A DNA stretch of 63,997 bases, counting the filler, from an uncultured bacterium (GTDB taxonomy: Bacteria; CAYJOG01), in assembly GCA_964371695.1 (NCBI GenBank). It is 7 parts of 7 records of this genome, joined end to end, with 100 filler letters (N's around TTAATTAATTAA, not from the genome) between each part and the next. Parts side by side here need not be neighbours in the genome. Positions count along the whole stretch, not along the records: positions 1 to 9,870 come from CAYJOG010000065.1; 6 more parts are not named here. The stretch is one strand, 5' to 3'. This document shows positions 1 through 63,997 of this stretch, piece after piece; positions within the stretch are counted from its first letter, which is position 1, and every line of letters begins with the position of its first letter. Below the pieces are notes generated by a model. That model did no database searches. It worked only from the letters and a program-made list of their open reading frames with translations, and was not told the DNA's origin. The translations under genes were made by a program, and so were the position numbers.

Positions 1-34
1 GGCAAAGCCCCCGCAAAACCTTCCTGAAACTTCA

Positions 35-77
35 GAGCCTGTTAATAAAGTCCACGACGGATTTTATAAACAGGTTC
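35..77. mobile_element. Short (43 nt) member of a MITE-like family, flanked by TCA on both sides
   Basis: GAGCCTGTTAATAAAGTCC-ACGAC-GGATTTTATAAACAGGTTC is an imperfect palindrome with TCA at 32-34 and 78-80. Its ends match the elements at 16693-16875 and 55397-55580. Confidence 0.65.
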
Positions 78-665
78 TCAGACCGGCGTGACGCTGATGC
101 GTGGGTCCAGGCGCTCGCGCATGAGGTTTTCGATATACATGAGTGTACCGGAGATGGAGCTGGGACAGGAGCCACAGGCCCCCTGATACAGAATCTTGAG
201 CTGAAAGCCCTCCAGGTCCACCACTTCCAGGCCGCCGCCGTCGCCCGCGAGCGCCGGGCGGATCTCCATGTCCAGAATGCCTTCGATGGACTTCACCTGA
301 TCCACCACGTTCATGTCGGCCCAGGGGCCGGTGGCCTGGGGGCCTTCGGCGGCGGGGGTGGCGGGGGCGACTTCGGCTTTTTCGTAGTGCTCTTCAATCA
401 GGGGTTTGACGGTGTTGATCAGCAGGTCCCAGCCCAGTTCGCCGTCCTGCGTGATGGTGATGAAGCGGTCCATCATGAACACTTCGGTGACATGGGGGAT
501 GTTGAGCAGATAAGCCGCCAGCCGGTTGTCGCCCGTTTCATCGGGGCTTGAAAAAGTCAGCGTGCCCCGCGACACCACCTGCTCGCTCAGGTTGAACTTG
601 AGGGCGTTTGGGTTGGGGGTGTACTCGGTGCTGAGAACCTTTGCTTGGGTGGCGGTGGTGTCCAC
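78..665 (-). CDS. NifU/Nfu-type Fe-S cluster carrier (Nfu_N plus NifU-C domains)
   Basis: N-terminal TPNPNALKF motif; C-terminal IRPALAGDGG...GACGSCPSS. Start placed at GTG 665 behind GAAGGAG. Confidence 0.9.
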   Translation of the reverse strand: MDTTATQAKVLSTEYTPNPNALKFNLSEQVVSRGTLTFSSPDETGDNRLAAYLLNIPHVTEVFMMDRFITITQDGELGWDLLINTVKPLIEEHYEKAEVAPATPAAEGPQATGPWADMNVVDQVKSIEGILDMEIRPALAGDGGGLEVVDLEGFQLKILYQGACGSCPSSISGTLMYIENLMRERLDPRISVTPV

Positions 666-907
666 GGCGGCTCCTTCAAACCAGCACAAATCAGCGGCTG
701 GTGTCGCCAAGATTATCCCGGCTGGCAATTTTCACAAGCACCGGGCAAAAATTGACGGTGTGACGGAGCGGGGCGTCCGAAAGCCTGTTGGCCTCGCAAC
801 CACTGGTTCATCTGTTTTGAAATGAGTAGCAGCGACATCCCCATTGCTGCTATATGGGTGCGGTGGGGACACCGCACCTACTCCTCATTTTTAACCAGAC
901 GAACCCA

Positions 908-3900
908 CTACGGATCTACGGTGAAGTTCACGGCGTTGCCGGTGATGCTCCCCACCGTGACGGAAATGGAGCCGGACAGCGCCCCGGTGGGCACGTTCAG
1001 CGTGAGGCTGTTTTGTGTGGCCGCCGTGGGCGTGACGTTGCCCGCGCCGGGAAAGGTGACGGTGTTGCTGGCGGGGGTGGTGCTGAAAGCGCCGCCGGTG
1101 ATGACGATTTGCGCCCCCACCTGGGCATTGGGCGGGGCGATGCTGAGAATGGTGGGTTTCACCACCATGGGCCAGCCGTTGGACGTGTAACCGTTGCGCG
1201 TGACCGTGACATTGCCCGACGTGGCCCCCGTGGGAATCACCACCTCGATTTTGGTTTGTGTGCTGGAACTGAGGGTGACGGGCAGCGTGCCGATTTTGGT
1301 GGTGTTGTCAGTCATGGTAGTGCTGAAACCACTGCCGTTGATCTCCATGCGTTCGCCGATCAGAAACGCGCTGGTGGAAACCGACAGCAGCGAGAGGCTG
1401 GAAATGGCCGGGATGGCCTGGAAGTAGGACGGATTGGATTGCAGGCCCGACGTGATGACATAAATCGGGCCGTTGTCGGCCCCCACGGGCACCTGCACGT
1501 TGAGCGTGGTGACCGAGCCGGAGTTGACCGTGGCCAGGGGCCCCGTCAGGGGGTCCAGAAAACGCACCACGTTGTTGCCCGGCACGGGGTCGAAACTGCT
1601 GCCGGTGATGGCCACGTTGTCCCCCACCCTGGCTGCGCCGGGGGCCACGCTGTTGATCACCGGGCGCACGGTGAAGGGAATGCTGTTGCTGGCGTTGCCG
1701 TTGGTGGTGACCACCAGGGTGGTGGCCCCGGCGGTGAGGCCCATGGGCACCTCGGCGGTGAGTGTGCTGAAATCGGCGCTGAGCACCGTGCCGGGCACAC
1801 CGCCAAAGGTGATGCTGTTGTTGCCGGTGGCGCCGTCAAAGCCGTTGCCGATCACCTGAATGATTTCGCCGCCCCCTGCCGTGGAAGGCTGCGAGGTACT
1901 CAGCGTCACCATCATCTGGAACATCACGGCGTTGGTCACCAAGCCCCCCACCGTCACGGTCACGGGCGAGGTCTCTACGTTATAAGGCACAATGCAGGTG
2001 AGTTGTGTGGTGCTGGCGGTTTGGGTGGCCACGGTGGTGTTGTTGAACTTGATGATATTGCTGGCGGGCGTGGTGCTGAAGCCCTTTCCGTTGATGGTGA
2101 GGGTGATGCCCGCGCCCCCGGATGGCGGACTGAGGTTGGTGATGCGAGGCAGGATGGTGAAGGGAATTTCGTTGGAGGAAATTACGTTTTTGGTGAGGAC
2201 ACTGATGGAAAGCGGCCCCGTGGCGGGCACGGCGGGCACGTTCAGGCCCAGGTGGGTATTGCTGGAACTGATCACCGTGGCGTTGGTGAGGCCGAACCGC
2301 ACGATGTTTTCAGACGCAATGGGGCTGAAACCCGTGCCATAGACCTGCATGGTGGCCCCCACGTTGCCCTCGCTGATGGTGAGGCTGGTGAGCTTGGGGG
2401 TGATGTTGTAACTCACGGTGAGGCTGGTCTGGCCGTTCACCGTCACCGACACAGGCCCCGCCACGGCGTTGGCCGGTACCGACACGGTGAGGTCGGTGGA
2501 GCCGCTCACGGCGGTGGCGGTGGTGTTGACCGTGCCGCTGAAGGTGATGGTGTTGCTGGCGGGGTTGCCGTCAAAACCCAGACCGCTGATGACGATGGCG
2601 TCTCCTATGTTGGCGCTGGCGGGCGTGATGCTGCTGATGACGGGGGCCACACTCACCAGAAAGGCGCCGCTGGAAATGTTGCTGGTGCTCACCACCAGCG
2701 GATACGACCCCGGCCCACTCACCATGGACGAAGGAATATCCACCCCCAGGGCGGTGGCGGTGGCCGAGGCGATGTTCAGCAGCACACCCCCCAATGACAC
2801 CTGATTGTCCGCCGGTGTTTTTCCAAAGCCCTCACCCACCACCACGATGGTCTGGCCCAGGCCCGCCACCGAGGGATTGATGCTGCTGATGACGGGGGTG
2901 ATGGTGAGCTTGAGCGGATCGCTTGTGCCGCTGGCCCCCTGATAGTTGGTGGTGACGGTGACGTCTCCGGTAGAAGCCCCGGTGGGCACACGAAACACCA
3001 GAGAGGTGAACGTGCTGCTGCTCAGGCCAGCGGCCTGGCCATCCACCATCACCCCCATGTTGTTGAAATCGTTGCTGAACCCCTGGCCGTTCAGCGTCAC
3101 CTGTTGCCCCACGGTGGCGGGGTTGACGCTGAAGCCGGTGATGGTGGGCTTGATGCTGAAACTGCCGGTGACCGAGACGAACTCCGGGTAATAACCAGCG
3201 GGCGTGGGCACATAAAGACTGAAGGTGTAAGGCCCGGAATGCGCNNNNNNNNNNGAGAAACTGATATTGATGGCGTTGGCGGCGGGCGACGTGTCATAAC
3301 CAATGCCCGCCTGAAAATAACTGATGCCGTTGACCGTAAAGGACATCTGGCCCGGCACGGCCGTGTTGAGTCCGCTGGCATAGATTCCGGCGGTGCCGCC
3401 GGGGTTCATCGTGCCGGTGCTGGACTCCATGCGGCCAATGCCCACCACCGGCCAGAACGTGTTGCTGGAACTGGTGGGGCTGACATTGTTGCCCACCTGA
3501 GTCACGCCACTGAGGCCAAAAACGCTGTCGAACGTGCTGACCTGGATGTTGCGGATGGTGCCGTTCAGGTTGGCGTCCATGCCCGGCGGCGCGGTGACGG
3601 TGAGCGTGGAGGTGGTGGCGCTGGTGGGCGCCACCGGGGTTTTGTTGAACCACACCGTGTTGTCCGCCGCCGTGGGGGCAAAGCCGTTGCCGGTCACCGT
3701 CACCGTGGTGCCCGCCTGCACCACCGGCCGGGAGGGCAGGAGTGTGACGCTGTCGGTGTAGTTGCCTGTCACGGACGTCACCACCGGCCCGGCGGTGAAG
3801 GTGCCCGCGTTTTCCTGGCTGATGAGGCCGCCCGTGCCCCCGGTGCGCACATAAATCTGCCCCCGGCTGAAACCGGCTGGGGCCAGCGTGGAAATCTGCA

Positions 3901-6508
3901 GGCTGGTCATGGCGGTGATGGTTCCGATCAGCGCCTGGCCTGCAAAACACTGGGCCCCTGTGGCCCCCGCGTTGGCGAAACACACCTGGGTGTCGCCCGG
4001 CTCAAACCCGCTGCCCAGAATGGTGAGGGGGCTTTCGGCAGGCCCCTGGGCCGGGGTAATGGTGGCGACAAAGGGGGTGACGCTGAAGGTATAGGGCGGG
4101 CTGAAGGCCCCCAGGGAACCGCCGTTGCGTATCTGAATGTAACCTGTGTAGGCCCCCAGGGGAATGCTCAACGACAACGTGGTGGAGGTGGACGCACTGA
4201 AGGCCACCTCGTTGCTGTTGAAGAACACCTCCGCATCGCTGGAAAGCGCGCCAAAACCCGTGCCATACAACATGAGCGGCTCACCCACCACCCCCACGGT
4301 GATGCTGCTGGAAGTGATGATGGGCTGCACCTGCACAAACAGTCCGTCGCTCTGGTAGCCCGTGCCCCCCACACTCACTTTCACCAGACTGGAGGTGGCG
4401 TCGGACGGCACCCTGGTGGTGATTTCCGTCTGGTTCAGCACCGCGTCGCCCGAAAGCGGGTTGAGCTGCACAGTCAGGGCCGTGCCCCAATGGATGGCGT
4501 TGTCGGTGACAAAATTGCTGAACCCGACACCCCGGATGGTGATGGTGTCCCCCGCCCGCGCCAGACGCGGAAAAATGCTGGTGATGGTGGGTTTGACCGA
4601 CACCAGGAACTGATTGGTGCTGACCCCGTTCACCATGAAGGACAGATAACCGGAGTTGATGCCGTTGGGCACCATCACTTCCAGGATATCCACACCGGCG
4701 CTCTGGCTCAGGCTCACCTTGAAAAGCTGAATCTGCCCCAGATAAATGTTGCTGATGTCCCCCAGGTTCGAGCCAAACCGTTTGCCATAAATAAAGAAGT
4801 TCTGGCCCCCCACCGGCTTGCTGGGCGACACGCTGGTGATGGACGGGCCAATGGAATAGGACAACGTAGCCGAGGCGCTCACCCCCGCCACCGCCAGGGA
4901 GATCACGTCGTCTTCCACACCAAAGGGCACCGTCACCGTGAGGCTGGTGGGCGTGGCGGCGGTGACCGAAGCCGAAGACGTGGAGAAAAACACGGCGTTT
5001 TGTGTGGGGGTGGCGCTGAAACCGGTGCCCGTGAGGGTCACGGTCTGATCCCACACCAGTGTGCCGCTGGGTGAAATCGCATCCAGCGTGGGCAGCACGG
5101 TGAAGGTGGGCGTGGCCGAAGCCGTGAGCGCCCCCAGCGCCACGGTGAGCGCCCCCGTCACCACCCCCGGTGGCACCACGGCGGCAATCTGGGTGAGACT
5201 GGCGCTGAGCACCGTCACCGGCAGGCCACCGATGTTCACAAACAGGTTGTTGGGGTCGGTGTCGAAGTTGGAGCCGTCGATGGTGATGGCTGTGTTCACC
5301 GAGCCGCTGGTGGGTGAGAGGTTGTTCACCACCGGCAGCACACTGGTAACGGTGTAGGCCACCGGCGCGCTGTTCTGGGCGTTCACCGATACGGTGAGGG
5401 TCTGCGCGCCTGCGGCCACCGTGGCGGGGGTGCGCACGGTGAGTTGCGTGAGGCTGGCGCTCAGCACCGTGGCCGGGAGGCCCCCCAGCAGCACCTGATT
5501 TTCACTCAGGGTGGCCGAGAACTCCGCCCCGTCTATCACCAGAATGGTGCCGGGGTTGCCGCTCAGAGGGGCTATCTGGCTGATGACCGGCGGCCCGGCG
5601 CTGGCCACGCAACAGCCTGGGTCTTCACCGCTTGTGAGCACCACAAAAGCAGCGCCTTCGCTGGTCTGCCCGCCGCTGGTGAGTTTGACCTCACCACTGC
5701 TGGCTCCTGCGGGCACAATGAACACCACGTTGCTCAGGGTGGCCTGTTGCACCGCCAGGGGCACACCTCCCAGGGTCAACACGGCGTCCGCCGGGTCAAA
5801 CCCGGTGGCGGCCACGCTCACCACTTCGCCCACGTGGGCGGCGGCGGGGTTGAGCGCGGTGATGACCGGGCTGTCCTGTGCTGGCCCGGCGGTGGGTGTG
5901 GCAAAGGAAAAAATCAGCTTGGTATTTTCGCGGGCAAAAAACCAATATCCCTTGAAAGGATTCAGCTTGGCCCCCGCCGTGCCCGGCAAAACCTGATTCA
6001 CCTGACCAGCGGTCACGCCAAAAGCCGTGGGCAGCACCCAGGCCGAGGCGGCGCTGAGGGGCAGGATGTTGCTGTCCGGCCCCTGCACGTTCACGTTGTC
6101 ACCCCAGGCCACCGCCTGGGGATAGGGGTTGGCGATGAGGTTCCAGCCCCGGGCCAGTTGCACTTCGATCACCTGGGCGGTCTGGGTGAGGTTGCCCCCC
6201 ACCGTCAGTTGAGAGACCCCAGGCCCCGGCAACACCCACAGGCCCTGGCCCGGCAACACGGCCGAGCCGCTCGTCACCGGCGTGGCCAGACCTTTATAGG
6301 TATAAGCCTCCACACCACCGGGCATGGTCACGCCACTGGCGGGCAAACCCACCAGCGACCAGCCTCCCTGATCGTTCGTCAACGGCACGGTGAAACCCGC
6401 CTGGGCAGACCGCAGACACAGCAGGCTCAGCAGACAAAGCCACACCGCCCAGACACGACAAGACACACGCACGACAGGCTTAAGTATACCCCTTTCAGGG
6501 CACTGCAT
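908..6508 (-). CDS. Giant secreted IPT/TIG (Ig-like) repeat protein, about 1,860 aa
   Basis: Signal peptide ending ..LLCLRSAQA; N-terminal GWSLVGLP/GWNLIANPY/KGYWF module; about 19 repeats of P-(V/T)-I-(T/S)-S-x-x-P...G-x-x-F. A 10-N gap lies at 3245-3254. Start is ATG 6508 or GTG 6472; the ORF-track start at 6748 lies inside hxsA. Confidence 0.85.
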   Translation of the reverse strand: MQCPERGILKPVVRVSCRVWAVWLCLLSLLCLRSAQAGFTVPLTNDQGGWSLVGLPASGVTMPGGVEAYTYKGLATPVTSGSAVLPGQGLWVLPGPGVSQLTVGGNLTQTAQVIEVQLARGWNLIANPYPQAVAWGDNVNVQGPDSNILPLSAASAWVLPTAFGVTAGQVNQVLPGTAGAKLNPFKGYWFFARENTKLIFSFATPTAGPAQDSPVITALNPAAAHVGEVVSVAATGFDPADAVLTLGGVPLAVQQATLSNVVFIVPAGASSGEVKLTSGGQTSEGAAFVVLTSGEDPGCCVASAGPPVISQIAPLSGNPGTILVIDGAEFSATLSENQVLLGGLPATVLSASLTQLTVRTPATVAAGAQTLTVSVNAQNSAPVAYTVTSVLPVVNNLSPTSGSVNTAITIDGSNFDTDPNNLFVNIGGLPVTVLSASLTQIAAVVPPGVVTGALTVALGALTASATPTFTVLPTLDAISPSGTLVWDQTVTLTGTGFSATPTQNAVFFSTSSASVTAATPTSLTVTVPFGVEDDVISLAVAGVSASATLSYSIGPSITSVSPSKPVGGQNFFIYGKRFGSNLGDISNIYLGQIQLFKVSLSQSAGVDILEVMVPNGINSGYLSFMVNGVSTNQFLVSVKPTITSIFPRLARAGDTITIRGVGFSNFVTDNAIHWGTALTVQLNPLSGDAVLNQTEITTRVPSDATSSLVKVSVGGTGYQSDGLFVQVQPIITSSSITVGVVGEPLMLYGTGFGALSSDAEVFFNSNEVAFSASTSTTLSLSIPLGAYTGYIQIRNGGSLGAFSPPYTFSVTPFVATITPAQGPAESPLTILGSGFEPGDTQVCFANAGATGAQCFAGQALIGTITAMTSLQISTLAPAGFSRGQIYVRTGGTGGLISQENAGTFTAGPVVTSVTGNYTDSVTLLPSRPVVQAGTTVTVTGNGFAPTAADNTVWFNKTPVAPTSATTSTLTVTAPPGMDANLNGTIRNIQVSTFDSVFGLSGVTQVGNNVSPTSSSNTFWPVVGIGRMESSTGTMNPGGTAGIYASGLNTAVPGQMSFTVNGISYFQAGIGYDTSPAANAINISFXXXXAHSGPYTFSLYVPTPAGYYPEFVSVTGSFSIKPTITGFSVNPATVGQQVTLNGQGFSNDFNNMGVMVDGQAAGLSSSTFTSLVFRVPTGASTGDVTVTTNYQGASGTSDPLKLTITPVISSINPSVAGLGQTIVVVGEGFGKTPADNQVSLGGVLLNIASATATALGVDIPSSMVSGPGSYPLVVSTSNISSGAFLVSVAPVISSITPASANIGDAIVISGLGFDGNPASNTITFSGTVNTTATAVSGSTDLTVSVPANAVAGPVSVTVNGQTSLTVSYNITPKLTSLTISEGNVGATMQVYGTGFSPIASENIVRFGLTNATVISSSNTHLGLNVPAVPATGPLSISVLTKNVISSNEIPFTILPRITNLSPPSGGAGITLTINGKGFSTTPASNIIKFNNTTVATQTASTTQLTCIVPYNVETSPVTVTVGGLVTNAVMFQMMVTLSTSQPSTAGGGEIIQVIGNGFDGATGNNSITFGGVPGTVLSADFSTLTAEVPMGLTAGATTLVVTTNGNASNSIPFTVRPVINSVAPGAARVGDNVAITGSSFDPVPGNNVVRFLDPLTGPLATVNSGSVTTLNVQVPVGADNGPIYVITSGLQSNPSYFQAIPAISSLSLLSVSTSAFLIGERMEINGSGFSTTMTDNTTKIGTLPVTLSSSTQTKIEVVIPTGATSGNVTVTRNGYTSNGWPMVVKPTILSIAPPNAQVGAQIVITGGAFSTTPASNTVTFPGAGNVTPTAATQNSLTLNVPTGALSGSISVTVGSITGNAVNFTVDP

Positions 6509-6608
6509 AACCTGCGGAGCAAAGCTGTCCACCGCAATTTGTTTTAATTCGTAATGCTCGTGATGCTCGGCAAATCCAGTCCCATGCCTTGAAACCGTCC
6601 GCCCCGCC

Positions 6609-6983
6609 TCACCAACTGCCGTGGCTGCCGTGGCTGCCGTGCGATCCGTGGCTGCCGTGGCTGCCGTGGCTGGCGTGACTGCCGTGACTGGCATGGCTGC
6701 CGTGGCTGCCGTGAGAGCAGTGGCTGCCGTGGCTGGCGTGGCTGGCATGGCTGCCGGGGTCCAGGTTCATGAACTCCAGGCCGTCGCCCTCGGGGTGAAT
6801 CAGTGGATTGGCCCCCGAAAGGGTGCTGCCGATGATCAGCAGCGTGGTGGCGCCGGTCAGGGATTGTTCGCGGGTCATTTTGCCTTCCTCGGACTGCAAA
6901 AACATGCCCACCTTTTTTTTCATGGCGGGAACCCGGCTTTTCAAGCCCTTTTTACCGTTTTTCTTGCCGTTTCCCTCGCTCAT
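6609..6983 (-). CDS. hxsA: His-Xaa-Ser repeat precursor peptide (HxsA-type), 124 aa
   Basis: ATG 6983 follows AAAAGGGG. Lys-rich leader, hydrophobic segment, then 15 tandem H-x-S triplets and a terminal W. Lies directly downstream of hxsB. Confidence 0.9.
   Translation of the reverse strand: MSEGNGKKNGKKGLKSRVPAMKKKVGMFLQSEEGKMTREQSLTGATTLLIIGSTLSGANPLIHPEGDGLEFMNLDPGSHASHASHGSHCSHGSHGSHASHGSHASHGSHGSHGSHGSHGSHGSW
6615..6749 (-). repeat. 15 x 9-nt coding tandem repeat (10 HGS, 4 HAS, 1 HCS)
   Basis: GCTGCCGTG-type units counted directly (135 nt). Synonymous variation between units keeps His and Ser fixed. Confidence 0.95.
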
Positions 6984-7020
6984 GGTTGTTCCCCTTTTGC
7001 TGTGGTGAATCACCCCGGCC

Positions 7021-8529
7021 CTATGGGCCGCAGGCGCTTTTTTCGTAGGCATAGTGGTCGAAGTTGTCCTTAATGGTAATCCATCGTTCAAAAACCCTCA
7101 AGATTTGTTCTCTTTTCTCTCCCATCAGGTGCAGGAACAGCGGGTCGAGCATGCCCAGGCTGGTGCGGCACTTGGCGCTGGTACTCATCTGGCCAAACAA
7201 ATCGCCCTGGGCGGTGTAGTTGTAAATGGGGCACACGCCACAATAAGGCTTGTAGGCGCAGTCCTTGCAGCCGGGGATGAAATCCTGCGTGCTCGCCAGC
7301 AGCATGGCCTTGACGGTGTCGTGACGCACGATGTCCCGGTAACCCGAGCGGGACACGTGGCCCAGCTCGAAATTGTCGTCACCCTGCTCCTTCAGCATGC
7401 GGCCTTCGTCGCAGGTGAACACCCCGCCGTCGTGGTTATAACCCACCTGACCGATGCCCGCGCCGCAGGGACTGCGCAGTTCCATGTAATTCGGGTCCCG
7501 GTCGGAAAGGATTTTCTGAAGGTGCAGGGCGGCGGCGCGCTCCATGATTTCCACGCCCTTCAGGTTCAGCTCGATGATGTAATTCAGCGCGTTCTGGTAA
7601 AACTCGATGAACTGCTCGGACGTGTAACCAATCAGCCGGGCTGTTTTCTGCGACCAGCCATAGGGGTTGAGCGCGCGCAGGTGAATCACCTTCAGCCCCA
7701 GGCCCACATAGGTGTCCACGATTTCCTTCCAATAGGGCAGGCTGTGGCGCGTGGTGGTCATGAGCGCGTCCACGTGGTAATAGTCTTCGGGCAGACCCCG
7801 GCGGCGATATTCCGCGTTGATCATGGCCATTTTGGCGGTGACCTCTTCAAAACTGTTGCCCGCGCTGTGATAGGCCCGGTTGCGGTTGTGAACCTCCGGG
7901 GGGCCGTCCAGGCTGGTGCAGAGCATCACGCCGTTGTCGATGAAAAAGTTCATTTTTTCTTCGTCCAGCAGCGTGAGGTTGCTCACCAGGGTAAAAGCCA
8001 GGTGCTTTTTGGCCTCTTTGTTTTTTTCGGTGGCGTATTCGGTGATGAACCTGATGATGGGGAAGTTCACCAGCGGCTCGCCCCCCTGAAACTCAATATT
8101 GATGGCCGGACTGGTGGTCTTGAAAATCAGGTCCACCGTCTGGCGGGCGGTTTCTTCGGTCATGTCGGTGTCCACGCGGTCCATGTTGGCGCGGCTGGCG
8201 TGGCAATAAGAACAGGCATGGTTGCAGCGCAGGGTGACGGTGACGATGTGCAGGTTCGGCCCACTGCTGAGAAACCAGTTGCGGTTGCGGTATTTGGTGA
8301 TGGCCCGGGTGGTGGCGGGGTCGTTGCGCAGAAAACCAGCCTCCAGCAGGGAATGAAACATGGGCAGGTCCTGCGTCATGCGGCCCTCGACAAACGCCTG
8401 GAACTCTGCGGGCGAAAGCGCGATGAAATCCCCCACGTCGTTGGTGATCAGCACCTTGCCGCCCAGGTGACGAAACCTGAAAAAGCCCAGGCGAGGGGCG
8501 TTTTCGCGCACCAGGGCCAGGTTCACCAT
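7021..8529 (-). CDS. hxsB: His-Xaa-Ser system radical SAM/SPASM maturase HxsB
   Basis: TLRCNHACSYCHAS (CxxxCxxC); IEFQGGEP; SPCGAGIGQ..Y..DG..FTCDEGRM; CKDCAYKPYCGVCP SPASM cysteines; N-terminal FRF..LITNDVG. Confidence 0.92.
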   Translation of the reverse strand: MVNLALVRENAPRLGFFRFRHLGGKVLITNDVGDFIALSPAEFQAFVEGRMTQDLPMFHSLLEAGFLRNDPATTRAITKYRNRNWFLSSGPNLHIVTVTLRCNHACSYCHASRANMDRVDTDMTEETARQTVDLIFKTTSPAINIEFQGGEPLVNFPIIRFITEYATEKNKEAKKHLAFTLVSNLTLLDEEKMNFFIDNGVMLCTSLDGPPEVHNRNRAYHSAGNSFEEVTAKMAMINAEYRRRGLPEDYYHVDALMTTTRHSLPYWKEIVDTYVGLGLKVIHLRALNPYGWSQKTARLIGYTSEQFIEFYQNALNYIIELNLKGVEIMERAAALHLQKILSDRDPNYMELRSPCGAGIGQVGYNHDGGVFTCDEGRMLKEQGDDNFELGHVSRSGYRDIVRHDTVKAMLLASTQDFIPGCKDCAYKPYCGVCPIYNYTAQGDLFGQMSTSAKCRTSLGMLDPLFLHLMGEKREQILRVFERWITIKDNFDHYAYEKSACGP

Positions 8530-8756
8530 TGCTTTTTTTCCTCCAGGGTGAAATAAAGCGCGGCGTTGAAAAGCTCGTCCGTCAGTTCACCGGACAGTTC
8601 CGGGTCGTGGGGCTTGCCGGTCACCAGCAGACCGCCAGAGGTTTTCTCCACGGTCAGGGCGGCGTCTTCCGAAAAACTTTTGGCAGCTTTTTTCACCGCC
8701 TTGGCGCTGTAAAGGCGACGGGGAAACTCAAGCCGGAGGGCTGTTTCAGCCGTCAC
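8523..8756 (-). CDS. Small HxsD-like protein
   Basis: 77 aa with LYSAKAVKKAA...ELFNAAL, resembling the N-terminal half of HxsD. Overlaps both neighbours, suggesting translational coupling. Confidence 0.7.
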   Translation of the reverse strand: MTAETALRLEFPRRLYSAKAVKKAAKSFSEDAALTVEKTSGGLLVTGKPHDPELSGELTDELFNAALYFTLEEKKQW

Positions 8757-9210
8757 TGGCGACCTCCCCGGCGGCGGCCTTGACCTCGCCGTATTTTTCT
8801 TCCCACGGCGTGGCGATGCCTAGGGGGTCATCAATCAGGTCATCGTTTTCTTCCTGGCCCAGCAGGTCCATGAAGTCTTCCTGCTGGTCATCGGCGCTGA
8901 AAAGCGCCTTGGCCACGATGTATTCCCGCAGCTTTTGGTTGCTCTTGCTCACCTCGGTGCGAATGGCCTGGTTCACCAGTTCGTTCAAAAACAGGCCCGC
9001 CAGGTGCTCCATGGCCTTTTCGCCGGTTTCTTCCTGGGGTTTGAGCAGCACCCGCACGGCCTTTTTATCGCCTTCTTCCAGCCGCAGATAGGCGCGGTCC
9101 AGAAACACAAAGGCTGCGCCATAGACGGTTTCAAGGGGATAGAGCTTTGCCGGGAGTTCCACCACCACAAAGCCATTTTGGTGAGTAAAAAAAGAGGTTG
9201 GGTCAGTCAT
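8746..9210 (-). CDS. hxsD: His-Xaa-Ser system protein HxsD
   Basis: LYPLETVYGAAFVFLDRAY, FLNELVNQAIR, LREYIVAKAL, and acidic tail DDPLGIATPWEEKYG; sits in the hxs operon. Confidence 0.82.
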   Translation of the reverse strand: MTDPTSFFTHQNGFVVVELPAKLYPLETVYGAAFVFLDRAYLRLEEGDKKAVRVLLKPQEETGEKAMEHLAGLFLNELVNQAIRTEVSKSNQKLREYIVAKALFSADDQQEDFMDLLGQEENDDLIDDPLGIATPWEEKYGEVKAAAGEVASDG

Positions 9211-9337
9211 GAGGTGCTTTCTCGTTGCGATTGGAGCGATTTGGGGAGTATACCCACCGCCCCCTTCCAGCTAACAAAAGCCCAAAAGCCGCAGCCTTTC
9301 CGGTCAAAAACATCCCGGAAAGGTTCACAATGGCCCC

Positions 9338-9870
9338 ATGGCCAATTCACCGCAGCCGCCAGGAAAAGCCTCCGACGTTCTGGTGCGCCTGTTTTTGGTG
9401 CTGCTGCTGTCGCTTGGCGTCATCCGGTTTTTTCAGCGCCAGACCACCCCTCCCCCAAAGCACACAGCCCTGGTCTGCGGCCTGCTCAAACGACACAACA
9501 CACTGCCCCTTTTTGGCGGCGCGGGCCACCTGCACCGTCTGCCCCAGCCTGTGGCCTGGAAAGCCGCGCCGGAGTTGGCCAAAGACGCCCTGGCCGTGAC
9601 CAGACACATTCACCGCGCCACGGGCATCCGTTTCAAACCATGGCCCGACCAAGCCCCCCTGCCCCGCCACGGCATATTTTTCACCTTTGGCCAAGCCAGA
9701 AACGCCGATGGTTCACCGGGCTGCGGTCAGGCGGTGGACTTTCAGAAAAGGGGCCTGACGCGGCTGGTGGTTCCGGCCCGACCTGTCAAAACCTGCCCTG
9801 CGCGGCGACTCATCCTGTTGCACGAACCATTCACGCCCTGGGTTTTGCCGGCCACATCGCGGGTAACTCC
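9338..9870 (+). CDS. Membrane-anchored metzincin-like metallopeptidase, 3'-truncated, with apparent 1-nt frameshift near 9826
   Basis: N-terminal TM segment. LILLHE in one frame continues as TIHALGFAGH in another; adding one A to CACGAACCATTCAC gives HETIHALGFAGH. Confidence 0.55.
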
Positions 9871-9970
9871 NNNNNNNNNNNNNNNNNNNNNNNNNNNNNN
9901 NNNNNNNNNNNNNNTTAATTAATTAANNNNNNNNNNNNNNNNNNNNNNNNNNNNNNNNNNNNNNNNNNNN
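9871..9970. other. Artificial scaffold spacer; also at 19764-19863, 29515-29614, 39220-39319, 48866-48965 and 58469-58568
   Basis: Identical N44-TTAATTAATTAA-N44 linkers with stops in all frames. Internal scaffold lengths fall steadily (9793, 9651, 9605, 9546, 9503), as in a size-sorted concatenation. Confidence 0.98.
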
Positions 9971-9971
9971 G

Positions 9972-10127
9972 CGGGGCGGCCACACCACCGTGGTGGAACT
10001 GCTGGTGCTACACGGCGCACCCCTGTGGCAGACCGGCCAGGGGGGCCTCACGCCCCAGTCCCTGGCCACCCGCCTGGGCAAAAGCCAACTGGCGGATTGG
10101 CTCAGACGCAAGGCCCAGGGGCGTTAA
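9972..10127 (+). CDS. 3' end of an ankyrin-repeat protein (5'-truncated)
   Basis: Manual translation RGGHTTVVELLVLHGA...GGLTPQSLATRLG...* matches the ankyrin consensus. Confidence 0.65.
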   Translation, partial: RGGHTTVVELLVLHGAPLWQTGQGGLTPQSLATRLGKSQLADWLRRKAQGR

Positions 10128-10960
10128 ACAATCTTCTCCGCTTCCATGTCCCGTCGGTTCTGCACCACGGCCAAGCGATAGTTTTTACCCGGCCAGAACG
10201 AAAAGGCGATGGCCCTCAAAAAATCCATGGGAATGGCCACCGTGGTGCCCGTGGCGGCGGGTTTACCGCCGGTGGGGCGCGTCATGGTGCGAAACACCCA
10301 GTCCCACAACGTGAGAAATCCGCCAAAGTTGGTGTCGCGTTGTTTCAGGTCGGTGCTGTGGTGCCAGTGGTGATATTCCGGCGTCACCACCACCCATTTC
10401 AGCGGCCCCCATTTCAGCCGCAGGTTGCTGTGGGTGAAGTCTCCCAGCAGAAACCAGCCAAAGGGAACCACGGTGACCGCCCCCAGTGGAAACCCCAGCC
10501 AGAGGAGCGGCGCAATCTGGGCGGTGCGCAGAAACACCAGTTCCAGCGGATGCACCCGCGTGGCAGCCAGCCAGTCCACGCGGGGGCTGGAATGATGCAC
10601 GGCGTGCAGCGGCCACAACCATTTGGTGTGCAACGCCCGGTGCGCCCAGTAATCAAAAAACGTGGCGCTCAAAAAAGCCAGGGCCGCTGAAGCCCCCACC
10701 GGCAAGGCCGCCAGAGCCTGCCGCACCGGCGGCGGCCCCAGGGGCGCGAGGCCGCCGTGCAGCAGCTTCACCCACCAGGTCACCTCCACAAACAACAACC
10801 CCCAGGCCATGAAAAAAAACGCCACGTCGCTTTGCCACCAGCGGCGGAACACGCCCCGCCAGGGCCAAGCCCCGAAGCGTTTTTCCAGCGGCACAAACAC
10901 CAGCGCCATGACGCAAAAAATAAAAAGCGGATTAAAAAAGATGGGCGGCGGCGGCCCCAT
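10124..10960 (-). CDS. Sterol desaturase / fatty acid hydroxylase family protein
   Basis: His boxes YWAHRALH, LHAVHHS, FTHSN and HHWHHS; membrane segments. Confidence 0.9.
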   Translation of the reverse strand: MGPPPPIFFNPLFIFCVMALVFVPLEKRFGAWPWRGVFRRWWQSDVAFFFMAWGLLFVEVTWWVKLLHGGLAPLGPPPVRQALAALPVGASAALAFLSATFFDYWAHRALHTKWLWPLHAVHHSSPRVDWLAATRVHPLELVFLRTAQIAPLLWLGFPLGAVTVVPFGWFLLGDFTHSNLRLKWGPLKWVVVTPEYHHWHHSTDLKQRDTNFGGFLTLWDWVFRTMTRPTGGKPAATGTTVAIPMDFLRAIAFSFWPGKNYRLAVVQNRRDMEAEKIV

Positions 10961-11024
10961 GGCGCGAGGTCATTTTATCACCGAGGCATGGGTGCCTGCT
11001 TTGTCGGGCCTGTTGTTGCAGCAC

Positions 11025-11056
11025 AAAAAAAACCGCCCCGGTTGGAGCGGTTTTTG
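11025..11056 (-). terminator. Rho-independent terminator downstream of pnp
   Basis: Minus strand reads CCGCTCC-AACC-GGGGCGG followed by T8. Confidence 0.8.
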
Positions 11057-11080
11057 ATTCACAAAAAGTGAGCGTGACCG

Positions 11081-13360
11081 TCAGTCTTTGTCGCTCTTGG
11101 GTGCGTCGGTGCGGGGGCCGCGGTCGCGGTCGCCATAACGGGGGCGATCCCCTCCCCGGTCCCTGTCTCCATAGCGGGGCCGGTCACCACCCCGGTCCCG
11201 GTCCCGACTACCGCCGCCACGGGGGCCACGGTCACGGTCGCTGGGGGGCGGGGGGGTCCAGCCCTCCGGGGGTTCCGTCGTCTCGCGGATGCTCAGGCTC
11301 ACGCGGGAGCCGTCGTCACTGATCTCGCGCACCTTCACCTTCACCGCTTGGTTCAGGCTCAGCACGTCTTCCACCCGGCCAACACGTTCATAGCTGATCT
11401 GGCTGATGTGGACCAGACCGTCTTTGTTGGGGCCGACTTCCACCACTGCGCCGATGGGCAGGATGCGCTTGACCACGCCGTCATAAATCTTGCCCACTTC
11501 CAGGTCGGTCACGAGGTCTTCAATCATGGCCTTGGCCTTGTTGGACTTTTCGGCGTCGCTGGAATAGATGAGCACCACGCCGTTGTCGCCGTCCACCTCG
11601 ATTTCCGTCTCGCTTTCGGCCTGAAGTTTGCGAATGGTTTTGCCGCCAGGGCCAATGACCAGACCGATTTTCTCTTTGTCAATGCGCACCTGGGTGATGC
11701 GCGGGGCGTTGGGGTTCAGTTCCGGGCGGGCTGCGGCCAGCACTTCGTTCATCTTGCCCAGAATGTGCATCCTGCCCTGGCGGGCCTGCTCCAGCGCCTC
11801 GGCCATGACCTCTTTGCTCAGGCCATGAATCTTGATGTCCATTTGCAGGCTGGTGATGCCCTTTTCGGTGCCCGCCACCTTGAAGTCCATGTCACCCAGG
11901 GCGTCTTCCATGCCCTGAATGTCGCTGAGCACGGCGTTTTGGCCGTCTTTGCTCACCAGACCCATGGCGATGCCCGCCACGGGGCGCTTGATCGGCACGC
12001 CGGCGTCCATCAGAGACAGGCTGCTGCCGCACACGCTGGCCATGGAACTGGAGCCGTTGCTCTCAAGGATTTCGCTCACCACCCGCAGGGTGTAGGGAAA
12101 TTCCTCTTCGCTGGGCAGCATGGGTTCCAGCGCACGCTCGGCCAAGTGACCATGGCCGATTTCGCGGCGGCCCGGCGGACCCAACCGGCGCGCCTCGCCC
12201 ACACAAAAGGGCGGGAAGTTGTAATGGTGCATATAGCGTTTTGAATCTTCGAGGGTGAGGTTGTCGATGATCTGCGCCTCGCCCTTGGTGCCCAGTGTGG
12301 TCACTGAGAGCGCCTGGGTCTGGCCCCGGGTGAACAGAGCGCTGCCATGGGTGCGGCCCAGCACGCCCACACGCACGTCAATGGGGCGGATTTCTTCGCG
12401 CTTGCGGCCATCGGGGCGCACGCCTTCTTTCAGGATGCGATCCCGAACGGTGTCCTTGATGAGCTTGCCATAGGCTTCCTGGGCGTCTTTCAGGCGGCCA
12501 TCGGTGGCCCACTCGGCGGGGGCGGCTTCGCCGATGGTTTTGCCCAGGGCGTCCAGCGCCTGCTGACGCTCGGTTTTGTCAAAAACAAACGCGGCCTCGC
12601 GCAGTTTGTCGCCCACGGTGTTTTTCACATGGGTCACCACTTCTTCAGAAATTTCCTTGGGTATGAAGACCCGTTTGGGCTGGGCGGCCAGGCCGGCGAG
12701 TTCTTCCTGCATGCGCAGCATCTGGCGCAGGTTGTCGTGAGCCAGGCCAATGCCCTCGATGATCTGGGCTTCGGGAATCTCGTTGGCGCCGCCTTCCACC
12801 ATCATCAGCGCGTCGTCAGACCCGCAGACAAAAAAGTCCATGTCGGCGTGTTCCATGTCGTGCAGGCTGGGGTTGAGCGTGAACTGGCCGTTCAGCAGGG
12901 CCACGCGGGAACCCGCCACCGGGCCGGTGAAGGGGATGTTGCTGATCATCAGCGCCGCGCCGGTGGCCAACAGGCCCAACACGTCCAGGGGAAAAGTGTG
13001 GTCGGTGGACAGCGTGTAGACCATCACCAGGGTTTCGCACCGGTAACCCTTGGGAAACAGGGGCCGGATGGGGCGGTCGATCATGCGACAGACCAGTGTG
13101 GCGCTTTCGCCGGGGCGGCCTTCGCGGCGGAAGAAACCACCGGGAATCTTGCCGCCCGCGTACATGCGTTCTTCAAAGTTGACAGTCAGCGGAAAAAAGT
13201 CCAGGCCTTCTCTGGCCTCTGGGGCGCTGACCACGGCGGCCAGCACGGTGTTTTTGCCACAGGTGGCCACCACTGCGCCGTGCGCCTGACGGGCCATGAG
13301 GCCCGTTTCTAGGGTGATTTCGTGGTTTCCCACGGTGTGTTTAATGACATGATGAGCCAT
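11081..13360 (-). CDS. pnp: Polyribonucleotide nucleotidyltransferase (PNPase)
   Basis: FFPLTV, GKIPGGF.RREGRP, RREIGHG, SNGSSSMAS, KH (VIGPGGK) and S1 domains; downstream of rpsO; AAAGGAG RBS. Confidence 0.98.
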   Translation of the reverse strand: MAHHVIKHTVGNHEITLETGLMARQAHGAVVATCGKNTVLAAVVSAPEAREGLDFFPLTVNFEERMYAGGKIPGGFFRREGRPGESATLVCRMIDRPIRPLFPKGYRCETLVMVYTLSTDHTFPLDVLGLLATGAALMISNIPFTGPVAGSRVALLNGQFTLNPSLHDMEHADMDFFVCGSDDALMMVEGGANEIPEAQIIEGIGLAHDNLRQMLRMQEELAGLAAQPKRVFIPKEISEEVVTHVKNTVGDKLREAAFVFDKTERQQALDALGKTIGEAAPAEWATDGRLKDAQEAYGKLIKDTVRDRILKEGVRPDGRKREEIRPIDVRVGVLGRTHGSALFTRGQTQALSVTTLGTKGEAQIIDNLTLEDSKRYMHHYNFPPFCVGEARRLGPPGRREIGHGHLAERALEPMLPSEEEFPYTLRVVSEILESNGSSSMASVCGSSLSLMDAGVPIKRPVAGIAMGLVSKDGQNAVLSDIQGMEDALGDMDFKVAGTEKGITSLQMDIKIHGLSKEVMAEALEQARQGRMHILGKMNEVLAAARPELNPNAPRITQVRIDKEKIGLVIGPGGKTIRKLQAESETEIEVDGDNGVVLIYSSDAEKSNKAKAMIEDLVTDLEVGKIYDGVVKRILPIGAVVEVGPNKDGLVHISQISYERVGRVEDVLSLNQAVKVKVREISDDGSRVSLSIRETTEPPEGWTPPPPSDRDRGPRGGGSRDRDRGGDRPRYGDRDRGGDRPRYGDRDRGPRTDAPKSDKD

Positions 13361-13568
13361 GTCTGCTCCTTTCGCGCTCCGGGCGGAAAGGGCCACTGAG
13401 AAAGTCGCAGGAGATCGTAAAAAGTAAACGACGACCTGACTACGCCTTTGCCGGCGGCCCCTTTTCGTGGGCGCATTTCGTAATTTTTTAATGCTCAGGA
13501 ATCAAGGTGGATTTTGGCGGCCCTCCTTTCCCCGAATGGAGCACAATCATAAAGTTTGTGGACTTTGA

Positions 13569-13637
13569 GTAGCGGCGACGCCCTCGTCGCCGTATTGATT
13601 TTTAGGCCATTTGGCGCGACGGGGGCGTCGCGCCTAC
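13569..13637. repeat. Inverted pair of GTAG-type REP-like hairpins
   Basis: GTAGCGGCGACGCCCTCGTCGCCG ... GGCGCGACGGGGGCGTCGCGCCTAC. Related GTAG hairpins occur near 19655 and 62112. Confidence 0.6.
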
Positions 13638-13672
13638 TCCAGGTATTTCAAAAATTGCTTTAGCGTTGCGGG

Positions 13673-14025
13673 TCAGATTTTCAGCTCGGCTTTCAGTTTG
13701 TCCAGCACCTCGGGGTTGTTGCCCGCCAGATAACGCATCAGGCGGCGGCGCTGCCCCACCATCCGGAGCAGGCCCCGGCGGCTGGAGTGGTGGTTTTTTT
13801 TGAGCTTCAGGTGGTCGTTGTTGTCGGGGTTGCGGTGGGGGGGGATGGGGATCTGCACNNNNNNNNNNAGACGACGGTCGTCTCGGCCACGGCCCGCAGG
13901 CGCTCGTTGATGTCGCGGATGCGCTGGGTGAGCATGGCGATCTGCACTTCAGCCGATCCGTTGTCACCCGGCTTTTGCTGCCAAGTGGTGATGATTTCGC
14001 GTTTCTTCTCTTTAAGAAGAGCCAT
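13673..14025 (-). CDS. rpsO: 30S ribosomal protein S15 (broken by the assembly gap at 13859-13868)
   Basis: GSAEVQIAMLTQRI and HSSRRGLLRMVGQRRRLMRYL; AGGAGG RBS; upstream of pnp. Confidence 0.95.
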
Positions 14026-14212
14026 GGTGTCCTCCTGAAATGTGAATGACCAGAGCAGGCGGGCTCATTGCCTTGCCCCAGCGAAGCGCGCAGGCTAGCA
14101 CAAAACCGGGGCAAATACGAGGGACAGCCTCAGCGGCGTGCTTTTGGGTGGAGTGACGCCCATAACGCGCTGGCTCCAAACACCCCGACAGTGGTTCATC
14201 CGGCTTGAAATT

Positions 14213-14270
14213 GGTGGCTCAGGCATCTTGCCTGAGCTTTTAAAAACGCAGGCTGGAAGCCTGCGCTACC
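14213..14270. repeat. REP-like hairpin pair (GGTGGCxCAGGCATCxTGCCTG type)
   Basis: A near-identical hairpin occurs at 62256-62279. Confidence 0.55.
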
Positions 14271-14294
14271 ACTTTTTTAAAACCAGATAAACCA

Positions 14295-14708
14295 CTACGC
14301 CAGATGCAAACCCGGAAACAGCTCCTCCGGCACGGTGTGGGCCGGTTCATTCGGCACTTCGCCCACCACGCGGTTGTGATCGTCCAGAAACACCATTTTG
14401 GGCTTGAAGTCGCATAACTCAGCGGCATCGAACATGCCGTAGCTGATGATGATCACCTTGTCCCCCGGATGCACCAGCCGCGCCGCCGCGCCGTTCAGGC
14501 AAATGTCGCCCGCGCCGCGCTGGCCCTCAATCACATAGGTCTCAAACCGCGCCCCGTTGTTGCAGTTGACAATCTGCACCTTTTCATAGGGCAGCAAGTC
14601 CGCCGCCTCCATCAGGTCGGTGCTGATGGTGATGCTGCCCATGTAATTGAGGTTCGCCTGGGTGACGGTGGCGCGATGCAGCTTGCTTTTGGCCATGGTG
14701 CGGATCAT
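14295..14708 (-). CDS. panD: Aspartate 1-decarboxylase
   Basis: [10 protein letters not shown]...YMGSITI (G-S autocleavage site), [17 protein letters not shown]. Confidence 0.97.
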
Positions 14709-15583
14709 TGGAGAGCCTCCTGTGGGGCAGGTTTTTGGGATGGTTTCGCTTCGTCGTTGTCAATCAGGCGGGTGCGGCCCAGGCGCACCGCCAGCAGCAG
14801 GCGCACGGGGGCGGTAATGGTTTTCACCGGCTCCAGCGTGTCCGGGTTCACGATGGCCACATAATCCACCCCCGCGCCGGGTGTGGCTTCTATCAGCTTC
14901 AGCATCTTGCGCCGCACGTTTTCTGCGCCCGTGGCCCCCGCAGCGATTTCTTTTTGCCCCAGGCGAATGGCCCGCACCAGACACAACGCGTCCTGCCGCT
15001 GTTTTGCGCTGAGATAAACGTTGCGGCTACTCAGCGCCAGACCGTCGTGTTCCCGCACCGTGGGCACGCCGTGCAGGCGCAGGGGCAGGTCCAGGTCGGC
15101 GACCATTTTTTTCATCAGGGTGAACTGCTGAAAGTCCTTGAGGCCAAACCACGCGTCGTGGGGCGCCACCGCCGTGAATAGCTTGAGCACCACCGTGCTC
15201 ACACCGGTGAAAAATCCGGGCCGGTGCGCGCCCTCCCAGCAGTCACCCATGGGGCCGGGGTGAACACGAAAACTGTGGCCGGGGGGATACATGGTGGCGG
15301 GGGTGGGATAAAACAGGGCGTCCACGCCGTGCTGGCGGGCCAGGGCGCGGTCGCGCCGGTCGTCGCGGGGATAGGTGGCGAAGTCTTCGTTCGGCCCAAA
15401 CTGTAGTGGATTCACGAAGATGCTCAGGACAAGGCGGTCGCAGTTTTTTCGCGCCTTTTCCAGCAGTTTGCCGTGGCCCGCGTGCAGATATCCCATGGTG
15501 GGCACAAACCCCACGCGGTGGCCCTGGCTCTGCCACTGCTGGCTCAGCTTTTGCATGGCCCTGGGAGAGGTGAGGGTTTTCAC
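14705..15583 (-). CDS. panC: Pantoate--beta-alanine ligase
   Basis: [44 protein letters not shown]. Start is GTG 15583, just after the panB stop. Confidence 0.96.
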
Positions 15584-15585
15584 GG

Positions 15586-16449
15586 TTACTCCGACACCAC
15601 CTTGAGAGGTGTTTTGGGCGTGGCCTGACCATAAGGCGCGGCGGCCTCCGACCCGGCGGCGATGGTGTGCTCGGCGGCGGGGAACTGATGATTTTTCACT
15701 TCCTGCACATAAGCCTTCACCGCCGTGCCCACGGCCCAGCGGCCATCCAGATATTTTTTGACAAAGCGTGGTGTCTTGCCCGGCGTGAGGCCGAGGTAGT
15801 CGTGCAGCACCAGCACCTGACCACTCACGTCTTTTCCCGCACCAATGCCGATGGTGGGAATGGTGAGCGATGCGGTGATCTCCCCCGCCACACCGGCGGG
15901 CACACATTCCAGCACCAGGGCGCTGGCCCCGGCCTCCTGCACCCGCAGGGCTTCTTCCTTGAGGTGTTCGGCCTCGGCGCGGGTTTTGCCCTGGGCCTTG
16001 TAGCCCCCCAACTGATGCACCGACTGGGGCGTGAGACCCAGGTGCCCCACCACGGGCACCCCCGCCTGCACCAGACCGCGAATCTGCGGCAGCACCGGCG
16101 TGCCGCCCTCCAGCTTCACCGCCTGACACCAGCCCTGCTGCATCATGCGGCAGCCCATGTCCACCGCCTGGGCGCGGCTCTTTTGATAGGTGTTGAAGGG
16201 CAAATCGGCGATGACGGGGATTTTTTTCACCCCCCGCGTAACGGCGCGGGTGAACAGTAGCATTTCGTCAAAAGTGACCTGCAGGGTGGTGGGATAACCC
16301 AGCAGCACCATGCCCGCGCTGTCGCCCACCAGAATGGCGTCCACGCCGTTTTCCTCCAGCAACGCAGCAAACAGCGCGTCATAGGCGGTGGAAACAACAA
16401 TCGCCTCCCCCTGCTCCTTTTTTTGCGCAAACACGGCAAGACCGGCCAT
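15586..16449 (-). CDS. panB: 3-methyl-2-oxobutanoate hydroxymethyltransferase
   Basis: TAYD, LVGDSAGMV, AVKLEGG, GHLGLTPQSV, TIGIGAG, GQVLV.HD. Confidence 0.97.
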   Translation of the reverse strand: MAGLAVFAQKKEQGEAIVVSTAYDALFAALLEENGVDAILVGDSAGMVLLGYPTTLQVTFDEMLLFTRAVTRGVKKIPVIADLPFNTYQKSRAQAVDMGCRMMQQGWCQAVKLEGGTPVLPQIRGLVQAGVPVVGHLGLTPQSVHQLGGYKAQGKTRAEAEHLKEEALRVQEAGASALVLECVPAGVAGEITASLTIPTIGIGAGKDVSGQVLVLHDYLGLTPGKTPRFVKKYLDGRWAVGTAVKAYVQEVKNHQFPAAEHTIAAGSEAAAPYGQATPKTPLKVVSE

Positions 16450-16673
16450 GACCGCCTCCTTTTTGGCTTTGGGGCCACCGCCTGTTTTGGGTCCTCTGCC
16501 TTTCGGCTCAAGGCCCGGCAGGGGCCGGGGAATAACGTCTGTCCGGTTCGTTGTGATACCGGCAGGAGAATTCTAGCACCCCCCACCGACTTCGGCAATT
16601 CAAAGGCGGTTTTGATAAGATGGTCCCTTCCATGAACGCCCCTTAACCGGGGCGCAAAGCAGGAGACTGGTGC

Positions 16674-17993
16674 ATGCCCAAACAAAACCTTAGAACTTGT
16701 TTTAAAAGTCCATCGTGGACTTTTAAAACCCAACGCCTTCGGGGGCAAAGCCCCCTTGGCGTGGCGAAAACCTGCGCTTTTTCAAAGCTCCGGTTTTCGG
16801 GCGCGGTCATCCATGACCGCAAGAGCCTGTCCAAAGCGGGCCCTGTTTCACTTGGCCCACTTTTAAAACAGGCTCTTAATTTTTCGTCTTTTCTAATGCT
16901 GACTGGCCTGATGCTGGCCGCCCCGGCGCTGGCAAACCCCGGCCCCCTGCCCAAGGATAATTCCTCCAGCCACTGGGCCGCCGAAGCCACGCGCAAGGCG
17001 TTTGATTACGGCATTTTCACGGGTTATCCCGACGGCACCTTCCGGGGCGAGCGCCCCCTCACCCACTACGAAGCCGCCACGGTGGCGGGGCGTCTGTTCG
17101 ACAAACTGGCCCAGGAGCACATCACCACCCAATACGTGGCCAAAAAAGACATGGAAGTCGCCGAGAACAAGTACGCCACCCTGGTGGCCCAGGGCAAGCT
17201 GGACGCCGACGGCCTCAAGGCCCAGGTCAGCAGCCTGCAGGATGAGCTGGAAGACCTGAAAAAGCAAAAGCGCAACATGATGAAGGAAATGGAAAAGCGC
17301 ATGAAAAAGATGCAGGCGAGCGCCATGCCCGGCATGCCCGCCGCCATGACAGGCAAACCCGCCGCTCCGGCCCCCAGGGCCGAGGCCAGACCGGCCCCCG
17401 CGCCAGCCCCTGAAGAAGACGAAATGGACCTCTCGCACCACCGCACCAAACCCAACAAAACCGTGGCCATGTCCCCCAAAGAGATGCAGCCCGTCAAAGG
17501 GGCCAGCGCCAAAGGCCCCCAGCCGGGCAAGGGACCAAAAGCCAGCCGCCTGCTGCTGGGCGCGGGTGTGTATGCCCCCCAGGGCGGCGACGCCGACGCC
17601 GGTTTCACCTGGGCGGTGAATTATCTGTTCCGCCCCACCTCGGCCCGCTCGCTGATGCTGGGTTATAACCGGGCCGACGGCCTGGGTGTGGGCACGGGGG
17701 CCGAGGCAGATTTCAGTCAGGCCAGCCTCACCTATCTGCTGAAAACCCCCTCGGCCAAAAGCCGCCTGGGTTATGGCGTGGGCGTGGATCTGGCCACGGT
17801 GAACTTTTCCACCGCTGCGGTGGAGGCCGATGAGTCTGACCTGGGCTGGCACGTGCTGCTGAACTACCGCCTCACCCCCCGGTTTCTGGCCGAGATGCGC
17901 GTGAACGGCGGCGGCACTGACCTGGGCACGGGCGCGGTTTCCACCGGCGGCAACGGCGTGAGCCTGCGCCTGCTCACCGGCGCGGGGATGTGA
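16674..17993 (+). CDS. SLH-domain envelope protein with coiled coil, Pro/Met-rich linker and probable C-terminal beta-barrel
   Basis: AGGAG RBS; SLH motif HWA...GIFTGYPDGTFRGERPLT.YEAA; heptad region; alternating beta strands in the last ~150 aa. The signal peptide is interrupted by an in-frame repeat. Confidence 0.8.
   Translation: MPKQNLRTCFKSPSWTFKTQRLRGQSPLGVAKTCAFSKLRFSGAVIHDRKSLSKAGPVSLGPLLKQALNFSSFLMLTGLMLAAPALANPGPLPKDNSSSHWAAEATRKAFDYGIFTGYPDGTFRGERPLTHYEAATVAGRLFDKLAQEHITTQYVAKKDMEVAENKYATLVAQGKLDADGLKAQVSSLQDELEDLKKQKRNMMKEMEKRMKKMQASAMPGMPAAMTGKPAAPAPRAEARPAPAPAPEEDEMDLSHHRTKPNKTVAMSPKEMQPVKGASAKGPQPGKGPKASRLLLGAGVYAPQGGDADAGFTWAVNYLFRPTSARSLMLGYNRADGLGVGTGAEADFSQASLTYLLKTPSAKSRLGYGVGVDLATVNFSTAAVEADESDLGWHVLLNYRLTPRFLAEMRVNGGGTDLGTGAVSTGGNGVSLRLLTGAGM
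16693..16875. mobile_element. 183-nt MITE-like element with TTA target duplication, inserted in frame
   Basis: Terminal inverted repeats GAACTTGTTTTAAAAGT / GAGCCTGTTTTAAAAGT match at 15/17; TTA at 16690-16692 and 16876-16878; reverse-oriented homolog at 55397-55580. Confidence 0.8.
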
Positions 17994-18084
17994 CTATAAG
18001 TTCCTGCACCGGCGCAAGGTGTTAACATCGCGCCGTGGTTTTCCGCCTGCTTTCACGCATTGACGGCCTTGGAGTTGTCCTGAC

Positions 18085-18834
18085 ATGACCGACAAACCTG
18101 TGTTGCCCCAGGTGGATGAAACCTTTGGCCTGTCGCAGGAGGAATATCAGCGCCTGGCCACCCTGCTGGCCCGTTATCAGGTGGCGATGAAAAAAGACAT
18201 CTACGCCGACTTCAAGGCCAAGGACATTCTGGATTTCCTGTTTACCTATGTGTATCAACCCGGCGAAGACCGCAGCGCCAACGACAGCGCCTGGGCCACG
18301 CGGTTCAAGTCGGTGTTTCTGCGTTATGGCCGCAACTGGGAGACCGTGCGGCGGCAGTCCAGCGGCAAGTTCATGGGGGCGGGCAAGGCCCTGCTGGACA
18401 GCGTGGGGCTGATGTTCCGTTTTTATGCGCTGACTGATCAGCTCGACACCGAAATGCTCGAAGTGCTGGCGGGCAAGTTCAAGGGCAAGGTGATGAAGCT
18501 GGAGGCCATGCCGCAAAAAGAATATGAAGCGGCCTTTCGCCAGACCGACCCCGGCGGTGGCCGCCGCCGATTGCAGGTGCAACTGGCCGACGACCTGCTG
18601 GGCATCGTCATCACCGTGGCCAAGTCGCCCATGGCCATGGGGGGCATCCGGGCGGGCCTGGCGCTGGCAAGCCGGTTTGCGCCGCCGGGCTTTAAAGATG
18701 TCATTCCCTTCGCTCAAAAGATCATCGAAGAGGGCCTGAAGGTGCTGGGGCCTTACATGAACAACGCCGACCCGCTGCGCCGCGAGATGCTGGACCTGGA
18801 AGAAGCCTACATCCGCCGGGTGCTTGGAGAATAG
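18085..18834 (+). CDS. Helical hypothetical protein, paralog 1 (possibly a distant FFLEELY-motif family member)
   Basis: 249 aa; colinear with the next ORF (YADF..DFL.T.VY.PGE, QLDTEM, FKD..PFA). Confidence 0.7.
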   Translation: MTDKPVLPQVDETFGLSQEEYQRLATLLARYQVAMKKDIYADFKAKDILDFLFTYVYQPGEDRSANDSAWATRFKSVFLRYGRNWETVRRQSSGKFMGAGKALLDSVGLMFRFYALTDQLDTEMLEVLAGKFKGKVMKLEAMPQKEYEAAFRQTDPGGGRRRLQVQLADDLLGIVITVAKSPMAMGGIRAGLALASRFAPPGFKDVIPFAQKIIEEGLKVLGPYMNNADPLRREMLDLEEAYIRRVLGE

Positions 18835-19605
18835 GTGTCCGGTCTTTCTTTGCCCGAACCCAAAACCCCGGCTGATCTGGCACAGGAAGCCGGTGTGAGC
18901 GAGGCGGCCTGGGGGCACATCGGCCAACTGCTGGCGACGCACCAGTCCCGTCAAAAACGCCAGCTTTATGCAGACTTTGTCGCCCACGAGGTGGTGGATT
19001 TTCTGCTCACCCACGTGTATGCGCCGGGTGAAGAAGACAGGCCGGGCCAGGGCATCTGGTCAGACCGTTTCCACGCCGTTTACATGCGTTATCACCAGCG
19101 CATTTTTACCTACGCCCTGCATCCACACCCGGCGCTGAAACTGGGATATGGCCTGTTTTTTCTGGAGACCCTGCACACCATGTTCCACTTTTATGGCGTC
19201 ACGCACCAGTTGGATACCGAAATGACCCGCCTGCTCACCGACTGGCTGGGCAACAAGGAGCTTCTATCTGTCCGGGAGATTCCCGAAGTGTTGTATCAAC
19301 AGGCTTGGCGCGCCACCGGCCCCGCCAAGGAACGCCGCCGCGAACAGGTGCTGCTGGCGAATGAACTGTTTGGCAAGGTGGTGACGGTGCTGCGCTCACC
19401 GGTGGCGCTGGCCACGGTGCAGGGGGGACTGTCGCTGCTGGGGGCCGTAGCCCCAAAAAACTTCAAGGACATCGTGCCCTTTGCCCGACAGACCATTGAC
19501 GAAGGCCAGCGGGTGGTGCGCCCCCACCTGCGGCAGGTCGAGGAACTGCGCCAGGACATGTTGCGGCGCGAGATGGGGTTTATCGAAACCATGCTGGCGG
19601 ATTGA
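18835..19605 (+). CDS. Helical hypothetical protein, paralog 2
   Basis: GTG immediately follows the TAG of paralog 1; full-length similarity to it. Confidence 0.7.
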   Translation: MSGLSLPEPKTPADLAQEAGVSEAAWGHIGQLLATHQSRQKRQLYADFVAHEVVDFLLTHVYAPGEEDRPGQGIWSDRFHAVYMRYHQRIFTYALHPHPALKLGYGLFFLETLHTMFHFYGVTHQLDTEMTRLLTDWLGNKELLSVREIPEVLYQQAWRATGPAKERRREQVLLANELFGKVVTVLRSPVALATVQGGLSLLGAVAPKNFKDIVPFARQTIDEGQRVVRPHLRQVEELRQDMLRREMGFIETMLAD

Positions 19606-20083
19606 GCGCCGCACTCTTTGCTGTTGGATTTATGGATTACAGGGATTTTTCAACGTAGCCCCGGCGTCTCGCCGGGAGTGTCAACCGCGCCGGAGGCGCG
19701 CACCTTTTTGTATTTTTTTCTTATTACCCCGAAAAACATCTGTTTTTTGCCGCCTGCGGCGGTNNNNNNNNNNNNNNNNNNNNNNNNNNNNNNNNNNNNN
19801 NNNNNNNTTAATTAATTAANNNNNNNNNNNNNNNNNNNNNNNNNNNNNNNNNNNNNNNNNNNNGCCTTTGCTCGGCCAGATGCCCCAATGGGCATCTGGA
19901 AAGAACCCTCGCAAACTCGTGGATTTTTCAGGGTGTTTATCAACACCCTTTAGTATCCGAAGTCCCCCACCTGGTTTATCCCGGCCTTGAAAAATGCCGT
20001 TATGCGGCATGGCCCACCTGCTGGGCCACCTTTGCTCAAAACAATGTCTTGGTTTTATGCCATTTTGACCATAAAATCAGCTC

Positions 20084-20494
20084 ATGGCCTTGGTGCAGAC
20101 ACAGGAAAAGACAGACTATGAAGGGCCTGTGGACTCATCCCTCCGTCGGGCGCGTCTGGAATCCCTGCTGGAAGAACTGCGCGGGTGGGGCAGACAGCTT
20201 GGCCATGAACCGGTGGACGGTGTTCTGGAAAAAAGCGGCCTGCCCACCGTGACCTTTTTTTTGGAAAAAGGCCAAGTGCGGGTGGCCTTTGTGCCAAGCC
20301 ACCTGAACTTGCTGAATCTCGCAGGAAAAATAACCGTCAACGCCAATGGAAACCTGTTTTTCCTTTGTGATGTGGCTTCCCTGAAAAAAGGAACCCCACC
20401 GAAATGGGTGTTGTTTCACCCTGGTGACCCTGAAGGCACACCCTGGTCCGAAGCGGTGTTGAAAAGATTGTTTGAAATTGACTTCAATGGTTAA
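20084..20494 (+). CDS. Hypothetical protein
   Basis: 136-aa ORF overlapping the next gene by 8 nt; AT-richer than the core genes. Confidence 0.6.
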   Translation: MALVQTQEKTDYEGPVDSSLRRARLESLLEELRGWGRQLGHEPVDGVLEKSGLPTVTFFLEKGQVRVAFVPSHLNLLNLAGKITVNANGNLFFLCDVASLKKGTPPKWVLFHPGDPEGTPWSEAVLKRLFEIDFNG

Positions 20495-20927
20495 TGCTGC
20501 GGTGATCAAAACCCGGCTGAAGCTGTTGGGAGCGCATTACGGAAAACTCGCTTCGGCGTTGGGTTTGCGGCTTGAGGGAGAGGAACTTACAGAAGTGGTG
20601 GCAACGCTTGACCGGGCGTTTTTCCTGCTTTTGTTCGCACAGGTAGAGGCCATTGTGGTGTGGAAAGTGCGGCAAAAGAGCGAGGATATTTATCAAACGC
20701 TTATGCAGGAACCATTGCAGAAGGGCGGGGCATGGGGTTTCAAGGGCCTTGTGGATTGGCTGGGGGCTGAACAGGTTCTGCCGGTGAAAGATGCTGAAAA
20801 AATCGTTCTTCTGTACGACAACCACCGAAACCCTTTGGTTCATGGTCGTGAGCTTGAAGAGGCGGATATTTCATTTGAAGAAGAAATGAACTGTTTGGCC
20901 CCCTTTTTCGGCCACTTATTGTCTTGA
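20487..20927 (+). CDS. HEPN-like protein
   Basis: Helical, with LLFAQVEAIV and an R-x4-H motif RNPLVHG near the C-terminus. Confidence 0.6.
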   Translation: MVNAAVIKTRLKLLGAHYGKLASALGLRLEGEELTEVVATLDRAFFLLLFAQVEAIVVWKVRQKSEDIYQTLMQEPLQKGGAWGFKGLVDWLGAEQVLPVKDAEKIVLLYDNHRNPLVHGRELEEADISFEEEMNCLAPFFGHLLS

Positions 20928-22946
20928 CCGCACCCGGTACATCACCAGACGCCACGGGGCGGGAGCCTTGTGTTTCGCCAGCTTCATCGCAGGCCCCGGT
21001 GTGAGAGCGATTTTCCGGTCTGCCACGGGCGAAAGTTCAAAATGCTGCCTCAGCCAGCGGCGCTGTCCTGGCGGGCGCAGGAACCCTTCATAGACATAAA
21101 CAGGGCGCGAGCCGAACAGCTCCTGCCCCGGATTTTTGACGCCCATCACCTGAAGCTTGTGCAGCGAGAACACGGTCTGTCCCCTGCCCTGCCACCACAA
21201 TAGGGCCGCCAGATGTTCCTGATAATTGCTGCGGCGTTTTTCGGCAGGGGTGTGGTCGGGCGTGAGGATCACCGCGGCGCGGGGCAGCCGCCGGGCAGTT
21301 TTTTCAAAAAACGCGACTTCTTTTTGCAAGCTGTCATAACGCATGGGCACCCAGGCCATGGGCAGTTGCAGCAGGCCCCCCAGCACCACCAGAAAAACTG
21401 TCGCCTTTTGCGAAAACACCTGTGAGAGACCCGACACCACCAGCAGGCACACCAGGGGCATGGCCGCGGCCAGATAACGCCCGTTGCCCCACACCGGATT
21501 TTCCGGCGCAGGGCTGAGCCACGCCACGGCAACAGCCAAAGCCAGCAGACCGCCCCACAGGACAACCCCCTGCGCCTTTTCTTTTCTCAGCGCCAAAAGC
21601 GCCAGCGGCAGCGCCGGTGTCCATGCGTGCAGCGGCGGCAAAAACACACCGGGGGCCGACAAAAAAACTTCCCGCAATGTGCCTTGGGATTTTCCTGACC
21701 AGTGCCCCAACGCCGTGACGCCATGGGGGGCCGCCTGTTGCAGCAACCACCACTGGGGCCAGAAAGGAATCAGCCCCACCACCAGCACCACCAGACAAGC
21801 CACCAGCAACGGCAGCCGGATTTTTCTCCGCCAGCCCCACACCAGCAGCACCCCCACACCCAAAACCAGAAACACCAGTCCCTCTGGCCGTGTATAAGCC
21901 ATGGCCAGACTGCTGAAGGTCACCAGCAGCGCCGAGCGCCGGGGCCTGAAAATTTCTCCAGAAAGCGGGACCACCGCCATGACCCAAAACAGCAACAGCA
22001 GGCTCAACAGCAGGCCGCCGTCCACACTGGCCATGTGGCGCTGCCAGAGTGGCGTACACCACAACGCCAGCACGGCGGCAAACGCCAGGGCGGGGCTTTT
22101 TTCAGGGAACATTCGCCGGGCAGCCACCGCCAGCAGCAGGGTCGACAGGGCGCTCTCAAACATCCGCAGCAACAACAGCACGAGGGCGCGGGGTTGTCCC
22201 AACCCTTCCAGCACATGGGCCAAAAGCTGCGCCAGCAACCCCTGGGCAAAAAACGGGAAGTCACCATTGCCTGGCAGCGTGCGGGGCAACTCGTGAAAAC
22301 TCATGGGGGCAAAAGCGGCCAGCCCCCCCAGCAAAGCCCCCACCAGCGTCAACAACCCCAACACCCACACGCGGCCCGCAAAAAGTGGCACAGACACCCC
22401 CACCAGCCAAAAGCCCAGCCCCAGCGCCCCCAGCAGCGCCAAGCCACTGGCGGTTTTGGCCCAGCCTTGCCAAAAGGGCGAAAAAGTTTGGGACGGCCTT
22501 TGCTCCCCTTTGCCCGCCAGCGGATTGCCGGGGCCTTCGGGCACGGACACCAGGGCGTTTTGCCGCGCACCCAGCAGGGGCAAAAGCGCCCGGTGCAGGG
22601 GCATGGCTGCGAGCTTTTTTTCTTCACGGCGAATGTGCCCCACCAGTTGTTTCAGGCAACGCTCTGACTGGCCGCTCACCTGCGCCCCCACATAACGCAC
22701 ATCAAAACGCGCCGTGTGGTCATAGGCCGGCGCAGTGCTTTGAGGTGTGAGCATCACCCGCAGCACCGGCGGCGGCCCCAGCCGCAGCATCACCCAAGTG
22801 TTTTTTTCACTCAGCAACCAGCCCTGGGTCTCCACAGCGCAGGGGGCGGGCAGCGGGCCAAACAGGGGCGGCGTTTTTTTGGGCGCGGCGTGGCCTTGGC
22901 CGGACATCAAAAGCATCAGAAAAAAAAGCCAAAACCGCCGGGGCAC
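20916..22946 (-). CDS. Polytopic membrane protein, GT-C glycosyltransferase-like
   Basis: Signal peptide, soluble N-domain, more than 10 TM segments, YTRPEG and GRYLAAAMP motifs. Confidence 0.6.
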   Translation of the reverse strand: MPRRFWLFFLMLLMSGQGHAAPKKTPPLFGPLPAPCAVETQGWLLSEKNTWVMLRLGPPPVLRVMLTPQSTAPAYDHTARFDVRYVGAQVSGQSERCLKQLVGHIRREEKKLAAMPLHRALLPLLGARQNALVSVPEGPGNPLAGKGEQRPSQTFSPFWQGWAKTASGLALLGALGLGFWLVGVSVPLFAGRVWVLGLLTLVGALLGGLAAFAPMSFHELPRTLPGNGDFPFFAQGLLAQLLAHVLEGLGQPRALVLLLLRMFESALSTLLLAVAARRMFPEKSPALAFAAVLALWCTPLWQRHMASVDGGLLLSLLLLFWVMAVVPLSGEIFRPRRSALLVTFSSLAMAYTRPEGLVFLVLGVGVLLVWGWRRKIRLPLLVACLVVLVVGLIPFWPQWWLLQQAAPHGVTALGHWSGKSQGTLREVFLSAPGVFLPPLHAWTPALPLALLALRKEKAQGVVLWGGLLALAVAVAWLSPAPENPVWGNGRYLAAAMPLVCLLVVSGLSQVFSQKATVFLVVLGGLLQLPMAWVPMRYDSLQKEVAFFEKTARRLPRAAVILTPDHTPAEKRRSNYQEHLAALLWWQGRGQTVFSLHKLQVMGVKNPGQELFGSRPVYVYEGFLRPPGQRRWLRQHFELSPVADRKIALTPGPAMKLAKHKAPAPWRLVMYRVRSRQ

Positions 22947-23036
22947 CCCCCCATCTTAAATCCCCAAAAACTGTTCTGACTTTGTTGCCCGCCTGCGACA
23001 AAATGGGCGCTCGGAAAATTGCAGCAGGAGGCCCCC

Positions 23037-24317
23037 ATGTCTGGCCCAAAAACGGTGTTAGTGATTGGCGGCGGCGGGCGGGAACACGCCCTGGCGCTGA
23101 GCTTCAAAAAAGACCCCCAGGTGGGGCGCGTGCTGGTGAGTCCGGGCAACGGCGGCACGGCAACAGACGCCGAAAACGTGTCCGTGCCCCTCACGCCCGA
23201 CACCGTGGCCGAACTGGTGCAGCGCGAAAGTGTGGACCTGGTGTGGATAGGCCCGGAGGCTCCCCTGGCCGAAGGTCTGGCCGATGGCCTGCGCCAGCGG
23301 GGTGTGACCTGTGTCGGCCCGGTGCAGGGCGGGGCCATGCTGGAGGCGGACAAGGCGTTTTCCAAAAACTTCATGCAGGAGTTCGACATTCCCACCGGCA
23401 GGGCGGTGACCGTGACGGACCTGGACACGGCGCTGAAGGAACTGGAAAGTTTTGAAGGGGGCGAAGACGCGCCGGTGGTGATCAAGGCCGCTGGTCTGGC
23501 AGCGGGCAAGGGTGTGGTGGTGTGCCAGAACAAAGCCCAGGCCCGTGAGGTGCTGAAAGATTTCCTGCAATCGGGAGCCATGGGCAAAGCAGGTGAGAAG
23601 GTGCTCATCGAGCAGTTTCTGGACGGGGAAGAAACCACCGTGCTGGTGTTCGTAAGCGGCGGGGACTATGTGATGATGCCCGCCAGCCAGGATCACAAAC
23701 GCCTGGGCGAGGGCGACACCGGCCCCAACACCGGCGGCATGGGGGCCTATGCCCCCGCCCCCGTGGCCACGCCCGATGTGCTGAAAAAAGCCGAAGAAAA
23801 AATATTGCGGCCCACGCTGGCGGGGCTGAAACAACGGGGTGTGTTTTATGACGGCGTGTTGTATCTGGGCCTGATGGTGGTGGCGGGCGAGCCGTTGGTC
23901 ATCGAATACAACGTGCGGTTTGGAGACCCGGAAACACAGGTGATTCTGCCCATGCTGCGCACCAGTCTGTATGACATCGCCATGGCCATGGCGCAGGGCC
24001 GACTGGGTGAAATAAAAGTGGACTTCGACCTCAGCCCCACCGCCACGGTGGTGCTGGCCAGCGCCGGTTATCCGGGGGACTACGCCAAGGGCAAGGTCAT
24101 CACGGGGCTGGCTCAGCAGGCGGCGGGCGTCACGGTGTTTCACGCGGGCACCCAAAAACAGGGCGGCGAAGTGCGCACCAGCGGCGGGCGCGTGCTGAAC
24201 GTGACCGCCAGCGGCCCCACCCTGCGCGAGGCGCTGGAAAAATGTTACGCCCGCATCGAACAGATCGATTTCGAGGGCAAAACCTTCCGCCGCGACATCG
24301 GCCACCGGGCGCTGTGA
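23037..24317 (+). CDS. purD: Phosphoribosylamine--glycine ligase
   Basis: VLVIGGGGREHAL, KAAGLAAGKGV, QDHKR, GPNTGGMGAY, EYNVRFGDPETQ. Confidence 0.98.
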   Translation: MSGPKTVLVIGGGGREHALALSFKKDPQVGRVLVSPGNGGTATDAENVSVPLTPDTVAELVQRESVDLVWIGPEAPLAEGLADGLRQRGVTCVGPVQGGAMLEADKAFSKNFMQEFDIPTGRAVTVTDLDTALKELESFEGGEDAPVVIKAAGLAAGKGVVVCQNKAQAREVLKDFLQSGAMGKAGEKVLIEQFLDGEETTVLVFVSGGDYVMMPASQDHKRLGEGDTGPNTGGMGAYAPAPVATPDVLKKAEEKILRPTLAGLKQRGVFYDGVLYLGLMVVAGEPLVIEYNVRFGDPETQVILPMLRTSLYDIAMAMAQGRLGEIKVDFDLSPTATVVLASAGYPGDYAKGKVITGLAQQAAGVTVFHAGTQKQGGEVRTSGGRVLNVTASGPTLREALEKCYARIEQIDFEGKTFRRDIGHRAL

Positions 24318-24970
24318 ATCACCCTGATAATACGGCCGTGGCAAAAAAGAAATCATCAGGATTTTTTGTGGCCTTCGAGGGCCTGGAGGGCTGCGGAAAA
24401 AGCACGCAACTCAAGCTGCTGGCCACGGCCCTGCGCCGCCATGGCCTCGCGGTGACCGCCACCCGCGAGCCGGGGGGCACGGCGCTGGGGCGACGCTTGC
24501 GACAGGTGCTGCTGCACGACGACACCGAACACCCCAGCCCCGCCGAAGAGTTCCTCATGTTTTTGCTGGACCGTCAGGCCCACCTGCGCAAGGTCATTCT
24601 GCCTGCGCTCGCGCAAGGCGGCGTGGTGCTGAGCGACCGTTACCATTACAGCACGCTGGCCTATCAGGAACCCGGCGGCAAGGCCCTGTCGCCCCATTGG
24701 GTGGATTTTTCGTGGGAGATGATTGGCGGCGTCAGACCCAATCTGGTGGTGCTGCTGGACATGCCTCCCCAGGCGGCCTTCCAGCGCCTGGCGCACCGCA
24801 CGCAGGACAAAATCGAGCGCCGGGGCGAGACCTATTTCCGCCGCGTGCGCCAGCGATTTCTCACCCTGGCCAAGCAGGAGCCAGAGCGTTTTCTGGTGCT
24901 CAAGGCGGCCCAACCGGTGGAGGAACTGCATCAGTTGGTGCTGGCGCGGGTGAAGGCGAAGTTGGCCTGA
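24314..24970 (+). CDS. tmk: Thymidylate kinase
   Basis: FEGLEGCGKSTQ P-loop, TREPGGT, SDRY..STLAYQ. The GTG overlaps the purD stop; 24338 is an alternative start. Confidence 0.95.
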   Translation: MNHPDNTAVAKKKSSGFFVAFEGLEGCGKSTQLKLLATALRRHGLAVTATREPGGTALGRRLRQVLLHDDTEHPSPAEEFLMFLLDRQAHLRKVILPALAQGGVVLSDRYHYSTLAYQEPGGKALSPHWVDFSWEMIGGVRPNLVVLLDMPPQAAFQRLAHRTQDKIERRGETYFRRVRQRFLTLAKQEPERFLVLKAAQPVEELHQLVLARVKAKLA

Positions 24971-24980
24971 CGAAAAGCCC

Positions 24981-25274
24981 CTATACCGGTGGCCTGCTCT
25001 GGGCCTGATGAAAAATGCGGACGATGGTGATGGCCTCATCCGTAACTTCGTAAACCAAGTCCAGCCTTGTCCGCAGAACTGGAATTTTGCGCACGGTGGG
25101 CCGCTGGGCATAAGCAATTCCCGCATGGGGAAATTGCTGCAACAACTCCATGGTGCGTGCAACGCGGTGTGTCACCAAGGCTGCGCCTTGTAGACTTTGA
25201 CCCTGAACACATAACACAATCCGACTCAGATCTTCCGCCGCAGCGGCGGAAATCCTAAACTTCCGCTGCATCAA
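24981..25274 (-). CDS. RelE/ParE family toxin
   Basis: ISAAAAEDL..I..., LQQFPHAG, LVYEV...ITIVRIFHQAQ. Confidence 0.8.
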   Translation of the reverse strand: MMQRKFRISAAAAEDLSRIVLCVQGQSLQGAALVTHRVARTMELLQQFPHAGIAYAQRPTVRKIPVLRTRLDLVYEVTDEAITIVRIFHQAQSRPPV

Positions 25275-25446
25275 CTTCGGGCAAACCGTGCTTTTGACGA
25301 ATTTCTTTCAGGACAGTCTCCAAATCGCTTACCCGTCCCGAACGGATATCTGCCAGCCCTGCGTCAACCAAAGCCAGTTCTTCTGCCGAAGCAGTCACCG
25401 ATGGCTCCTTGTGGACATCCAGGATGGGCGTTGCAAGTTTTTGCAT
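25255..25446 (-). CDS. Probable antitoxin of the ParE-type toxin
   Basis: 63 aa with EELALVDAGLADIRSGRV; overlaps the toxin start. Confidence 0.7.
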   Translation of the reverse strand: MQKLATPILDVHKEPSVTASAEELALVDAGLADIRSGRVSDLETVLKEIRQKHGLPEVDAAEV

Positions 25447-25538
25447 AACAAGGTTAGCCTAGCACTCATAACCCAGAGATCGAAATAAAAACAGCCCATA
25501 AACCCAAGGATTTCACTACCCCCCCTATAATCCACAGC

Positions 25539-26615
25539 GTGCCGGAGCTTGCCAGCACTTGGCCGGGGCGGTTGCGCCAAGCGGTGGTTTATGCCGCCGC
25601 CCGCCCCCTGTTGCGGGTATCGGTGGCCACCGGCCGGGCGCTGCTGCGCCCCACCTCGGTGGCGTTTTATCTCGGCCCCCGCTGCAACCTCACCTGCCGC
25701 CACTGTGGTTATTACGGAGACGGCCCGCCGGTGAGTTTTGAAGACTACGCCCGCGTGCTGGATGAGACCTGGCGGCTGGGGGCGCGGGAGCTCACCCTCA
25801 CCGGCGGCGAGCCCACGCTGGTGCGCGACTTTCCCCGTTATCTGGGCCACGCCATCAGCGCCGGATGGATCGTCGGCTTCACCACCAACGGCACCACACT
25901 GCGGGGCCCGCTGGTGGCGGACCTGCTGAAGACCGGCGTGCAGCGGGTGAGCATTTCGCTGGACGGCATGGAACAGGCCCACGACGCCGTGCGCGGCGAG
26001 GGGGTTTTCCGGCGCGCCATGGAAGGAGTGGAAAACATGCTGGCTGCCCGCAGCACCCATCCGTGCCTGGAACTGCGGGTGAACATGGTGCTGCTGCGGC
26101 ACAACCTGCCCGACGTGCTGGCCCTGCACGACTGGTGCGCCAGCCGCCGGGTGTGGTTCAACGTCATGCCCTACACCAGCGAAAACCTGGCCTATCACCA
26201 GCAGGAAGTGGGGCAGGATTTTGCGCCGGACGACGCCGCCCGCCAGCAACTCGCCGGGCTGATGCCCCAATGGCTCAGGGCCAGGCGGCGAAAAGGTTAT
26301 TGGCTCAACACGGCGCGGCACCTCAAGGAAATTCACCACTTTGTGAGCACCGGCCAGCGGCGGGGCCAATGTCTGGTGGGGGCCTATCAGTTCAACGTGG
26401 ATGAAAAACTGCGGGTGGGATTCTGCACCGAGGCCATCGGCGTGATTGGCGACCTGACACAACAAAACGCCGAGGAAATCTGGCACAGCCCCCAGGCCGC
26501 CGCTGCCCGGCAAAAAACAGGCCGCTGCCACGACTGTGTGCTGAACTGCTATTACAGCCCCTCACTGGCCGAAGGCGCGTTTGACCTACTGCCCGTGCTG
26601 CTCAAGAGCAGGTGA
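25539..26615 (+). CDS. Radical SAM protein with Twitch/SPASM-like C-terminus
   Basis: CNLTCRHC, LTGGEP, TTNGT, ISLDG; C-terminal C..G.....C...IGDL..EIW...CHDCVLNC. Confidence 0.88.
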   Translation: MPELASTWPGRLRQAVVYAAARPLLRVSVATGRALLRPTSVAFYLGPRCNLTCRHCGYYGDGPPVSFEDYARVLDETWRLGARELTLTGGEPTLVRDFPRYLGHAISAGWIVGFTTNGTTLRGPLVADLLKTGVQRVSISLDGMEQAHDAVRGEGVFRRAMEGVENMLAARSTHPCLELRVNMVLLRHNLPDVLALHDWCASRRVWFNVMPYTSENLAYHQQEVGQDFAPDDAARQQLAGLMPQWLRARRRKGYWLNTARHLKEIHHFVSTGQRRGQCLVGAYQFNVDEKLRVGFCTEAIGVIGDLTQQNAEEIWHSPQAAAARQKTGRCHDCVLNCYYSPSLAEGAFDLLPVLLKSR

Positions 26616-26634
26616 ACACGGACGGGGGCAACCC

Positions 26635-27756
26635 CTACGACTGTATCAACACCCTGGGCACACGCTTGCCAATCAGGCTCACCAATTCGTAGTTGATGGT
26701 GCCCGCCTTTTGGGCCGCCTCGCCCGCGCCCAATGACTGGCCTTCCTGTTCGCCGAACAGCACCACCTCCTGGCCAATCATCACGCCTCCCTGTACACCC
26801 GTCACGTCCACCATCAAAAAATCCATGCACACCCGCCCCACCATGGGGGCGCGCTGGCCCCCCACCAGCACTTCGCCCCGGCCGCTGAAGCTGCGCAGAA
26901 TGCCATCGGCATAACCCACCGGCAGCGTGGCGATGCGCCGGGGGCCTTTGGCGGTGAAAGTGCGGGCATAACTCACGGTGTCGCCCTTTTGCAGCGTGCG
27001 CAGCTCCACCACCCGGCTCAAAAGCCGCATGACCGGCGCGAAGCCCTCTGGTGACGGCCCCGTGCCGGTGGGGCACAGGCCATAACACAAAATGCCGGGC
27101 CGCACGCCGTCCAGCCAACTGCCGGGCGCGTTCAGCACCGCCCCGCTGTTGGCCAGGTGCAGGGGCAGGTGATGGAAGCTGGGGTGTTTGCGCAGCGCCA
27201 TCAGGCGCTGGGTCTGCTGGCGGGTGAATTTTTCGAGCGCCGGGTCATCGCTGGCCGCCAGATGACTGAAAGCCGCCATCACTTTCAGCCCCTTCTGGGC
27301 CAGCACCGCCTCCAGAAAAATCTCTTCTCCCCGCCAGGGCACCCCCAGGCGCGACATGCCGGTGTCGATTTTCACGTGTACCGGCAGGGTGTGGCCTTGC
27401 CGGGCGGCGGCCTCGCCAAAGGCGCGGGCGTCTTGCAGGTGCAGCAGCGTGATTTCCAGACAGGCCGAGAGAATCTCTGGCAGCGCCGCCGGAGGGGTGT
27501 AACCCAGCACCAGCAGACGGCCCTCAAAACCAGCGCCGCGCAACCGCAGGGCTTCCTCCACGCTGGCCACCGCCACGGCGTCGGCGATGCCCTGCGTGAG
27601 CGGGGCCAGGGCCTCGGCCCCGTGGCCATAGGCGTCGGCCTTCATCACGGCGTAAAACGTGCGCGGACTGATGCGGCGGCGGATCTCCTTCAGGTTCTCC
27701 ACAAACCGCACCGCCGAAATCTCGGCCCACAGCGGGCGATGGATGGGAGAAATCAT
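26635..27756 (-). CDS. alr: Alanine racemase
   Basis: AVMKADAYGHG, HVKIDTGMSRLG, VRPGI, GYADG, GRVCMD. Start uncertain (27756, 27765 or 27774). Confidence 0.96.
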   Translation of the reverse strand: MISPIHRPLWAEISAVRFVENLKEIRRRISPRTFYAVMKADAYGHGAEALAPLTQGIADAVAVASVEEALRLRGAGFEGRLLVLGYTPPAALPEILSACLEITLLHLQDARAFGEAAARQGHTLPVHVKIDTGMSRLGVPWRGEEIFLEAVLAQKGLKVMAAFSHLAASDDPALEKFTRQQTQRLMALRKHPSFHHLPLHLANSGAVLNAPGSWLDGVRPGILCYGLCPTGTGPSPEGFAPVMRLLSRVVELRTLQKGDTVSYARTFTAKGPRRIATLPVGYADGILRSFSGRGEVLVGGQRAPMVGRVCMDFLMVDVTGVQGGVMIGQEVVLFGEQEGQSLGAGEAAQKAGTINYELVSLIGKRVPRVLIQS

Positions 27757-27789
27757 GAAGGCCATGGTAATCAAAAATGCCAGGCATGC

Positions 27790-27963
27790 TTTGACACCGG
27801 TTCCAATTCCCGTGACTGGTTCATTTGTTTAAATGAGGAGTAGGTGTGGTGTCCCCACCGCACTATGACAGCAGCGATGGGGACATCTCTGCGACTCCTT
27901 TTGAGTCGAATGAACCGCTACCAGGAATTGGAATCGGTGTCAAAAGTCCAGGACGGACTTTTG
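27790..27963. repeat. Long intergenic fold-back element followed by the AAAAGTCC/GGACTTTT palindrome
   Basis: TTTGACACCGGTTCCAATTCC pairs with GGAATTGGAATCGGTGTCAAA; inner stems GGTTCATT/AATGAACC, AGGAGT/ACTCCT and TGTCCCCA/TGGGGACA. Confidence 0.7.
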
Positions 27964-28101
27964 AGGTGAGTTCCAGTAAAATGAATCCTTAACATCCGCG
28001 GCCAGAAGCCGGTTTGCCGCCTTCCGCCGCCTTTTCTCATGGGCCATCGCTCACAAAACGGTATTCGCCCTGCCCCTCAGCCAGAAGGCCGCGAGCCGGC
28101 C

Positions 28102-29514
28102 ATGCGCGAGGTGATGCGCTCGGTGAAATGGTTTTATCCGGGCATGGGGGTGAAGCGCTGGTTTTTGCTGATCATTGCGGGTGTGATGCTGTTTGGTTTT
28201 GGTCTGGCCATGGTGAGCGGCCTGAAAATGTACGTGCGGGTTTATGAGGCCATCCGCGCCGTGGTGCCCCAGGGCATGGTGGGCATCGGGGCCATGGTGG
28301 CGGGGATGGGCGTGATTCTGCTGGGCATCCGTCACCTGTCGCTGGCGCTGCTCTCGCCGTTTCTGAGCCATGGAGACCGCGCCCGTCTGGTGGATTTCAT
28401 CTACCGCCACCAATACCTCAAGCGCCAACTGAAAATCGTGGTGATTGGCGGGGGCACGGGCCTGCATTCGCTCTTGCGGGGACTCAAGCACTACACCACC
28501 AACCTCACCGCCATCGTGAGCGTGTTTGACGACGGCGGCAGCAGCGGGCGTCTGCGCAAGGAACTGGGCATGTTGCCGCCCGGCGACATCCGCAATTGCC
28601 TCGCGGCCCTGGCCGACGACGAAGCCCAGATGACCGACCTGCTCCAGCACCGTTTCGCCGAGGGAGAAGGCCTGGCGGGCCACAGCCTGGGCAACCTCAT
28701 GCTGGCGGCCCTCACCGAAAAAACCGGCAATTTCGAAAACGCCGTCTACGCGCTCAGCCGCGCCCTGGCCATTGTGGGCAAGGTGATTCCCGCCACACTG
28801 CGGGAAACCCAGTTGGGAGCCATTTTTGAAGATGGTTCCACAGCGCTCGGAGAAAGCTCCCTGGGGCAACTGGGCAAAACCATCCGCAAGGTGTTCCTCA
28901 CGCCCGAAACCCCCCTCGCCACACCCGCCGCTGTCAGCGCCATATTGGAAGCCGACGTGGTGGTGCTGGGGCCAGGGTCGCTTTATACCAGCGTGATTCC
29001 CAACCTGCTGGTGCCAGACATCTGCGACGCCGTCACCCGCACACAGGCCCTCACGCTTTATGTGGGCAACATCATGACCCAGCCCGGAGAAACCCACGGC
29101 TTTCAGGCCTCAGACCACCTGAAGGTGGTCATGGAATACATGGGCCACGCGCCGGACCTGTATCTGTGCAACGACGCCATTCCCCGCCGGCTGGAAAAAC
29201 GCTACCGCGAAGAAGGGCAGTTTCCCGTGCGGCCCGATCACGAACAGGTGAAGGCCCTGGGGGTGCGCACGCTTTATGCCGACCTGATGCTGGAACAGGA
29301 CCGTGTGCGCCACGACCCCGCACGGCTGGCCAACGCCATCTATCTCGAAGCCCTGAAACACAAAGAAGCCATCGAGGCCAAAAAACCCACACCAGAGGGC
29401 GACTGGCTGCGGCGCATGATGTCGGCCCTGAGCATGGAAAGTTACATGCAGGAAATGTTCGACGCCGAAAGCCCCACCCGCGCACAACCCAGCCAGGCCC
29501 GAAAAGAAGAAACC
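28102..29514 (+). CDS. yvcK: YvcK/GlmR (UPF0052) family protein with N-terminal TM extension, 3'-truncated
   Basis: KWFYPGMGVKRW, VIGGGTG, DDGGSSGRLR, PPGDIRNCL, GHSLGNL, GPGSLYTS. Confidence 0.92.
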
Positions 29515-29620
29515 NNNNNNNNNNNNNNNNNNNNNNNNNNNNNNNNNNNNNNNNNNNNTTAATTAATTAANNNNNNNNNNNNNNNNNNNNNNNNNNNNNN
29601 NNNNNNNNNNNNNNGAATAA

Positions 29621-29670
29621 CCCCTCACCTGCCCCTTCGGGGCTTCCTCTCCCCATAAAGGGGAGAGGGG
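29621..29670. repeat. CCCCTCACC...CTCTCCC/GGGAGAGGG palindromic repeat; also at 55228-55294, 55341-55593 and 62180-62229
   Basis: Copies compared directly by eye. Confidence 0.75.
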
Positions 29671-29765
29671 GTAACCAACCGTCCCCTGCAATCGAAAATA
29701 ACGCCACACTCTTGGCGAGCGTGGGGACAATCCTCGCGGCCAACTGCACTGAGGTTGAAGGAACG

Positions 29766-30356
29766 CTACCGCCCGTCTGGTTTTTTTTCTGCCCCCGGCT
29801 GGCCAAGCTGGCGCAAATAACGCACCAGACGCTGGCGGGTGGGCGTGTCCAGCGAGGCGAAGCCCGGCATCATCTTGCCGGTGTTCAAACGGCCTTCGGT
29901 GATCACTTTCAGCAGCACGCCGTCTGAAAGGGCCTGGGTGGTCTTGCGAGTCAGGTCTGGCGCACCTTCGGGCAGGCGGTCCACCATGGGGCCGTCGCCC
30001 TTTCCTTTTTCGCCGTGGCAGGGGGCGCATTTTTCGCCATACACCGCGCTGGTTTCAGCGGCGGATTTTGCCGAAAGCGCCGGGGCTTTCCATTGGTCCA
30101 GATTTTCGGGAAGGGTTGAAGCAGGTGGAGCACCACCATCTTTTTTGGCCGACGGGGGCGTGTCGCCGCCGGGGGACATCACCGGCGATTCCTGCACCAG
30201 ATGCAGCGGCTCCACCGGCTTGCGATTGAGGTCAGGCTCAGGGCCGGGGGGCAGACCCGCCGTCTGTTTGCAGCCCGAAAAAGAAGCGGCCCCGCAAAGG
30301 GCCGCTCCCAGAAATATCATTTTAAAAAACCGCCCTTGCGGCGAAAAGTTCGCCAT
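29766..30356 (-). CDS. Monoheme cytochrome c lipoprotein
   Basis: Lipobox-like ASFSGC, Pro-rich linker, CAPCH, distal MMPGF. Confidence 0.88.
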   Translation of the reverse strand: MANFSPQGRFFKMIFLGAALCGAASFSGCKQTAGLPPGPEPDLNRKPVEPLHLVQESPVMSPGGDTPPSAKKDGGAPPASTLPENLDQWKAPALSAKSAAETSAVYGEKCAPCHGEKGKGDGPMVDRLPEGAPDLTRKTTQALSDGVLLKVITEGRLNTGKMMPGFASLDTPTRQRLVRYLRQLGQPGAEKKPDGR

Positions 30357-30370
30357 GGGTGGCTTTCCTC

Positions 30371-31879
30371 TTATTTCGCTTTCTCTTTGAAAAACGCGAT
30401 GAGCTGGTCAATCTCCGCGTCGGTGAGGGTTTGGGGCGGCATGGGCATGTTGTTGAACTCTGCCAGCAGCGCCTTGGCGGTTTCGTCGGTGGCCAGCATG
30501 CCCACGGTGTCTTTGAGCCATTTTTTGATCCAGTCTTCGGTGCGCCGCGTGGTGACGCCCTTCAAGCCGGGGCCAACACCTTTCACGTCCGTGAGTTGGT
30601 GGCAAGCCATGCAACCCTTGCCGTTAAAGAGCGCCTCACCGGCGGCCACGGGATCTGCCGCAACTTCTTCGGCGGGCACCGCTGCCTCAGTGCTTTCAGC
30701 GGCAGGCTGTGCCCCGCCCAGTGTGAAGTTGGCCAAATCGCCATTGGCTTTGGGCATGTAATGGATGGGCAGGCTCTTTTTGCGCAGGCTCATCACATAC
30801 ATTGCCAGCGCCCGGCGTTCATCGCCTGTCAGCACCAGCTTGGGCATGGCCGAGCCTTTGGACATGGCGGGCGGGTTCTCGAAGTGCAGCAGATGCCACG
30901 AGAACACACTCACGGGCAGGTCGCCCTTGGTGAACAGGGCGCGGCGGTCGCGCTGTTCCTTCATCAGGCGAGCTTTCTCCTTGGGGTTACTTTCCACCAC
31001 AAAGGGTTTGTCGCTGCCGGTGTCAAACGCCTCGTGGCTCTTGTCGCCTTCCCAGGTCAGTTCCGGCCCCAGCACGCCGCCCACGCCATCAATGATGTGG
31101 CAATTCAGACAGGGCTGTTTGCGACCCCACACCATTTCCTTGGCCTTGTTGATGTTGGGCATGCCTTTGGTTTCAACATCCCGGCGGTGGCAGCCGTTGC
31201 ACTGGATTTCCGTCATGGGCAGGGTTTCGGGCTTGCTGAAGCCATATTCCTTGGCCAGTTCGGCGGTCATGACGGGGAACAGCCAGCGGGGTTTGTGGCC
31301 ATGTTCGTCTTCTTCCACGTGGGCGTCACGTTTGTTGGTGGCCACGCCCTGGCCCATGTGGCAGGTGGTGCAGCCGTAGTCTTCGATTTTGTGTACGTCC
31401 ATGAGTCCGGCGGGTTTGGGATTGCCTTCCCCGTCCAGCACCGGGTTGCCGCTTTTGTCTTTGGCCTCGCCGATGATGGGGTTGGGGTGGCTCTGGAAAA
31501 GCGCGTTGCCCTTGCCCAGTTTGTCTTTGGCAAACTTATCGCCATAGGTCATGCCCAGGTGGCAGGTGGTGCAGCGGTCGGTGGTTTTGAGCTGGGGCAG
31601 CCATATCTGCTGCACGCTGCCAAAAGGCAGGTTGGAAATGCCCAGCGCGCCCAGGGGGGACATGGAAAGCCGCCCACCGGGGGTTTTCAGCGCATCCTCT
31701 TTGCCCATCTGTTTTTCTACCATCTGAGCGAATTTCTTCTGATGCACCGCCCACTCCGGGTTGCTCTCCCGCTTCATCACCAAGCCGGTCACCACCAGCA
31801 GGATCACCCCTGTGATCAGCAGCAGCAGGCCGTCTTTGTTTGGATCTTTACGCCAGTCGTCTTTGTAAGTCGTCGTCAT
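30371..31879 (-). CDS. Membrane-anchored pentaheme cytochrome c
   Basis: One N-terminal TM segment; CTTCH, CTTCH, CNGCH, CLNCH and CMACH. Confidence 0.92.
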   Translation of the reverse strand: MTTTYKDDWRKDPNKDGLLLLITGVILLVVTGLVMKRESNPEWAVHQKKFAQMVEKQMGKEDALKTPGGRLSMSPLGALGISNLPFGSVQQIWLPQLKTTDRCTTCHLGMTYGDKFAKDKLGKGNALFQSHPNPIIGEAKDKSGNPVLDGEGNPKPAGLMDVHKIEDYGCTTCHMGQGVATNKRDAHVEEDEHGHKPRWLFPVMTAELAKEYGFSKPETLPMTEIQCNGCHRRDVETKGMPNINKAKEMVWGRKQPCLNCHIIDGVGGVLGPELTWEGDKSHEAFDTGSDKPFVVESNPKEKARLMKEQRDRRALFTKGDLPVSVFSWHLLHFENPPAMSKGSAMPKLVLTGDERRALAMYVMSLRKKSLPIHYMPKANGDLANFTLGGAQPAAESTEAAVPAEEVAADPVAAGEALFNGKGCMACHQLTDVKGVGPGLKGVTTRRTEDWIKKWLKDTVGMLATDETAKALLAEFNNMPMPPQTLTDAEIDQLIAFFKEKAK

Positions 31880-31924
31880 GGTTTGGGTTTCCTGTTCCTT
31901 CCCTTCGGGTCGTGAGGCGGAGGC

Positions 31925-33280
31925 TTAATACATGTGAGGCATTTTGGGCCAGCCGTGCCAGTAAATGCCCCAGTAGGGGCCACGGATGTAGGACACGAAC
32001 AGAATCAGCAGGATGATACCCAGCAGCATCAGGCCAAAGCCGATGTTCTGACCCCGGCGGCTTTTGTGGAACCACACGCCGGTGGCCTCGGCGGGGCTGC
32101 GGTCAATGAAAGGCCACAGCGCCAGCCCACCCACCAGCAGGCCCGGAATCAACTGGCCGCCGATGAAACCAGCCTGAATGTTGTCCAGGCCAATCAGCTT
32201 CTGCACAAAACCGGGCATTGGAATGGTGAGCCAGGGCTGGGCCACAAGCTCTTGCAGCCACAAAAAATACCACGGGGCCTTGGAGGGGTTGGGGGTCCAG
32301 GCCAGGGTGGCTTCTTCTTCCAGCGGAGAGGGCAAAAAGGTGGCCATCAGCACCACCACCGCCGTGGTGAGACAGGTGACGATGAAAATGCGGCGGGTGA
32401 GATAGGGCGTGCTGTAGACCGTTTCTTTTTCTTCGGCCACGGTGCTGGAGAACACCGTGCCGCTGGTGTTGCGGGCGAAGCCCATCAGCGTGTAGGTCTT
32501 GCCCACAGGGGCCAGGATTTTCTGTTTCTTGCGCTGCAGGCGGAGCTGTTCCACCGCCGCCATGCCGCCGTCTTTGCGAATCCGCCACATGTGCCACGAC
32601 AGAAAGAGGATGACCACCGTGGGCAGGATGGCGATGTGCAGCCAGTAAAAACGGATGAGGGTGTTCTGGTCAATGAACGTGCCCCCCGCAAACACCATCA
32701 TGGCAAAGTCACTGACAAAAGGCGTGGCCCGCGCAATGCCCGCCCCCACTGACACGGCCCACAGGGCCAGCTGATCCCACGGCAGCAGATAACCGGTGAA
32801 GGAAAGCAGGATGGTGCAGAGCATGAGCACGATGCCTACGATCCAGTTGAGCGGCCTGCGGCTGCCCCGGTTGGAGCCTGATTTGTAAGCGCCGGTGAAA
32901 AACACGCGGGCCATGTGCAGCAACGAACAGGCCACCATCAGGTGGGCGCTCCAGCGATGCACCCCGCGCAGCAGCCAGCCGTAGCTCACCAGATAATCCA
33001 GGTCTTTCACCGTCCAATAGGCCCGCTCGACGCTGGGAATGTAAAGCGCGATGAGGTAAATGCCCGTGACGGTGAGGATGCCGAACAGGATGGTGGTGAT
33101 GGCCCCCAGCCACAGGCTGTAGCCCCAGGACATGGACACCTTGGCTGTCTTGGCCGGGAACCAGTGCAAGAGAAAGTTCTGCACAATGGCGCGGCCCGCC
33201 TCCAGGCGGCTGTTGGGGGCAAAGGCCCACACCGTTTCGCGCCAAATACCGTATAGAAGATCCTTGGGGTTGCGTTTCAT
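31925..33280 (-). CDS. Cytochrome b (b6-like domain fused to subunit IV) of a Rieske/cytb complex
   Basis: HRWSAH...LHMARVF, TGYLLPWDQ, RFYWLH-x14-H, PNPSKAPWYF. Confidence 0.93.
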   Translation of the reverse strand: MKRNPKDLLYGIWRETVWAFAPNSRLEAGRAIVQNFLLHWFPAKTAKVSMSWGYSLWLGAITTILFGILTVTGIYLIALYIPSVERAYWTVKDLDYLVSYGWLLRGVHRWSAHLMVACSLLHMARVFFTGAYKSGSNRGSRRPLNWIVGIVLMLCTILLSFTGYLLPWDQLALWAVSVGAGIARATPFVSDFAMMVFAGGTFIDQNTLIRFYWLHIAILPTVVILFLSWHMWRIRKDGGMAAVEQLRLQRKKQKILAPVGKTYTLMGFARNTSGTVFSSTVAEEKETVYSTPYLTRRIFIVTCLTTAVVVLMATFLPSPLEEEATLAWTPNPSKAPWYFLWLQELVAQPWLTIPMPGFVQKLIGLDNIQAGFIGGQLIPGLLVGGLALWPFIDRSPAEATGVWFHKSRRGQNIGFGLMLLGIILLILFVSYIRGPYWGIYWHGWPKMPHMY

Positions 33281-33315
33281 GTCAGCTCCGTGTTGGGATT
33301 GGAAAGTCGTTCAGG

Positions 33316-33846
33316 TCAGCTGGCCTGGGGAGAAAAGCCGTAGTCGTGGGTCAGGTCCGTGGAGCTGTTGACCACCATTTCACCATCGGGGGCCACTTCC
33401 AGTTCAAACCACTTGAGGGGGCGGGGCGTGGGGCCGGCATAGTTGGTGCCGTCGCCGCGATATTTGCTGCCGTGGCAGGCGCAGTGGAACTCGTAGGTCT
33501 GGTCAAACTCCATGGCCTTGCCCCGAAACTCTGTTTTCATTTTTTTGGGCGGCGTGTCCACCTTGTTCACGGTGCAGCCCAGGTGTTCGCAAATGGCGCT
33601 GATGACGTGAAAATGACCGTTGTTGTTGATGACAAACAGGCGTTTGTCGGGAATCATCGTCACGCCGTTGGTGAAGTTCTTGGCCGGGCCGATTTTGAAG
33701 GACTTGGGGGGTTCGTAGAGCACGTTGGGCCACATGCTGCGCAAAAACGTGCCCACCGCCTGAAAACCAAAGGTGGGCACCGCAATCAGGCCGCCAATAA
33801 GCCCCAGAAAACTGCGGCGTGACGTGGTGGGTGCGGATGAACTCAT
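33316..33846 (-). CDS. Rieske [2Fe-2S] subunit
   Basis: Tat motif SRRSFL; CEHLGC and CACHGSKY; GPTPRPL. Confidence 0.93.
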   Translation of the reverse strand: MSSSAPTTSRRSFLGLIGGLIAVPTFGFQAVGTFLRSMWPNVLYEPPKSFKIGPAKNFTNGVTMIPDKRLFVINNNGHFHVISAICEHLGCTVNKVDTPPKKMKTEFRGKAMEFDQTYEFHCACHGSKYRGDGTNYAGPTPRPLKWFELEVAPDGEMVVNSSTDLTHDYGFSPQAS

Positions 33847-33864
33847 TTCATGAAACCTCCTGGG

Positions 33865-35745
33865 TCAGTCAATCAGCATGTGCAGGGGAGTGCCAGCGGC
33901 CACAGCCACTTCCACTTCCCGTTCTTCAAAGTGCATTTTTTCCATCTTGAAAGCATCGGTGGGGCAGGTGATGGCGCACAGGCCGCAACGGATGCATTTT
34001 TCTTCATCCTTGAGCATCACGGCCATGTCGGTTTCGCCGGTGTAATCGATGTGCTCCAGAATCGCCGCCCGCATGTCATCGGGAATATCCAGGTCTTCGG
34101 GGGGGCAGAACTTGAGGCAATAGGTGGGGCACACTTCCGTACACATGCCGCACTCCACACACAACCCGCCTTCAAACACCGGGAAGGTGTGGCAATAGAG
34201 ACAGCGCTTGGCCTGGGCCACGGCTTCGTCTTCGGTGTAGATGTGTTCGATGGCCTTGCTCAGGTCGCGCCGCGAGAGGTCTTCGGCGTGGGGCGTGAAG
34301 CGGTCGGCCTTTTCATAATCCTCGTGCATTTCGTAGGTGTCGGTGGGCAGCACTTCCACTTCCAGGTGAAACACCTTTTGTTTGCGCACGCTGCGGATCA
34401 TCGCGTCGATGGCGCGGGCGGCGGCGTGGCCGCTCATGGCGGCGTCAATGAAAATGCGCGGCCCCAGGGCCACATCGCCACCGGCGAAAATTTTGTCTTT
34501 CACCACAAAGGTCTTGCTGTCGGCCTTGAGCAGGCCCCGCTGGGCCTCAATGCCGCTGTCGGCGCTGAGAAAGCTGAAATCCGCCGCCTGACCCACGGCG
34601 AAGATCACGTTGTCGCATTCAATCACCAGTTTGTCGTTGACATCGTATTTGGGGTTGAAGCGTTTCTGCTCGTCAAGGATGGACACGCAGCGGTGAAACT
34701 CCACCGCCTTCACGCGGCCGTTTTCGCCGATTACCCGCTGGGGGCCGTATTCCGGGTGAATGTGAACACCTTCTTCGATGACTTCCTCAAACTCTTCGCG
34801 CCCCTGCCAGCTTCGGCGGGCGGGCATGTCGGCAAATGACTCGATCATGCACATGTGGACCTCTTTGGCCCCGATGCGCCAACTGGTTTGCGAGGCGTCC
34901 ACACCCACCAGACCGCCCCCCAGCACCACCACGCGCTCACCAATCACGGGCCGGTTGCCGCGCCACACCTGACGCAGAAAATCCATGGCCTGATACACCC
35001 CCGACAGGTCATGGCCTGGAATGGGAATCTTGCGGCCCATCTGCAAACCGATGGCCACAAAAATGGCGTCGAACTTTTCGTTCAGCTCCATGAAAGTGAT
35101 GTCGCGCCCCACCTCGGTGTTGAAATGGGCCTTCACGCCCAGGTCCAGCACCGCGCCAAATTCCTTTTCAATCAGGGTGCGGGGAATGCGGTATTCCGGC
35201 ACGCCGTAGCGCATGAGACCGCCGCTGGCGGCTTCGCTCTCGAAAATCTCCACCTGATAACCCAGCAGGGCCAGGTCCTGGGCGGCGGTGATGCCCGCCG
35301 CGCCGCAGCCGATGATGGCCACCTTTTTGTCTTTGGTTTTCTCCCGCACCTGAGGCTCGTGACCCTTTTGCGACAGATAACTGGCGTCCCACACTGTTTT
35401 ACTGCCGCTGGTGGGCACTGTGCCCTCAAACAGTGACCCCACCTGGGCCTGACTGCCCGACTCCGGGCCGTAACGCTCGGTGAGGAACCGCTTGAGCGCC
35501 CGAATGGAAATGGGGGCGTCAATGCGGCCCCGGCGGCACATGTCCTCGCAGGGGGCGGCGCACACGCGGCCACAGGCCGAGGAAATGGGGTTGGGGTCGC
35601 GGGCGACGTAATAGGCTTCTTCGTATTGTCGGTCGGCGATGAGCTGCACGTATTTGCCGCAGTCGGTGGTCACCGGGCAGTGGCCCACACAGGGCACGGC
35701 GGTGCGAAACCACTGGGCAATCTGGGAAGTCGCCTTGAAACTCAT
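33865..35745 (-). CDS. FAD/NAD(P)-dependent Fe-S oxidoreductase (GltD/SudA-like) with C-terminal 2x[4Fe-4S] ferredoxin
   Basis: PCVGHCP, CGRVCAAPCEDMCRR, IIGCGAAG, VLGGGLVGVD, FAGGD, RCLYC, CVECGMCTEVCP, CIRCGLCAITCP. Confidence 0.92.
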   Translation of the reverse strand: MSFKATSQIAQWFRTAVPCVGHCPVTTDCGKYVQLIADRQYEEAYYVARDPNPISSACGRVCAAPCEDMCRRGRIDAPISIRALKRFLTERYGPESGSQAQVGSLFEGTVPTSGSKTVWDASYLSQKGHEPQVREKTKDKKVAIIGCGAAGITAAQDLALLGYQVEIFESEAASGGLMRYGVPEYRIPRTLIEKEFGAVLDLGVKAHFNTEVGRDITFMELNEKFDAIFVAIGLQMGRKIPIPGHDLSGVYQAMDFLRQVWRGNRPVIGERVVVLGGGLVGVDASQTSWRIGAKEVHMCMIESFADMPARRSWQGREEFEEVIEEGVHIHPEYGPQRVIGENGRVKAVEFHRCVSILDEQKRFNPKYDVNDKLVIECDNVIFAVGQAADFSFLSADSGIEAQRGLLKADSKTFVVKDKIFAGGDVALGPRIFIDAAMSGHAAARAIDAMIRSVRKQKVFHLEVEVLPTDTYEMHEDYEKADRFTPHAEDLSRRDLSKAIEHIYTEDEAVAQAKRCLYCHTFPVFEGGLCVECGMCTEVCPTYCLKFCPPEDLDIPDDMRAAILEHIDYTGETDMAVMLKDEEKCIRCGLCAITCPTDAFKMEKMHFEEREVEVAVAAGTPLHMLID

Positions 35746-35889
35746 GACATGGTCCCCCTGAAAAATGATTTGGGGCATCTTACGGGGCTAGGGCGCTGGC
35801 ACGAACAAATCAAAAGGTTTTCCTCCCTTTTTACAACCGCCAGAGTCTAATAAGCCCCATGGTGAAATCAAGCTCTACTTTGTCTGAAA

Positions 35890-36717
35890 TCAGACGGGGC
35901 TGAGTTGGGTCATAAAACTGGCGGTGGAGGCGCTCAGGGACTTGATCCAGGCGGGGTCACGTTTTTGCACCGCCTGAAACTCGGTGTCGTAGGCATAGGG
36001 GATGTTGGGAAAGTCCGTGCCGAAAAGGATTTTTTCCGGGCAGGCTTCCAGCGCGGCGAAACGCTCCGGCCCCGCCATGAGGAAATCCCCCACCGCCATG
36101 GCCGTGTCGGCGTAGAGGTTCGGATAATCCTTCAGAAGCGGAATCAGGCCCTGAAACTCCCCCGCCCCCAGGTGGGGCACCACTATTTTCAGGTCGCCAA
36201 AACGCTTCAGCACAGGTTCCAGACGATGCAGACCGCTCACCGCGTCGGTGTCCACCCTATAAGCAGGCGAGCGGGGCTCCGTGCCACAATGAAAAAGAAT
36301 GGCCTTGCCCGCAGCCTGGGCCACTTCGTATAAAGGAAAGAAACGTTCATCGTCCGGCGCGGCCCCCTGCACGTGGGCGTGCAGCTTCACCCCCGCAAAA
36401 CCCGGCTGGCCCAGCAGCGCCTCGGCCCGCTGGGCAGGGTTTTCGTCGTCCTGGTGAAACGCGCCGAAATAAAGATGCTGGGGATATTTCTGCATCAGGG
36501 CGCGGGTCCACTGGTTGAGCCAGTCGGCCATGCCGGGTTTGTGGGCATAGTTCAGCACCATGGCCCGCTCCACCCCCTGTTTTTCCAGAAACCCCAGCAC
36601 ATCGTCGGCATACCAGGGATATTCGATTTCCCAGGCGTGGGCGCGAAACCACCGCCAGAGGGCCTCAAACACCTCTGGCGGAAAACAATGCACGTGGCTG
36701 TCAAAGGGAATCAGCAT
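35890..36717 (-). CDS. Amidohydrolase family protein
   Basis: DSHVH, GVKLH, LFHCG, VPHLG, ILFGTDFP. Confidence 0.88.
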   Translation of the reverse strand: MLIPFDSHVHCFPPEVFEALWRWFRAHAWEIEYPWYADDVLGFLEKQGVERAMVLNYAHKPGMADWLNQWTRALMQKYPQHLYFGAFHQDDENPAQRAEALLGQPGFAGVKLHAHVQGAAPDDERFFPLYEVAQAAGKAILFHCGTEPRSPAYRVDTDAVSGLHRLEPVLKRFGDLKIVVPHLGAGEFQGLIPLLKDYPNLYADTAMAVGDFLMAGPERFAALEACPEKILFGTDFPNIPYAYDTEFQAVQKRDPAWIKSLSASTASFMTQLSPV

Positions 36718-36925
36718 GGGTTTCAGATTAACGCAAGCCTGTGGCCAAGGACTGGAAGCAAAAAGCTGGAAGGTGGAAAAGAAAAAAATTTACTGTCCGC
36801 CGTCATTAACCCGTTGGGGGGGATTACGGGGGGGGCTTTTTCCTTTTCCAACCGCAAACCGACAACCGCCAACCGCCTCTCCCTGCTTCCGACTTCCATT
36901 TTTTGCCGATACACTCCCCCGCCTG

Positions 36926-37942
36926 ATGACGCACGGGAACACACAACTGGTTCTGGACCGGCTGAGGCAGCAGGGTCTGGACAATGAAACCCCCTCGAGA
37001 GAGGACCTGCTGGCGGTGCTGGCGCTGGAACAGACCCACTTCCCGGCCCTGCTTTCTGCCGCCAGCGCCGTGCGGCAGCACCACCACGGCCTGGACGTGA
37101 AAGTGCATGTGCTGAGCAACGCCAAAAGCGGTGCGTGCCCCGAAGACTGTGGTTTTTGCAGCCAGAGCGCCCACCACAACAGCGACATTCCCCTTTATCG
37201 CCTGAAAACAGTAGACCAGTTGGTGGCCGAGGCCAAAGAGGCCCATCAGGCCGGGGCCTTCAAGTTCTGCATGGTCACCGCCACCCGCCAACCCCACGAA
37301 AAAGACCTGGAAACCTTTACCGAGGCGGCGCGGCGCATCAAGGCCGAGGTGCCCATCACACTGTGCGCCAGCCTGGGGTTTCTCACCGCCGAAAAAGCCC
37401 GTGCGCTGAAAGAAGCCGGTATCGACCGCTACAACCACAACCTGGAAACCAGCCGGGAGAACTTTCCCACCGTGGTGCGCACCCATGGTTTTGACGACCG
37501 GGTGAACACGGTGAAAACCGCCCGCGACGCAGGCATGGAAGCCTGCTGCGGCCTGATTGTGGGCCTGGGCGAAGACCACGCGGGGCGGGTGGAACTGGCG
37601 CTCACCCTGCGGGAGCTGGGGGTGGAGTCGGCGCCCGTGAACTTCCTCAACAGCCGCCCCGGCACCCCGCTGGAACACCTGCCCAATCCCACCCCCTGGG
37701 AGTCGTTCAAAACCCTCGCCATGTGCCGGTTTGCCCTACCAGATCGCGACCTGCGGGCCGCCGGAGGCCGTGAAGTGTGCCTGAAACACCTGCAGGCCCC
37801 CGCCATGTTTGTGGCCAACAGCCTGTTTGCGGGGGGATACCTCACCACCGGCGGCCTGGCCCCCGACGACACCCTGGTCATGCTTCAGGAACTGGGCATG
37901 AACATCATTCAGGCCGAACCAGTGCCCATGATGATGGCCTGA
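36926..37942 (+). CDS. bioB: Biotin synthase
   Basis: KSGACPEDCGFCSQS, CASLG, YNHNLET, GTPL, RAAGGRE, ANSLF.G.YLTT. Confidence 0.96.
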   Translation: MTHGNTQLVLDRLRQQGLDNETPSREDLLAVLALEQTHFPALLSAASAVRQHHHGLDVKVHVLSNAKSGACPEDCGFCSQSAHHNSDIPLYRLKTVDQLVAEAKEAHQAGAFKFCMVTATRQPHEKDLETFTEAARRIKAEVPITLCASLGFLTAEKARALKEAGIDRYNHNLETSRENFPTVVRTHGFDDRVNTVKTARDAGMEACCGLIVGLGEDHAGRVELALTLRELGVESAPVNFLNSRPGTPLEHLPNPTPWESFKTLAMCRFALPDRDLRAAGGREVCLKHLQAPAMFVANSLFAGGYLTTGGLAPDDTLVMLQELGMNIIQAEPVPMMMA

Positions 37943-37949
37943 CCGGTCC

Positions 37950-39219
37950 TTACCCGGTGCCATCCTTCAGCATCAGCAGCCGCTGGATGCGTTGGCGCGC
38001 CACGCTTTCCACCACAAACCGGTAACCGCCTTCGGTGTATTCCTCACCCGGCGCGGGCAGGTGGCCGATGCGCCCGCTGAGCCAGCCCCCCACGGTGTCG
38101 TAATCCTCCAGGTCTTCTTCTTTCACCAGATCACACTGGGTGGCGAAAGTCTCCAGCGGAAACACGGCCTGAAACCGCACCTGCCCCCCCGCCAGTTTCA
38201 CCATGCGGGGTTTCACCACGTCGTGTTCGTCAAAAATCTCGCCCACGATTTCTTCCAGCACGTCTTCCAGCGTCAGCAGCCCCACGGTGCCGCCATATTC
38301 ATCCACCACCACAGCCAGTTGCAGATTGCGGTTGCGAAACTCCTTCAGCAGGTCCAGCACCTTTTTGGTTTCGGGAATCAGGTAGACGCCCCGGCGCATG
38401 ATCTGGCTCACGGGATTATCCAGGTCCAGGTTTTTTTCACCCAGCAGGTCTTTGGCATAAAGCACACCCACCATGTGGTCAATTGTGTCCTGCACAACCG
38501 GCAGACGGGAGACGCCGTGTTCGGTAAACAACGCCACGGCCCGGCGCAGGGGCATGTCCGCCGCCACGGTGCGCATGTTGATGCGCGGCACCATGATGTC
38601 TTCGGCCTCTACCTCGCTGGAGGCAAAAATGTTTTTGAGCACCTTCACGTCCTGCTCGGCAAAGCTGCCCTCGCGGTGGCCCATTTCCATCATGTGAATC
38701 AGGTCTTCTTCGCTCACCAAACTGGCCTCGCTGAACATGGCGTGCCCGCCTTTGCCCATGAGCAGGCGCGGGATGGCCACGATGGGCGTGATGGGCCAGC
38801 GCAGCAGGGCCACCAGCCGGTTCACCAGCCGCCCGACCCGCCGCAGCAGGCGCTCAAAGTGATAGGTGCCATACATCTTGGGCATGAGTTCCAGAATCAG
38901 GAACGCCCCCAGGGCAATGACAAGGGTGATGAGCAGGGTGGCAAGCCCCTCGCCCCTTTCGCCTGACGTGCGCAGGTTGCCGATCACCGTGTAATGCACC
39001 AGCAGCGCCGCACCAAAAGAGCTGACCAGCATGTGCGCCAGGGTGTTCATGCCAAGCAGGGTGGCGTAGAGATGCTCCGGGTTTTCCTTGAGCTTGCGCA
39101 GAGGCGTCCACAGTTGAGGCTCCTGGGTCTCATGTTTGAGCAAACGCCCCATGCTCACGTTGATGAAGGCGCTTTCGGCGGCGCTGGCAAAAATGGACAT
39201 GACCACACCAGCCCAAAAC
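37950..39219 (-). CDS. CNNM/HlyC-CorC family CBS-domain membrane protein, 5'-truncated
   Basis: SAAESA, ELMPK, IMVPR, SRLPV, VVDEYGGTVGLLTLEDVLEEIVGEIFDEHD. Confidence 0.93.
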
Positions 39220-39319
39220 NNNNNNNNNNNNNNNNNNNNNNNNNNNNNNNNNNNNNNNNNNNNTTAATTAATTAANNNNNNNNNNNNNNNNNNNNNNNNN
39301 NNNNNNNNNNNNNNNNNNN

Positions 39320-40081
39320 GGAGAGGGCCTCGCGCATTTCGCGGATTGTCTGGATCACCACCTGGGTCTGGCGGACGTGCTGCGACTGGATCACGTGATG
39401 AGTCTGCAACGGCTGTATTGGGTGCCCGACGGCCTGAGCGCCAGACAGGGGGTGTACGTGGCCTCTCCCCTGCGGGCGCTCACGGCGCTGGTGTGCCTGA
39501 AGGCTGCTCAGCACAACGCGGCGGTGGTGGGCGAAAACCTGGGCACCGTCACCCGGCGCATCAACCATGCGCTGGTGCGCCACCGGCTTTACCGGTCCTA
39601 TGTATTGCCCTTTGAACAGCAGGATGAACCGGGCCAGGTCTTCAGAAAACCCGCCGCCGACATGGCCGCCAGCCTGAACACCCATGACATGCCGCCCCTG
39701 CGTGGTTATATTGAAAATGTGGATGCCGTCATTCTCAAAGAGGCCGGTTTTTTTGACGAATCGCGGGTGAAAGAAATGGCGGCGCAGCGCAGCGGTTTTG
39801 CCCGTGCGTTGTCTGGGTTGCCGGGTGCGCCTGTGGCCGAAACCGCAGCGGCGGGCCGTCTGCTGAGTCAGGGTCTGGTCTTTTTGTCGGCCAGTCCGGC
39901 CCCGTTGGTGCTGGTGGGGGCCGAAGACCTGTGGCTGGGCCGCGACCCCCAGAACATGCCGGGGCTGGGGGCGGGTCAGTTCCCCTCGTGGCGGCGGCGT
40001 TTTCCGGTGGACCTCGCCGGTCTGTTGCAGCACCCGCGCCTGAAAAGCCTGGGAGAAATGTTTGGTCGTCATGGCCGCTGA
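39320..40081 (+). CDS. malQ: 4-alpha-glucanotransferase (GH77), C-terminal part
   Basis: [32 protein letters not shown]. Confidence 0.9.
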
Positions 40082-42184
40082 TCCCCCCCCAAAAACACCC
40101 CAGCGCCGGGCGAAAAAAAGTGAACCGGCCAAGACCGCGCCTGCAGGTGATGTTAAAAAAGCTGCTGCCCAAAAGCCCGTGGCCAAATCAAAACCCAAAA
40201 CGCCTGCGGCCAAAACAACGGTGGCCAAAACCGCGACCGTCAAAAAAGCTGCCCCTCGTCGCGCCACGGCCCCCCGCCGCACGGCGGTGCTGCCCGCCAC
40301 GCTGCTGACGGACTTTGACCTCTACCTGTTCAACGAGGGCACCCATTTTGAGCTTTACAAAAAAATGGGCGCGCACCCCGGCATGGTGGAGGGCCAGGCG
40401 GGGGTGTTCTTTGCCCTGTGGGCTCCCAACGCNNNNNNNNNNTGGGGGATTTTAATGACTGGTGTGAAGACACCCACCGCCTGTTTCCCCAAAAGTCATC
40501 TGGCGTCTTTGCCGGTTTTGTGGTGGGGGCCAAGGTGGGGGACCTCTACAAATACGTCCTCACCATCCATGGCCAGCAGCGGCAGCACAAGGCCGACCCC
40601 TTCGGGTTTTATTTTGAGACGCCGCCCCGCACCGCCTCGGTGGTGTGGCAAAGCGAATACCGGTGGAACGACAAAAAATGGATGACCCGGCAGGCGGACC
40701 ACAACGCGCTCTGCGCCCCCATGTCGGTGTATGAAGTACACCTCGGCTCGTGGCGGCGCAAACAGGACGGTGGCTGGCTGAGTTATCAGGAAATCGCCGG
40801 GCCACTGGCCGCCCACGTGCTGGAAATGGGATTCACCCACGTGCAGTTTCTGCCGGTGATGGAGCACCCTTTTTATGGCTCCTGGGGTTATCAGACCACC
40901 GGTTATTTCGCCCCCACAAGCCGCTATGGCACACCCGATGATTTTCGCTTTTTGGTGGACACGCTGCACCAGCAGGGCATCGGTGTGCTGCTGGACTGGG
41001 TGCCGTCGCATTTTCCCAACGACGCCCACGCCCTGGCGTGGTTTGATGGCACCCACCTGTTTGAACACGCCGACCCCCGCCTGGGTTTTCACCCCGACTG
41101 GAAAAGCTGCATCTTCAACTATGGCCGCCACGAGGTGAAAAGTTTTCTGGGTTCCAGCGCCCGGCTGTGGCTGGACCAGTTTCATGCCGATGGATTAAGA
41201 GTGGACGCCGTGGCCAGCATGTTGTACCTCAACTACTCCCGCGAAGAAGGGGCGTGGCTGCCCAACCGTCACGGCGGCATCGAAAATCTTGAAGCCATTG
41301 ATTTTCTCAAACAGCTCAACGAGAACGTCTACCTGTCTCACCCCGGCGTGCAGACCATCGCCGAGGAATCCACCGCCTGGCCGGGGGTGTCGCGCCCCAC
41401 GTCGCTGGGGGGTCTGGGATTTGGCCTGAAGTGGGACATGGGTTGGATGCACGACACGCTGCTTTATCTTTCCCGCGACCCCGTTCACCGCCCCCATCAC
41501 CACCACGATCTCACCTTTCGCCAGCTCTATGCCCTGAACGAAAACTTCATGCTGCCGCTTTCTCACGACGAAGTGGTGCATGGTAAAGGCTCACTCCTGG
41601 GGCGGATTCACGGCGACGACTGGCAGAAGTTTGCCCAGTTGCGCCTGCTGCTGGGGCAGATGATGGCCCAGCCCGGCAAAAAACTGTTGTTCATGGGCAC
41701 GGAACTTGCTCCATGGGAGGAGTGGCAGCACGAAACCTCACTGCCCTGGCATCTGCTGGAATACGCCCCGCACCAGGGGGTGCGCCGGTGGCTGCAAGAC
41801 CTGCTGCACCTGCTGCGGCACGAAAAATCGCTTTACGAAAACGATTTTTCGCCCGAAGGGTTTTCCTGGATGAGCTATGAAGATGCCCCCAGCAGTGTGC
41901 TGGCGTGGGTGCGCCGCGCCAAAGACCCCGCCGACCAGTTGCTGGCGGTGGCCCATTACACGCCGGTGGTGCGCGAGGAATATCCCGTGCCCGTGCCGGT
42001 GGGCGGCGCGTGGCGCGAGGTGCTCAACAGCGACGCCGCCGACTATGGCGGCAGCGCCGTGGGCAACCTGGGGCGCGTGATCGCGGTGGACGAAGCCTGG
42101 GGCGGCCAGCCGGCCCATCTGAAACTGCGCCTGCCCCCCCTGGGCTTTTTGCTGCTGAGGCCAGAGGAAGCGGGCAGGCCATGA
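40071..42184 (+). CDS. glgB: 1,4-alpha-glucan branching enzyme (frame broken by the gap at 40433-40442)
   Basis: [54 protein letters not shown]. Confidence 0.96.
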
Positions 42185-44601
42185 ACCGCTACGTCTGCAT
42201 ACACGGCCATTTTTATCAGCCCCCCCGCGAAAACGCCTGGCTGGAGCAGGTGGAATATCAAACCAGCGCCGCGCCCTATCACGACTGGAACGAACGCATC
42301 ACCGACGAGTGTTACGCCCCCAACATCGCTGCGCGCACCATCAACAACGAAGGCCGCATCATCAACATCGCCAACAACTTTCGCAGCATCAGTTTCAATG
42401 TCGGCCCCACGCTGCTCAGTTGGATGCGCGCTTACGCGCCCGATGTCTACGACGCCATTCGCCAAGCCGACGCCGACAGCGTTACGGTTTTTTCCGGCCA
42501 CGGCAACGCCATGGCGCAGGCCTACAGCCATCTCATCATGCCCCTGGCCTCGCGGCGCGACAAAGAGACCCAGGTGGCCTGGGGCATTGCCGATTTCCGT
42601 TTTCATTTTGGCCGTGAGCCAGAGGGCATGTGGCTGCCCGAAACCGCCGTGGACCTGGAGAGTCTGGACCTGATGGCCGAGCAGGGCATCAAGTTCACCC
42701 TGCTGGCGCCCCATCAGGCCCGGCGGGTGAAAGACGCTGCGGGCAACTGGCACGACGTGACCGCCAGCACGCTGGACACCACCCGGCCCTATTGTGTGCA
42801 TCTGCCCTCTGGCCGCAGCATCGCGGTTTTCTTTTATGACGCCGCCGTGGCCCACGCCGTGGCTTTTGAGCGCCTGCTGGAAAACGGCAAGGTGTTCGCC
42901 GAAAGGCTGTCCCACGCCTTTGGTCCGGCCCAGGGGCAGGAGCAGGCCGCTCTGGCCCACATCGCCACCGATGGCGAAACCTATGGTCATCACCACCGCT
43001 ATGGAGAAATGGCCCTGGCCTATGCCTTGCACCAACTCAGGGAAAACGGCCAAGTGGCCCTCACCAACTACGGTGAATTTCTGTCCCGTTTTCCGCCGGT
43101 GCTGGAGGCGGAAATTCACCCCAACACCTCGTGGAGCTGTGCCCACGGCGTGGAGCGATGGCGCAGCGATTGCGGCTGCGCCACGGGGGGGCATCACGGC
43201 TGGAACCAGGCGTGGCGCGCCGGTTTGCGCCGGGCGCTGGATGACCTGCGCGACGCCCTGGCGGTGGTGTTTGAAGAGCAGGGGGCCAAGCTGTTTCAAG
43301 ACCCCTGGGCGGCCCGCAACGATTTCATCTGTGTGTTGTTGGATCGCTCACCCGAAAACGTGACCCGTTTTCTGAAGGACCACCTGAAGACGTCGCCGGA
43401 ACAGAACGTGCGTCAGAAGGCGCTGACACTGCTGCACATGGAAAAGTTCGCCATGCTCATGTTCACCAGTTGCGCGTGGTTTTTTGAGGAACTCACCGGC
43501 GTGGAGACGCTTCAGGTGCTGCAATACGCGGCGCGGGCCATTCAGCTTTCCCATCAGCTCAACGGTTACGACCTGCGGCCCCGGTTTCTGGAACTGATGC
43601 GGGAGGTGCGCAGCAACCTGGGGCCGGATGGCCGGGAAGTGTTCGAAAAAATGGTGGAGACCGCCATGGTGGACCTGGCGCAGGTGGGGGCCCACTTCGC
43701 CATCACGTCACTTTTTGACCACAACGAGGAACTGGCCATTGTGGGCGGTTTCCGTATCCAGCGGGGGCAGGTGGAAATCCACGAGGCGGGCCGCGCCCGC
43801 CTGTTGCTGGGCAGCGCCACGGTGAGTTCCACCGCCACCGAAGAAAAGGAAGACTTCAGTTTTGGCGCGGTGCATCTGGGCGACCACAACATCCACTGTG
43901 GTGTGGAGCCTGCGGTCAACATGCGTTTTGATCCTTTACTGGTCAAGGAAATTGCCACCGCCTTTTCGCAGGGAGACCTGGCCGCCACCATTTTGCTGCT
44001 GAACAAAAACCTGGGCGAGCCCCATTACTCGCTCAAGTCCCTTTTTCGCGACGACCAGCGGCGCATTTTGCAGATGATCCTGCACAACGCGCAGGAAGAA
44101 GCCGAAACCGACATGCGGCAGGTGTATGAGGCCAACGCCCCGCTCATGCGGTTTTTGTCGGACATCAAGGTGCCCCCGCCCAAGGTGTTCCTAGCGGCGG
44201 CAGAGGTGGTGGTCAACGGCCTGCTGGACGACGCGCTGTCGGGCAAGATCGACCCACCCCGGCTGCGCATGTTGTTTGAAGAAGCCAAGGTGGTGGGTGT
44301 GCCCCTGGACCTGCCCCGGCTGGCGCTCTCACTCACGCGGAACATGAACAACATCGCCCTGGACTGGATGGACGACCCCACCAGCCTCACCACCCTCAAG
44401 CGGCTGGAGCAGGCGGTGTCGCTGAAGTCGGATCTGCCCCTGGAGATGGACCTGTGGGAAATCCAGAACCACGTTTACAACGTGTTGCAGAAGCACTATC
44501 TCCCTTTTCTGGACAAGAGCCACAAGGACGACAAAACCGCCGTGTCGTGGCTGGAGCATTTCCGCGCCCTGGCCGAGAACCTGTTTGTGCTGTTGCCGTG
44601 A
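42181..44601 (+). CDS. GH57 glycoside hydrolase with DUF3536
   Basis: [61 protein letters not shown] overlap with glgB. Confidence 0.92.
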
Positions 44602-44637
44602 GGGCGGTGTGGGCCGTGGATTCGGGAGGAAAAAAAC

Positions 44638-44979
44638 TTACGGAGCCTGTCTGGTTTTGCGGGTTCTGTTTTTTTGAATGGGGACTGCTTTGGATGTTGG
44701 CGGGTGGAAGGTGGGGGTGAAGTCAGACCACTGATCAACCCGAAACGCCCGAATGTCCCGCACACAAAGGCCAAACCAGGGCAAGGTTCTCAGGGCCTGC
44801 ATGGCATTGAACAGGTTGGCGAGGTCTTCTGTTTCCGTGACATACAGGCTTCCCTGTACCCAGTCAAAATCAAACCGCCTCAGCGTGTTTTTGATGTCGG
44901 CATAAGCCGTGGACACCGCCCCGGCAGGATGGTGGGTCAGCACCTCTGCCACAACCAGGTCAAACGCAATGGCGAACAT
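44638..44979 (-). CDS. vapD: VapD family (Cas2-like) ribonuclease toxin
   Basis: MFAIAFDL, AYADI, QGSLY, WF..CVRDIRAFRVDQWSDFT. Confidence 0.9.
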   Translation of the reverse strand: MFAIAFDLVVAEVLTHHPAGAVSTAYADIKNTLRRFDFDWVQGSLYVTETEDLANLFNAMQALRTLPWFGLCVRDIRAFRVDQWSDFTPTFHPPTSKAVPIQKNRTRKTRQAP

Positions 44980-45182
44980 CAGGCGGGGGGGTCTTTTTCG
45001 AACTGGTCAACGGGGTAGAGTAGTTTCTCGCCGGAATCCAGCACCCGCACCGGAACACAGGCCACACCGTCTTTTCGTGTGCGGGGTTTGCCGGTGACTT
45101 CATAGACAGGCCCCCACTGGCCAAAGCGGCGCACAGGGATTTTTTCATCCGTCAGGACATCCACTTTTAGCGCTGTTCTCAT
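44979..45182 (-). CDS. VapX/DUF5397-like antitoxin
   Basis: FGQWGPVYEV...VLDSGEKLLY....EKDP; TGATG overlap with vapD. Confidence 0.72.
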   Translation of the reverse strand: MRTALKVDVLTDEKIPVRRFGQWGPVYEVTGKPRTRKDGVACVPVRVLDSGEKLLYPVDQFEKDPPA

Positions 45183-45230
45183 GGCTTAAGTGTAAAACGC
45201 TGTTTGAGGTTCTGCAAAGATAAAGGAAGG

Positions 45231-46919
45231 TCACATCCCCTTTTCGTTGAAGCGCGATGTGGTGGCGCCTTCGCAGGCGGGGCGCACGAGGTCCATGTAT
45301 TTGCCCAGTGCGCCGTGATGCCACGGGTTTTCGCGGGGCTTCCAGTCGGCAAGGCGGGTTTTGATTTCCTCGTCGGAAAGTTCCACGCGGATGAGTCCTT
45401 TGTCGGCGTCCAGTTCAATCACGTCACCATCTTTGAGCGCGGCGATGGGGCCGCCCGCGGCGGCCTCTGGCCCCACGTGGCCCACCATCAGGCCTCGCGT
45501 GGCCCCGCTGAAACGCCCGTCGGTGACCATGGCCACGTCATAACCCAGACCCTGACCCATGATGGCCGCCGTGGTGGAGAGCATCTCCGGCATGCCGGGG
45601 CTGCCCTTGGGGCCTTCGTAGCGAATTACCACCACGTCGCCCGCCTTGATGCGGCACGCCTGCACCGCTTCAAAAGCGGCCAACTCGCCGTCGAACACCC
45701 GCGCCGGGCCTTTGTGTGCGCGTTTGCTGGAGCCGGCCACCTTCACCACGCAGCCCTCCGGGGCCAGGTTGCCCCGCAGCACCGCCATGCCGCCGGTGGG
45801 GTGCAGGGGGTTGTCCAGGGGGCGCATGACTTCGGTGTCGCCGCTGTCGGTCACGTTTTTCAGCGCCTCGGCCAGTGTGATGCCCTCTACGGTCATGCAG
45901 TCTCCGTGCAGCAACCCCGCGCCCATCAGGCGTTTCATGAGCACCTGCAGGCCACCGGCATCGTGCATGTCGGTCATCACAAACCGTCCGCCGGGTTTGA
46001 GGTCGCCCAGCGTGGGGGTGCGGGCGCTCACGGCGGCAATGTCATCGAGCGTGAATTTGAAACCCAGTTCGTTGGCCAGGGCGGGCAGGTGCAGACAAAG
46101 GTTGGTGCTGCCCCCCAGGCACACCGCCACGGCGGCGGCGTTTTCAAAAGACTTGCGGGTGAGAATGTCGCGGGGGCGCAGGTTGATTTCCAGCAGCTTC
46201 ATCACCTGCCGCCCGGCGCGGTGGGCGATCTGCTCGCGCTCGGCGCTCACGGCGGCGGGCGTGGCTGCGTCAATGAACGTCATGCCCAGGGCCACGGCGG
46301 CGCTGGACATCGTATTGGCGGTGAACATGCCGCCGCAACTGCCCGCGCCGGGGCAGGCCTTGCGTTCGATTTCGTCCAGGTCGCCGCCGCTCATTTTGCC
46401 TGCGGCGTGTGCCCCCACGGCTTCATACACCTCCTGCACCGTCACTTTGTGGCCCTTGAAAATGCCGGGCAGGATGGTGCCGCCATAGACAAACACGCCG
46501 GGCAGGTTCAGTCGCGCCAGCGCCATCAACATGCCGGGCAGGGACTTGTCGCAACCCGCCAGACCAATCACAGCGTCATAACAATGGCCGCGCACCATCA
46601 ACTCCACGCTGTCGGCGATCACGTCGCGGCTGATGAGGCTGGCCTTCATGCCCGCGTGCCCCATGGCAATGCCGTCGCTCACGGCGATGGTGTCAAAGCG
46701 GCGGGGCGTGCCCCCGGCCTCGGCCACCCCCTGGGCGCAGATGTCCCCCAGGTGGCGCAGAGAAAGGTTGCAGGGCGTCGCTTCGTTCCAACTGCTGGCC
46801 ACGCCTACAAAGGGCTGGCTCAGCTCTTTGTCGCCCAGGCCCATGGAGCGCAGAAAAGCGCGGTGGGGGGCGCGGTCGGGGCCGAGGGTGATTTCGTGAC
46901 TGGGCAGCCGGTGGGGCAT
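45231..46919 (-). CDS. ilvD: Dihydroxy-acid dehydratase
   Basis: [55 protein letters not shown]. Confidence 0.97.
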
Positions 46920-47180
46920 GGCGGGAACCTCCTTGAATTTCAGGGGGCCGATTGTAGCGCCATGGCAAACGGCCCGGTGGATTTCAAAAAAATCCCTGCC
47001 GGGCGGCATGGCTGTTGACTTGAGGCAAAAACCCCTGACTTCCAGCCCATTTTTTGGAGTAGGCGCGGTGTCCACACCGCGCACAAACCATAAGAAAATC
47101 AAGGGTTTTTGCCTTTTACGGAGGTGGGGACACCGCCGCTACTCCGTAAGGTTTACAGCTATGCTGCCGGGAGGCGGCGC

Positions 47181-48287
47181 TTATTGCCCCTGTGCTGCGG
47201 CCAGTGTGGTGAGGGGCGTGGCTTGGGGGGCCGGTGTGGCGGCAGAAAGCGCATTCACGGTTTCGGCGGGCAGGTCCGCGCTGGCGCTGGGTTCGCCGGG
47301 GCTGGGGGACTGGCTGGTGGCCGCCGGTTTTTTGTTGCCGTATTTGGTGAAATAGGAGAGGCCGAAATAAACCTCGCCGCTGTCGGTGCCCAGCAGGTCC
47401 GCCAGTCCGGCAAAGGCCTCCAGTCGCTCAGAGGGTTTATAACGCACACCAAAGGCGGTTTCGTCTTCGCCGCCAATTTCACCCTTGGGTTTTTGCCAGT
47501 ATTCGCCCTGAATCACAAAGTCCTCGGCCATTTCATATTGCACACCCAGGCCATATTGATGCCGCTTGCCGGTGCCGTCGGGCGTGCCGTCGGATTTGCT
47601 GTCTGTTTTCTGCGCCCGGTAACCCAGCGACCATTCGCCTTTTTCGGTCACCTGGCTCAGCACGCCATAAAAGTTGCGCACGCGGCTGGAGCCGGAGCCG
47701 GACCAGGGGTCCCACGAGCGGGAGGTGTAGGAGGACCCCGCCAGCGTGACAAAATATCCCCTGCGCCGACTGATGGCCTGGCTGAACTTGAAGCCGAACA
47801 GGTTGTCGTCGCCCGTGTCGATAGAGGGGTTGCTGCGAGTGCCGTCGGTGTAACCCAGCTCGGCGTCGAAGGAGTCCTGGTGTTTGCCAAAACTCACCTC
47901 GGCCCGGTTGCCCACCCGCACGGTGAGAATGGGCTGCACCACGTCCAGCGTGTGGTTGAGGCGGTTGACCACCTTGCCGCCGGGGGCCGAGGCCGAAAGG
48001 GTCACGACTTCCTGAATGGGGGTGTAACGCACGATGGCGATGCGGGCGCTGCCTTCTTCGATGCGGCTGGCGGTGGGCATGATGAGCAGGCCTGAGAGGC
48101 CGTCTACGGTCACGCCGGTGAAGTGGGGCAGGGACTCCGCCCGGCCATCCACCGAGAGCACATCCTGCACGGCCACTTCATCGGCGCGGGCTGCGGGCGC
48201 TAGCCCGCCCGCCAGCACCAGCGCAGCCAGGGCGCAGGCCCCCATCCGGGGGCGGTTTGTGCGGCAGCGGCGGGGCGAAATGGTCAT
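47181..48287 (-). CDS. Secreted, probable outer-membrane beta-barrel protein (YjbH-like N-terminal motif)
   Basis: Signal peptide ..APAARA, GLSGLLIMPTA, alternating aromatic strands. Start uncertain (48245 or 48287). Confidence 0.55.
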   Translation of the reverse strand: MTISPRRCRTNRPRMGACALAALVLAGGLAPAARADEVAVQDVLSVDGRAESLPHFTGVTVDGLSGLLIMPTASRIEEGSARIAIVRYTPIQEVVTLSASAPGGKVVNRLNHTLDVVQPILTVRVGNRAEVSFGKHQDSFDAELGYTDGTRSNPSIDTGDDNLFGFKFSQAISRRRGYFVTLAGSSYTSRSWDPWSGSGSSRVRNFYGVLSQVTEKGEWSLGYRAQKTDSKSDGTPDGTGKRHQYGLGVQYEMAEDFVIQGEYWQKPKGEIGGEDETAFGVRYKPSERLEAFAGLADLLGTDSGEVYFGLSYFTKYGNKKPAATSQSPSPGEPSASADLPAETVNALSAATPAPQATPLTTLAAAQGQ

Positions 48288-48340
48288 GGGGTGCTTGGTG
48301 AAAAAGACGGCGAGAGAGCGGTAACAGTATAGTGGCGCAC

Positions 48341-48676
48341 ATGCCCCAGGCAACGCCGCCCCTGATTCTGGTGTATGTCACGGCGCCCGACGCCGCCACG
48401 GCCGATGACCTGGCCAGGCAACTGGTGCAGGCGCGCCTCGCGGCTTGTGTGAACCGTCACGGCCCCATCCGCAGCGTGTATTGGTGGGAGGGCGCGGTGC
48501 AGGACGACGAGGAATATGTGTTGCTCATCAAGACCCGGCCGGACCTGTATGAAAAGGTGCGGGATTTTGTGCTGGTCAACCATCCCTATCAGACACCCCC
48601 GGTGCTGCGTCTGGACGTGACAGCGGCCAACGCGGGTTTTGTGGCGTGGCTGAACGACAGCCTGGCTGGTGAGTAA
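48341..48676 (+). CDS. cutA: Divalent cation tolerance protein CutA
   Basis: VYVTAPD, RLAACVN, SVYWWEG, E..LLIKT, HPY..P. Confidence 0.93.
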   Translation: MPQATPPLILVYVTAPDAATADDLARQLVQARLAACVNRHGPIRSVYWWEGAVQDDEEYVLLIKTRPDLYEKVRDFVLVNHPYQTPPVLRLDVTAANAGFVAWLNDSLAGE

Positions 48677-48712
48677 CCGATGGGCCATCGTTGGGTAGCT
48701 TGTACATGTCGC

Positions 48713-48810
48713 CGTCATTCCCGCGAAAGCGGGAGGCTGGAAGTTGGAGGCTGGAGGAAGAAAAGCCCATGGCTTCTCCCGGCGTCATTCCCGCGAAAGC
48801 GGGAATCCAG
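48713..48810. repeat. Two GTCATTCCCGCGAAAGCGGGA hairpin repeats
   Basis: Direct copies at 48713 and 48783; a widespread ATTCCC-N-GGGAAT palindromic repeat type. Confidence 0.75.
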
Positions 48811-48965
48811 TTGAAACAAAAACATCACGCCTTGTTCTGCTTTCTTTTTCAGTGCTCCTTACAGTNNNNNNNNNNNNNNNNNNNNNNNNNNNNNNNNNNN
48901 NNNNNNNNNTTAATTAATTAANNNNNNNNNNNNNNNNNNNNNNNNNNNNNNNNNNNNNNNNNNNN

Positions 48966-49246
48966 GGCCCGTGGTGGTGGATGGTTTCATCAGCCAGAGC
49001 GCGGCGTTGTGGGCCATTACGTTGAAACCGCAGTTGCGCCCCTGGCTGTTTTTCAGCCACCAGAGCAACGAACAGGGGGGGGCCAAAATGCTGGCCCTGT
49101 TGGGGGAGCGTCCCTATCTGGACATGGACATGCGCCTGGGCGAAGGCACGGGGGCGCTGTTGCTGACCCAACTGATGCAAAGCGCCTGCGCGGTTTATCA
49201 CGAAATGGCCACCTTCGCCTCGGCATCGGTCAGCGGTCCGGCGTGA
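48966..49246 (+). CDS. cobT: Nicotinate-nucleotide--dimethylbenzimidazole phosphoribosyltransferase, C-terminal part
   Basis: VVDGFIS..AAL, FSHQSNEQG, LDMDMRLGEGTGA, EMATF. Confidence 0.92.
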
Positions 49247-49741
49247 GATGCAGAGGAGTCGGTGCCATCAGGTCAGAAACGGACCCGCAATCAGACAAAA
49301 ATGCGAGTGATTCGTTACTATTGAGTTCGGAAACAAGGTTGCACCGAGATTGAATTGTGTTGGAATTGTTTTTGAATTGGGGTGCGGTAGCACCCCCGCC
49401 TCGGAGGCAAACAAAGTTTGCCGACCGCCACCGCAGGTGGCCCAGCACGCATATGGAAGAAATCATCCTTTCCTCTCAAAAAACCGGGCCGCTTCGCGGC
49501 GGTCGCAGCGCTTCGCACCGCTTCTTGGCAATGGCGGGCCAGGCCCGCCGCTTTTTTTAATCAACGAATTAGGCCTTAATCCATTTTCAATTCCCAAGCC
49601 ACCCTCTTGCGTGATAATGTTTTTGAACTCCGTGGCGCTCAATGTTCAATAACTACTATGTTGGTGGCATAATTGATCGGAAATTGCGGAATTATTTTAT
49701 TCAAATTTTAGCGGCGTATTTTTTGAATCGCAAAATCTGAG

Positions 49742-50719
49742 CTACAACTTTTCCCAGATGTGTCCAGGTTTAATTATCAATTGTACATTTGATTCAATGT
49801 CATCCTGAAAGATGTTCCACAACTCTTTTCCGATTCGTCGTGCACAAAAAGCTCCAGCCATGCATAGGAAACCTTCCAGAACACCGGATAAATCCGAATA
49901 GAAATCGATTAGACTTAACTCTATGTGATTTCCATAACTGATGAACAGTGCTTCACGATAGTTGGCTTTGCCACGGTAGCGGTAAGCTTGGTGAACAAAT
50001 CCAAAGCACTTGTCTGCGAGGCGAGCGTCGCGAATCTGCTGTGCCTTCTTGGTTCGGAAGTTGATGAGCTTATTTTCGCGTTTGACATCTTGCTCTATAT
50101 GCTCGCGGCGCCAATTCGCGGAACCTTGAAGGTAAGTGATGCAGGCTCCGATAGCCTCGTTGGGATTTTTGGGCTGGTTTTTTAAATCAAAAAGGTTAGT
50201 CTCTCTAAGACATTTTATCTGTTCCTCAACGTCTTTTTTTACCAGCGTAGTCAATCGGTAGCTGAATGGGGTAGGCACCAAATTGCGCGCACTGAACTGG
50301 GAATCCCAGCTATTAGCTGTCCCGGCGTGGTTGTTTTGAAATGAACCGACCTGAGCGGCAATCATGGCGCTTGCCGCATGAAATATCCCATAATACCACG
50401 TCACAATGGCTGATCTTGCGGTGTCTATTCTCTTCGACAATAATCCCATCGCTTTCAACGAGGCAAGATGATGCAGAGACATCAGCAACTGCTCGAAGGA
50501 AGTATTGATTTCCTGATCGGATCGATTTCCATTATCTATAGAAGCGTAAAGAGTTTTCATAGAACTCGCATCGATCTTCTCTTCATTGACCAATATCGCC
50601 AATGCATGCATCCAGTGCAGTGTTCCCGGAAGGGAGTACTCAGGATCGGGAATGCCCTTCGGATCTGAAAGTGTGCCCTGATTCATGAATCGGTGATACA
50701 AGAAGCGATTTTCGGTCAT
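49742..50719 (-). CDS. AT-rich hypothetical protein with HEPN-like motifs
   Basis: SAIVTWYYGIFHAASAMI and YRYRGKANY; composition unlike the host genes. Start uncertain (50764, 50719 or later). Confidence 0.65.
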   Translation of the reverse strand: MTENRFLYHRFMNQGTLSDPKGIPDPEYSLPGTLHWMHALAILVNEEKIDASSMKTLYASIDNGNRSDQEINTSFEQLLMSLHHLASLKAMGLLSKRIDTARSAIVTWYYGIFHAASAMIAAQVGSFQNNHAGTANSWDSQFSARNLVPTPFSYRLTTLVKKDVEEQIKCLRETNLFDLKNQPKNPNEAIGACITYLQGSANWRREHIEQDVKRENKLINFRTKKAQQIRDARLADKCFGFVHQAYRYRGKANYREALFISYGNHIELSLIDFYSDLSGVLEGFLCMAGAFCARRIGKELWNIFQDDIESNVQLIIKPGHIWEKL

Positions 50720-50932
50720 TGCTAAAAGCCTTTCTAGGAGCCTGTGTGATAGAAGGAATACCATCGGTTGGAGCGGCGAGGGGAGTCACGGCGAATCTTG
50801 TTGGGCGACAATGAGACAAAAAGAGGATTGAAATCAGTGTAAGTCTGGTCAGGCCAGAGGTGAAGGCTGAGGGCCACCTTCGCCTCGGCGTCGGTCAGCG
50901 GCCCGGCGTGAGGTTCGCAGTATGATGACCCC

Positions 50933-51709
50933 ATGATGGGTTTCTGGTCTGCCCTGGCGTTTTTAAGCCGCCTGCCGGTGCCCGAAGAGGCGCATCTGGC
51001 CCCCATAGACCAACCCCGCGTGGCCGGATGGTTTGGCGCGGCGGGCTTGGCGCTGGGGTTGCTCACGGCCCTGGTGGCCGAGGCCGCCATGATGCTGCTT
51101 GGCCCCTGGGTGGGGGCGGGTGTGGCCGTGGCGGCGGGGGTGCTGATGACCGGCGCACTGCACGAAGACGCCCTCGCCGACGTGTGCGACGCCTTTTTCG
51201 CCACACGCGACCGCGAAAAAATGCTGGCCATCATGAAAGACAGCCGCATCGGCACTTATGGCGGCTGCGCGCTGATTCTGTCGCTGGGGGTGAAAACCGC
51301 CTGCCTGGCCCAACTGGGCGCGCTGCCGCAGCCGGGCCTGCTGGCGGGCAGCATTGTGGCGTCGTGGGGTCTCAGCCGCGCCTGGGGGGTGTGGCTGATG
51401 GGGGCGCTCAAACCCATTCAGAGCCAGGTGAGCCTGGGGCGGGTCTATGCCGCCACCCTCACACCGGCCCGCGTGGCGGCGGCGCTCTTCACCGCGCTGG
51501 TGGGCGGGGGCCTCTTCATGGTGATTTTCAGCGGTCAACTGGGGCCGTTGTGGCTGGTGGGGGCGGGGGGATTTTTCACCGTGCTGCTGCTGCGAAGCTG
51601 GTTTTATTTCCGCCTGAAGGGTTTTACGGGCGACTGCATTGGCGCGGCGGTGAACCTGAGTGAAATCGCGGGCCTGCTGGCGGTGCTGGGGGTTTACGGA
51701 TTTTTGTGA
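50933..51709 (+). CDS. cobS: Adenosylcobinamide-GDP ribazoletransferase (cobalamin synthase)
   Basis: FLSRLP, TGALHEDALAD..D, IMKDSRIGTYG, GFTGDCIGA. Confidence 0.96.
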   Translation: MMGFWSALAFLSRLPVPEEAHLAPIDQPRVAGWFGAAGLALGLLTALVAEAAMMLLGPWVGAGVAVAAGVLMTGALHEDALADVCDAFFATRDREKMLAIMKDSRIGTYGGCALILSLGVKTACLAQLGALPQPGLLAGSIVASWGLSRAWGVWLMGALKPIQSQVSLGRVYAATLTPARVAAALFTALVGGGLFMVIFSGQLGPLWLVGAGGFFTVLLLRSWFYFRLKGFTGDCIGAAVNLSEIAGLLAVLGVYGFL

Positions 51710-52043
51710 GGGCGGCCTTGGGGCTGCTTATGGCGGTCCATTCTTTTAGGATGAGTTGCTCCCTCGGCGCAGAGGCAGAAAAAGCCACCGCTGGCCAGTG
51801 GGGCGGGCCAAGGGTCGTCGATTTACTGACAAAAACAGAGTGTTTCTAATGGCAGAACACCCTTTGCGCCATGTTTCGACCAGTTTAATTTCGTGTGACA
51901 TTTTTGTTGCTTATAGCTAAACGGGCGACAATTTCTAGACAAAATTTTTTGAAAATTTGGCAAATTCAGACTTTCAGCGACCGATAATATGCTTTAGCGT
52001 GAGACAATGAAGTATCACTCCAGGAACAATTTTTCGTGAAAGA

Positions 52044-52071
52044 TTGCACAAACCAGAATTTTTGCTAGAAT
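52044..52071 (+). promoter_or_regulatory. Putative sigma70 promoter
   Basis: TTGCAC-N16-TAGAAT with an extended -10 TG, in an AT-rich stretch. Confidence 0.45.
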
Positions 52072-52076
52072 AGGGG

Positions 52077-52245
52077 AACAAACATCAACGGGAATGGACC
52101 TCGACAGGAGCCGGACCCGCCGACAGGAGAACAGCCAGACCAACTTTCATCCGACATCACGATCCGACGGGCCTCCCCGCCCGCATCGGTTAGGGCAGTC
52201 CCACAGCCCGCTCAAAAAAACCTGACCGCCCGGTCAGGTTTTTTT
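52077..52245 (+). ncRNA. Candidate small RNA rich in GGA motifs
   Basis: Lies between the putative promoter and a terminator; five GGA motifs at about 52091-52129, including two GACAGGAG; no convincing ORF. Confidence 0.3.
52214..52245. terminator. Bidirectional rho-independent terminator
   Basis: A7-CCTGACC-GCCC-GGTCAGG-T7. Confidence 0.88.
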
Positions 52246-52403
52246 ATGCCTGCGGATTGTGGAAAACCGGTAATCCTGTCCCTAACGAAAAGTCCGTCCG
52301 AGCGCACCCAGACCGAAAGCCGAATCATGAAAATGAGCTGGTAACGATGTACCGTTTCCCAGGTTAATGATTTGGCATGCCCCGGTGAACTTCTGGAATC
52401 CCC

Positions 52404-54131
52404 CTAAAACCCCGCCAGATTAGGCTCGATGAAGTCGATGCGCAAGGTGGCGACTTCCTTGGCCGAATAGGGTTTCTGCAGGCGTTCCTGAAGATGCTCG
52501 GCGAGGGCGTCGCTGTCGTCCTTCAATGCCTCCATGGCCTTTTTGTACCAAGTTACGGCCCGGCTGTGGTCGCCTTCCAGGTCATAGGCGTAACCGGCCA
52601 TGGTCATGGCCAGGGCGCGGGCGTGGGGGCGGCGCTGAAGGGGCAGGGCGCTCAGGGCAAACTGCCGCAGCGGCTCAGCCTCGGCCAATCGCAGGCTCAG
52701 CATGGCCGCCAGCAGGGGATAGGCCGGTTCGCCAGGGCACTGCTGGTGGGCCTGGGCGCAGAAGTCCCGCGCCATGCCCGGCTGGTTGTGGTGGATGTAG
52801 GACATGTAGGCTTTTTTGAACAAGTCCACCGAGGCGCGGGCCTCTGGCGTGAGGGTGTCGGGGGCCAGACCCCGCAGGGTTTTCAGTGGGGCGTCCGGGT
52901 TTTTCAGGTGATCGTGCAGATTGAAGCCCACATAGTCGCTATCCATGGCGGGGGCCTCGCCGTTGCTGACATAGGCCTCTGCCAGCGTCACGTTGGCCAC
53001 CACCGACTGCACGTTCAGCGGGCAGGCCACGATGTGACCCACGGGCCGGGGGCCGTGCTCGGGGTCGGTGCGGTCGCGCATCAGGTTGGCCAGATCAGCC
53101 AGGGTGGCGCTGTTTGTGTTGTCCACCAAGTCATTCAGGCGGTCCAGGCGGGTCTGAGAATTGTCCCGCGTGTGTTTGGGGCCTTCGGCCTGAAAAGGCG
53201 CCATTTCCTCGGTCTGGTAATGGTTGGTCTGCACCAGTCGGCCCCCATGCAGCCAGCGGGTGTGGTGGTGGTGGGCGGAATATTCCACCACGCAGGATTC
53301 GCCTGTTTTGCCGTCTGAAATATGCAGGTTGAAACCACTGGCGCGGGGCTGGGCGCGGAGAATCTCGATGGCCTCTAATATGGAGGACGCCTCGGAGAGG
53401 ATGCGTGTGTGCAGGGCGTGAAAGGCCAGGCCGTTGGGGCGCACGTCCCAGGTGCCAGAGGTGTTGCAGCCTACAAACAGATGGGCTTCGTTCATGCCCG
53501 TGAGGCCGCTGGTGAATGCCCCGGCGGTGGTGAAACTCACGTGGGCCAACTGGTCTTTGGGTTGGTTGAAGGACACCACGCGGTGGGTGTCCCAGGTGCC
53601 CAGGCAGTCATAGTCCAGGTTGCGGCCATGCAGCAGATGCCCCTTGCGGGTGTTGGGCGCGCCCAGCATCACGGCGGTGCAGGCGGGGGTCTGCACCGAC
53701 AGGCCGGTCATGCCACGCAGGGCGCGGTTGCGGCTTTCGCCAATCAATGCCCCCAGAATGCTGGCGGCGTCGGGCACCGACAGGGCGCGGGCGGCTTCGC
53801 GCTCGGTAAAGCCGGTGACCTGCGCCAATCGGCTGACGGCCCGGCGTTGTTCTTCGGGCAGGGCGTTGGCGATGGGGGCGGCCAGGCCGCGCTCCACCAC
53901 CAGAGCGGCGAGGCGTTTGAATCCACTGCTGGTGGCCCCCAGGGGGCCGTGGTGCAGGTGGCGTTCGATGAAGCCTTCAAAAAACGGAATAAGTCCCCGG
54001 CGGATTTGAGGCAGCAGCAGTTTGCCGTGGGCCTCGGCCATGTCCTCCCAACTGCCCTTGAGGTAGAGCAGGTGCAGGCCGGCCTCGTGACGGTGTAAAC
54101 CGTGGGTGGATTCATGAAGATTTGCGCTCAT
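52404..54131 (-). CDS. C45 family Ntn-hydrolase/acyltransferase with C-terminal TPR-like helices
   Basis: PA/CTAV cleavage nucleophile, HGRNLDY, GMNEA.L, QTNHY, S..RL.RL. Confidence 0.82.
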   Translation of the reverse strand: MSANLHESTHGLHRHEAGLHLLYLKGSWEDMAEAHGKLLLPQIRRGLIPFFEGFIERHLHHGPLGATSSGFKRLAALVVERGLAAPIANALPEEQRRAVSRLAQVTGFTEREAARALSVPDAASILGALIGESRNRALRGMTGLSVQTPACTAVMLGAPNTRKGHLLHGRNLDYDCLGTWDTHRVVSFNQPKDQLAHVSFTTAGAFTSGLTGMNEAHLFVGCNTSGTWDVRPNGLAFHALHTRILSEASSILEAIEILRAQPRASGFNLHISDGKTGESCVVEYSAHHHHTRWLHGGRLVQTNHYQTEEMAPFQAEGPKHTRDNSQTRLDRLNDLVDNTNSATLADLANLMRDRTDPEHGPRPVGHIVACPLNVQSVVANVTLAEAYVSNGEAPAMDSDYVGFNLHDHLKNPDAPLKTLRGLAPDTLTPEARASVDLFKKAYMSYIHHNQPGMARDFCAQAHQQCPGEPAYPLLAAMLSLRLAEAEPLRQFALSALPLQRRPHARALAMTMAGYAYDLEGDHSRAVTWYKKAMEALKDDSDALAEHLQERLQKPYSAKEVATLRIDFIEPNLAGF

Positions 54132-54587
54132 GTTTGGAGTCTAACACAAAATGACTGTCGCGTCATTCAAATCAAGTGATACCAATTTCCAGGTCAAGAT
54201 GTCAGGAAAACGCCGGACGGAGTGACTGGCAGAAAACCGGGATGAAGCCAGAAAAGGATGAGAGGAATTGGTATGAATTCATGGATGAATTCGCTCGAAC
54301 ATCAAGGCCCGAAAAGGGCCGCCGATGTTCGCGGCGCAAGCGGGCTTTGCCTGCGCCGCGCCGGGCCGCAGCCGTTCAGGACGAACGGCAAGGCCAGATA
54401 AACGATTCCAATTCATGCTTTTTTGAATTGGAATCGGCGGGATGACAAAAAACTGACCGAAGGGCGGGGGAGGGGAAGCCAAAAGCATGATGGGAGAGGA
54501 TAAAAATTGGCCGCACAATCCGCCGTTCGCTTGACGCTTTTGGGGGTCTCGCTATACCTTGTGGTTACGGAAACAAGAGGAGGAACC

Positions 54588-54911
54588 ATGAGCAGCGTGA
54601 CCGCCGTGAACAAGGACAATTTTCAGACCGAAGTGCTGGACGCCAGCACACCGGTGCTGATCGATTTTTTCGCCACCTGGTGCGGTCCCTGCAAAATGCT
54701 TGCGCCCCTGGTGGACAAAGTGGCTCAGGAACAGACGGGCAAACTGAAAGTGGTGAAGCTGGACACGGACATCACACCGGAGATCGCCATGAACTACGGC
54801 ATCAGGGGCGTGCCCACCCTGATTTTGGTGAAAAACGGCCAGGAAGTGGCCCGCCACGTGGGCATGCTGGACTACGCCCGCCTCACGGCCATGATCGGCC
54901 CGCATTTATAA
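54588..54911 (+). CDS. trxA: Thioredoxin
   Basis: DFFATWCGPCK, GIRGVPTL; GAGGAGG RBS. Confidence 0.97.
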   Translation: MSSVTAVNKDNFQTEVLDASTPVLIDFFATWCGPCKMLAPLVDKVAQEQTGKLKVVKLDTDITPEIAMNYGIRGVPTLILVKNGQEVARHVGMLDYARLTAMIGPHL

Positions 54912-55149
54912 TCGACGACCGCAGTCTGGAACAAATTAACATCTGGCTTGGAACAGTTAACAAGAAGGGGTGCGGGAGCGCCTCTGCCGCAGAACGGGCC
55001 ACAAGGTCCGCGACCGCCGCTGCAGGCGGCCCGTGGAAAAGCCCCAAACAGTTGTTTCTTCTTGAAAAAAGCCTGGCCGCTTCGCGGGGTCGCAGCCGTT
55101 GGCTGCTCCATGGCGGGCGGTCTGCGCCCGGCCATTTATTTTTACCTGA

Positions 55150-55192
55150 GAGCTTGTTTATAAAGTCCGTCGTGGACTTTTAGAGCAAATTC
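55150..55192. mobile_element. Degenerate short copy of the MITE-like family
   Basis: GAGCTTGTTTATAAAGTCCGTCGTGGACTTTTAGAGCAAATTC is the reverse-orientation relative of 35-77. Confidence 0.55.
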
Positions 55193-55396
55193 ATATTTGA
55201 CGTAGACAAAGGGTGGTGCCAGCCATTGCCCTCTCCCTCAGGGAGAGGGCAGACCGTGACCGAACGCATGTGAGGTCACGGGCGGGTGAGGGGGAACAGG
55301 CTGGGCAGAAAGAATCAGACTTTTTTCAAAAGTTCTCATTCCCCCTCACCCGCCGCTGGTTTAGCTTCGCTCAACCTTCGGCTGCCCTCTCCCTCA

Positions 55397-55580
55397 GAGC
55401 CTGTTTGAAAATCAGGTCATGTGAAACAAGGTCTGATTTTGAAACAGGCTATTGCGGTCAGGATGACCGCATCCGAAAACCGAAACATTGAAAATGTTGA
55501 GGTTTTCGCCACGTCGAGGGGGCTTTGCCCCCGAAGGCGTTGGGTTTGAAAAGTCCACGACGGACTTTTCAAACAGGTTC
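55397..55580. mobile_element. 184-nt MITE-like element with TCA target duplication, nested in a palindromic repeat
   Basis: Ends GAGCCTGTTTGAAAA / TTTTCAAACAGGTTC; TCA at 55394-55396 and 55581-55583; intact empty-site hairpin at 55228-55250. Confidence 0.82.
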
Positions 55581-55638
55581 TCAGGGAGAGGGCAAGAAAA
55601 AAAGCTCTTATTGCATCCACGTCTACTCCGAAAGCGCT

Positions 55639-56559
55639 CTAATTCCCCTTCCCCTTTTTCCCCCCACGTTTTTCCGTCACGCCGTTGAGTTCACGCACCA
55701 CGCGTGCGCCGTCGCCGATGTTGTAGAAGTCGAACTCCACCACGTTCACGCGGTGCTGTTTGTCTGCCGTGCAGCGGTTCACGATGTCCAGCACCACCTC
55801 GCGCTGGTTGAGCTGGGCGGCGTAGGCTTTGGTGGGAATGCCGAAGGTGTTGACGTATTGCAGGTTCAGGCCATACAGGCGGTTTCCCAGGGGCGGCGTG
55901 CTGTCGCCGCAACTGATGTCTTCGATGGCCTTGAACCCCCAGCCGTTGCCCACATAAAAACCGCCTGTTTCCAAAAAACCCTCAAAGACCCCGGCGTCGC
56001 GGCCCGTGAGCAGCACAATGCGCCGGTTCGTCCCCACCATCTGCCGCAGTGTGGGCCAGGGCGCGCCGGGCGTGGGCGCGTGCAGCATGTTCAGCAGGCC
56101 CGCCTGTCTCAGCGCCTGTTGCACCGCCGCACCGGACACGTAACTTTCCAGATTGATCACCATGACTTCGCCGGGATTTTTCTGGAGGAAATCCGCGATT
56201 TTCAGCAACCCCGACACAAACAGCTCCTGGCCCAGATGGCAATAGGTGTGGCACAACATCACCGAGCCGCTCTGGTCATGCACGTCCAGCGCCATGTAGC
56301 GCACGCCGTCTTCAAGCTGCTGCTTCAGCCCCACCTGCTGGTTGGGAATCTGCCAGCCTTCGGCCTCGTTGGAATAACTGTTGTGGCTGCCCAGCAGCGT
56401 GATTTCGGTGAGTTTTTTGTCGCAGAGTTGGGGCGAGCCGTTGCAGGACAAAAGTGTGTCGGTGAGTTTCGGCCCCGCTTGCTGGCTGACGGTGCCGCAG
56501 CCACTCAGGCCCATCAGCCAGATCAGCGAAAACAGCAGATGGGTTCGCAGGTTATTCAC
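55639..56559 (-). CDS. PI-PLC-like phosphodiesterase lipoprotein
   Basis: Lipobox LSGC; CNGSPQLC, GSHNSY, NQ, QQLEDGVR..LDVH, LCH, FL..NP.EV. Confidence 0.8.
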   Translation of the reverse strand: MNNLRTHLLFSLIWLMGLSGCGTVSQQAGPKLTDTLLSCNGSPQLCDKKLTEITLLGSHNSYSNEAEGWQIPNQQVGLKQQLEDGVRYMALDVHDQSGSVMLCHTYCHLGQELFVSGLLKIADFLQKNPGEVMVINLESYVSGAAVQQALRQAGLLNMLHAPTPGAPWPTLRQMVGTNRRIVLLTGRDAGVFEGFLETGGFYVGNGWGFKAIEDISCGDSTPPLGNRLYGLNLQYVNTFGIPTKAYAAQLNQREVVLDIVNRCTADKQHRVNVVEFDFYNIGDGARVVRELNGVTEKRGGKKGKGN

Positions 56560-58468
56560 CAACAGGCGCCCTGCCTTTTTGGCGGCGATAGACATTGAAA
56601 TAGGGCGTGGATTCACCATCCACCGAGCAATAATCCACACCCTTGTTCTGATGCTTCTGGGGAATCCAGCCCAAACATTCCAGCGGGCCGCCAAAGGTTT
56701 TGACCCGCTGGTAATGGCGCAACACCCAGGCGTGCAGCGGGTCTTTTTGGGGATCGCTGGAATAAGCGAGGTTGGGAATGCCGTCATCGGGGCCGACGTA
56801 TAACACCACATAGCGGGGCGCGCGGTGGTGTCGAATCATCCAGCGCAGCATCTGGCGCTGCTGGTCCGCCCCCCAGCCGTATTTGTTCAGAAACGTCACG
56901 GGAATCGCCGGGCGGGTGTCCGTCAGAAAATAAAGCGCCGCCAGGCGGTCATGGGCCAGCAGAAACTCACCCTTTTTCAGGCGGGGTTTCAGATAATCCA
57001 GCAGCGCCTGTGTGGGATGGTGCTGCAACGTGTTGGTGTTCATGCCCCGTAGCTTGCCGCTGTGATAGGTGGCAGGTTTGCCCAAAATCTGGATGTCCTG
57101 ATTGCGGTCTCGGTTGAACAGCACCACCACCAGCAGTGTCACCAGACCCAGGGTGATGACCACGCCCCGGTGTTGAGGTTTCGCCGCCGTGTCGCCGCCG
57201 GGAAACAACACCAGCGCCCCCAGCAGCAAAAGCGGCGTGAGGCCCGCGATGGCCGACATGAAATAAACCGTGCTGGTGGCCCCCGCCACGGCAAGGCCGC
57301 CATAACCCGTCAAAAACAGCAGGGCCACGGCGAGTTTTTCCTGTTCCGAAAAAGCCTGCACCACCCTGGCCCGGAACACCGCCGCAAAAAGCGGCATGAA
57401 CATCAGACCCAGAAACACCTTTTTCATCACCTTGCCCGGCGCGTCCATGCGCGAGAGGTTCCAGTAAAAAAGCAGGGCGGCATAAACCAGCACCAGTAGC
57501 ACCACCAGCGCGCTCCACAACCAGCCCTGCCACGAGCCGCGCCCGGCCCGGCGGCCCGCCGCCACGGGCAGCCACCACAACAGGCCCATCAGGGCGGCGT
57601 TCACCAGCGCCGTGTCGAAAAACTGCTCCAGCAGTTTGCCCAGTTTGTAGCCGGGGCTGATGTCGTAAGACTTCATGTCGCGCATGGTCTGGATGCCCCC
57701 CAGCCAGTCACCCCACAGACCCGACCACAACAACCAACCCACCGCCACACCCAGCCCCAGCAGGCTTCCCACAAAAACCGCCCCGCTGGCTTGCGCCAGA
57801 GGGCTTTTCGCCCCCTGCCGCCGCACGCTCCATGCCCCTACCAGCAGCGGTAACAACAGCAGCGGCAGACGGGGCCAGTAGGTGACGATGGAAAGGCTCA
57901 GACAAAGGCCCGACACAAGGCAGACAGATTGTCTCAAAATCCCCTCCTGGGATTTTTCGACCGAGTGATGGGCGGGGGAATGGTTTTCCAGGCCCAGCCA
58001 CCACAGGCCCAGCGAGAGCATGGCGAAATCAAAGGGCAGCACGTAATAGTTGGGCACCCACCAGTCGTTGAACACGCTCAAGGCCCCCAGGCCAAACACC
58101 ACCGCCAGCACCGCCCCCGGCAACAGGCGGCGCATCGCCCGGCACAAAAATCCCACGCCGAGCACATGAATGAGAAACCCCGCCCAGTGCAGCCCCAGCA
58201 CCGTGCCGCCACCGGGCAGCAGCTTCATCAGCGGCGTGAGCACCACAAAAAACCAGCGCAGCGACACGTCCCACTCGTGGCGAAAGGGCAGGTCGCCCAG
58301 CACAAAACGGTGCGCCGCCCCCAGATAAAACCCTTCGTCGGTCACCATGGTGTCGCCAAACCGCAGGCGCACGCCCCCCACCGCCACAATCAGCGCCACC
58401 CACAACAGCCACTTCAGGGTGTGCGTCGGACGATTTAGAGCATTTCCGGAAATGGTAGAGGATTGACG
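56552..58468 (-). CDS. Polytopic membrane protein, GT-C glycosyltransferase-like, 5'-truncated
   Basis: TDEGFYL.AA.R...GDLPF after the first TM segment, many TM segments, LYFLTDTRPA; the frame is open to the scaffold edge. Confidence 0.68.
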   Translation of the reverse strand, partial: RQSSTISGNALNRPTHTLKWLLWVALIVAVGGVRLRFGDTMVTDEGFYLGAAHRFVLGDLPFRHEWDVSLRWFFVVLTPLMKLLPGGGTVLGLHWAGFLIHVLGVGFLCRAMRRLLPGAVLAVVFGLGALSVFNDWWVPNYYVLPFDFAMLSLGLWWLGLENHSPAHHSVEKSQEGILRQSVCLVSGLCLSLSIVTYWPRLPLLLLPLLVGAWSVRRQGAKSPLAQASGAVFVGSLLGLGVAVGWLLWSGLWGDWLGGIQTMRDMKSYDISPGYKLGKLLEQFFDTALVNAALMGLLWWLPVAAGRRAGRGSWQGWLWSALVVLLVLVYAALLFYWNLSRMDAPGKVMKKVFLGLMFMPLFAAVFRARVVQAFSEQEKLAVALLFLTGYGGLAVAGATSTVYFMSAIAGLTPLLLLGALVLFPGGDTAAKPQHRGVVITLGLVTLLVVVLFNRDRNQDIQILGKPATYHSGKLRGMNTNTLQHHPTQALLDYLKPRLKKGEFLLAHDRLAALYFLTDTRPAIPVTFLNKYGWGADQQRQMLRWMIRHHRAPRYVVLYVGPDDGIPNLAYSSDPQKDPLHAWVLRHYQRVKTFGGPLECLGWIPQKHQNKGVDYCSVDGESTPYFNVYRRQKGRAPVGE

Positions 58469-58568
58469 NNNNNNNNNNNNNNNNNNNNNNNNNNNNNNNN
58501 NNNNNNNNNNNNTTAATTAATTAANNNNNNNNNNNNNNNNNNNNNNNNNNNNNNNNNNNNNNNNNNNN

Positions 58569-58863
58569 GGCCATGGCCCTGCTGGAAACCCTGGGTCTGG
58601 CGGACAAGGCCAGCGCCCGGCCCCACCACCTGAGCCAGGGCCAGGCCCAGCGGCTCGCCATCGCCCGGGGCCTTGTGTATCAGCCCGACGTGCTGCTGGC
58701 AGACGAACCCACTGCCAACCTGGACGACATCAACGCGGAAACCGTGTGTCACCTGCTGCAAACCCAGGCCCAGGTTTTTGGGGCCACCCTGCTCTTCGCC
58801 ACGCACGATCAGCGGCTGATGGCGCGTTTTGACCGGCTACTGGCGCTGGAGGGGACCCCATGA
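58569..58863 (+). CDS. ABC transporter ATPase, C-terminal part
   Basis: LSQGQAQR.AIAR, LLADEPTANLD, ATHD. Confidence 0.92.
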
Positions 58864-60110
58864 ACCTGCGGCGGCTGATTGTCCGAAACCTGATGGCCCG
58901 CAAACTCTCGGCCCTGCTCACCCTCACCCTGCTCAGCCTGGGCGTGGGGGTGGTGACCCTGCTGCTGTTGGTGGGCCATCAGACCCAGGAGCGCATGGAC
59001 CGCGATGGTCGGAACATTGATCTGGTGGTGGGGGCCAAGGGCAGTCCGCTGCAACTGATTTTGAGCGCGGTCTATCACATGGACATTCCCACCGGCAACA
59101 TGCCTCTTTCGGAGTCAGTGCGGCTTTCGCGCCTGCCCATGGTGAAAACCGCCATTCCCCTGGCGTTGGGTGACAACCACGCCGGTTTTCGCATTGTGGG
59201 CGCGCCGGTGAGTTACGCGGACTTTTACGGAGCAAAGCTGGCACAGGGCCGTTTACACCAAAAAAGCATGGAGGCCGTGCTGGGGGCAGAAGCGGCCGCC
59301 CGCACCGGCCTGAAAAAGGGAGACCACTTCACCGGCTCCCACGGCCTGGAGGGCGCGGGAGATCATCACGCCCACAGCCCCTATACCGTGGTGGGTGTTT
59401 TGCAGCCCTCCGGCTCGGTAATGGACCGTCTGATTCTGACCCCCATTGAAAGTGTGTGGCAGGTGCATGAACCCAAAGGCGAACACCACGAGGACGGTGA
59501 AGAAGACGAACACCACGAACTCGCCGAACGGNNNNNNNNNNACGAGGGCGAAACACCGGCCAACCCGGAGGTCACCGCCCTGCTGCTGCAGTTCCGTTCG
59601 CCGGTGTTCGCCATCGGCATGCACTCGGTCATCAACCGCCAGAGCAACCTGCTGGCAGCCCGCCCCGCCATGGAAATGGCCCGGCTTTATGGCCTGCTGG
59701 GCACGGGACTGGATGTGCTGAGCGCCCTGGGGGGCCTGCTGGTGATCATGGCGGCGCTGAGTGTATTTGTGGCGCTTTATAACGCGCTCAGCGACCGCAA
59801 ATATGACTTGGCCATCATGCGCACCCTGGGGGCCACCCGCAGCAAGGTTTTTCTGGCGCTGTTGCTGGAGGGCCTGCTGTTGTCGTTCAGTGGCGGCGTG
59901 CTGGGTCTGCTGCTGGGCCACATGGCCACAGCGGCGGTGGCGGCGAGATTGCAGCAGGCGGGCCAGTTGGCCATTTCCGGCGCGGTGTGGCTGCCACAAG
60001 AGGGCGCGCTGCTGGGTCTGGTGGCGCTTTTGGGTGTCTGCGCCAGCCTGCTGCCCGCCTGGCTGGCCACGCGCCTGGAGGTGGCCGGGGCTTTGTCGGA
60101 GGGGCGATAA
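58860..60110 (+). CDS. FtsX/MacB-type ABC permease with His/acidic loop (ZrgC-like)
   Basis: DLVVGAKGSPLQLILS.VYH...PTGN, PLALGDN, DHHAH, EHHEDGEEDEHHE, DLAIMRTLGA; 10-N gap near 59532. Confidence 0.88.
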   Translation: MNLRRLIVRNLMARKLSALLTLTLLSLGVGVVTLLLLVGHQTQERMDRDGRNIDLVVGAKGSPLQLILSAVYHMDIPTGNMPLSESVRLSRLPMVKTAIPLALGDNHAGFRIVGAPVSYADFYGAKLAQGRLHQKSMEAVLGAEAAARTGLKKGDHFTGSHGLEGAGDHHAHSPYTVVGVLQPSGSVMDRLILTPIESVWQVHEPKGEHHEDGEEDEHHELAERXXXXEGETPANPEVTALLLQFRSPVFAIGMHSVINRQSNLLAARPAMEMARLYGLLGTGLDVLSALGGLLVIMAALSVFVALYNALSDRKYDLAIMRTLGATRSKVFLALLLEGLLLSFSGGVLGLLLGHMATAAVAARLQQAGQLAISGAVWLPQEGALLGLVALLGVCASLLPAWLATRLEVAGALSEGR

Positions 60111-60278
60111 ACCAGACAGCGTGTTTATCGCACACCGGCTGAGCGCCCGATCAGCAGGAAATTTGTATACTTCTGGCGTAGCGGCGATGTCCTCATCACC
60201 GTTTGCCCTGAGCGCGGTGAAGACACCGCGCCTACTCCACAGAGGTGATCCGAAAGGCGTCAAAGGAGACAAGGTGTC

Positions 60279-60755
60279 ATGCTGAAAAAGGGACTGAATC
60301 TGGTTTTTCTGGCGGGGCTGTTGCTGCATGGCCTTCCCGTGCTGGCCATCACCCCGCCGCCCAAGCCCGGCCAGCCCGTGGCCGCCGCCAAAGGCGTGGT
60401 GAGCTGGGACACCCTGGTGACTGGCGTCACCTTCGACCCCATGGCCGAAAAACTCAAACCCACTTTCAAACCCGCTGTGCAGGTACTGAACAAAAAACCC
60501 GTCAAGCTTCAGGGGTTCATGATTCCCCTGGATCAAAAACGCGACCAGACCAAATACATCCTCAGCGCCGTGGCCCCCAGTTGCCCATTTTGCCTGCCGG
60601 GGGGGCCAGAGAGCATGGTGGAAATACGCCACAAAAAAGGCTCGTCCACCCGCATCACGTTTGAAGCCCTCACGGTCAAGGGCACGTTTGTGCTGGTGAG
60701 CAACATTGAAGAAGGCGTGTTTTATCGCCTGCTGGATGCAGAAGTGGTGAAATAA
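60279..60755 (+). CDS. DUF3299 domain protein
   Basis: Signal peptide, VSWDTL, VKLQGFMIPL, SCPFCLPGGP. Confidence 0.82.
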   Translation: MLKKGLNLVFLAGLLLHGLPVLAITPPPKPGQPVAAAKGVVSWDTLVTGVTFDPMAEKLKPTFKPAVQVLNKKPVKLQGFMIPLDQKRDQTKYILSAVAPSCPFCLPGGPESMVEIRHKKGSSTRITFEALTVKGTFVLVSNIEEGVFYRLLDAEVVK

Positions 60756-60759
60756 ACAT

Positions 60760-60787
60760 CAAAAGGCCGCGCAAAGGCGGCCTTTTG
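60760..60787. terminator. Bidirectional terminator between convergent genes
   Basis: AAAAGGCCGC-GCAAAG-GCGGCCTTTT. Confidence 0.7.
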
Positions 60788-60827
60788 AGTGCAAAACGAT
60801 GGGTTGGCGGCAAAGCCGCCGGGGGGG

Positions 60828-61160
60828 TCAGCCGGTTTCTTTTTCGCCGGTGCGGATGGTGTATTCCTCCTGCACCTCGGTGACAAAAATTTTGCCGTCG
60901 CCCACTTCGCCGGTGCGGGCAGCCTTCATGACGATGTCAATCACCTGGCTCACTTGGCTGTCGGGCAGGATGATGTCCACCTGCACTTTGGGCAAAAAGT
61001 TGATGGCGTATTCCGCTCCTCGGTAAACCGCGGTGTGGCCCTTCTGTTTGCCGCATCCTTTGACTTCGGTGATGGTCATGCCCCGGATGCCTGCTTCCAT
61101 CAGGGCGTCTTTTACGGCCTCGAGTTTCACGGGCCGGATAATGGCGCGAACAAGTTTCAT
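60828..61160 (-). CDS. glnB: Nitrogen regulatory protein P-II
   Basis: AIIRP.KL..VK.AL, G.QKGH...YRGAEY, RTGEVGDGKIF, IRTGE. Confidence 0.95.
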   Translation of the reverse strand: MKLVRAIIRPVKLEAVKDALMEAGIRGMTITEVKGCGKQKGHTAVYRGAEYAINFLPKVQVDIILPDSQVSQVIDIVMKAARTGEVGDGKIFVTEVQEEYTIRTGEKETG

Positions 61161-61410
61161 AACAATTCCGTCCTTTCACGGTGGGATGGGTGTCGGTAGC
61201 GGTCAATCTCCCTTGTGGTAAAACCTCCTTCAACGAAAATGCACCCAGTCACTGTGCGGGAACGGACGCCATTGTCGCTAAGGAGGATTGATGACCCGAC
61301 GGAACGAATTATAACGTCCGCCGGCGGCGGCGCAAGCGGGCAGGCCTAAAAATCGTCGGCCTGAAAATTGACATTCGCGTCGCCATCATTATCCTTCACA
61401 GCCACAGTGC

Positions 61411-61483
61411 GAGCCGTTAGCTCAGGTGGTAGAGCATCTGACTTTTAATCAGAGGGTCCTTGGTTCGAGCCCAAGACGGCTCA
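61411..61483 (+). tRNA. tRNA-Lys(TTT)
   Basis: Acceptor stem GAGCCGT/ACGGCTC, anticodon loop CTTTTAA, GGTTCGAG T-arm; CCA not encoded. Confidence 0.95.
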
Positions 61484-61540
61484 CCCTTACAAACACCGAG
61501 GAGGAAACTGTATAATTCAAACTTGAAAAATCAGTCTTAT

Positions 61541-61613
61541 GCCCCCATCGTCTAGAGGCCTAGGACATCGCCCTTTCACGGCGAAGACAGGGATTCGAAT
61601 TCCCTTGGGGGTA
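61541..61613 (+). tRNA. tRNA-Glu(TTC)
   Basis: Acceptor stem GCCCCCA/TGGGGGT, anticodon loop CTTTCAC, ATTCGAAT T-arm. Confidence 0.95.
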
Positions 61614-61623
61614 CGCACCAATT

Positions 61624-61699
61624 GGGGCGTTAGTGTAGCGGTTAACATGCTGCCCTGTCACGGCAGAGACCACGGGTTCAAATCCCGTACGCCCCGCCA
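61624..61699 (+). tRNA. tRNA-Asp(GTC)
   Basis: Acceptor stem GGGGCGT/ACGCCCC, anticodon loop CTGTCAC, encoded CCA. Confidence 0.96.
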
Positions 61700-62078
61700 A
61701 AAACCCGCGTCAGCGGGTTTTTTGTTTTGGGCGGGCGGGCGCGGATTTGAACCGAGCGCGTGAGTCCGAAGGACCGAGGCGCAGGATGCGCCGAGAATAA
61801 GCGAGGCTGCTCTGGCTGGTGCGGCCACGATGGCCGCGCCACGAAAGGCAAATCCCGTACGCCCCGCCAAAAACCCGCGTCAGCGGGTTTTTTGTTTTGG
61901 GCGNNNNNNNNNNNNNNNNNNNNNNNNNNNNNNNNNNNNNNNNNNNNNNNNNNNNNNNNNNNNNNNNNNNNNNNNNNNNNNNNNNNNNNNNNNNNNNNNN
62001 NNNGGCGGGCGCGGATTTGAACCGAGCGCGTGAGTCCGCAGGACCGAGGTGCAGGATGCGCCGAGAACACGCGAGGCG
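61679..62078 (+). repeat. 170-bp tRNA-linked tandem repeat spanning a 100-N gap (61904-62003)
   Basis: CAAATCCCGTACGCCCCGCCA plus the terminator recurs at 61679 and 61849; the downstream part recurs after the gap with a few substitutions. Confidence 0.88.
61699..61723 (+). terminator. Terminator after tRNA-Asp (duplicated at 61869-61893)
   Basis: AAAAACCCGC-GTCA-GCGGGTTTTTT. Confidence 0.85.
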
Positions 62079-62317
62079 CAAACCGCCGGGGCAAAGCACG
62101 GGCAAAAAACCAGTAGCCACGGGCGTCTCGCCTGTGGCATGAAAACAAAAGAAAAAAGTGGTTTTCGCTTTTTGTTCAACCCCTCACCCGCCCCTGCGGG
62201 GCACCCTCTCCCCATTAAAGGGGAGAGGGAACGATGGGGTTTTTTGTTTTGTTCTGGTGGCGCAGGCATCCTGCCTGCGTTCACATAAAAGGCAGGCATG
62301 CGCAGTCGCAAAATGGG

Positions 62318-63253
62318 CTATTCCCCTTTCGGCGCAGCCGCTTTCATCCACACCTGAAAATCCTTGTCCCACCCCGCCCCGCGTGCGCGTTTGATCAGAC
62401 CCAGGAATGGCTCATAGTCTTTGCGCGAGGCGGGCACAAAATGAAACCCAAACCGCTTGAGCAGGGGGTGGAACTGGGCGAAGGCCGGGTCTTTGTGCAT
62501 GTTCACCGCCTCATACACAAACCGTTTGAGAAATCCGGGGTCCAGACGCTGGTGGGCGAAGATGGGCGGAAAGGGCGACTGGGCCGGATGACACACCAGT
62601 TCCCTTACTTTTTTGAGGGGACCCGGATTGATCTTCTGCATGAAATGCACTACGAACTGATAAACAAACGCCCCATCACGCTGGCCCATGGCCACGGCAT
62701 AAAGCGCGTTCTGGCCAGAGTTCACCGCCACCATCTGACCCGTAAAAACCTCTGGCCGTTCCCCCAGCATTTCCCGTGTCAGCAGATAAGCCAGTTCGGT
62801 GGGCAGCAGCGACAGGCGTTTGCCCTTCAGTTCCGCCACCGTGGCAGGACCATTCCGGGCGACATAAAGACAGCCCTTGGAGGCATCCTGGTCAAAAAGG
62901 GTGGTGCGGATCACTGGACGGTAGTGCGGGTTGGTGGACATGGAGAACTGCACCTGATCGTACAAATACAAAAAGTCCGGCTGCTGCTGTTTGATGGCGG
63001 CGGCCAGGACCTGGTTGCTTTTGACAAAGGTCAGGGTGATTTCCACCCCGGTCTTTTTTTTCATTTCCGCCAGAAACGTGTCCAGCAGGCTGTGTATCTG
63101 GGCGTCAAAAAATCCCGTGCCCCCCATGTGCAACAACATGCGCACTTTTTTGGGTGCAGCGGCTTTTGCCCCGCCGGGCGACAGGATGACTGCCCACAGC
63201 ACCATCAGCCACAGGGCCTTTTTTATGGAGGGCCCCGTCATCCTGTGGATCAC
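62318..63253 (-). CDS. PhnD/SsuA-like periplasmic substrate-binding protein
   Basis: Signal peptide, TVAELKGKRL, NALYAVAMGQRDGAFV. Confidence 0.7.
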   Translation of the reverse strand: MIHRMTGPSIKKALWLMVLWAVILSPGGAKAAAPKKVRMLLHMGGTGFFDAQIHSLLDTFLAEMKKKTGVEITLTFVKSNQVLAAAIKQQQPDFLYLYDQVQFSMSTNPHYRPVIRTTLFDQDASKGCLYVARNGPATVAELKGKRLSLLPTELAYLLTREMLGERPEVFTGQMVAVNSGQNALYAVAMGQRDGAFVYQFVVHFMQKINPGPLKKVRELVCHPAQSPFPPIFAHQRLDPGFLKRFVYEAVNMHKDPAFAQFHPLLKRFGFHFVPASRKDYEPFLGLIKRARGAGWDKDFQVWMKAAAPKGE

Positions 63254-63681
63254 CCTTCAAAATCCAGGTACATGCGCACCTCACCCAGTTCACCAAAAGC
63301 CAGGCTGGTGACCAGGGCGCGGGATCCCAGCCGGGGCGGCCGGTTCCAGTTTTCCAGCACCGAGGGAATCACCACGTGGGGGTTGCCCCCTTTTTCGATA
63401 AACGTCATGCGGGCCTTGATGCCGTAAATGCGGATGAACTCAAACAGCGCCGCCTGACTCATTTCGTCCAGTTGCTGCACCGGCAGGCCATACATCAGGG
63501 CGCTGGCGATGCCCTTGGCCGTCTGGCGGCTGCACCCCAGCACCTGCACCCCATCGGGGCCGTCGTGCCAGCGCAGGGTGATGGCGATTTCGTCTTTCAC
63601 CGCGCCGTCTTCCACGCGCTGGGGCTTCTGCGGCTTGCAGGGTTGCCCGGCGATTTCCTTGGCCACATAACAAAAACCCAT
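63250..63681 (-). CDS. CheX-like protein
   Basis: TAKGIASALMYGLPVQQLDEMSQAALFE resembles the CheX core; overlaps the next gene by 4 nt. Confidence 0.6.
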   Translation of the reverse strand: MGFCYVAKEIAGQPCKPQKPQRVEDGAVKDEIAITLRWHDGPDGVQVLGCSRQTAKGIASALMYGLPVQQLDEMSQAALFEFIRIYGIKARMTFIEKGGNPHVVIPSVLENWNRPPRLGSRALVTSLAFGELGEVRMYLDFEG

Positions 63682-63876
63682 GACCAGCGCGTTGAAGGTA
63701 TCGGCCTGAATGCGCGCACTCTAACCACGGCTTGTGAAACCTTCAATGAAGCACCCGGATTTTTTCGTGAACGGGACATTCATTTGAACACGCGGCGCAG
63801 GCATCGGCGTCATCTTGCCCCAAGCGGCCAATCTGTCTATCTTGTGAGGACTTTCCCGAACGCCCAGGAGACATCC

Positions 63877-63997
63877 ATGAAAAAAATGCTCACCACTCTT
63901 TCTCTGCTGTCGTTGCTGGCCATGGGCCAGACCCAGGCCGCCGCACCCGCCGCACCAGCCCCCGCCCCCGCGCCGCCCCAGACGGGCCCGCTGCCGT
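63877..63997 (+). CDS. 5' end of a secreted protein (runs off the window)
   Basis: AGGAG RBS; MKKMLTTLSLLSLLAMGQTQA signal peptide followed by a Pro/Ala linker. Confidence 0.7.
   Translation, partial: MKKMLTTLSLLSLLAMGQTQAAAPAAPAPAPAPPQTGPLP

Follow-up and report, generated by a model that had tools for sequence, protein, structure and literature searches.

What does a minimal His-Xaa-Ser (HxS) peptide-maturation cassette do when the gene that follows it encodes a giant Ig-like surface protein, and are the two partners or neighbours by chance? The Hxs family was recently tied to a new kind of phage defence, in which a periplasmic effector is matured by radical SAM enzymes; that report concerns the proteobacterial D-B-C-A form only (PMC13128918). 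The locus considered here lies in a 63,997-nucleotide stretch of DNA from an uncultured bacterium, assembled from seven parts of its genome and hereafter called the window. It presents the smallest gene set for such chemistry, with a single enzyme, a pair of small partner proteins and one substrate. It also suggests a destination for the product: a large Ig-like protein of the envelope, on which or next to which it would be placed. Its features, in the direction of transcription, are:

8746–9210, minus strand: hxsD, 154 aa (TIGR03976)
8523–8756, minus strand: hxsD-like, 77 aa (NF038315, slightly below cut-off)
7021–8529, minus strand: hxsB, 502 aa (TIGR03978; Pfam Radical_SAM, Fer4_12 and SPASM)
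6609–6983, minus strand: hxsA of the HxsA4 type, 124 aa (NF038313)
6615–6749, minus strand: array of 15 H-x-S repeats, read from the hxsA translation
6509–6608, minus strand: hxsA–IPT spacer, 100 nt
908–6508, minus strand: IPT/TIG giant gene, 1,866 aa, with its ATG at 6508 (Pfam TIG)

A lean cassette of the HxsA4 type

A sequence-only reading had described the locus as an Hxs-type radical SAM peptide-maturation operon, and a TIGRFAM/NCBIfam HMM search bears this out, with HxsB, HxsD and HxsA4 all above their cut-offs. Translation and gene calls likewise placed all five genes on the minus strand with the spacing first described: hxsD and hxsD-like overlap by 11 nt and hxsD-like and hxsB by 7 nt, followed by gaps of 37 nt between hxsB and hxsA and 100 nt between hxsA and the IPT gene. 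None of the four cassette reading frames is broken, their starts and stops are coupled, and the four genes would be read as one translationally coupled unit. Family models and alignments establish, at the level of sequence, the identities of hxsD, hxsB and hxsA and the layout of the precursor (leader, 15 HxS repeats, terminal Trp), and make that of hxsD-like probable. As had also been claimed, family searches found no transporter, either in 908–9210 or among the annotated neighbours (Nfu/NifU, a fatty-acid hydroxylase, PNPase and PanC/PanD), and they found no protease in the window locus; neither a protease nor a transporter was recognised among the conserved neighbours of 92 related loci. The window PNPase is only 46–49% identical to those of five Myxococcota genomes that carry related loci, so that the host probably belongs to another phylum.

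The precursor matches the HxsA4 model NF038313 over residues 18–124 with 60.8 bits (cut-off 55), while canonical HxsA (TIGR03979) gave no match at E ≤ 0.01 and Pfam no domain beyond a weak collagen-repeat match. A Lys-rich N-terminus is followed by a conserved leader (VPAMKKKVGMFLQSEEG), a spacer and the HxS array, in which translation confirmed 15 consecutive repeats, with x being G, A or, once, C. The array contains no basic residues, and the protein ends in GSW, its terminal Trp lying after the array. Leader, array and a C-terminal G[QS]W recur in the ORFs after hxsB in 59 of 80 related loci, the copy number of the repeat varying from 6 to 58 among relatives. The array is the presumed target of HxsB.

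The canonical Hxs system offers the first point of comparison. The earlier picture of Hxs as a system defined by comparative genomics is outdated: HxsD-B-C-A was established by experiment as an antiphage system in E. coli in 2026 (PMC13128918). According to that paper, all four genes are required, hxsC included; HxsA undergoes processing and works in the periplasm, retained and not diffusible; protection results from blocking phage DNA entry; and the sole Hxs modification mapped so far is a +8 Da change to a single SHRSS motif of canonical HxsA, as opposed to successive crosslinks of −2 Da. Among full-text articles, experimental Hxs work amounts to this paper and its preprint, both on the canonical form, other publications being judged by their titles and abstracts. 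The window resembles the E. coli and Klebsiella systems in its homologous HxsB and HxsD and in its tandem HxS substrate, but it has no HxsC, an additional HxsD-like gene, and the order D-D′-B-A in place of the D-B-C-A of 99.6% of canonical systems (PMC13128918). Its HxsA4 is a 124-aa protein with 15 repeats, no basic array residues and no peptidoglycan-binding domain, whereas canonical HxsA is about 190 aa long and in E. coli combines 5 basic repeats with a peptidoglycan-binding domain (PMC13128918). Canonical hosts are 99.7% Pseudomonadota by the same account, and the host of the window is not a proteobacterium. Judged on gene content and sequence, the window cassette is not the canonical HxsD-B-C-A system.

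Instead, the cassette resembles the type-4 NCBIfam set (HxsA4, NF038313; HxsD_rel, NF038315; HxsC4, NF038332) in leader and array; since this subtype is already catalogued there, the cassette itself is not new. Within one phylum, 143 of 401 genomes sampled contain the type-4 form. The window and the Myxococcota type-4 loci (L001–L122) have the order HxsD, HxsD-like, HxsB in common. Compared with these loci, the window has no PapB-like or HxsC-like gene, no Tat-signal protein, and neither of their two large lipoproteins, F1 and BIG (see below); an IPT/TIG giant follows hxsA instead. By its gene families, the window holds an HxsA4-type cassette in an unusually lean form, with no second radical SAM gene.

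HxsB and its small partner proteins

HxsB scores 533.3 bits against TIGR03978 (E 4.8e-160; cut-off 370), which identifies it as a canonical HxsB, and shares 41–56% identity with the Myxococcota type-4 HxsB proteins. An N-terminal domain of about 95 aa precedes its radical SAM core. The closest solved structure by sequence is 5wgg (E 1.6e-20), which we take to be the SCIFF maturase CteB. The thioether SPASM maturases (PapB, the SCIFF maturase and QhpD) give the top non-Hxs family scores, 139.9 bits for PapB and 117 for the SCIFF maturase, both far under the cut-offs of those models, and like HxsB all of them carry an N-terminal domain ahead of the radical SAM core. A point of difference is that HxsA4 has only one conserved Cys, in the sequence HCSH. 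The three-residue cyclophane (triceptide) maturases HtkB and HaaB (PMC11499958) are radical SAM/SPASM enzymes acting on a short, repeated, His-first motif, as HxsB would be, and triceptides were the analogy drawn in the sequence-only reading. However, HxsB falls in no known cyclophane-synthase family, scoring 63.8 bits against YhhB (cut-off 445) and 55 against AmcB (cut-off 425). The putative His-to-Ser crosslinks that the sequence-only reading had proposed for this enzyme, which would join residues 1 and 3 of each motif at a cost of 2 Da, are not favoured.

HxsB is the sole radical SAM gene of the cassette. A tblastn search of the window with related-locus proteins as queries revealed no HxsC-like or PapB-like gene in the cassette; besides hxsB, it matched only a radical SAM/SPASM gene on the plus strand (25539–26615). 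This orphan was considered as a displaced HxsC and set aside, HxsC and HxsC4 being absent among the 25 families listed for it. Related loci are richer: extra radical SAM genes are present in 44 of the 44 informative ones (those that have HxsA and 3 kb or more of sequence downstream) against none in the window. Since these genes are missing here and the E. coli system requires all four of its own (PMC13128918), the window set need not be sufficient.

The larger of the two small proteins is a canonical HxsD, at 54.6 bits against TIGR03976 (cut-off 50), with homologues at 62 of 80 related loci. Its AlphaFold2 model (mean pLDDT 79.8) comprises a well-folded core at residues 8–105 and a disordered acidic tail. 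Searched against the PDB, this fold gave no match better than E 0.02, and those were generic alpha/beta sandwiches; an RRE-type peptide-binding domain was not recognisable among the fold matches. The smaller protein, HxsD-like, scores 39.6 bits against NF038315 (E 4.5e-10), 1.4 under the cut-off of 41, and matches TIGR03976 at E 0.0062. Aligned over its full length with 20 homologues, it shares 5 columns that do not vary, and profile–profile comparison with HxsD gave E 8e-4 and a probability of 24% over 72 columns. On these comparisons, hxsD-like is a probable short paralogue of hxsD.

Structure prediction docks HxsD, a small acidic partner protein, on HxsB. The predicted complex scored 0.83 (individual runs 0.83, 0.10 and 0.83) against 0.00 for the best of three controls, with contact agreement between runs of at least 0% and partner pLDDT of at least 65; the run at 0.10 counts against the docking. 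The score of 0.83 was attained by 58 of 80 solved complexes and by 2 of 110 mismatched pairs, a rough calibration for which our own alignments were used. HxsD has no solved relative by sequence (best E 0.14), and the docking result is therefore unlikely to be a memory of a solved complex. The predicted interface joins HxsB residues 2–87 and 419–455 to HxsD residues 31–38 and 79–103. HxsD may thus hold HxsB by way of the HxsB N-terminal domain, perhaps together with the HxsD-like paralogue, while HxsB would recognise the leader and modify the HxS array in the cytoplasm. In the canonical system, it is HxsC and HxsD whose binding was detected by pull-down (PMC13128918); HxsD thus pairs with a radical SAM enzyme in both cases, HxsC in E. 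coli and Klebsiella and, by prediction, HxsB in the window.

The giant protein: envelope partner or chance neighbour

The protein encoded downstream had been described as a secreted Ig-repeat protein of about 1,860 aa, and is indeed a 1,866-aa protein with a signal peptide and 369.4 bits of TIG repeats (PF01833) in 15 stretches, above the gathering score for a tandem-TIG protein; the NCBIfam choice-of-anchor Z repeat adds 136.8 bits. The signal peptide, at about 6398–6508, has an h-region-like segment and ends in AQA as read from the sequence, and appears to be of the plain Sec type and not of the lipoprotein type. Behind it lies an N-terminal domain of about 260 aa that belongs to no Pfam family, and the repeats extend to the C-terminus with no recognisable anchor. 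A run of 10 Ns at 3245–3254 falls inside the gene, with the frame open across it.

Two readings compete for this arrangement. According to the one we prefer, a lean single-enzyme type-4 cassette (6609–9210) is accompanied by the IPT/TIG giant as the envelope partner of its HxS product; taken whole, we rate this just short of an even chance, and its component claim, that the giant is the envelope partner or scaffold of the matured product, at about even. Alternatively, the cassette is autonomous and the giant an unrelated surface-protein neighbour with a promoter of its own in the spacer, having arrived by chance or through a rearrangement in which the radical SAM genes downstream were lost, a serious contender at somewhat under an even chance.

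The junction itself speaks for a connection. The giant gene lies on the same strand as the cassette, and as first claimed no recognisable terminator separates the two: a terminator scan found no U-tailed candidate in 6509–6608. The closest minus-strand candidate, at 6459–6439 with 3 G-C pairs, is within the IPT coding region; over 500–10200 the scan returned 17 sites against 11 ± 4 expected. RNA folding of 6470–6640 (−62.6 kcal/mol, z −2.09) places a hairpin after the hxsA stop codon, and no U run accompanies it. The spacer does include an AT-rich stretch that could hold the IPT gene's own promoter. A scan for sigma-70-like promoters found 0 sites in 500–10200, a count that carries little weight for a host of uncertain phylum. 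Adjacency cannot be put down to misassembly in this one record, since a contig from run X2, possibly the source sample or a sibling of it, bridges the junction over 5532–6679 with 3 letters differing. Moreover, a relative of about 90% DNA identity from a second study, the only other place with both genes, has retained cassette and IPT gene at similar depth, which counts against an unrelated neighbour.

Comparison with related loci cuts in both directions. An IPT/TIG homologue was present at 0 of 99 of them (blastp and phmmer on 80 loci, blastp on 12 and 7 more), so that the specific link to this giant is confined to the lineage of the window. Absence of the gene from homologous loci is what the sequence-only reading had itself named as refuting the link, and the result favours an unrelated neighbour. 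The same can be said of several other observations. The slot after hxsA holds a PapB-like radical SAM gene in 50 of 80 loci, and in L111–L113 as well, not a surface protein; His makes up only 0.2% of the giant, which lacks any HxS motif; among proteins of comparable length, and leaving aside a 100%-identical copy, coverage of its residues 1–330 reaches 47% at most; the surroundings (nfu, pnp, panCD) are housekeeping genes; and giant genes are common, an ORF of at least 1,500 aa occurring in 5 of 20 random 20-kb regions from three Myxococcota genomes.

On the other side, other large Ig-like proteins recur beside related cassettes. Of 74 such cassettes, 21 have a large Ig-like lipoprotein gene as their immediate 5′ neighbour on the same strand, and 53 are without one. 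In the HxsB clade nearest the window, 6 of the 7 loci have a family F1 lipoprotein (1,625–1,858 aa, with Ig-like ASH/HYDIN/DUF1573 domains and MopE motifs) immediately 5′ of the cassette, and window HxsB groups with this F1-bearing clade in the tree (SH-aLRT 90). Each genome gives 10–40 F1 matches, yet the copy beside the cassette is the best orthologue in 5 of 5, and synteny of lipoprotein and cassette is maintained at 43–49% protein identity. In 15 further loci, the 5′ position is taken by BIG, a PKD/Big lipoprotein of about 770 aa; F1 and BIG each represent about one evolutionary event. A natural fusion completes the picture: at L149, from another phylum, the HxS repeats of HxsA are joined to three Big_9/cadherin-like domains. 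The broader idea that an HxS product works with a large envelope protein is thus indirectly strengthened by the 5′ lipoproteins and the fusion, while the part specific to the IPT gene is weakened by its absence from other loci. Because relatives often pair such cassettes with other large surface proteins, the cassette and the giant may cooperate at the envelope.

Several details count against the partner idea. The IPT gene is 3′ of its cassette, whereas F1 and BIG are 5′; its plain signal peptide is unlike those of the F1 and BIG lipoproteins; and large genes are frequent in relatives, most of whose cassettes have no 5′ lipoprotein. The giant also has no sequence likeness to F1 or BIG (best E 0.078), and an HxsA4 ORF was found in just 3 of the 6 F1-bearing loci.

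Should the two genes be neighbours by chance, the locus would still be of use as a minimal representative of a family already catalogued, and nothing more. All related-locus counts derive from family-based searches of all stop-to-stop ORFs, since greedy longest-ORF calls in G+C-rich loci gave antisense artefacts (clusters c0 and c9); neighbourhood counts left out 30 short loci (L081–L110, about 1.5 kb of flank each), and 12 of the genomes concerned were re-taken with wider flanks. Cluster c8, with no Pfam match for any of 3 representatives, may be another antisense artefact.

Fate and role of the HxS product

Where the product acts is suggested by a Tat-signal protein encoded directly before hxsD at 54 of 92 related loci and by the periplasmic location of E. 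coli HxsA (PMC13128918), which together point to action outside the cytoplasm. By analogy with matured E. coli HxsA, the His-rich product of the window would then act there too, with the 1,866-aa IPT/TIG protein as its envelope partner or scaffold. Elsewhere, the scaffold role would be filled by fusion to HxsA itself, through a peptidoglycan-binding domain in E. coli or Ig/cadherin-like domains in L149, or by a separate large Ig-like lipoprotein, F1 or BIG in Myxococcota. The model of the Tat-signal protein (pLDDT 85.4) gave no PDB match better than E 0.48.

That the product is instead a free, diffusible RiPP, an antibiotic or metal scavenger that host functions encoded elsewhere would cleave and export and in which the IPT protein would play no part, is improbable. 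The leader-plus-core layout and SPASM maturase are typical of RiPP pathways, and the His-rich core could chelate metals; against this, neither the locus nor the conserved neighbours of the 92 related loci supply a protease or transporter, envelope-type domains are found fused to HxsA in other variants, and the sole Hxs product studied is a retained periplasmic protein (PMC13128918). Least credible, and very improbable, is that a fuller type-4 system is in decay here, its second radical SAM enzyme lost and no product made any longer: the extra genes universal among informative loci are indeed gone, and E. coli needs HxsC (PMC13128918), but none of the four frames is broken, each start is coupled to the preceding stop, and HxsB shares 96% protein identity with P0001 of a close relative, a protein we infer, from an equal length of 2,728 nt, to come from the contig that differs from 6609–9240 by 210 letters and 9 gaps (about 92% DNA identity), the disparity pointing to purifying selection on the cassette.

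As to what an envelope-associated module would do, blocking the entry of phage, the role seen in E. coli, is conceivable by analogy but rather unlikely taken singly, and the same doubtful standing is given to metal binding or handling; the rest of the weight goes to some other role. Generalised, the preferred reading of the giant as envelope partner would have the His-rich Hxs module tethered to an envelope scaffold, either fused to HxsA (peptidoglycan-binding, beta-rich or Ig/cadherin-like) or separate as a large Ig-like protein or lipoprotein, with the IPT/TIG giant standing in the place of the F1 lipoprotein by a non-orthologous swap, and with a single radical SAM enzyme and a pair of HxsD paralogues as the smallest working maturation set. 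This wider proposal is tentative and, on balance, unlikely. If true, peptides modified by radical SAM enzymes would be displayed, in several phyla, on surface proteins of this giant Ig-repeat kind, for use in phage exclusion or metal handling.

A language-model search with the N-terminal domain of the IPT protein returned look-alikes that serve as a lead only: the best cluster (0.86, with 149 shared features) consists of TIG proteins, and its commonest phylum is Chloroflexota.

Gene content and subtype of the cassette

The minus strand of 908-9210 carries five open reading frames, four of which are named by NCBIfam.

Open reading frames at 908-9210, in order of the minus strand
8746-9210, minus strand: hxsD (TIGR03976, 54.6 bits, cut-off 50; NCBIfam)
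8523-8756, minus strand: hxsD-like gene (NF038315, 39.6 bits, cut-off 41, E 4.5e-10; NCBIfam)
7021-8529, minus strand: hxsB (TIGR03978, 533.3 bits, cut-off 370; NCBIfam)
6609-6983, minus strand: hxsA (NF038313 'HxsA4', 60.8 bits, cut-off 55; NCBIfam)
908-6508, minus strand: IPT/TIG gene, 1,866 aa (Pfam TIG, 369.4 bits, 15 stretches)

The hxsD-like frame shares 11 nt with hxsD and 7 nt with hxsB, while gaps of 37 nt and 100 nt separate hxsB from hxsA and hxsA from the IPT/TIG gene, respectively; a terminator scan of the 100-nt spacer returned no terminator-like site. The one-strand, five-gene layout of the sequence-only reading, with its overlaps, gaps and missing terminator, was borne out as written by the ORF, NCBIfam/Pfam and terminator scans. 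Because a contig of run X2, possibly from the source sample or a sibling, covers 5532-6679 and bridges the hxsA-IPT junction, this junction is not peculiar to the window's assembly.

According to a 2026 study (PMC13128918), the canonical Escherichia coli system, HxsD-HxsB-HxsC-HxsA, blocks phage DNA entry and requires all four genes; HxsC binds HxsD, and HxsA is processed, acts in the periplasm and carries a modification of +8 Da on one SHRSS motif. Of the canonical systems found there, 99.7% were in Pseudomonadota and 99.6% were in the order D-B-C-A. Unlike these, the window cassette is devoid of HxsC, has an additional HxsD-like gene, and encodes an HxsA that the canonical HxsA model of NCBIfam does not match; the window PNPase, in turn, is only 46-49% identical to those of five genomes from the phyla holding cassette relatives. 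On these grounds the cassette is assigned, by sequence, to the HxsA4 subtype rather than to the canonical four-gene system.

Searching the window for HxsC brought up, apart from hxsB, just one radical SAM/SPASM gene (25539-26615), which was rejected as an HxsC, neither HxsC nor HxsC4 being among the 25 families listed for it. This orphan gene (plus strand, 358 aa, CNLTCRHC motif) lies between alr and purD, 16 kb from the cassette in window coordinates and on the opposite strand, and in NCBIfam it matches generic families best: archaeal MoaA (77.5 bits), NirJ and AhbD.

Related loci, precursor and maturation

Scanning a single genome per species yielded 97 stretches with a gene for an HxsB relative; 80 of them were retained (41-51% identical, mostly Myxococcota MAGs). 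HxsD occurs in 62 of these 80 loci, HxsC-like genes in 59-60, a PapB-like radical SAM gene in 50, and an HxS-repeat ORF directly after hxsB in 59. Among the 44 loci with HxsA and at least 3 kb of downstream sequence, a further radical SAM gene lies within 4 kb downstream in 39 and upstream in the remaining five. Since all 44 informative loci have such a gene, the window cassette, with its one radical SAM gene, is the leanest of the forms seen. It does not appear to be a decaying remnant: its frames are intact and coupled, and its HxsB is 96% identical to P0001, probably the HxsB protein of a close relative, against about 92% DNA identity between that relative's contig and 6609-9240 (210 differing letters and 9 gaps). 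More broadly, an HxsB relative was present in 143 of 401 genomes sampled from the phylum of genome G001 and in 7 of 401 from that of genome G002. An HxsB paralogue without recognisable HxsA or HxsD occupies 18 of 92 related loci (L008, L016, L025, L030 and 14 others); Ser/Thr-kinase-like genes lie near several, and on the tree 16 of these 18 cluster separately.

At its C-terminus, the window HxsA has an unbroken run of 15 H-x-S units, in which x is G, A or, once, C, and then a terminal Trp. Related HxsA4 ORFs share a common design: a leader resembling LPxLxKKPxDFLQxxE is separated by a spacer from HCSH(GSH)n, which is followed by G[QS]W. The number of HxS copies ranges from 6 to 58 across loci, and nearly all peptides have a single conserved Cys, located in HCSH. 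The (Gly-Ser-His)n array (6615-6749 in the window, and in related loci) gives weak collagen-repeat matches (Pfam Collagen, E 2.8e-4), that of locus L027 weakly matches SclB-type adhesin models, and copy number differs from locus to locus, the pattern of a length-variable repeat.

HxsD is predicted to dock on HxsB. The pair scored 0.83 (runs 0.83, 0.10 and 0.83), against 0.00 for the best of three controls; of 80 solved complexes, 58 attained the docking mark, as did 2 of 110 mismatched pairs, and these counts are only approximate, the alignments being our own. Agreement in contacts between the runs is at least 0%, and partner pLDDT at least 65. In the predicted interface, the long helix 79-103 of HxsD meets HxsB residues 2-87, before the radical SAM core, and part of the SPASM region. 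Searches with HxsD gave neither a solved relative by sequence nor a clear match in fold; the HxsD-like protein is probably its short paralogue. HxsB and the HxsD proteins would together bind the HxsA4 leader and modify the HxS array, and the modified product would then leave the cytoplasm.

The proposal of up to 15 His-to-Ser crosslinks is not supported by the evidence considered here: HxsB lies nearer to thioether-forming maturase models (PapB 139.9 bits, SCIFF maturase 117 bits) than to the cyclophane synthase YhhB (63.8 bits), its closest solved relative is 5wgg, nearly all HxsA4 peptides carry the HCSH Cys, and the only mapped Hxs change is the +8 Da noted in E. coli. His-motif cyclophane synthases, HtkB and HaaB, have been reported (PMC11499958).

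The IPT/TIG giant and Ig-like neighbours

The IPT/TIG protein begins with a signal-peptide-like segment, continues with a domain of about 260 aa without a Pfam match, and consists of TIG repeats from there to its very end. With 0.2% His and zero HxS motifs, it is not a likely Hxs substrate itself. Neighbourhood analysis went against its proposed link to the cassette: blastp and phmmer found no homologue in the 80 related loci, nor was one found in 12 loci taken with wider flanks around the top Myxococcota matches or in 7 loci of a second phylum (0 of 99). Among 5.8 billion proteins, similar-length matches to residues 1-330 cover at most 47%, except for one 100%-identical copy. Outside the window, both genes were found only in a relative with about 90% identity, sequenced in a run from a second study; its contigs (3300-6190, 6257-6461 and 6609-9240) have like depth (9.1, 6.5 and 9.8), and none of them bridges the hxsA-IPT junction.

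Other large envelope proteins recur beside the related cassettes. In the nearest HxsB clade (L111-L117, 51-56% identity), six of seven loci encode a giant lipoprotein of 1,625-1,858 aa, family F1, with Ig-like ASH, HYDIN/VesB and DUF1573 domains and MopE-type motifs; its gene precedes hxsD-like/hxsB by 69-141 nt and is co-oriented with them. In five of five genomes, the copy beside hxsB is the best full-length match to the F1 protein of L112, despite 10-40 matches per genome; this copy is the query itself in G035, 43-49% identical in three genomes, and about 35% identical, in two pieces, in G023. Window HxsB groups with this clade and L121 in a quick ML tree of 93 rows (SH-aLRT 90, below the 95 mark), on a long branch of 0.56. 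A second family, BIG, a PKD/Big lipoprotein of about 770 aa, occurs in 15 further loci, where the end of its gene abuts or runs into the start of a small Tat-signal gene directly preceding hxsD. Over the 74 of 92 cassettes with HxsA or HxsD (the 18 HxsB-only loci excluded), a large Ig-like lipoprotein gene lies directly 5′ in 21 and in none of the other 53. The Tat-signal protein, present in 54 of the 92 loci and not found in the window, is about 166 aa long (L001-L079, e.g., L079:8826-9326 and L061:8745-9275), is encoded directly upstream of hxsD, has conserved His and Cys positions, and matched no Pfam domain except the Tat signal and no PDB fold.

In the second phylum (L143-L149, e.g., L149:11030-12199 and L145:7868-8905), the order is HxsA-HxsD-HxsB-HxsC, and HxsA is larger: a signal/membrane segment is followed by 6-12 basic HxS repeats and, after a Pro-rich linker, by a beta-rich domain at the C-terminus. 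This C-terminal part consists of three Big_9/cadherin-like Ig domains in L149 and of an unassigned beta-rich domain with a W-E-T-S motif in L144-L147. E. coli HxsA carries a peptidoglycan-binding domain, according to PMC13128918. Together, F1, BIG, the L149 fusion and the E. coli domain suggest a rule by which the HxS array works outside the cytoplasm, attached to or next to a scaffold that binds the envelope or is Ig-like. The window giant would fit this rule as a non-homologous stand-in.

The 5′ neighbours have their own limits. F1 and BIG were chosen after inspection of the loci, and each is conserved within one clade and amounts to about one event; both lie 5′ of their cassettes, the IPT gene 3′. 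An HxsA4 ORF was found in only three of the six F1 loci. In L114-L117, the stretch from hxsB to the PapB-like gene yielded no HxS-repeat ORF, and three of the four keep F1. Given these limits, we rate a functional link between cassette and IPT/TIG protein at about even. That the two genes are neighbours by coincidence is a serious possibility, falling short of even: ORFs of at least 1,500 aa numbered five in 20 random 20-kb regions of the relatives' genomes, from which we infer that roughly 3% of operons there would have such an immediate giant neighbour.

Precedent and minor features

In a full-text literature search, with most other papers judged by title or abstract, the only experimental Hxs studies were PMC13128918 and its preprint, on the canonical form. 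In its available part, PMC9062424 names HxsB merely as an earlier-annotated cluster, and its separate His-Xaa-Ser precursor has radical SAM enzymes unrelated to HxsB and HxsC. The literature searched (full text, titles and abstracts) yielded no description of the HxsA4 type, the single-enzyme form or an Ig-like protein link. The HxsA4 subtype is already modelled in NCBIfam, and the window cassette is a variant of it; the recurring, so far putative, pairing of Hxs cassettes with Ig-like envelope proteins is apparently undescribed, as far as these searches show. Overall, the sequence-only reading holds in part: the Hxs-type operon stands (by NCBIfam) and the Ig-like partner theme gains indirect support, whereas the specific link to the IPT gene is not borne out in the related loci and the crosslinks are not supported.

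The IPT/TIG gene is followed, after about 180 nt and in the same orientation, by an Nfu/NifU-type Fe-S scaffold gene (78-728, minus; Pfam Nfu_N and NifU). The window holds 17 N runs (3245-3254, 9871-9970, 13859-13868, 19764-19863 and onward), comprising 44-base runs that occur in pairs at intervals of about 9.7 kb, isolated runs of 10 bases and a single run of 100 bases; one of the 17 falls within the IPT gene, and two just upstream of hxsD mask part of the likely promoter region. A tRNA cluster (Lys-TTT, Glu-TTC, Asp-GTC) occupies 61411-61699 on the plus strand.

Follow-up and report, generated by a model that had tools for sequence, protein, structure and literature searches.

A His-Xaa-Ser repeat precursor of the HxsA4 family with a leader that may pair a maturase docking tag with a prepilin-like module

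Introduction

Hxs systems have reportedly been shown, in 2026, to block the entry of phage DNA. The locus described here raises the question of how the His-Xaa-Ser precursor of one such system might be processed and, possibly, brought out of the cytoplasm. It lies in a 63,997-nucleotide stretch of DNA (the window) from an uncultured bacterium (GCA_964371695.1), in which several contigs of the assembly are joined. A first-pass annotation had read from this DNA a repeat precursor with a prepilin-like leader, and had suggested that membrane targeting, or a cut after the motif EEG, would explain why no exporter was seen.

The point of reference is the canonical HXS system of the Pseudomonadota (HxsD-HxsB-HxsC-HxsA, TIGR03976-03979). 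According to the text available to us of Li et al. (Nat Commun 2026, PMC13128918), Escherichia coli HxsA is exported and undergoes an HxsB/C/D-dependent N-terminal processing that goes beyond simple removal of its signal peptide (residues 1-22). The same text places the canonical protein in the periplasm and gives E. coli HxsA 5 repeats and a peptidoglycan-binding domain. It leaves the protease that trims HxsA unnamed, and the words “protease” and “peptidase” occur in it 0 times.

The best explanation that we can offer for the window, and on balance a probable one, is an HxsA4 precursor whose leader has two parts: a docking tag, followed by a helix module that an A24-family peptidase would cut. 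The evidence is set out below, together with the explanations that compete with it.

The gene, its product, and the repeat core

The gene, hxsA4, occupies positions 6609..6983 and encodes 124 residues plus a stop codon (all coordinates given here are on the minus strand). A GGGGA-type ribosome-binding site lies ∼7 nt 5′ of the ATG at 6983 (AAGGGGA at 6990..6997, by reading of the sequence), and this choice of start is backed by the invariant Pro19, which is situated 5′ of the next in-frame Met. Promoter and terminator scans returned nothing better than shuffled sequence does.

From its N-terminus, the translated product begins with a basic leader (residues 1-34, 6882..6983) that ends P-x-x-KK-x-x-x-MFLQSEEG. 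Residues 35-58 (6810..6881) follow, starting with the invariant Lys at +1, the first residue of KMTREQ, and continuing as a weakly hydrophobic 18-mer, judged by Kyte-Doolittle hydropathy, that ends in SGA. Next come a linker that is variable in homologues (residues 59-78, 6750..6809; alignments A1 and A3), the 15 His-Xaa-Ser triplets of the presumed HxsB-modified core (residues 79-123, 6615..6749), and finally Trp124 with the stop codon (6609..6614).

The first-pass annotation had claimed 15 perfect triplets and a closing Trp, and translation gives exactly that tail: (HAS)2-HGS-HCS-(HGS)2-HAS-HGS-HAS-(HGS)6-W, then the stop. Tandem Repeats Finder reports the run with a period of 9, 15.7 copies, 80% matches, and a score of 175, which is far above chance. 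The synonymous variation between units that had been noted is also there, for His (CAC 13, CAT 2), for Gly (GGC 9, GGA 1), and for Ser (AGC 10, AGT 3, TCT 1, TCG 1). The presence of both serine codon families fits selection on the peptide, as had been argued; homologue runs span 4 to 24 triplets, so copy number also drifts. Other features of the tail recur among homologues. The single Cys, in triplet 4 of the window protein, has the same place in 12 of 16 repeat-bearing homologues and sits in triplet 1 in 3 of the 16, and the terminal Trp is found in 15 of 18 distinct homologues.

Family membership and gene neighborhood

Judged by profile match and leader type, the window gene is a catalogued member of HxsA4 (NCBIfam NF038313) with the peptidase-linked kind of leader. 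Its score of 60.8 bits exceeds the cut-off of 55, the alignment pairing residues 18-124 with profile positions 2-93 of 93, and in a whole-genome profile search it stays above the cut-off at 55.2 bits. Directly upstream, on the same strand, lie the genes for HxsB and the HxsD proteins. The cluster opens with hxsD (154 aa, 8746..9210; TIGR03976, 54.6 bits, cut-off 50), continues with an hxsD-like gene (77 aa, 8523..8756; NF038315, 39.6 bits, just below the cut-off of 41) that overlaps both hxsD and hxsB by a few bases, and reaches hxsA4 by way of hxsB (502 aa, 7021..8529; TIGR03978, 533.3 bits, cut-off 370). The last of these encodes a radical SAM/SPASM maturase with Pfam matches to Radical_SAM, Fer4_12, and SPASM.

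A related hxs cluster from another genome, called L019 here, has the same order of hxsD, hxsD-like, hxsB, and hxsA4, the last in three copies; each family was confirmed, and its hxsD-like counterpart reaches 62.8 bits with NF038315. The window protein shares with the HxsA4 family the leader, the HxS run with one Cys, the terminal Trp, and the partners HxsB, HxsD, and HxsD-like, and we see no essential difference between them. Among the models, its neighbors are the HxsD-like NF038315 and the overlapping HxsA3 model NF038309. These three models (NF038313, NF038315, and NF038309) are database names, and our literature search found no paper naming HxsA4, HxsC4, HxsA3, or HxsA2.

Set against the canonical system, HxsB and HxsD are homologous and the substrate likewise carries HxS repeats. 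The window substrate differs in having 124 residues, 15 repeats, and no peptidoglycan-binding domain, and the cluster differs in having the second, HxsD-like gene. The window leader looks more like the prepilin kind, unlike the classical signal peptide that the available text of PMC13128918 describes at residues 1-22. The canonical HxsA model, TIGR03979, gave no match at E ≤ 0.01. No hxsC gene is found in the cluster; TIGR03977 gives 21 matches in the genome, none of them above the cut-off of 267.9 bits. The best candidate, at 95.9 bits, is a distant HxsC-like radical-SAM gene that lies elsewhere in the source genome, on a separate contig (C371).

Several broader searches help to place the locus. 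With PADLOC, HxsB matched only a generic radical-SAM model (viperin), and HxsA4, the HxsD proteins, and the peptidase discussed below had no match. A word-indexed protein search with the HxsA4 leader gave no matches. Two of six matches from a representative library (P0006 and P0011) proved to be unrelated repeat proteins and were dropped. Close relatives are absent from our comparisons because the source genome itself was the sole result of a search for genomes of its phylum. Downstream of hxsA4, the window also encodes a giant TIG-repeat protein. Giant proteins come after hxsA4 in L019, L023, and L027 as well, and BLASTP shows no relation of the TIG-repeat protein to any of these.

The leader compared with Flp prepilins and signal peptides

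The leader reads KKKVGMFLQSEEG, followed by KMTREQ and an uncharged stretch of 18 residues, in agreement with the earlier description of a leader that runs into a hydrophobic segment. Its residues 1-34 carry a net charge of +6. An alignment of homologous leaders had been proposed as a check on the motif, and it bears the motif out: P19, F28, S31, E32, E33, and G34 are invariant in alignment A1, and A3 shows no variation in these columns either. All leaders of the EEGK type have Gly34.

Flp/Fap prepilins similarly have a basic leader that ends F-x-x-(D/E/S)-E-x-G ahead of a hydrophobic segment. In an hhalign comparison the two leaders fall into register, Gly on Gly and +5 on +5, with a score of 16.7 (P 0.0022); among 200 column-shuffled controls, 1 scores as high. 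The likeness has clear bounds, however. HxsA4 stands outside Pfam Flp_Fap (PF04964): neither the full-length protein nor its leader by itself matches at E ≤ 10, and the only Pfam signal in the protein is a weak Collagen-repeat hit along the HxS run. Against an HMM built from 15 Flp leaders, the window protein scores 1.6 bits. The hydrophobic part of Flp starts right at the cut, whereas in HxsA4 six polar residues, two of them basic, intervene after Gly34. The stretch itself is much less hydrophobic: its best Kyte-Doolittle 15-mer is 1.49 and its best 19-mer 1.17, as compared with best 19-mers of 1.85-3.26 in 16 Flp sequences. By this measure the HxsA4 helix is below the usual transmembrane threshold, and the first-pass reading of it as only weakly hydrophobic was correct. 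That reading had also pointed to the pilin Glu at +5, which the window does have but which is not a conserved feature: 13 of 18 distinct sequences carry it, as do 0 of 20 Myxococcota leaders in this group. Nor is the Tyr at +6 conserved; the window has Gln there, and leaders of this type show no aromatic residue at that position.

These observations weigh on the idea that HxsA4 is a true Flp-type pilin, the processed peptide of which would polymerize into a Tad-like fiber displaying modified HxS repeats. A Flp-like leader in the correct register and an associated A24 peptidase are what one would expect of such a pilin, whereas the absence of a Flp_Fap match, the residues at +5 and +6, a hydropathy far below that of Flp, and the lack of Tad assembly genes in the hxs neighborhoods of the window, L019, and L031 are not. 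We regard this idea as extremely improbable. As far as its sequence tells, HxsA4 is not a pilin: its helix is not hydrophobic enough, Glu+5 is unconserved, and FLxSEE(G) also occurs without a peptidase.

A more serious competitor is a Sec signal. Here FLQSEEGK would only dock the maturase, the hydrophobic stretch would be the h-region behind a long n-region, signal peptidase I would cut at SGA|N, and the A24-like protein would do something else. Uncharged stretches of 12-20 residues, with best 19-mers of 0.83-1.59, suit an h-region better than a transmembrane helix. By eye, the stretch is followed by small-x-small motifs, both in the window protein and in the homologues inspected, and in the window the h-like residues 41-58 place SGA at -3 to -1. 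The signal peptide of canonical E. coli HxsA, cited above, and the occurrence of FLxx(E/D)E without the peptidase can be counted on the same side. The fit is imperfect, though: the h-region starts only at residue 41, the residues preceding it have about zero net charge, and an n-region of 40 residues is atypical for a signal peptide. Further evidence against it comes from the distribution of the peptidase.

An A24-like peptidase in related genomes

In L019, a gene flanked by HxsC-like radical-SAM genes on one side and hxsD on the other encodes a 400-aa membrane protein of a divergent A24 prepilin-peptidase type. Pfam Peptidase_A24 (PF01478) matches three of five members of its family at E ≤ 0.01 (best 8.7e-9), and the catalytic Asp motifs (D27; D103 in GDAK) are invariant in all five aligned members. 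The TadV/CpaA peptidases belong to the same A24 family and have both Asp motifs; the HxsA4-linked protein is set apart by its length of ∼400 aa, by a sizeable additional region at its C-terminus, and by adjoining radical-SAM genes rather than Tad genes. A PDB sequence search with the family profile returned no relative.

Homologues of this protein are present in all five other HxsA4 genomes, and among 101 diverse genomes the gene was found in one, which is an HxsA4 genome. The peptidase likewise accompanies the EEGK-type HxsA4 leader in 25 of the 25 other genomes examined that have such a leader. A sample of 151 Myxococcota genomes allows a closer comparison. HxsA4 is above cut-off in 49 of them and the A24-like gene is present in 24; the two occur together in 22, the A24-like gene occurs by itself in 2, and 27 of the 49 HxsA4 genomes have no peptidase. 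The leader comparison covers the 22 genomes with the peptidase and 26 readable ones without it, a further one being unreadable. EEGK plus the hydrophobic stretch occurs in 22/22 of the former and 0/26 of the latter, and the best 15-mer hydropathy is 1.19-1.97 with the peptidase versus -0.25 to 1.17 without (20 genomes each). By gene coordinates and tblastn, the A24-like gene is directly downstream of an HxsC-like radical-SAM gene in 18 of the 24 Myxococcota genomes. The HxsC-like gene was itself considered as a marker of the peptidase-linked type and rejected; it occurs in 58 of the 151 genomes, including every one of the 49 with HxsA4 above cut-off.

If the stretch were a general Sec signal, its presence ought to be independent of an A24-like gene, so this joint loss of the hydrophobic stretch and the peptidase counts against the Sec explanation, which we judge to be unlikely. 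Two points temper how the association should be read. First, genomes without the peptidase still show (S/A)(E/D)EG in 8 of their 25 readable HxsA4-type leaders, and the Gly is thus not specific to cleavage. Second, in a tree of the HxsC-like enzyme, the presence of the peptidase needs only three changes, of which strongly supported branches force only one, so that the association represents few independent events.

The first part of the leader behaves differently, in that FLxx(E/D)E is kept where the peptidase is absent. The first-pass annotation had offered recognition by the maturase as an alternative role for the motif, and this is probably also true: FLxSEE(G) would dock the maturase in addition to any part it has in cleavage. 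Overall, these comparisons lend partial support to the prepilin idea, and our literature search found no paper describing a pairing of a pilin-type protease with peptides of this kind.

A model of the peptidase with its leader

The L019 peptidase was modeled together with residues 1-70 of its own HxsA4. The complex scored 0.69 in each of three runs, and the best of three controls scored 0.00. Of 157 solved complexes, 116 attain the mark used for this score, as do 2 of 215 mismatched pairs; these figures apply only approximately, because the complex was modeled with alignments of our own. The runs share at least 79% of contacts, with a partner pLDDT of at least 59. On the peptidase side, the modeled interface takes in residues 27 and 97-106, among them both catalytic Asp, and the helix 130-144; on the substrate side it covers HxsA4 residues 18-48. 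The model, a prediction rather than a measurement, supports binding of the motif and helix to the catalytic face of the peptidase, an arrangement that speaks against a Sec signal, and it does not identify the scissile bond.

Taken with the Flp register and the co-occurrence of the A24-like gene, this model upholds part of the prepilin-likeness that had been claimed for the leader; the weak helix and the absent Pfam Flp match stand against the remainder.

The search in the source genome

The source assembly is 83% complete and consists of 672 contigs. No A24 gene was found in it with Pfam PF01478 at E ≤ 10, and no A24-like gene with the L019 protein or the family profile at E ≤ 1; a six-frame search for A24 (hmmsearch --max) gave a best E of 2. 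No Flp gene was found in the assembly either. It does contain 10 matches to T2SSE-family ATPases, 2 of them full-length, and pilus and secretion systems with such ATPases need a prepilin peptidase. We attribute the failure to find a peptidase in this genome to the incomplete assembly.

Synteny would place the peptidase on C371, downstream of the HxsC-like gene, where the end of a convergent gene is found instead. The thought that it might lie just past the end of that contig was rejected, as the last 105 nt belong to the convergent gene. A small membrane protein encoded upstream was also considered, and it has no A24 motif and no family match.

The contig that carries hxsA4 encodes neither an exporter nor a peptidase, and this is one of the points in favor of a simpler account, in which the peptide stays in the cytoplasm uncleaved, its leader and helix are held by HxsB/HxsD, and the product is, for example, a metal-binding His-rich peptide. 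Radical-SAM modification must occur in the cytoplasm, which also suits this account, as does a helix too weakly hydrophobic for confident membrane insertion. It sits poorly with the co-variation of the helix with a polytopic membrane protease, with the support of the complex model for binding to the peptidase, and with the periplasmic location of canonical HxsA (in the available text of PMC13128918). We consider it improbable. Some of what seemed to be missing from the hxs system is an effect of the assembly, since contigs are joined in the window and the HxsC-like gene is on another contig.

Proposed mechanism

Family membership, conservation of the motif, and co-variation of the second part of the leader with the peptidase elsewhere can be read from the sequences, and from them we infer a topology, an exact site of cleavage, an order of steps, and a function for the two-part leader. 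Its first part, the basic tag P-x-x-KK-x-x-x-x-FL-x-S-E-E common to all HxsA4, would dock the cytoplasmic maturation enzymes, namely HxsB, both HxsD proteins, and the HxsC-like radical-SAM enzyme encoded on another contig. The second part, Gly-Lys plus the weakly hydrophobic helix, resembles the end of a Flp prepilin leader. The maturation enzymes would modify the HxS/Cys core first, in the cytoplasm. The helix would then enter the inner membrane with its N-terminus inside and its C-terminus outside, and a dedicated A24-family aspartyl peptidase would cleave at EEG|K or close by, taking off the basic tag. This would place the His-rich tail outside the cytoplasm, either anchored or later released. 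The weak helix, the six polar residues after Gly34, the small-x-small site at which signal peptidase I could act, the 27 Myxococcota HxsA4 genomes with no peptidase, and the failure to find an A24 gene in the source assembly all count against this scheme.

A broader proposal, which we put forward tentatively and rate at a little under an even chance, is that the pathway of a radical-SAM-modified peptide has adopted an A24 peptidase both as a dedicated enzyme for cutting the leader and as its gate in the membrane, the leader being a docking tag joined to a degenerate Flp module. The prepilin module would then have been gained and lost jointly with the peptidase. Once modified and cut, the (HxS)n array would stay at the inner membrane, on its outer face. 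The weak helix would anchor it there, a task that falls to the peptidoglycan-binding domain in canonical HxsA, and the array might act at that place, for example, against incoming phage DNA.

Conclusions

For the window itself the outcome is the narrower one: it holds a member of HxsA4, and the fragmentation of the assembly explains, at least in part, why partners seemed to be missing. For the family, the HxsA4 branch offers a concrete candidate pair, a pilin-type membrane protease and a pilin-like leader module. If the proposed mechanism is true, pilin-processing machinery would for the first time be seen at work in a RiPP-like pathway, and there would be a candidate for the Hxs processing step, the protease for which is unnamed even in E. 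coli. If confirmed, the pair would represent a new class of leader peptidase in peptide-maturation pathways, and would mean that the pilin signal can be reused for the export of modified peptides without a dedicated transporter.

The hxs cluster and its precursor

The cluster lies on contig C65 (positions 1-9870), one of 672 that make up a 3.43-Mb assembly with 83% completeness. On the minus strand, hxsD (8746-9210; TIGR03976, 54.6 bits, cut-off 50), an hxsD-like gene (8523-8756; NF038315, 39.6 bits, under the cut-off of 41) and hxsB (7021-8529; TIGR03978, 533.3 bits, cut-off 370) overlap by a few bases, and a 37-nt gap separates hxsB from hxsA4 (6609-6983, minus strand; NF038313, 60.8 bits, cut-off 55). 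A divergent ORF upstream of hxsD, with no assigned family, extends past the contig end. It is important to remember that the window consists of contigs joined end to end, so genes past 9870, beyond the N spacer at 9871-9971 and its TTAATTAATTAA linker, are not neighbours of the cluster, and that any claim of genes “missing” from it should be weighed against the fragmentation of the assembly. On another contig, 11081-13396 (minus strand) encodes what looks by eye like a polynucleotide phosphorylase with an unusual Arg/Asp/Gly-rich C-terminal tail.

About 100 nt downstream of hxsA4 starts a gene for a secreted TIG-repeat protein (908-6508, minus strand, likely start 6508) of about 1,866 aa, with a signal peptide and 15 IPT/TIG domains. 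In three related loci (L019, L023, and L027), hxsA4 also precedes giant secreted proteins; these are related to one another, and BLASTP found no relationship between them and the window protein.

The 124-aa translation of hxsA4 belongs to HxsA4, a catalogued family; canonical HxsA identity was rejected, as the protein has neither a TIGR03979 match nor a peptidoglycan-binding domain. A GGGGA-type ribosome-binding site serves the start at 6983, and the next in-frame Met can be ruled out because the invariant Pro19 needs a start upstream of it. The C-terminal 46 residues are 15 unbroken His-Xaa-Ser triplets and a Trp, in exactly the order read in the first-pass annotation; Tandem Repeats Finder gives a score of 175 (period 9, 15.7 copies, 80% matches). 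That annotation had also attributed the codon variation to selection on the peptide rather than recent slippage. The evidence points to the first half, both serine codon families being in use (AGC 10, AGT 3, TCT 1, TCG 1; His is CAC 13, CAT 2), but runs of 4 to 24 triplets among homologues indicate that slippage also occurs. A single Cys is kept within the run (of the 16 repeat-bearing homologues, 12 have it in triplet 4 and 3 in triplet 1), and Trp is the last residue in 15/18 homologues; both are candidate modification sites. In one gene, at L026:460-801 (= P0010), the tail behind an HxsA4-type leader lacks HxS triplets, making it either other cargo on this leader or a frameshifted copy.

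The leader compared with Flp pilins

The leader had been proposed at first pass to be prepilin-like, with an alignment of homologous leaders as a check. Across 18 distinct HxsA4 sequences drawn from contigs of genomes and metagenomes as well as a representative library, F28, E32, E33, and G34 are indeed invariant, together with P19, S31, K35, and L48, although this is partly circular because some of the loci were collected by a pattern containing SEEGK. The motif is the same in all three pattern-independent sets (4 phmmer matches, the HMM-found L011, and 20 Myxococcota genes reached via the NCBIfam model).

Most of the Flp leaders used for comparison (from 14/101 diverse genomes) have F-x-x-(D/E/K)-E-x-G and, immediately after it, a helix of strong hydrophobicity in which +5/+6 are Glu-Tyr. 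Aligned by hhalign, HxsA4 and Flp leaders place Gly on Gly and +5 on +5 (score 16.7, P 0.0022, probability 12.8%), a score reached by 1 of 200 column-shuffled Flp controls (mean 8.0, sd 1.9); the reversed alignment scores 7.4. The resemblance is weak but genuine. That the window protein is a true pilin is nonetheless extremely improbable, as it has no Pfam Flp match at E≤10 and the best 19-mer hydropathy after Gly is 0.83-1.59 in HxsA4 against 1.85-3.26 in Flp; the window value of 1.17 agrees with the earlier description of a weakly hydrophobic helix. The pilin spacing of Glu+5 fared less well, occurring in 13/18 of the collected HxsA4 but in 0/20 Myxococcota leaders of the same type.

HxsC-like and A24-like partners

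No hxsC gene lies within the window's cluster, and no HxsC match exceeds the cut-off in the whole genome. The best candidate is an HxsC-like radical-SAM gene on contig C371 (2553-3524; 1483-2454 in locus L004). Among NCBIfam models it matches HxsC best, with a sub-threshold 95.9 bits, and it shares 56% identity with a radical-SAM gene of the L019 hxs cluster. This family occurs in 58/151 Myxococcota genomes, including 49/49 with HxsA4 over the cut-off, and hence counts as a core partner of HxsA4; in the window's genome the system is therefore spread across two or more contigs. Directly upstream of the C371 gene is one for a roughly 150-aa membrane protein that matches no family, and downstream is the tail of a convergently oriented gene. 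Radical-SAM genes of the HxsC4 kind are plentiful in this genome, with eleven model matches at E≤1e-10 (C210, C517, C121, C594, C56 with a tandem pair, C406, and others), none over the cut-off. Elsewhere, one in-frame TGA falls within the HxsC-like match in each of five Myxococcota genomes (G121, G151, G237, G172, and G167), all of the peptidase-linked type described below; it may be selenocysteine or a sequencing artefact.

Locus L019, part of a 59-kb contig, carries the same hxsD, hxsD-like, hxsB, and hxsA4 (x3) block. Ahead of it lie two HxsC-like genes, an ORF of 179 aa, and a polytopic membrane protein of 400 aa that weakly matches Pfam Peptidase_A24 (22.1 bits, cut-off 26.5). Three of five members of this A24-like family match Peptidase_A24 at E≤0.01 (best 8.7e-9), and both catalytic Asp motifs are invariant in all five aligned. 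Homologues occur in 5/5 other HxsA4 genomes and in 1/101 diverse genomes, itself one of those five. By coordinates, the A24-like gene is directly downstream of an HxsC-like gene in 18/24 Myxococcota genomes, and tblastn showed this same arrangement at 8 of the loci checked; in L019, a single small ORF separates them.

In the window's genome, five search routes found no A24-family gene in the assembly, nor was any Flp gene found there, and the peptidase does not fill the syntenic position on C371. There are, however, 10 T2SSE-family ATPase matches, 2 of them full-length. Such systems require a prepilin peptidase, so at least one peptidase gene is probably in the unassembled part, and its absence from the assembly is uninformative.

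Leader type and peptidase across Myxococcota

HxsA4 scores over the cut-off in 49 of the 151 Myxococcota genomes and the A24-like gene occurs in 24, with both present in 22; of the two with the gene alone, one has a partial HxsA4 match where a contig ends and the other is a fragmented genome. All 22 leaders found with a peptidase (20 read for this sample, plus L020 and L021) have EEGK and a weakly hydrophobic stretch, a module seen in 0/26 readable genomes among the 27 without one (the other is interrupted by N). Best 15-mer hydropathy does not overlap (1.19-1.97 with peptidase vs -0.25 to 1.17 without; 20 genomes each). The LP-x-x-KK-x-x-x-x-FL-x-x-acidic part is kept in both groups (regular expression in 20/20 with and 12/20 without), and (S/A)(E/D)EG followed by Ala occurs in 8/25 readable HxsA4-type leaders without peptidase. 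It is therefore Lys+1 and the hydrophobic stretch that track the peptidase, not FLxSEEG itself. The window leader, with EEGK and a 15-mer hydropathy of 1.49, belongs by its sequence to the peptidase-linked type.

These counts should be read as about two or three Myxococcota events plus unrelated lineages (G101 and G105), because peptidase presence requires only 3 changes on a quick IQ-TREE of the HxsC-like enzyme (60 rows; shuffled mean 19, 0/500 shuffles as low). If only strongly supported branches are counted, a single change is required, and the peptidase-less genomes fall into two clades, of 13 and 20 rows, each with good support. The enzyme of the window's genome is on a long branch outside both, its placement without support.

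A predicted complex

Modelling paired residues 1-70 of the L019 HxsA4 (12-row alignment) with the neighbouring 400-aa peptidase (5-row alignment). The complex scored 0.69 in 3/3 runs, with 0.00 for the best of 3 controls, contact agreement between runs of at least 79%, and partner pLDDT of at least 59; as a rough calibration, own alignments being used, 116/157 solved complexes and 2/215 mismatched pairs reach that mark. The confidently predicted interface joins peptidase residues 27, 97-106 (both catalytic Asp), and helix 130-144 to HxsA4 residues 18-48, the whole FLQSEEGK motif and helix, with the motif Phe contacting residues 91, 94, 101, and 104. A PDB sequence search returned no like complex and no relative. 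As a prediction, the model supports binding of the leader at the catalytic face while leaving the scissile bond unfixed.

What the leader may do

In the parts consulted of a study of the Escherichia coli HXS system, which stops phage DNA entry (Li et al. 2026, PMC13128918), HxsA is periplasmic, with a signal peptide and a peptidoglycan-binding domain. Cleavage at its N-terminus depends on HxsB, HxsC, and HxsD and differs from plain removal of a signal peptide, and a word search of this text met no mention of protease, peptidase, or pilin. Open-access papers and bioRxiv yielded nothing on HxsA4, HxsC4, HxsA3, or HxsA2; four papers there mention both prepilin peptidase and radical SAM, and judged by title and abstract opening none deals with a link between the two, and a word search of a RiPP leader-protease review met no prepilin, A24, aspartyl, or pilin.

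We infer the topology, cut site, order of steps, and function of HxsA4 alike, and lean slightly towards a two-part leader: an N-terminal tag would dock the maturation enzymes, and a Gly-Lys-helix module would enter the membrane and be processed by a dedicated A24-type peptidase, leaving the modified His-rich tail outside the cytoplasm. A Sec-signal reading of the leader is rather unlikely, and a peptide that stays cytoplasmic and uncleaved seems to us improbable. By analogy with the canonical system only, HxsA4 may have an antiphage role.
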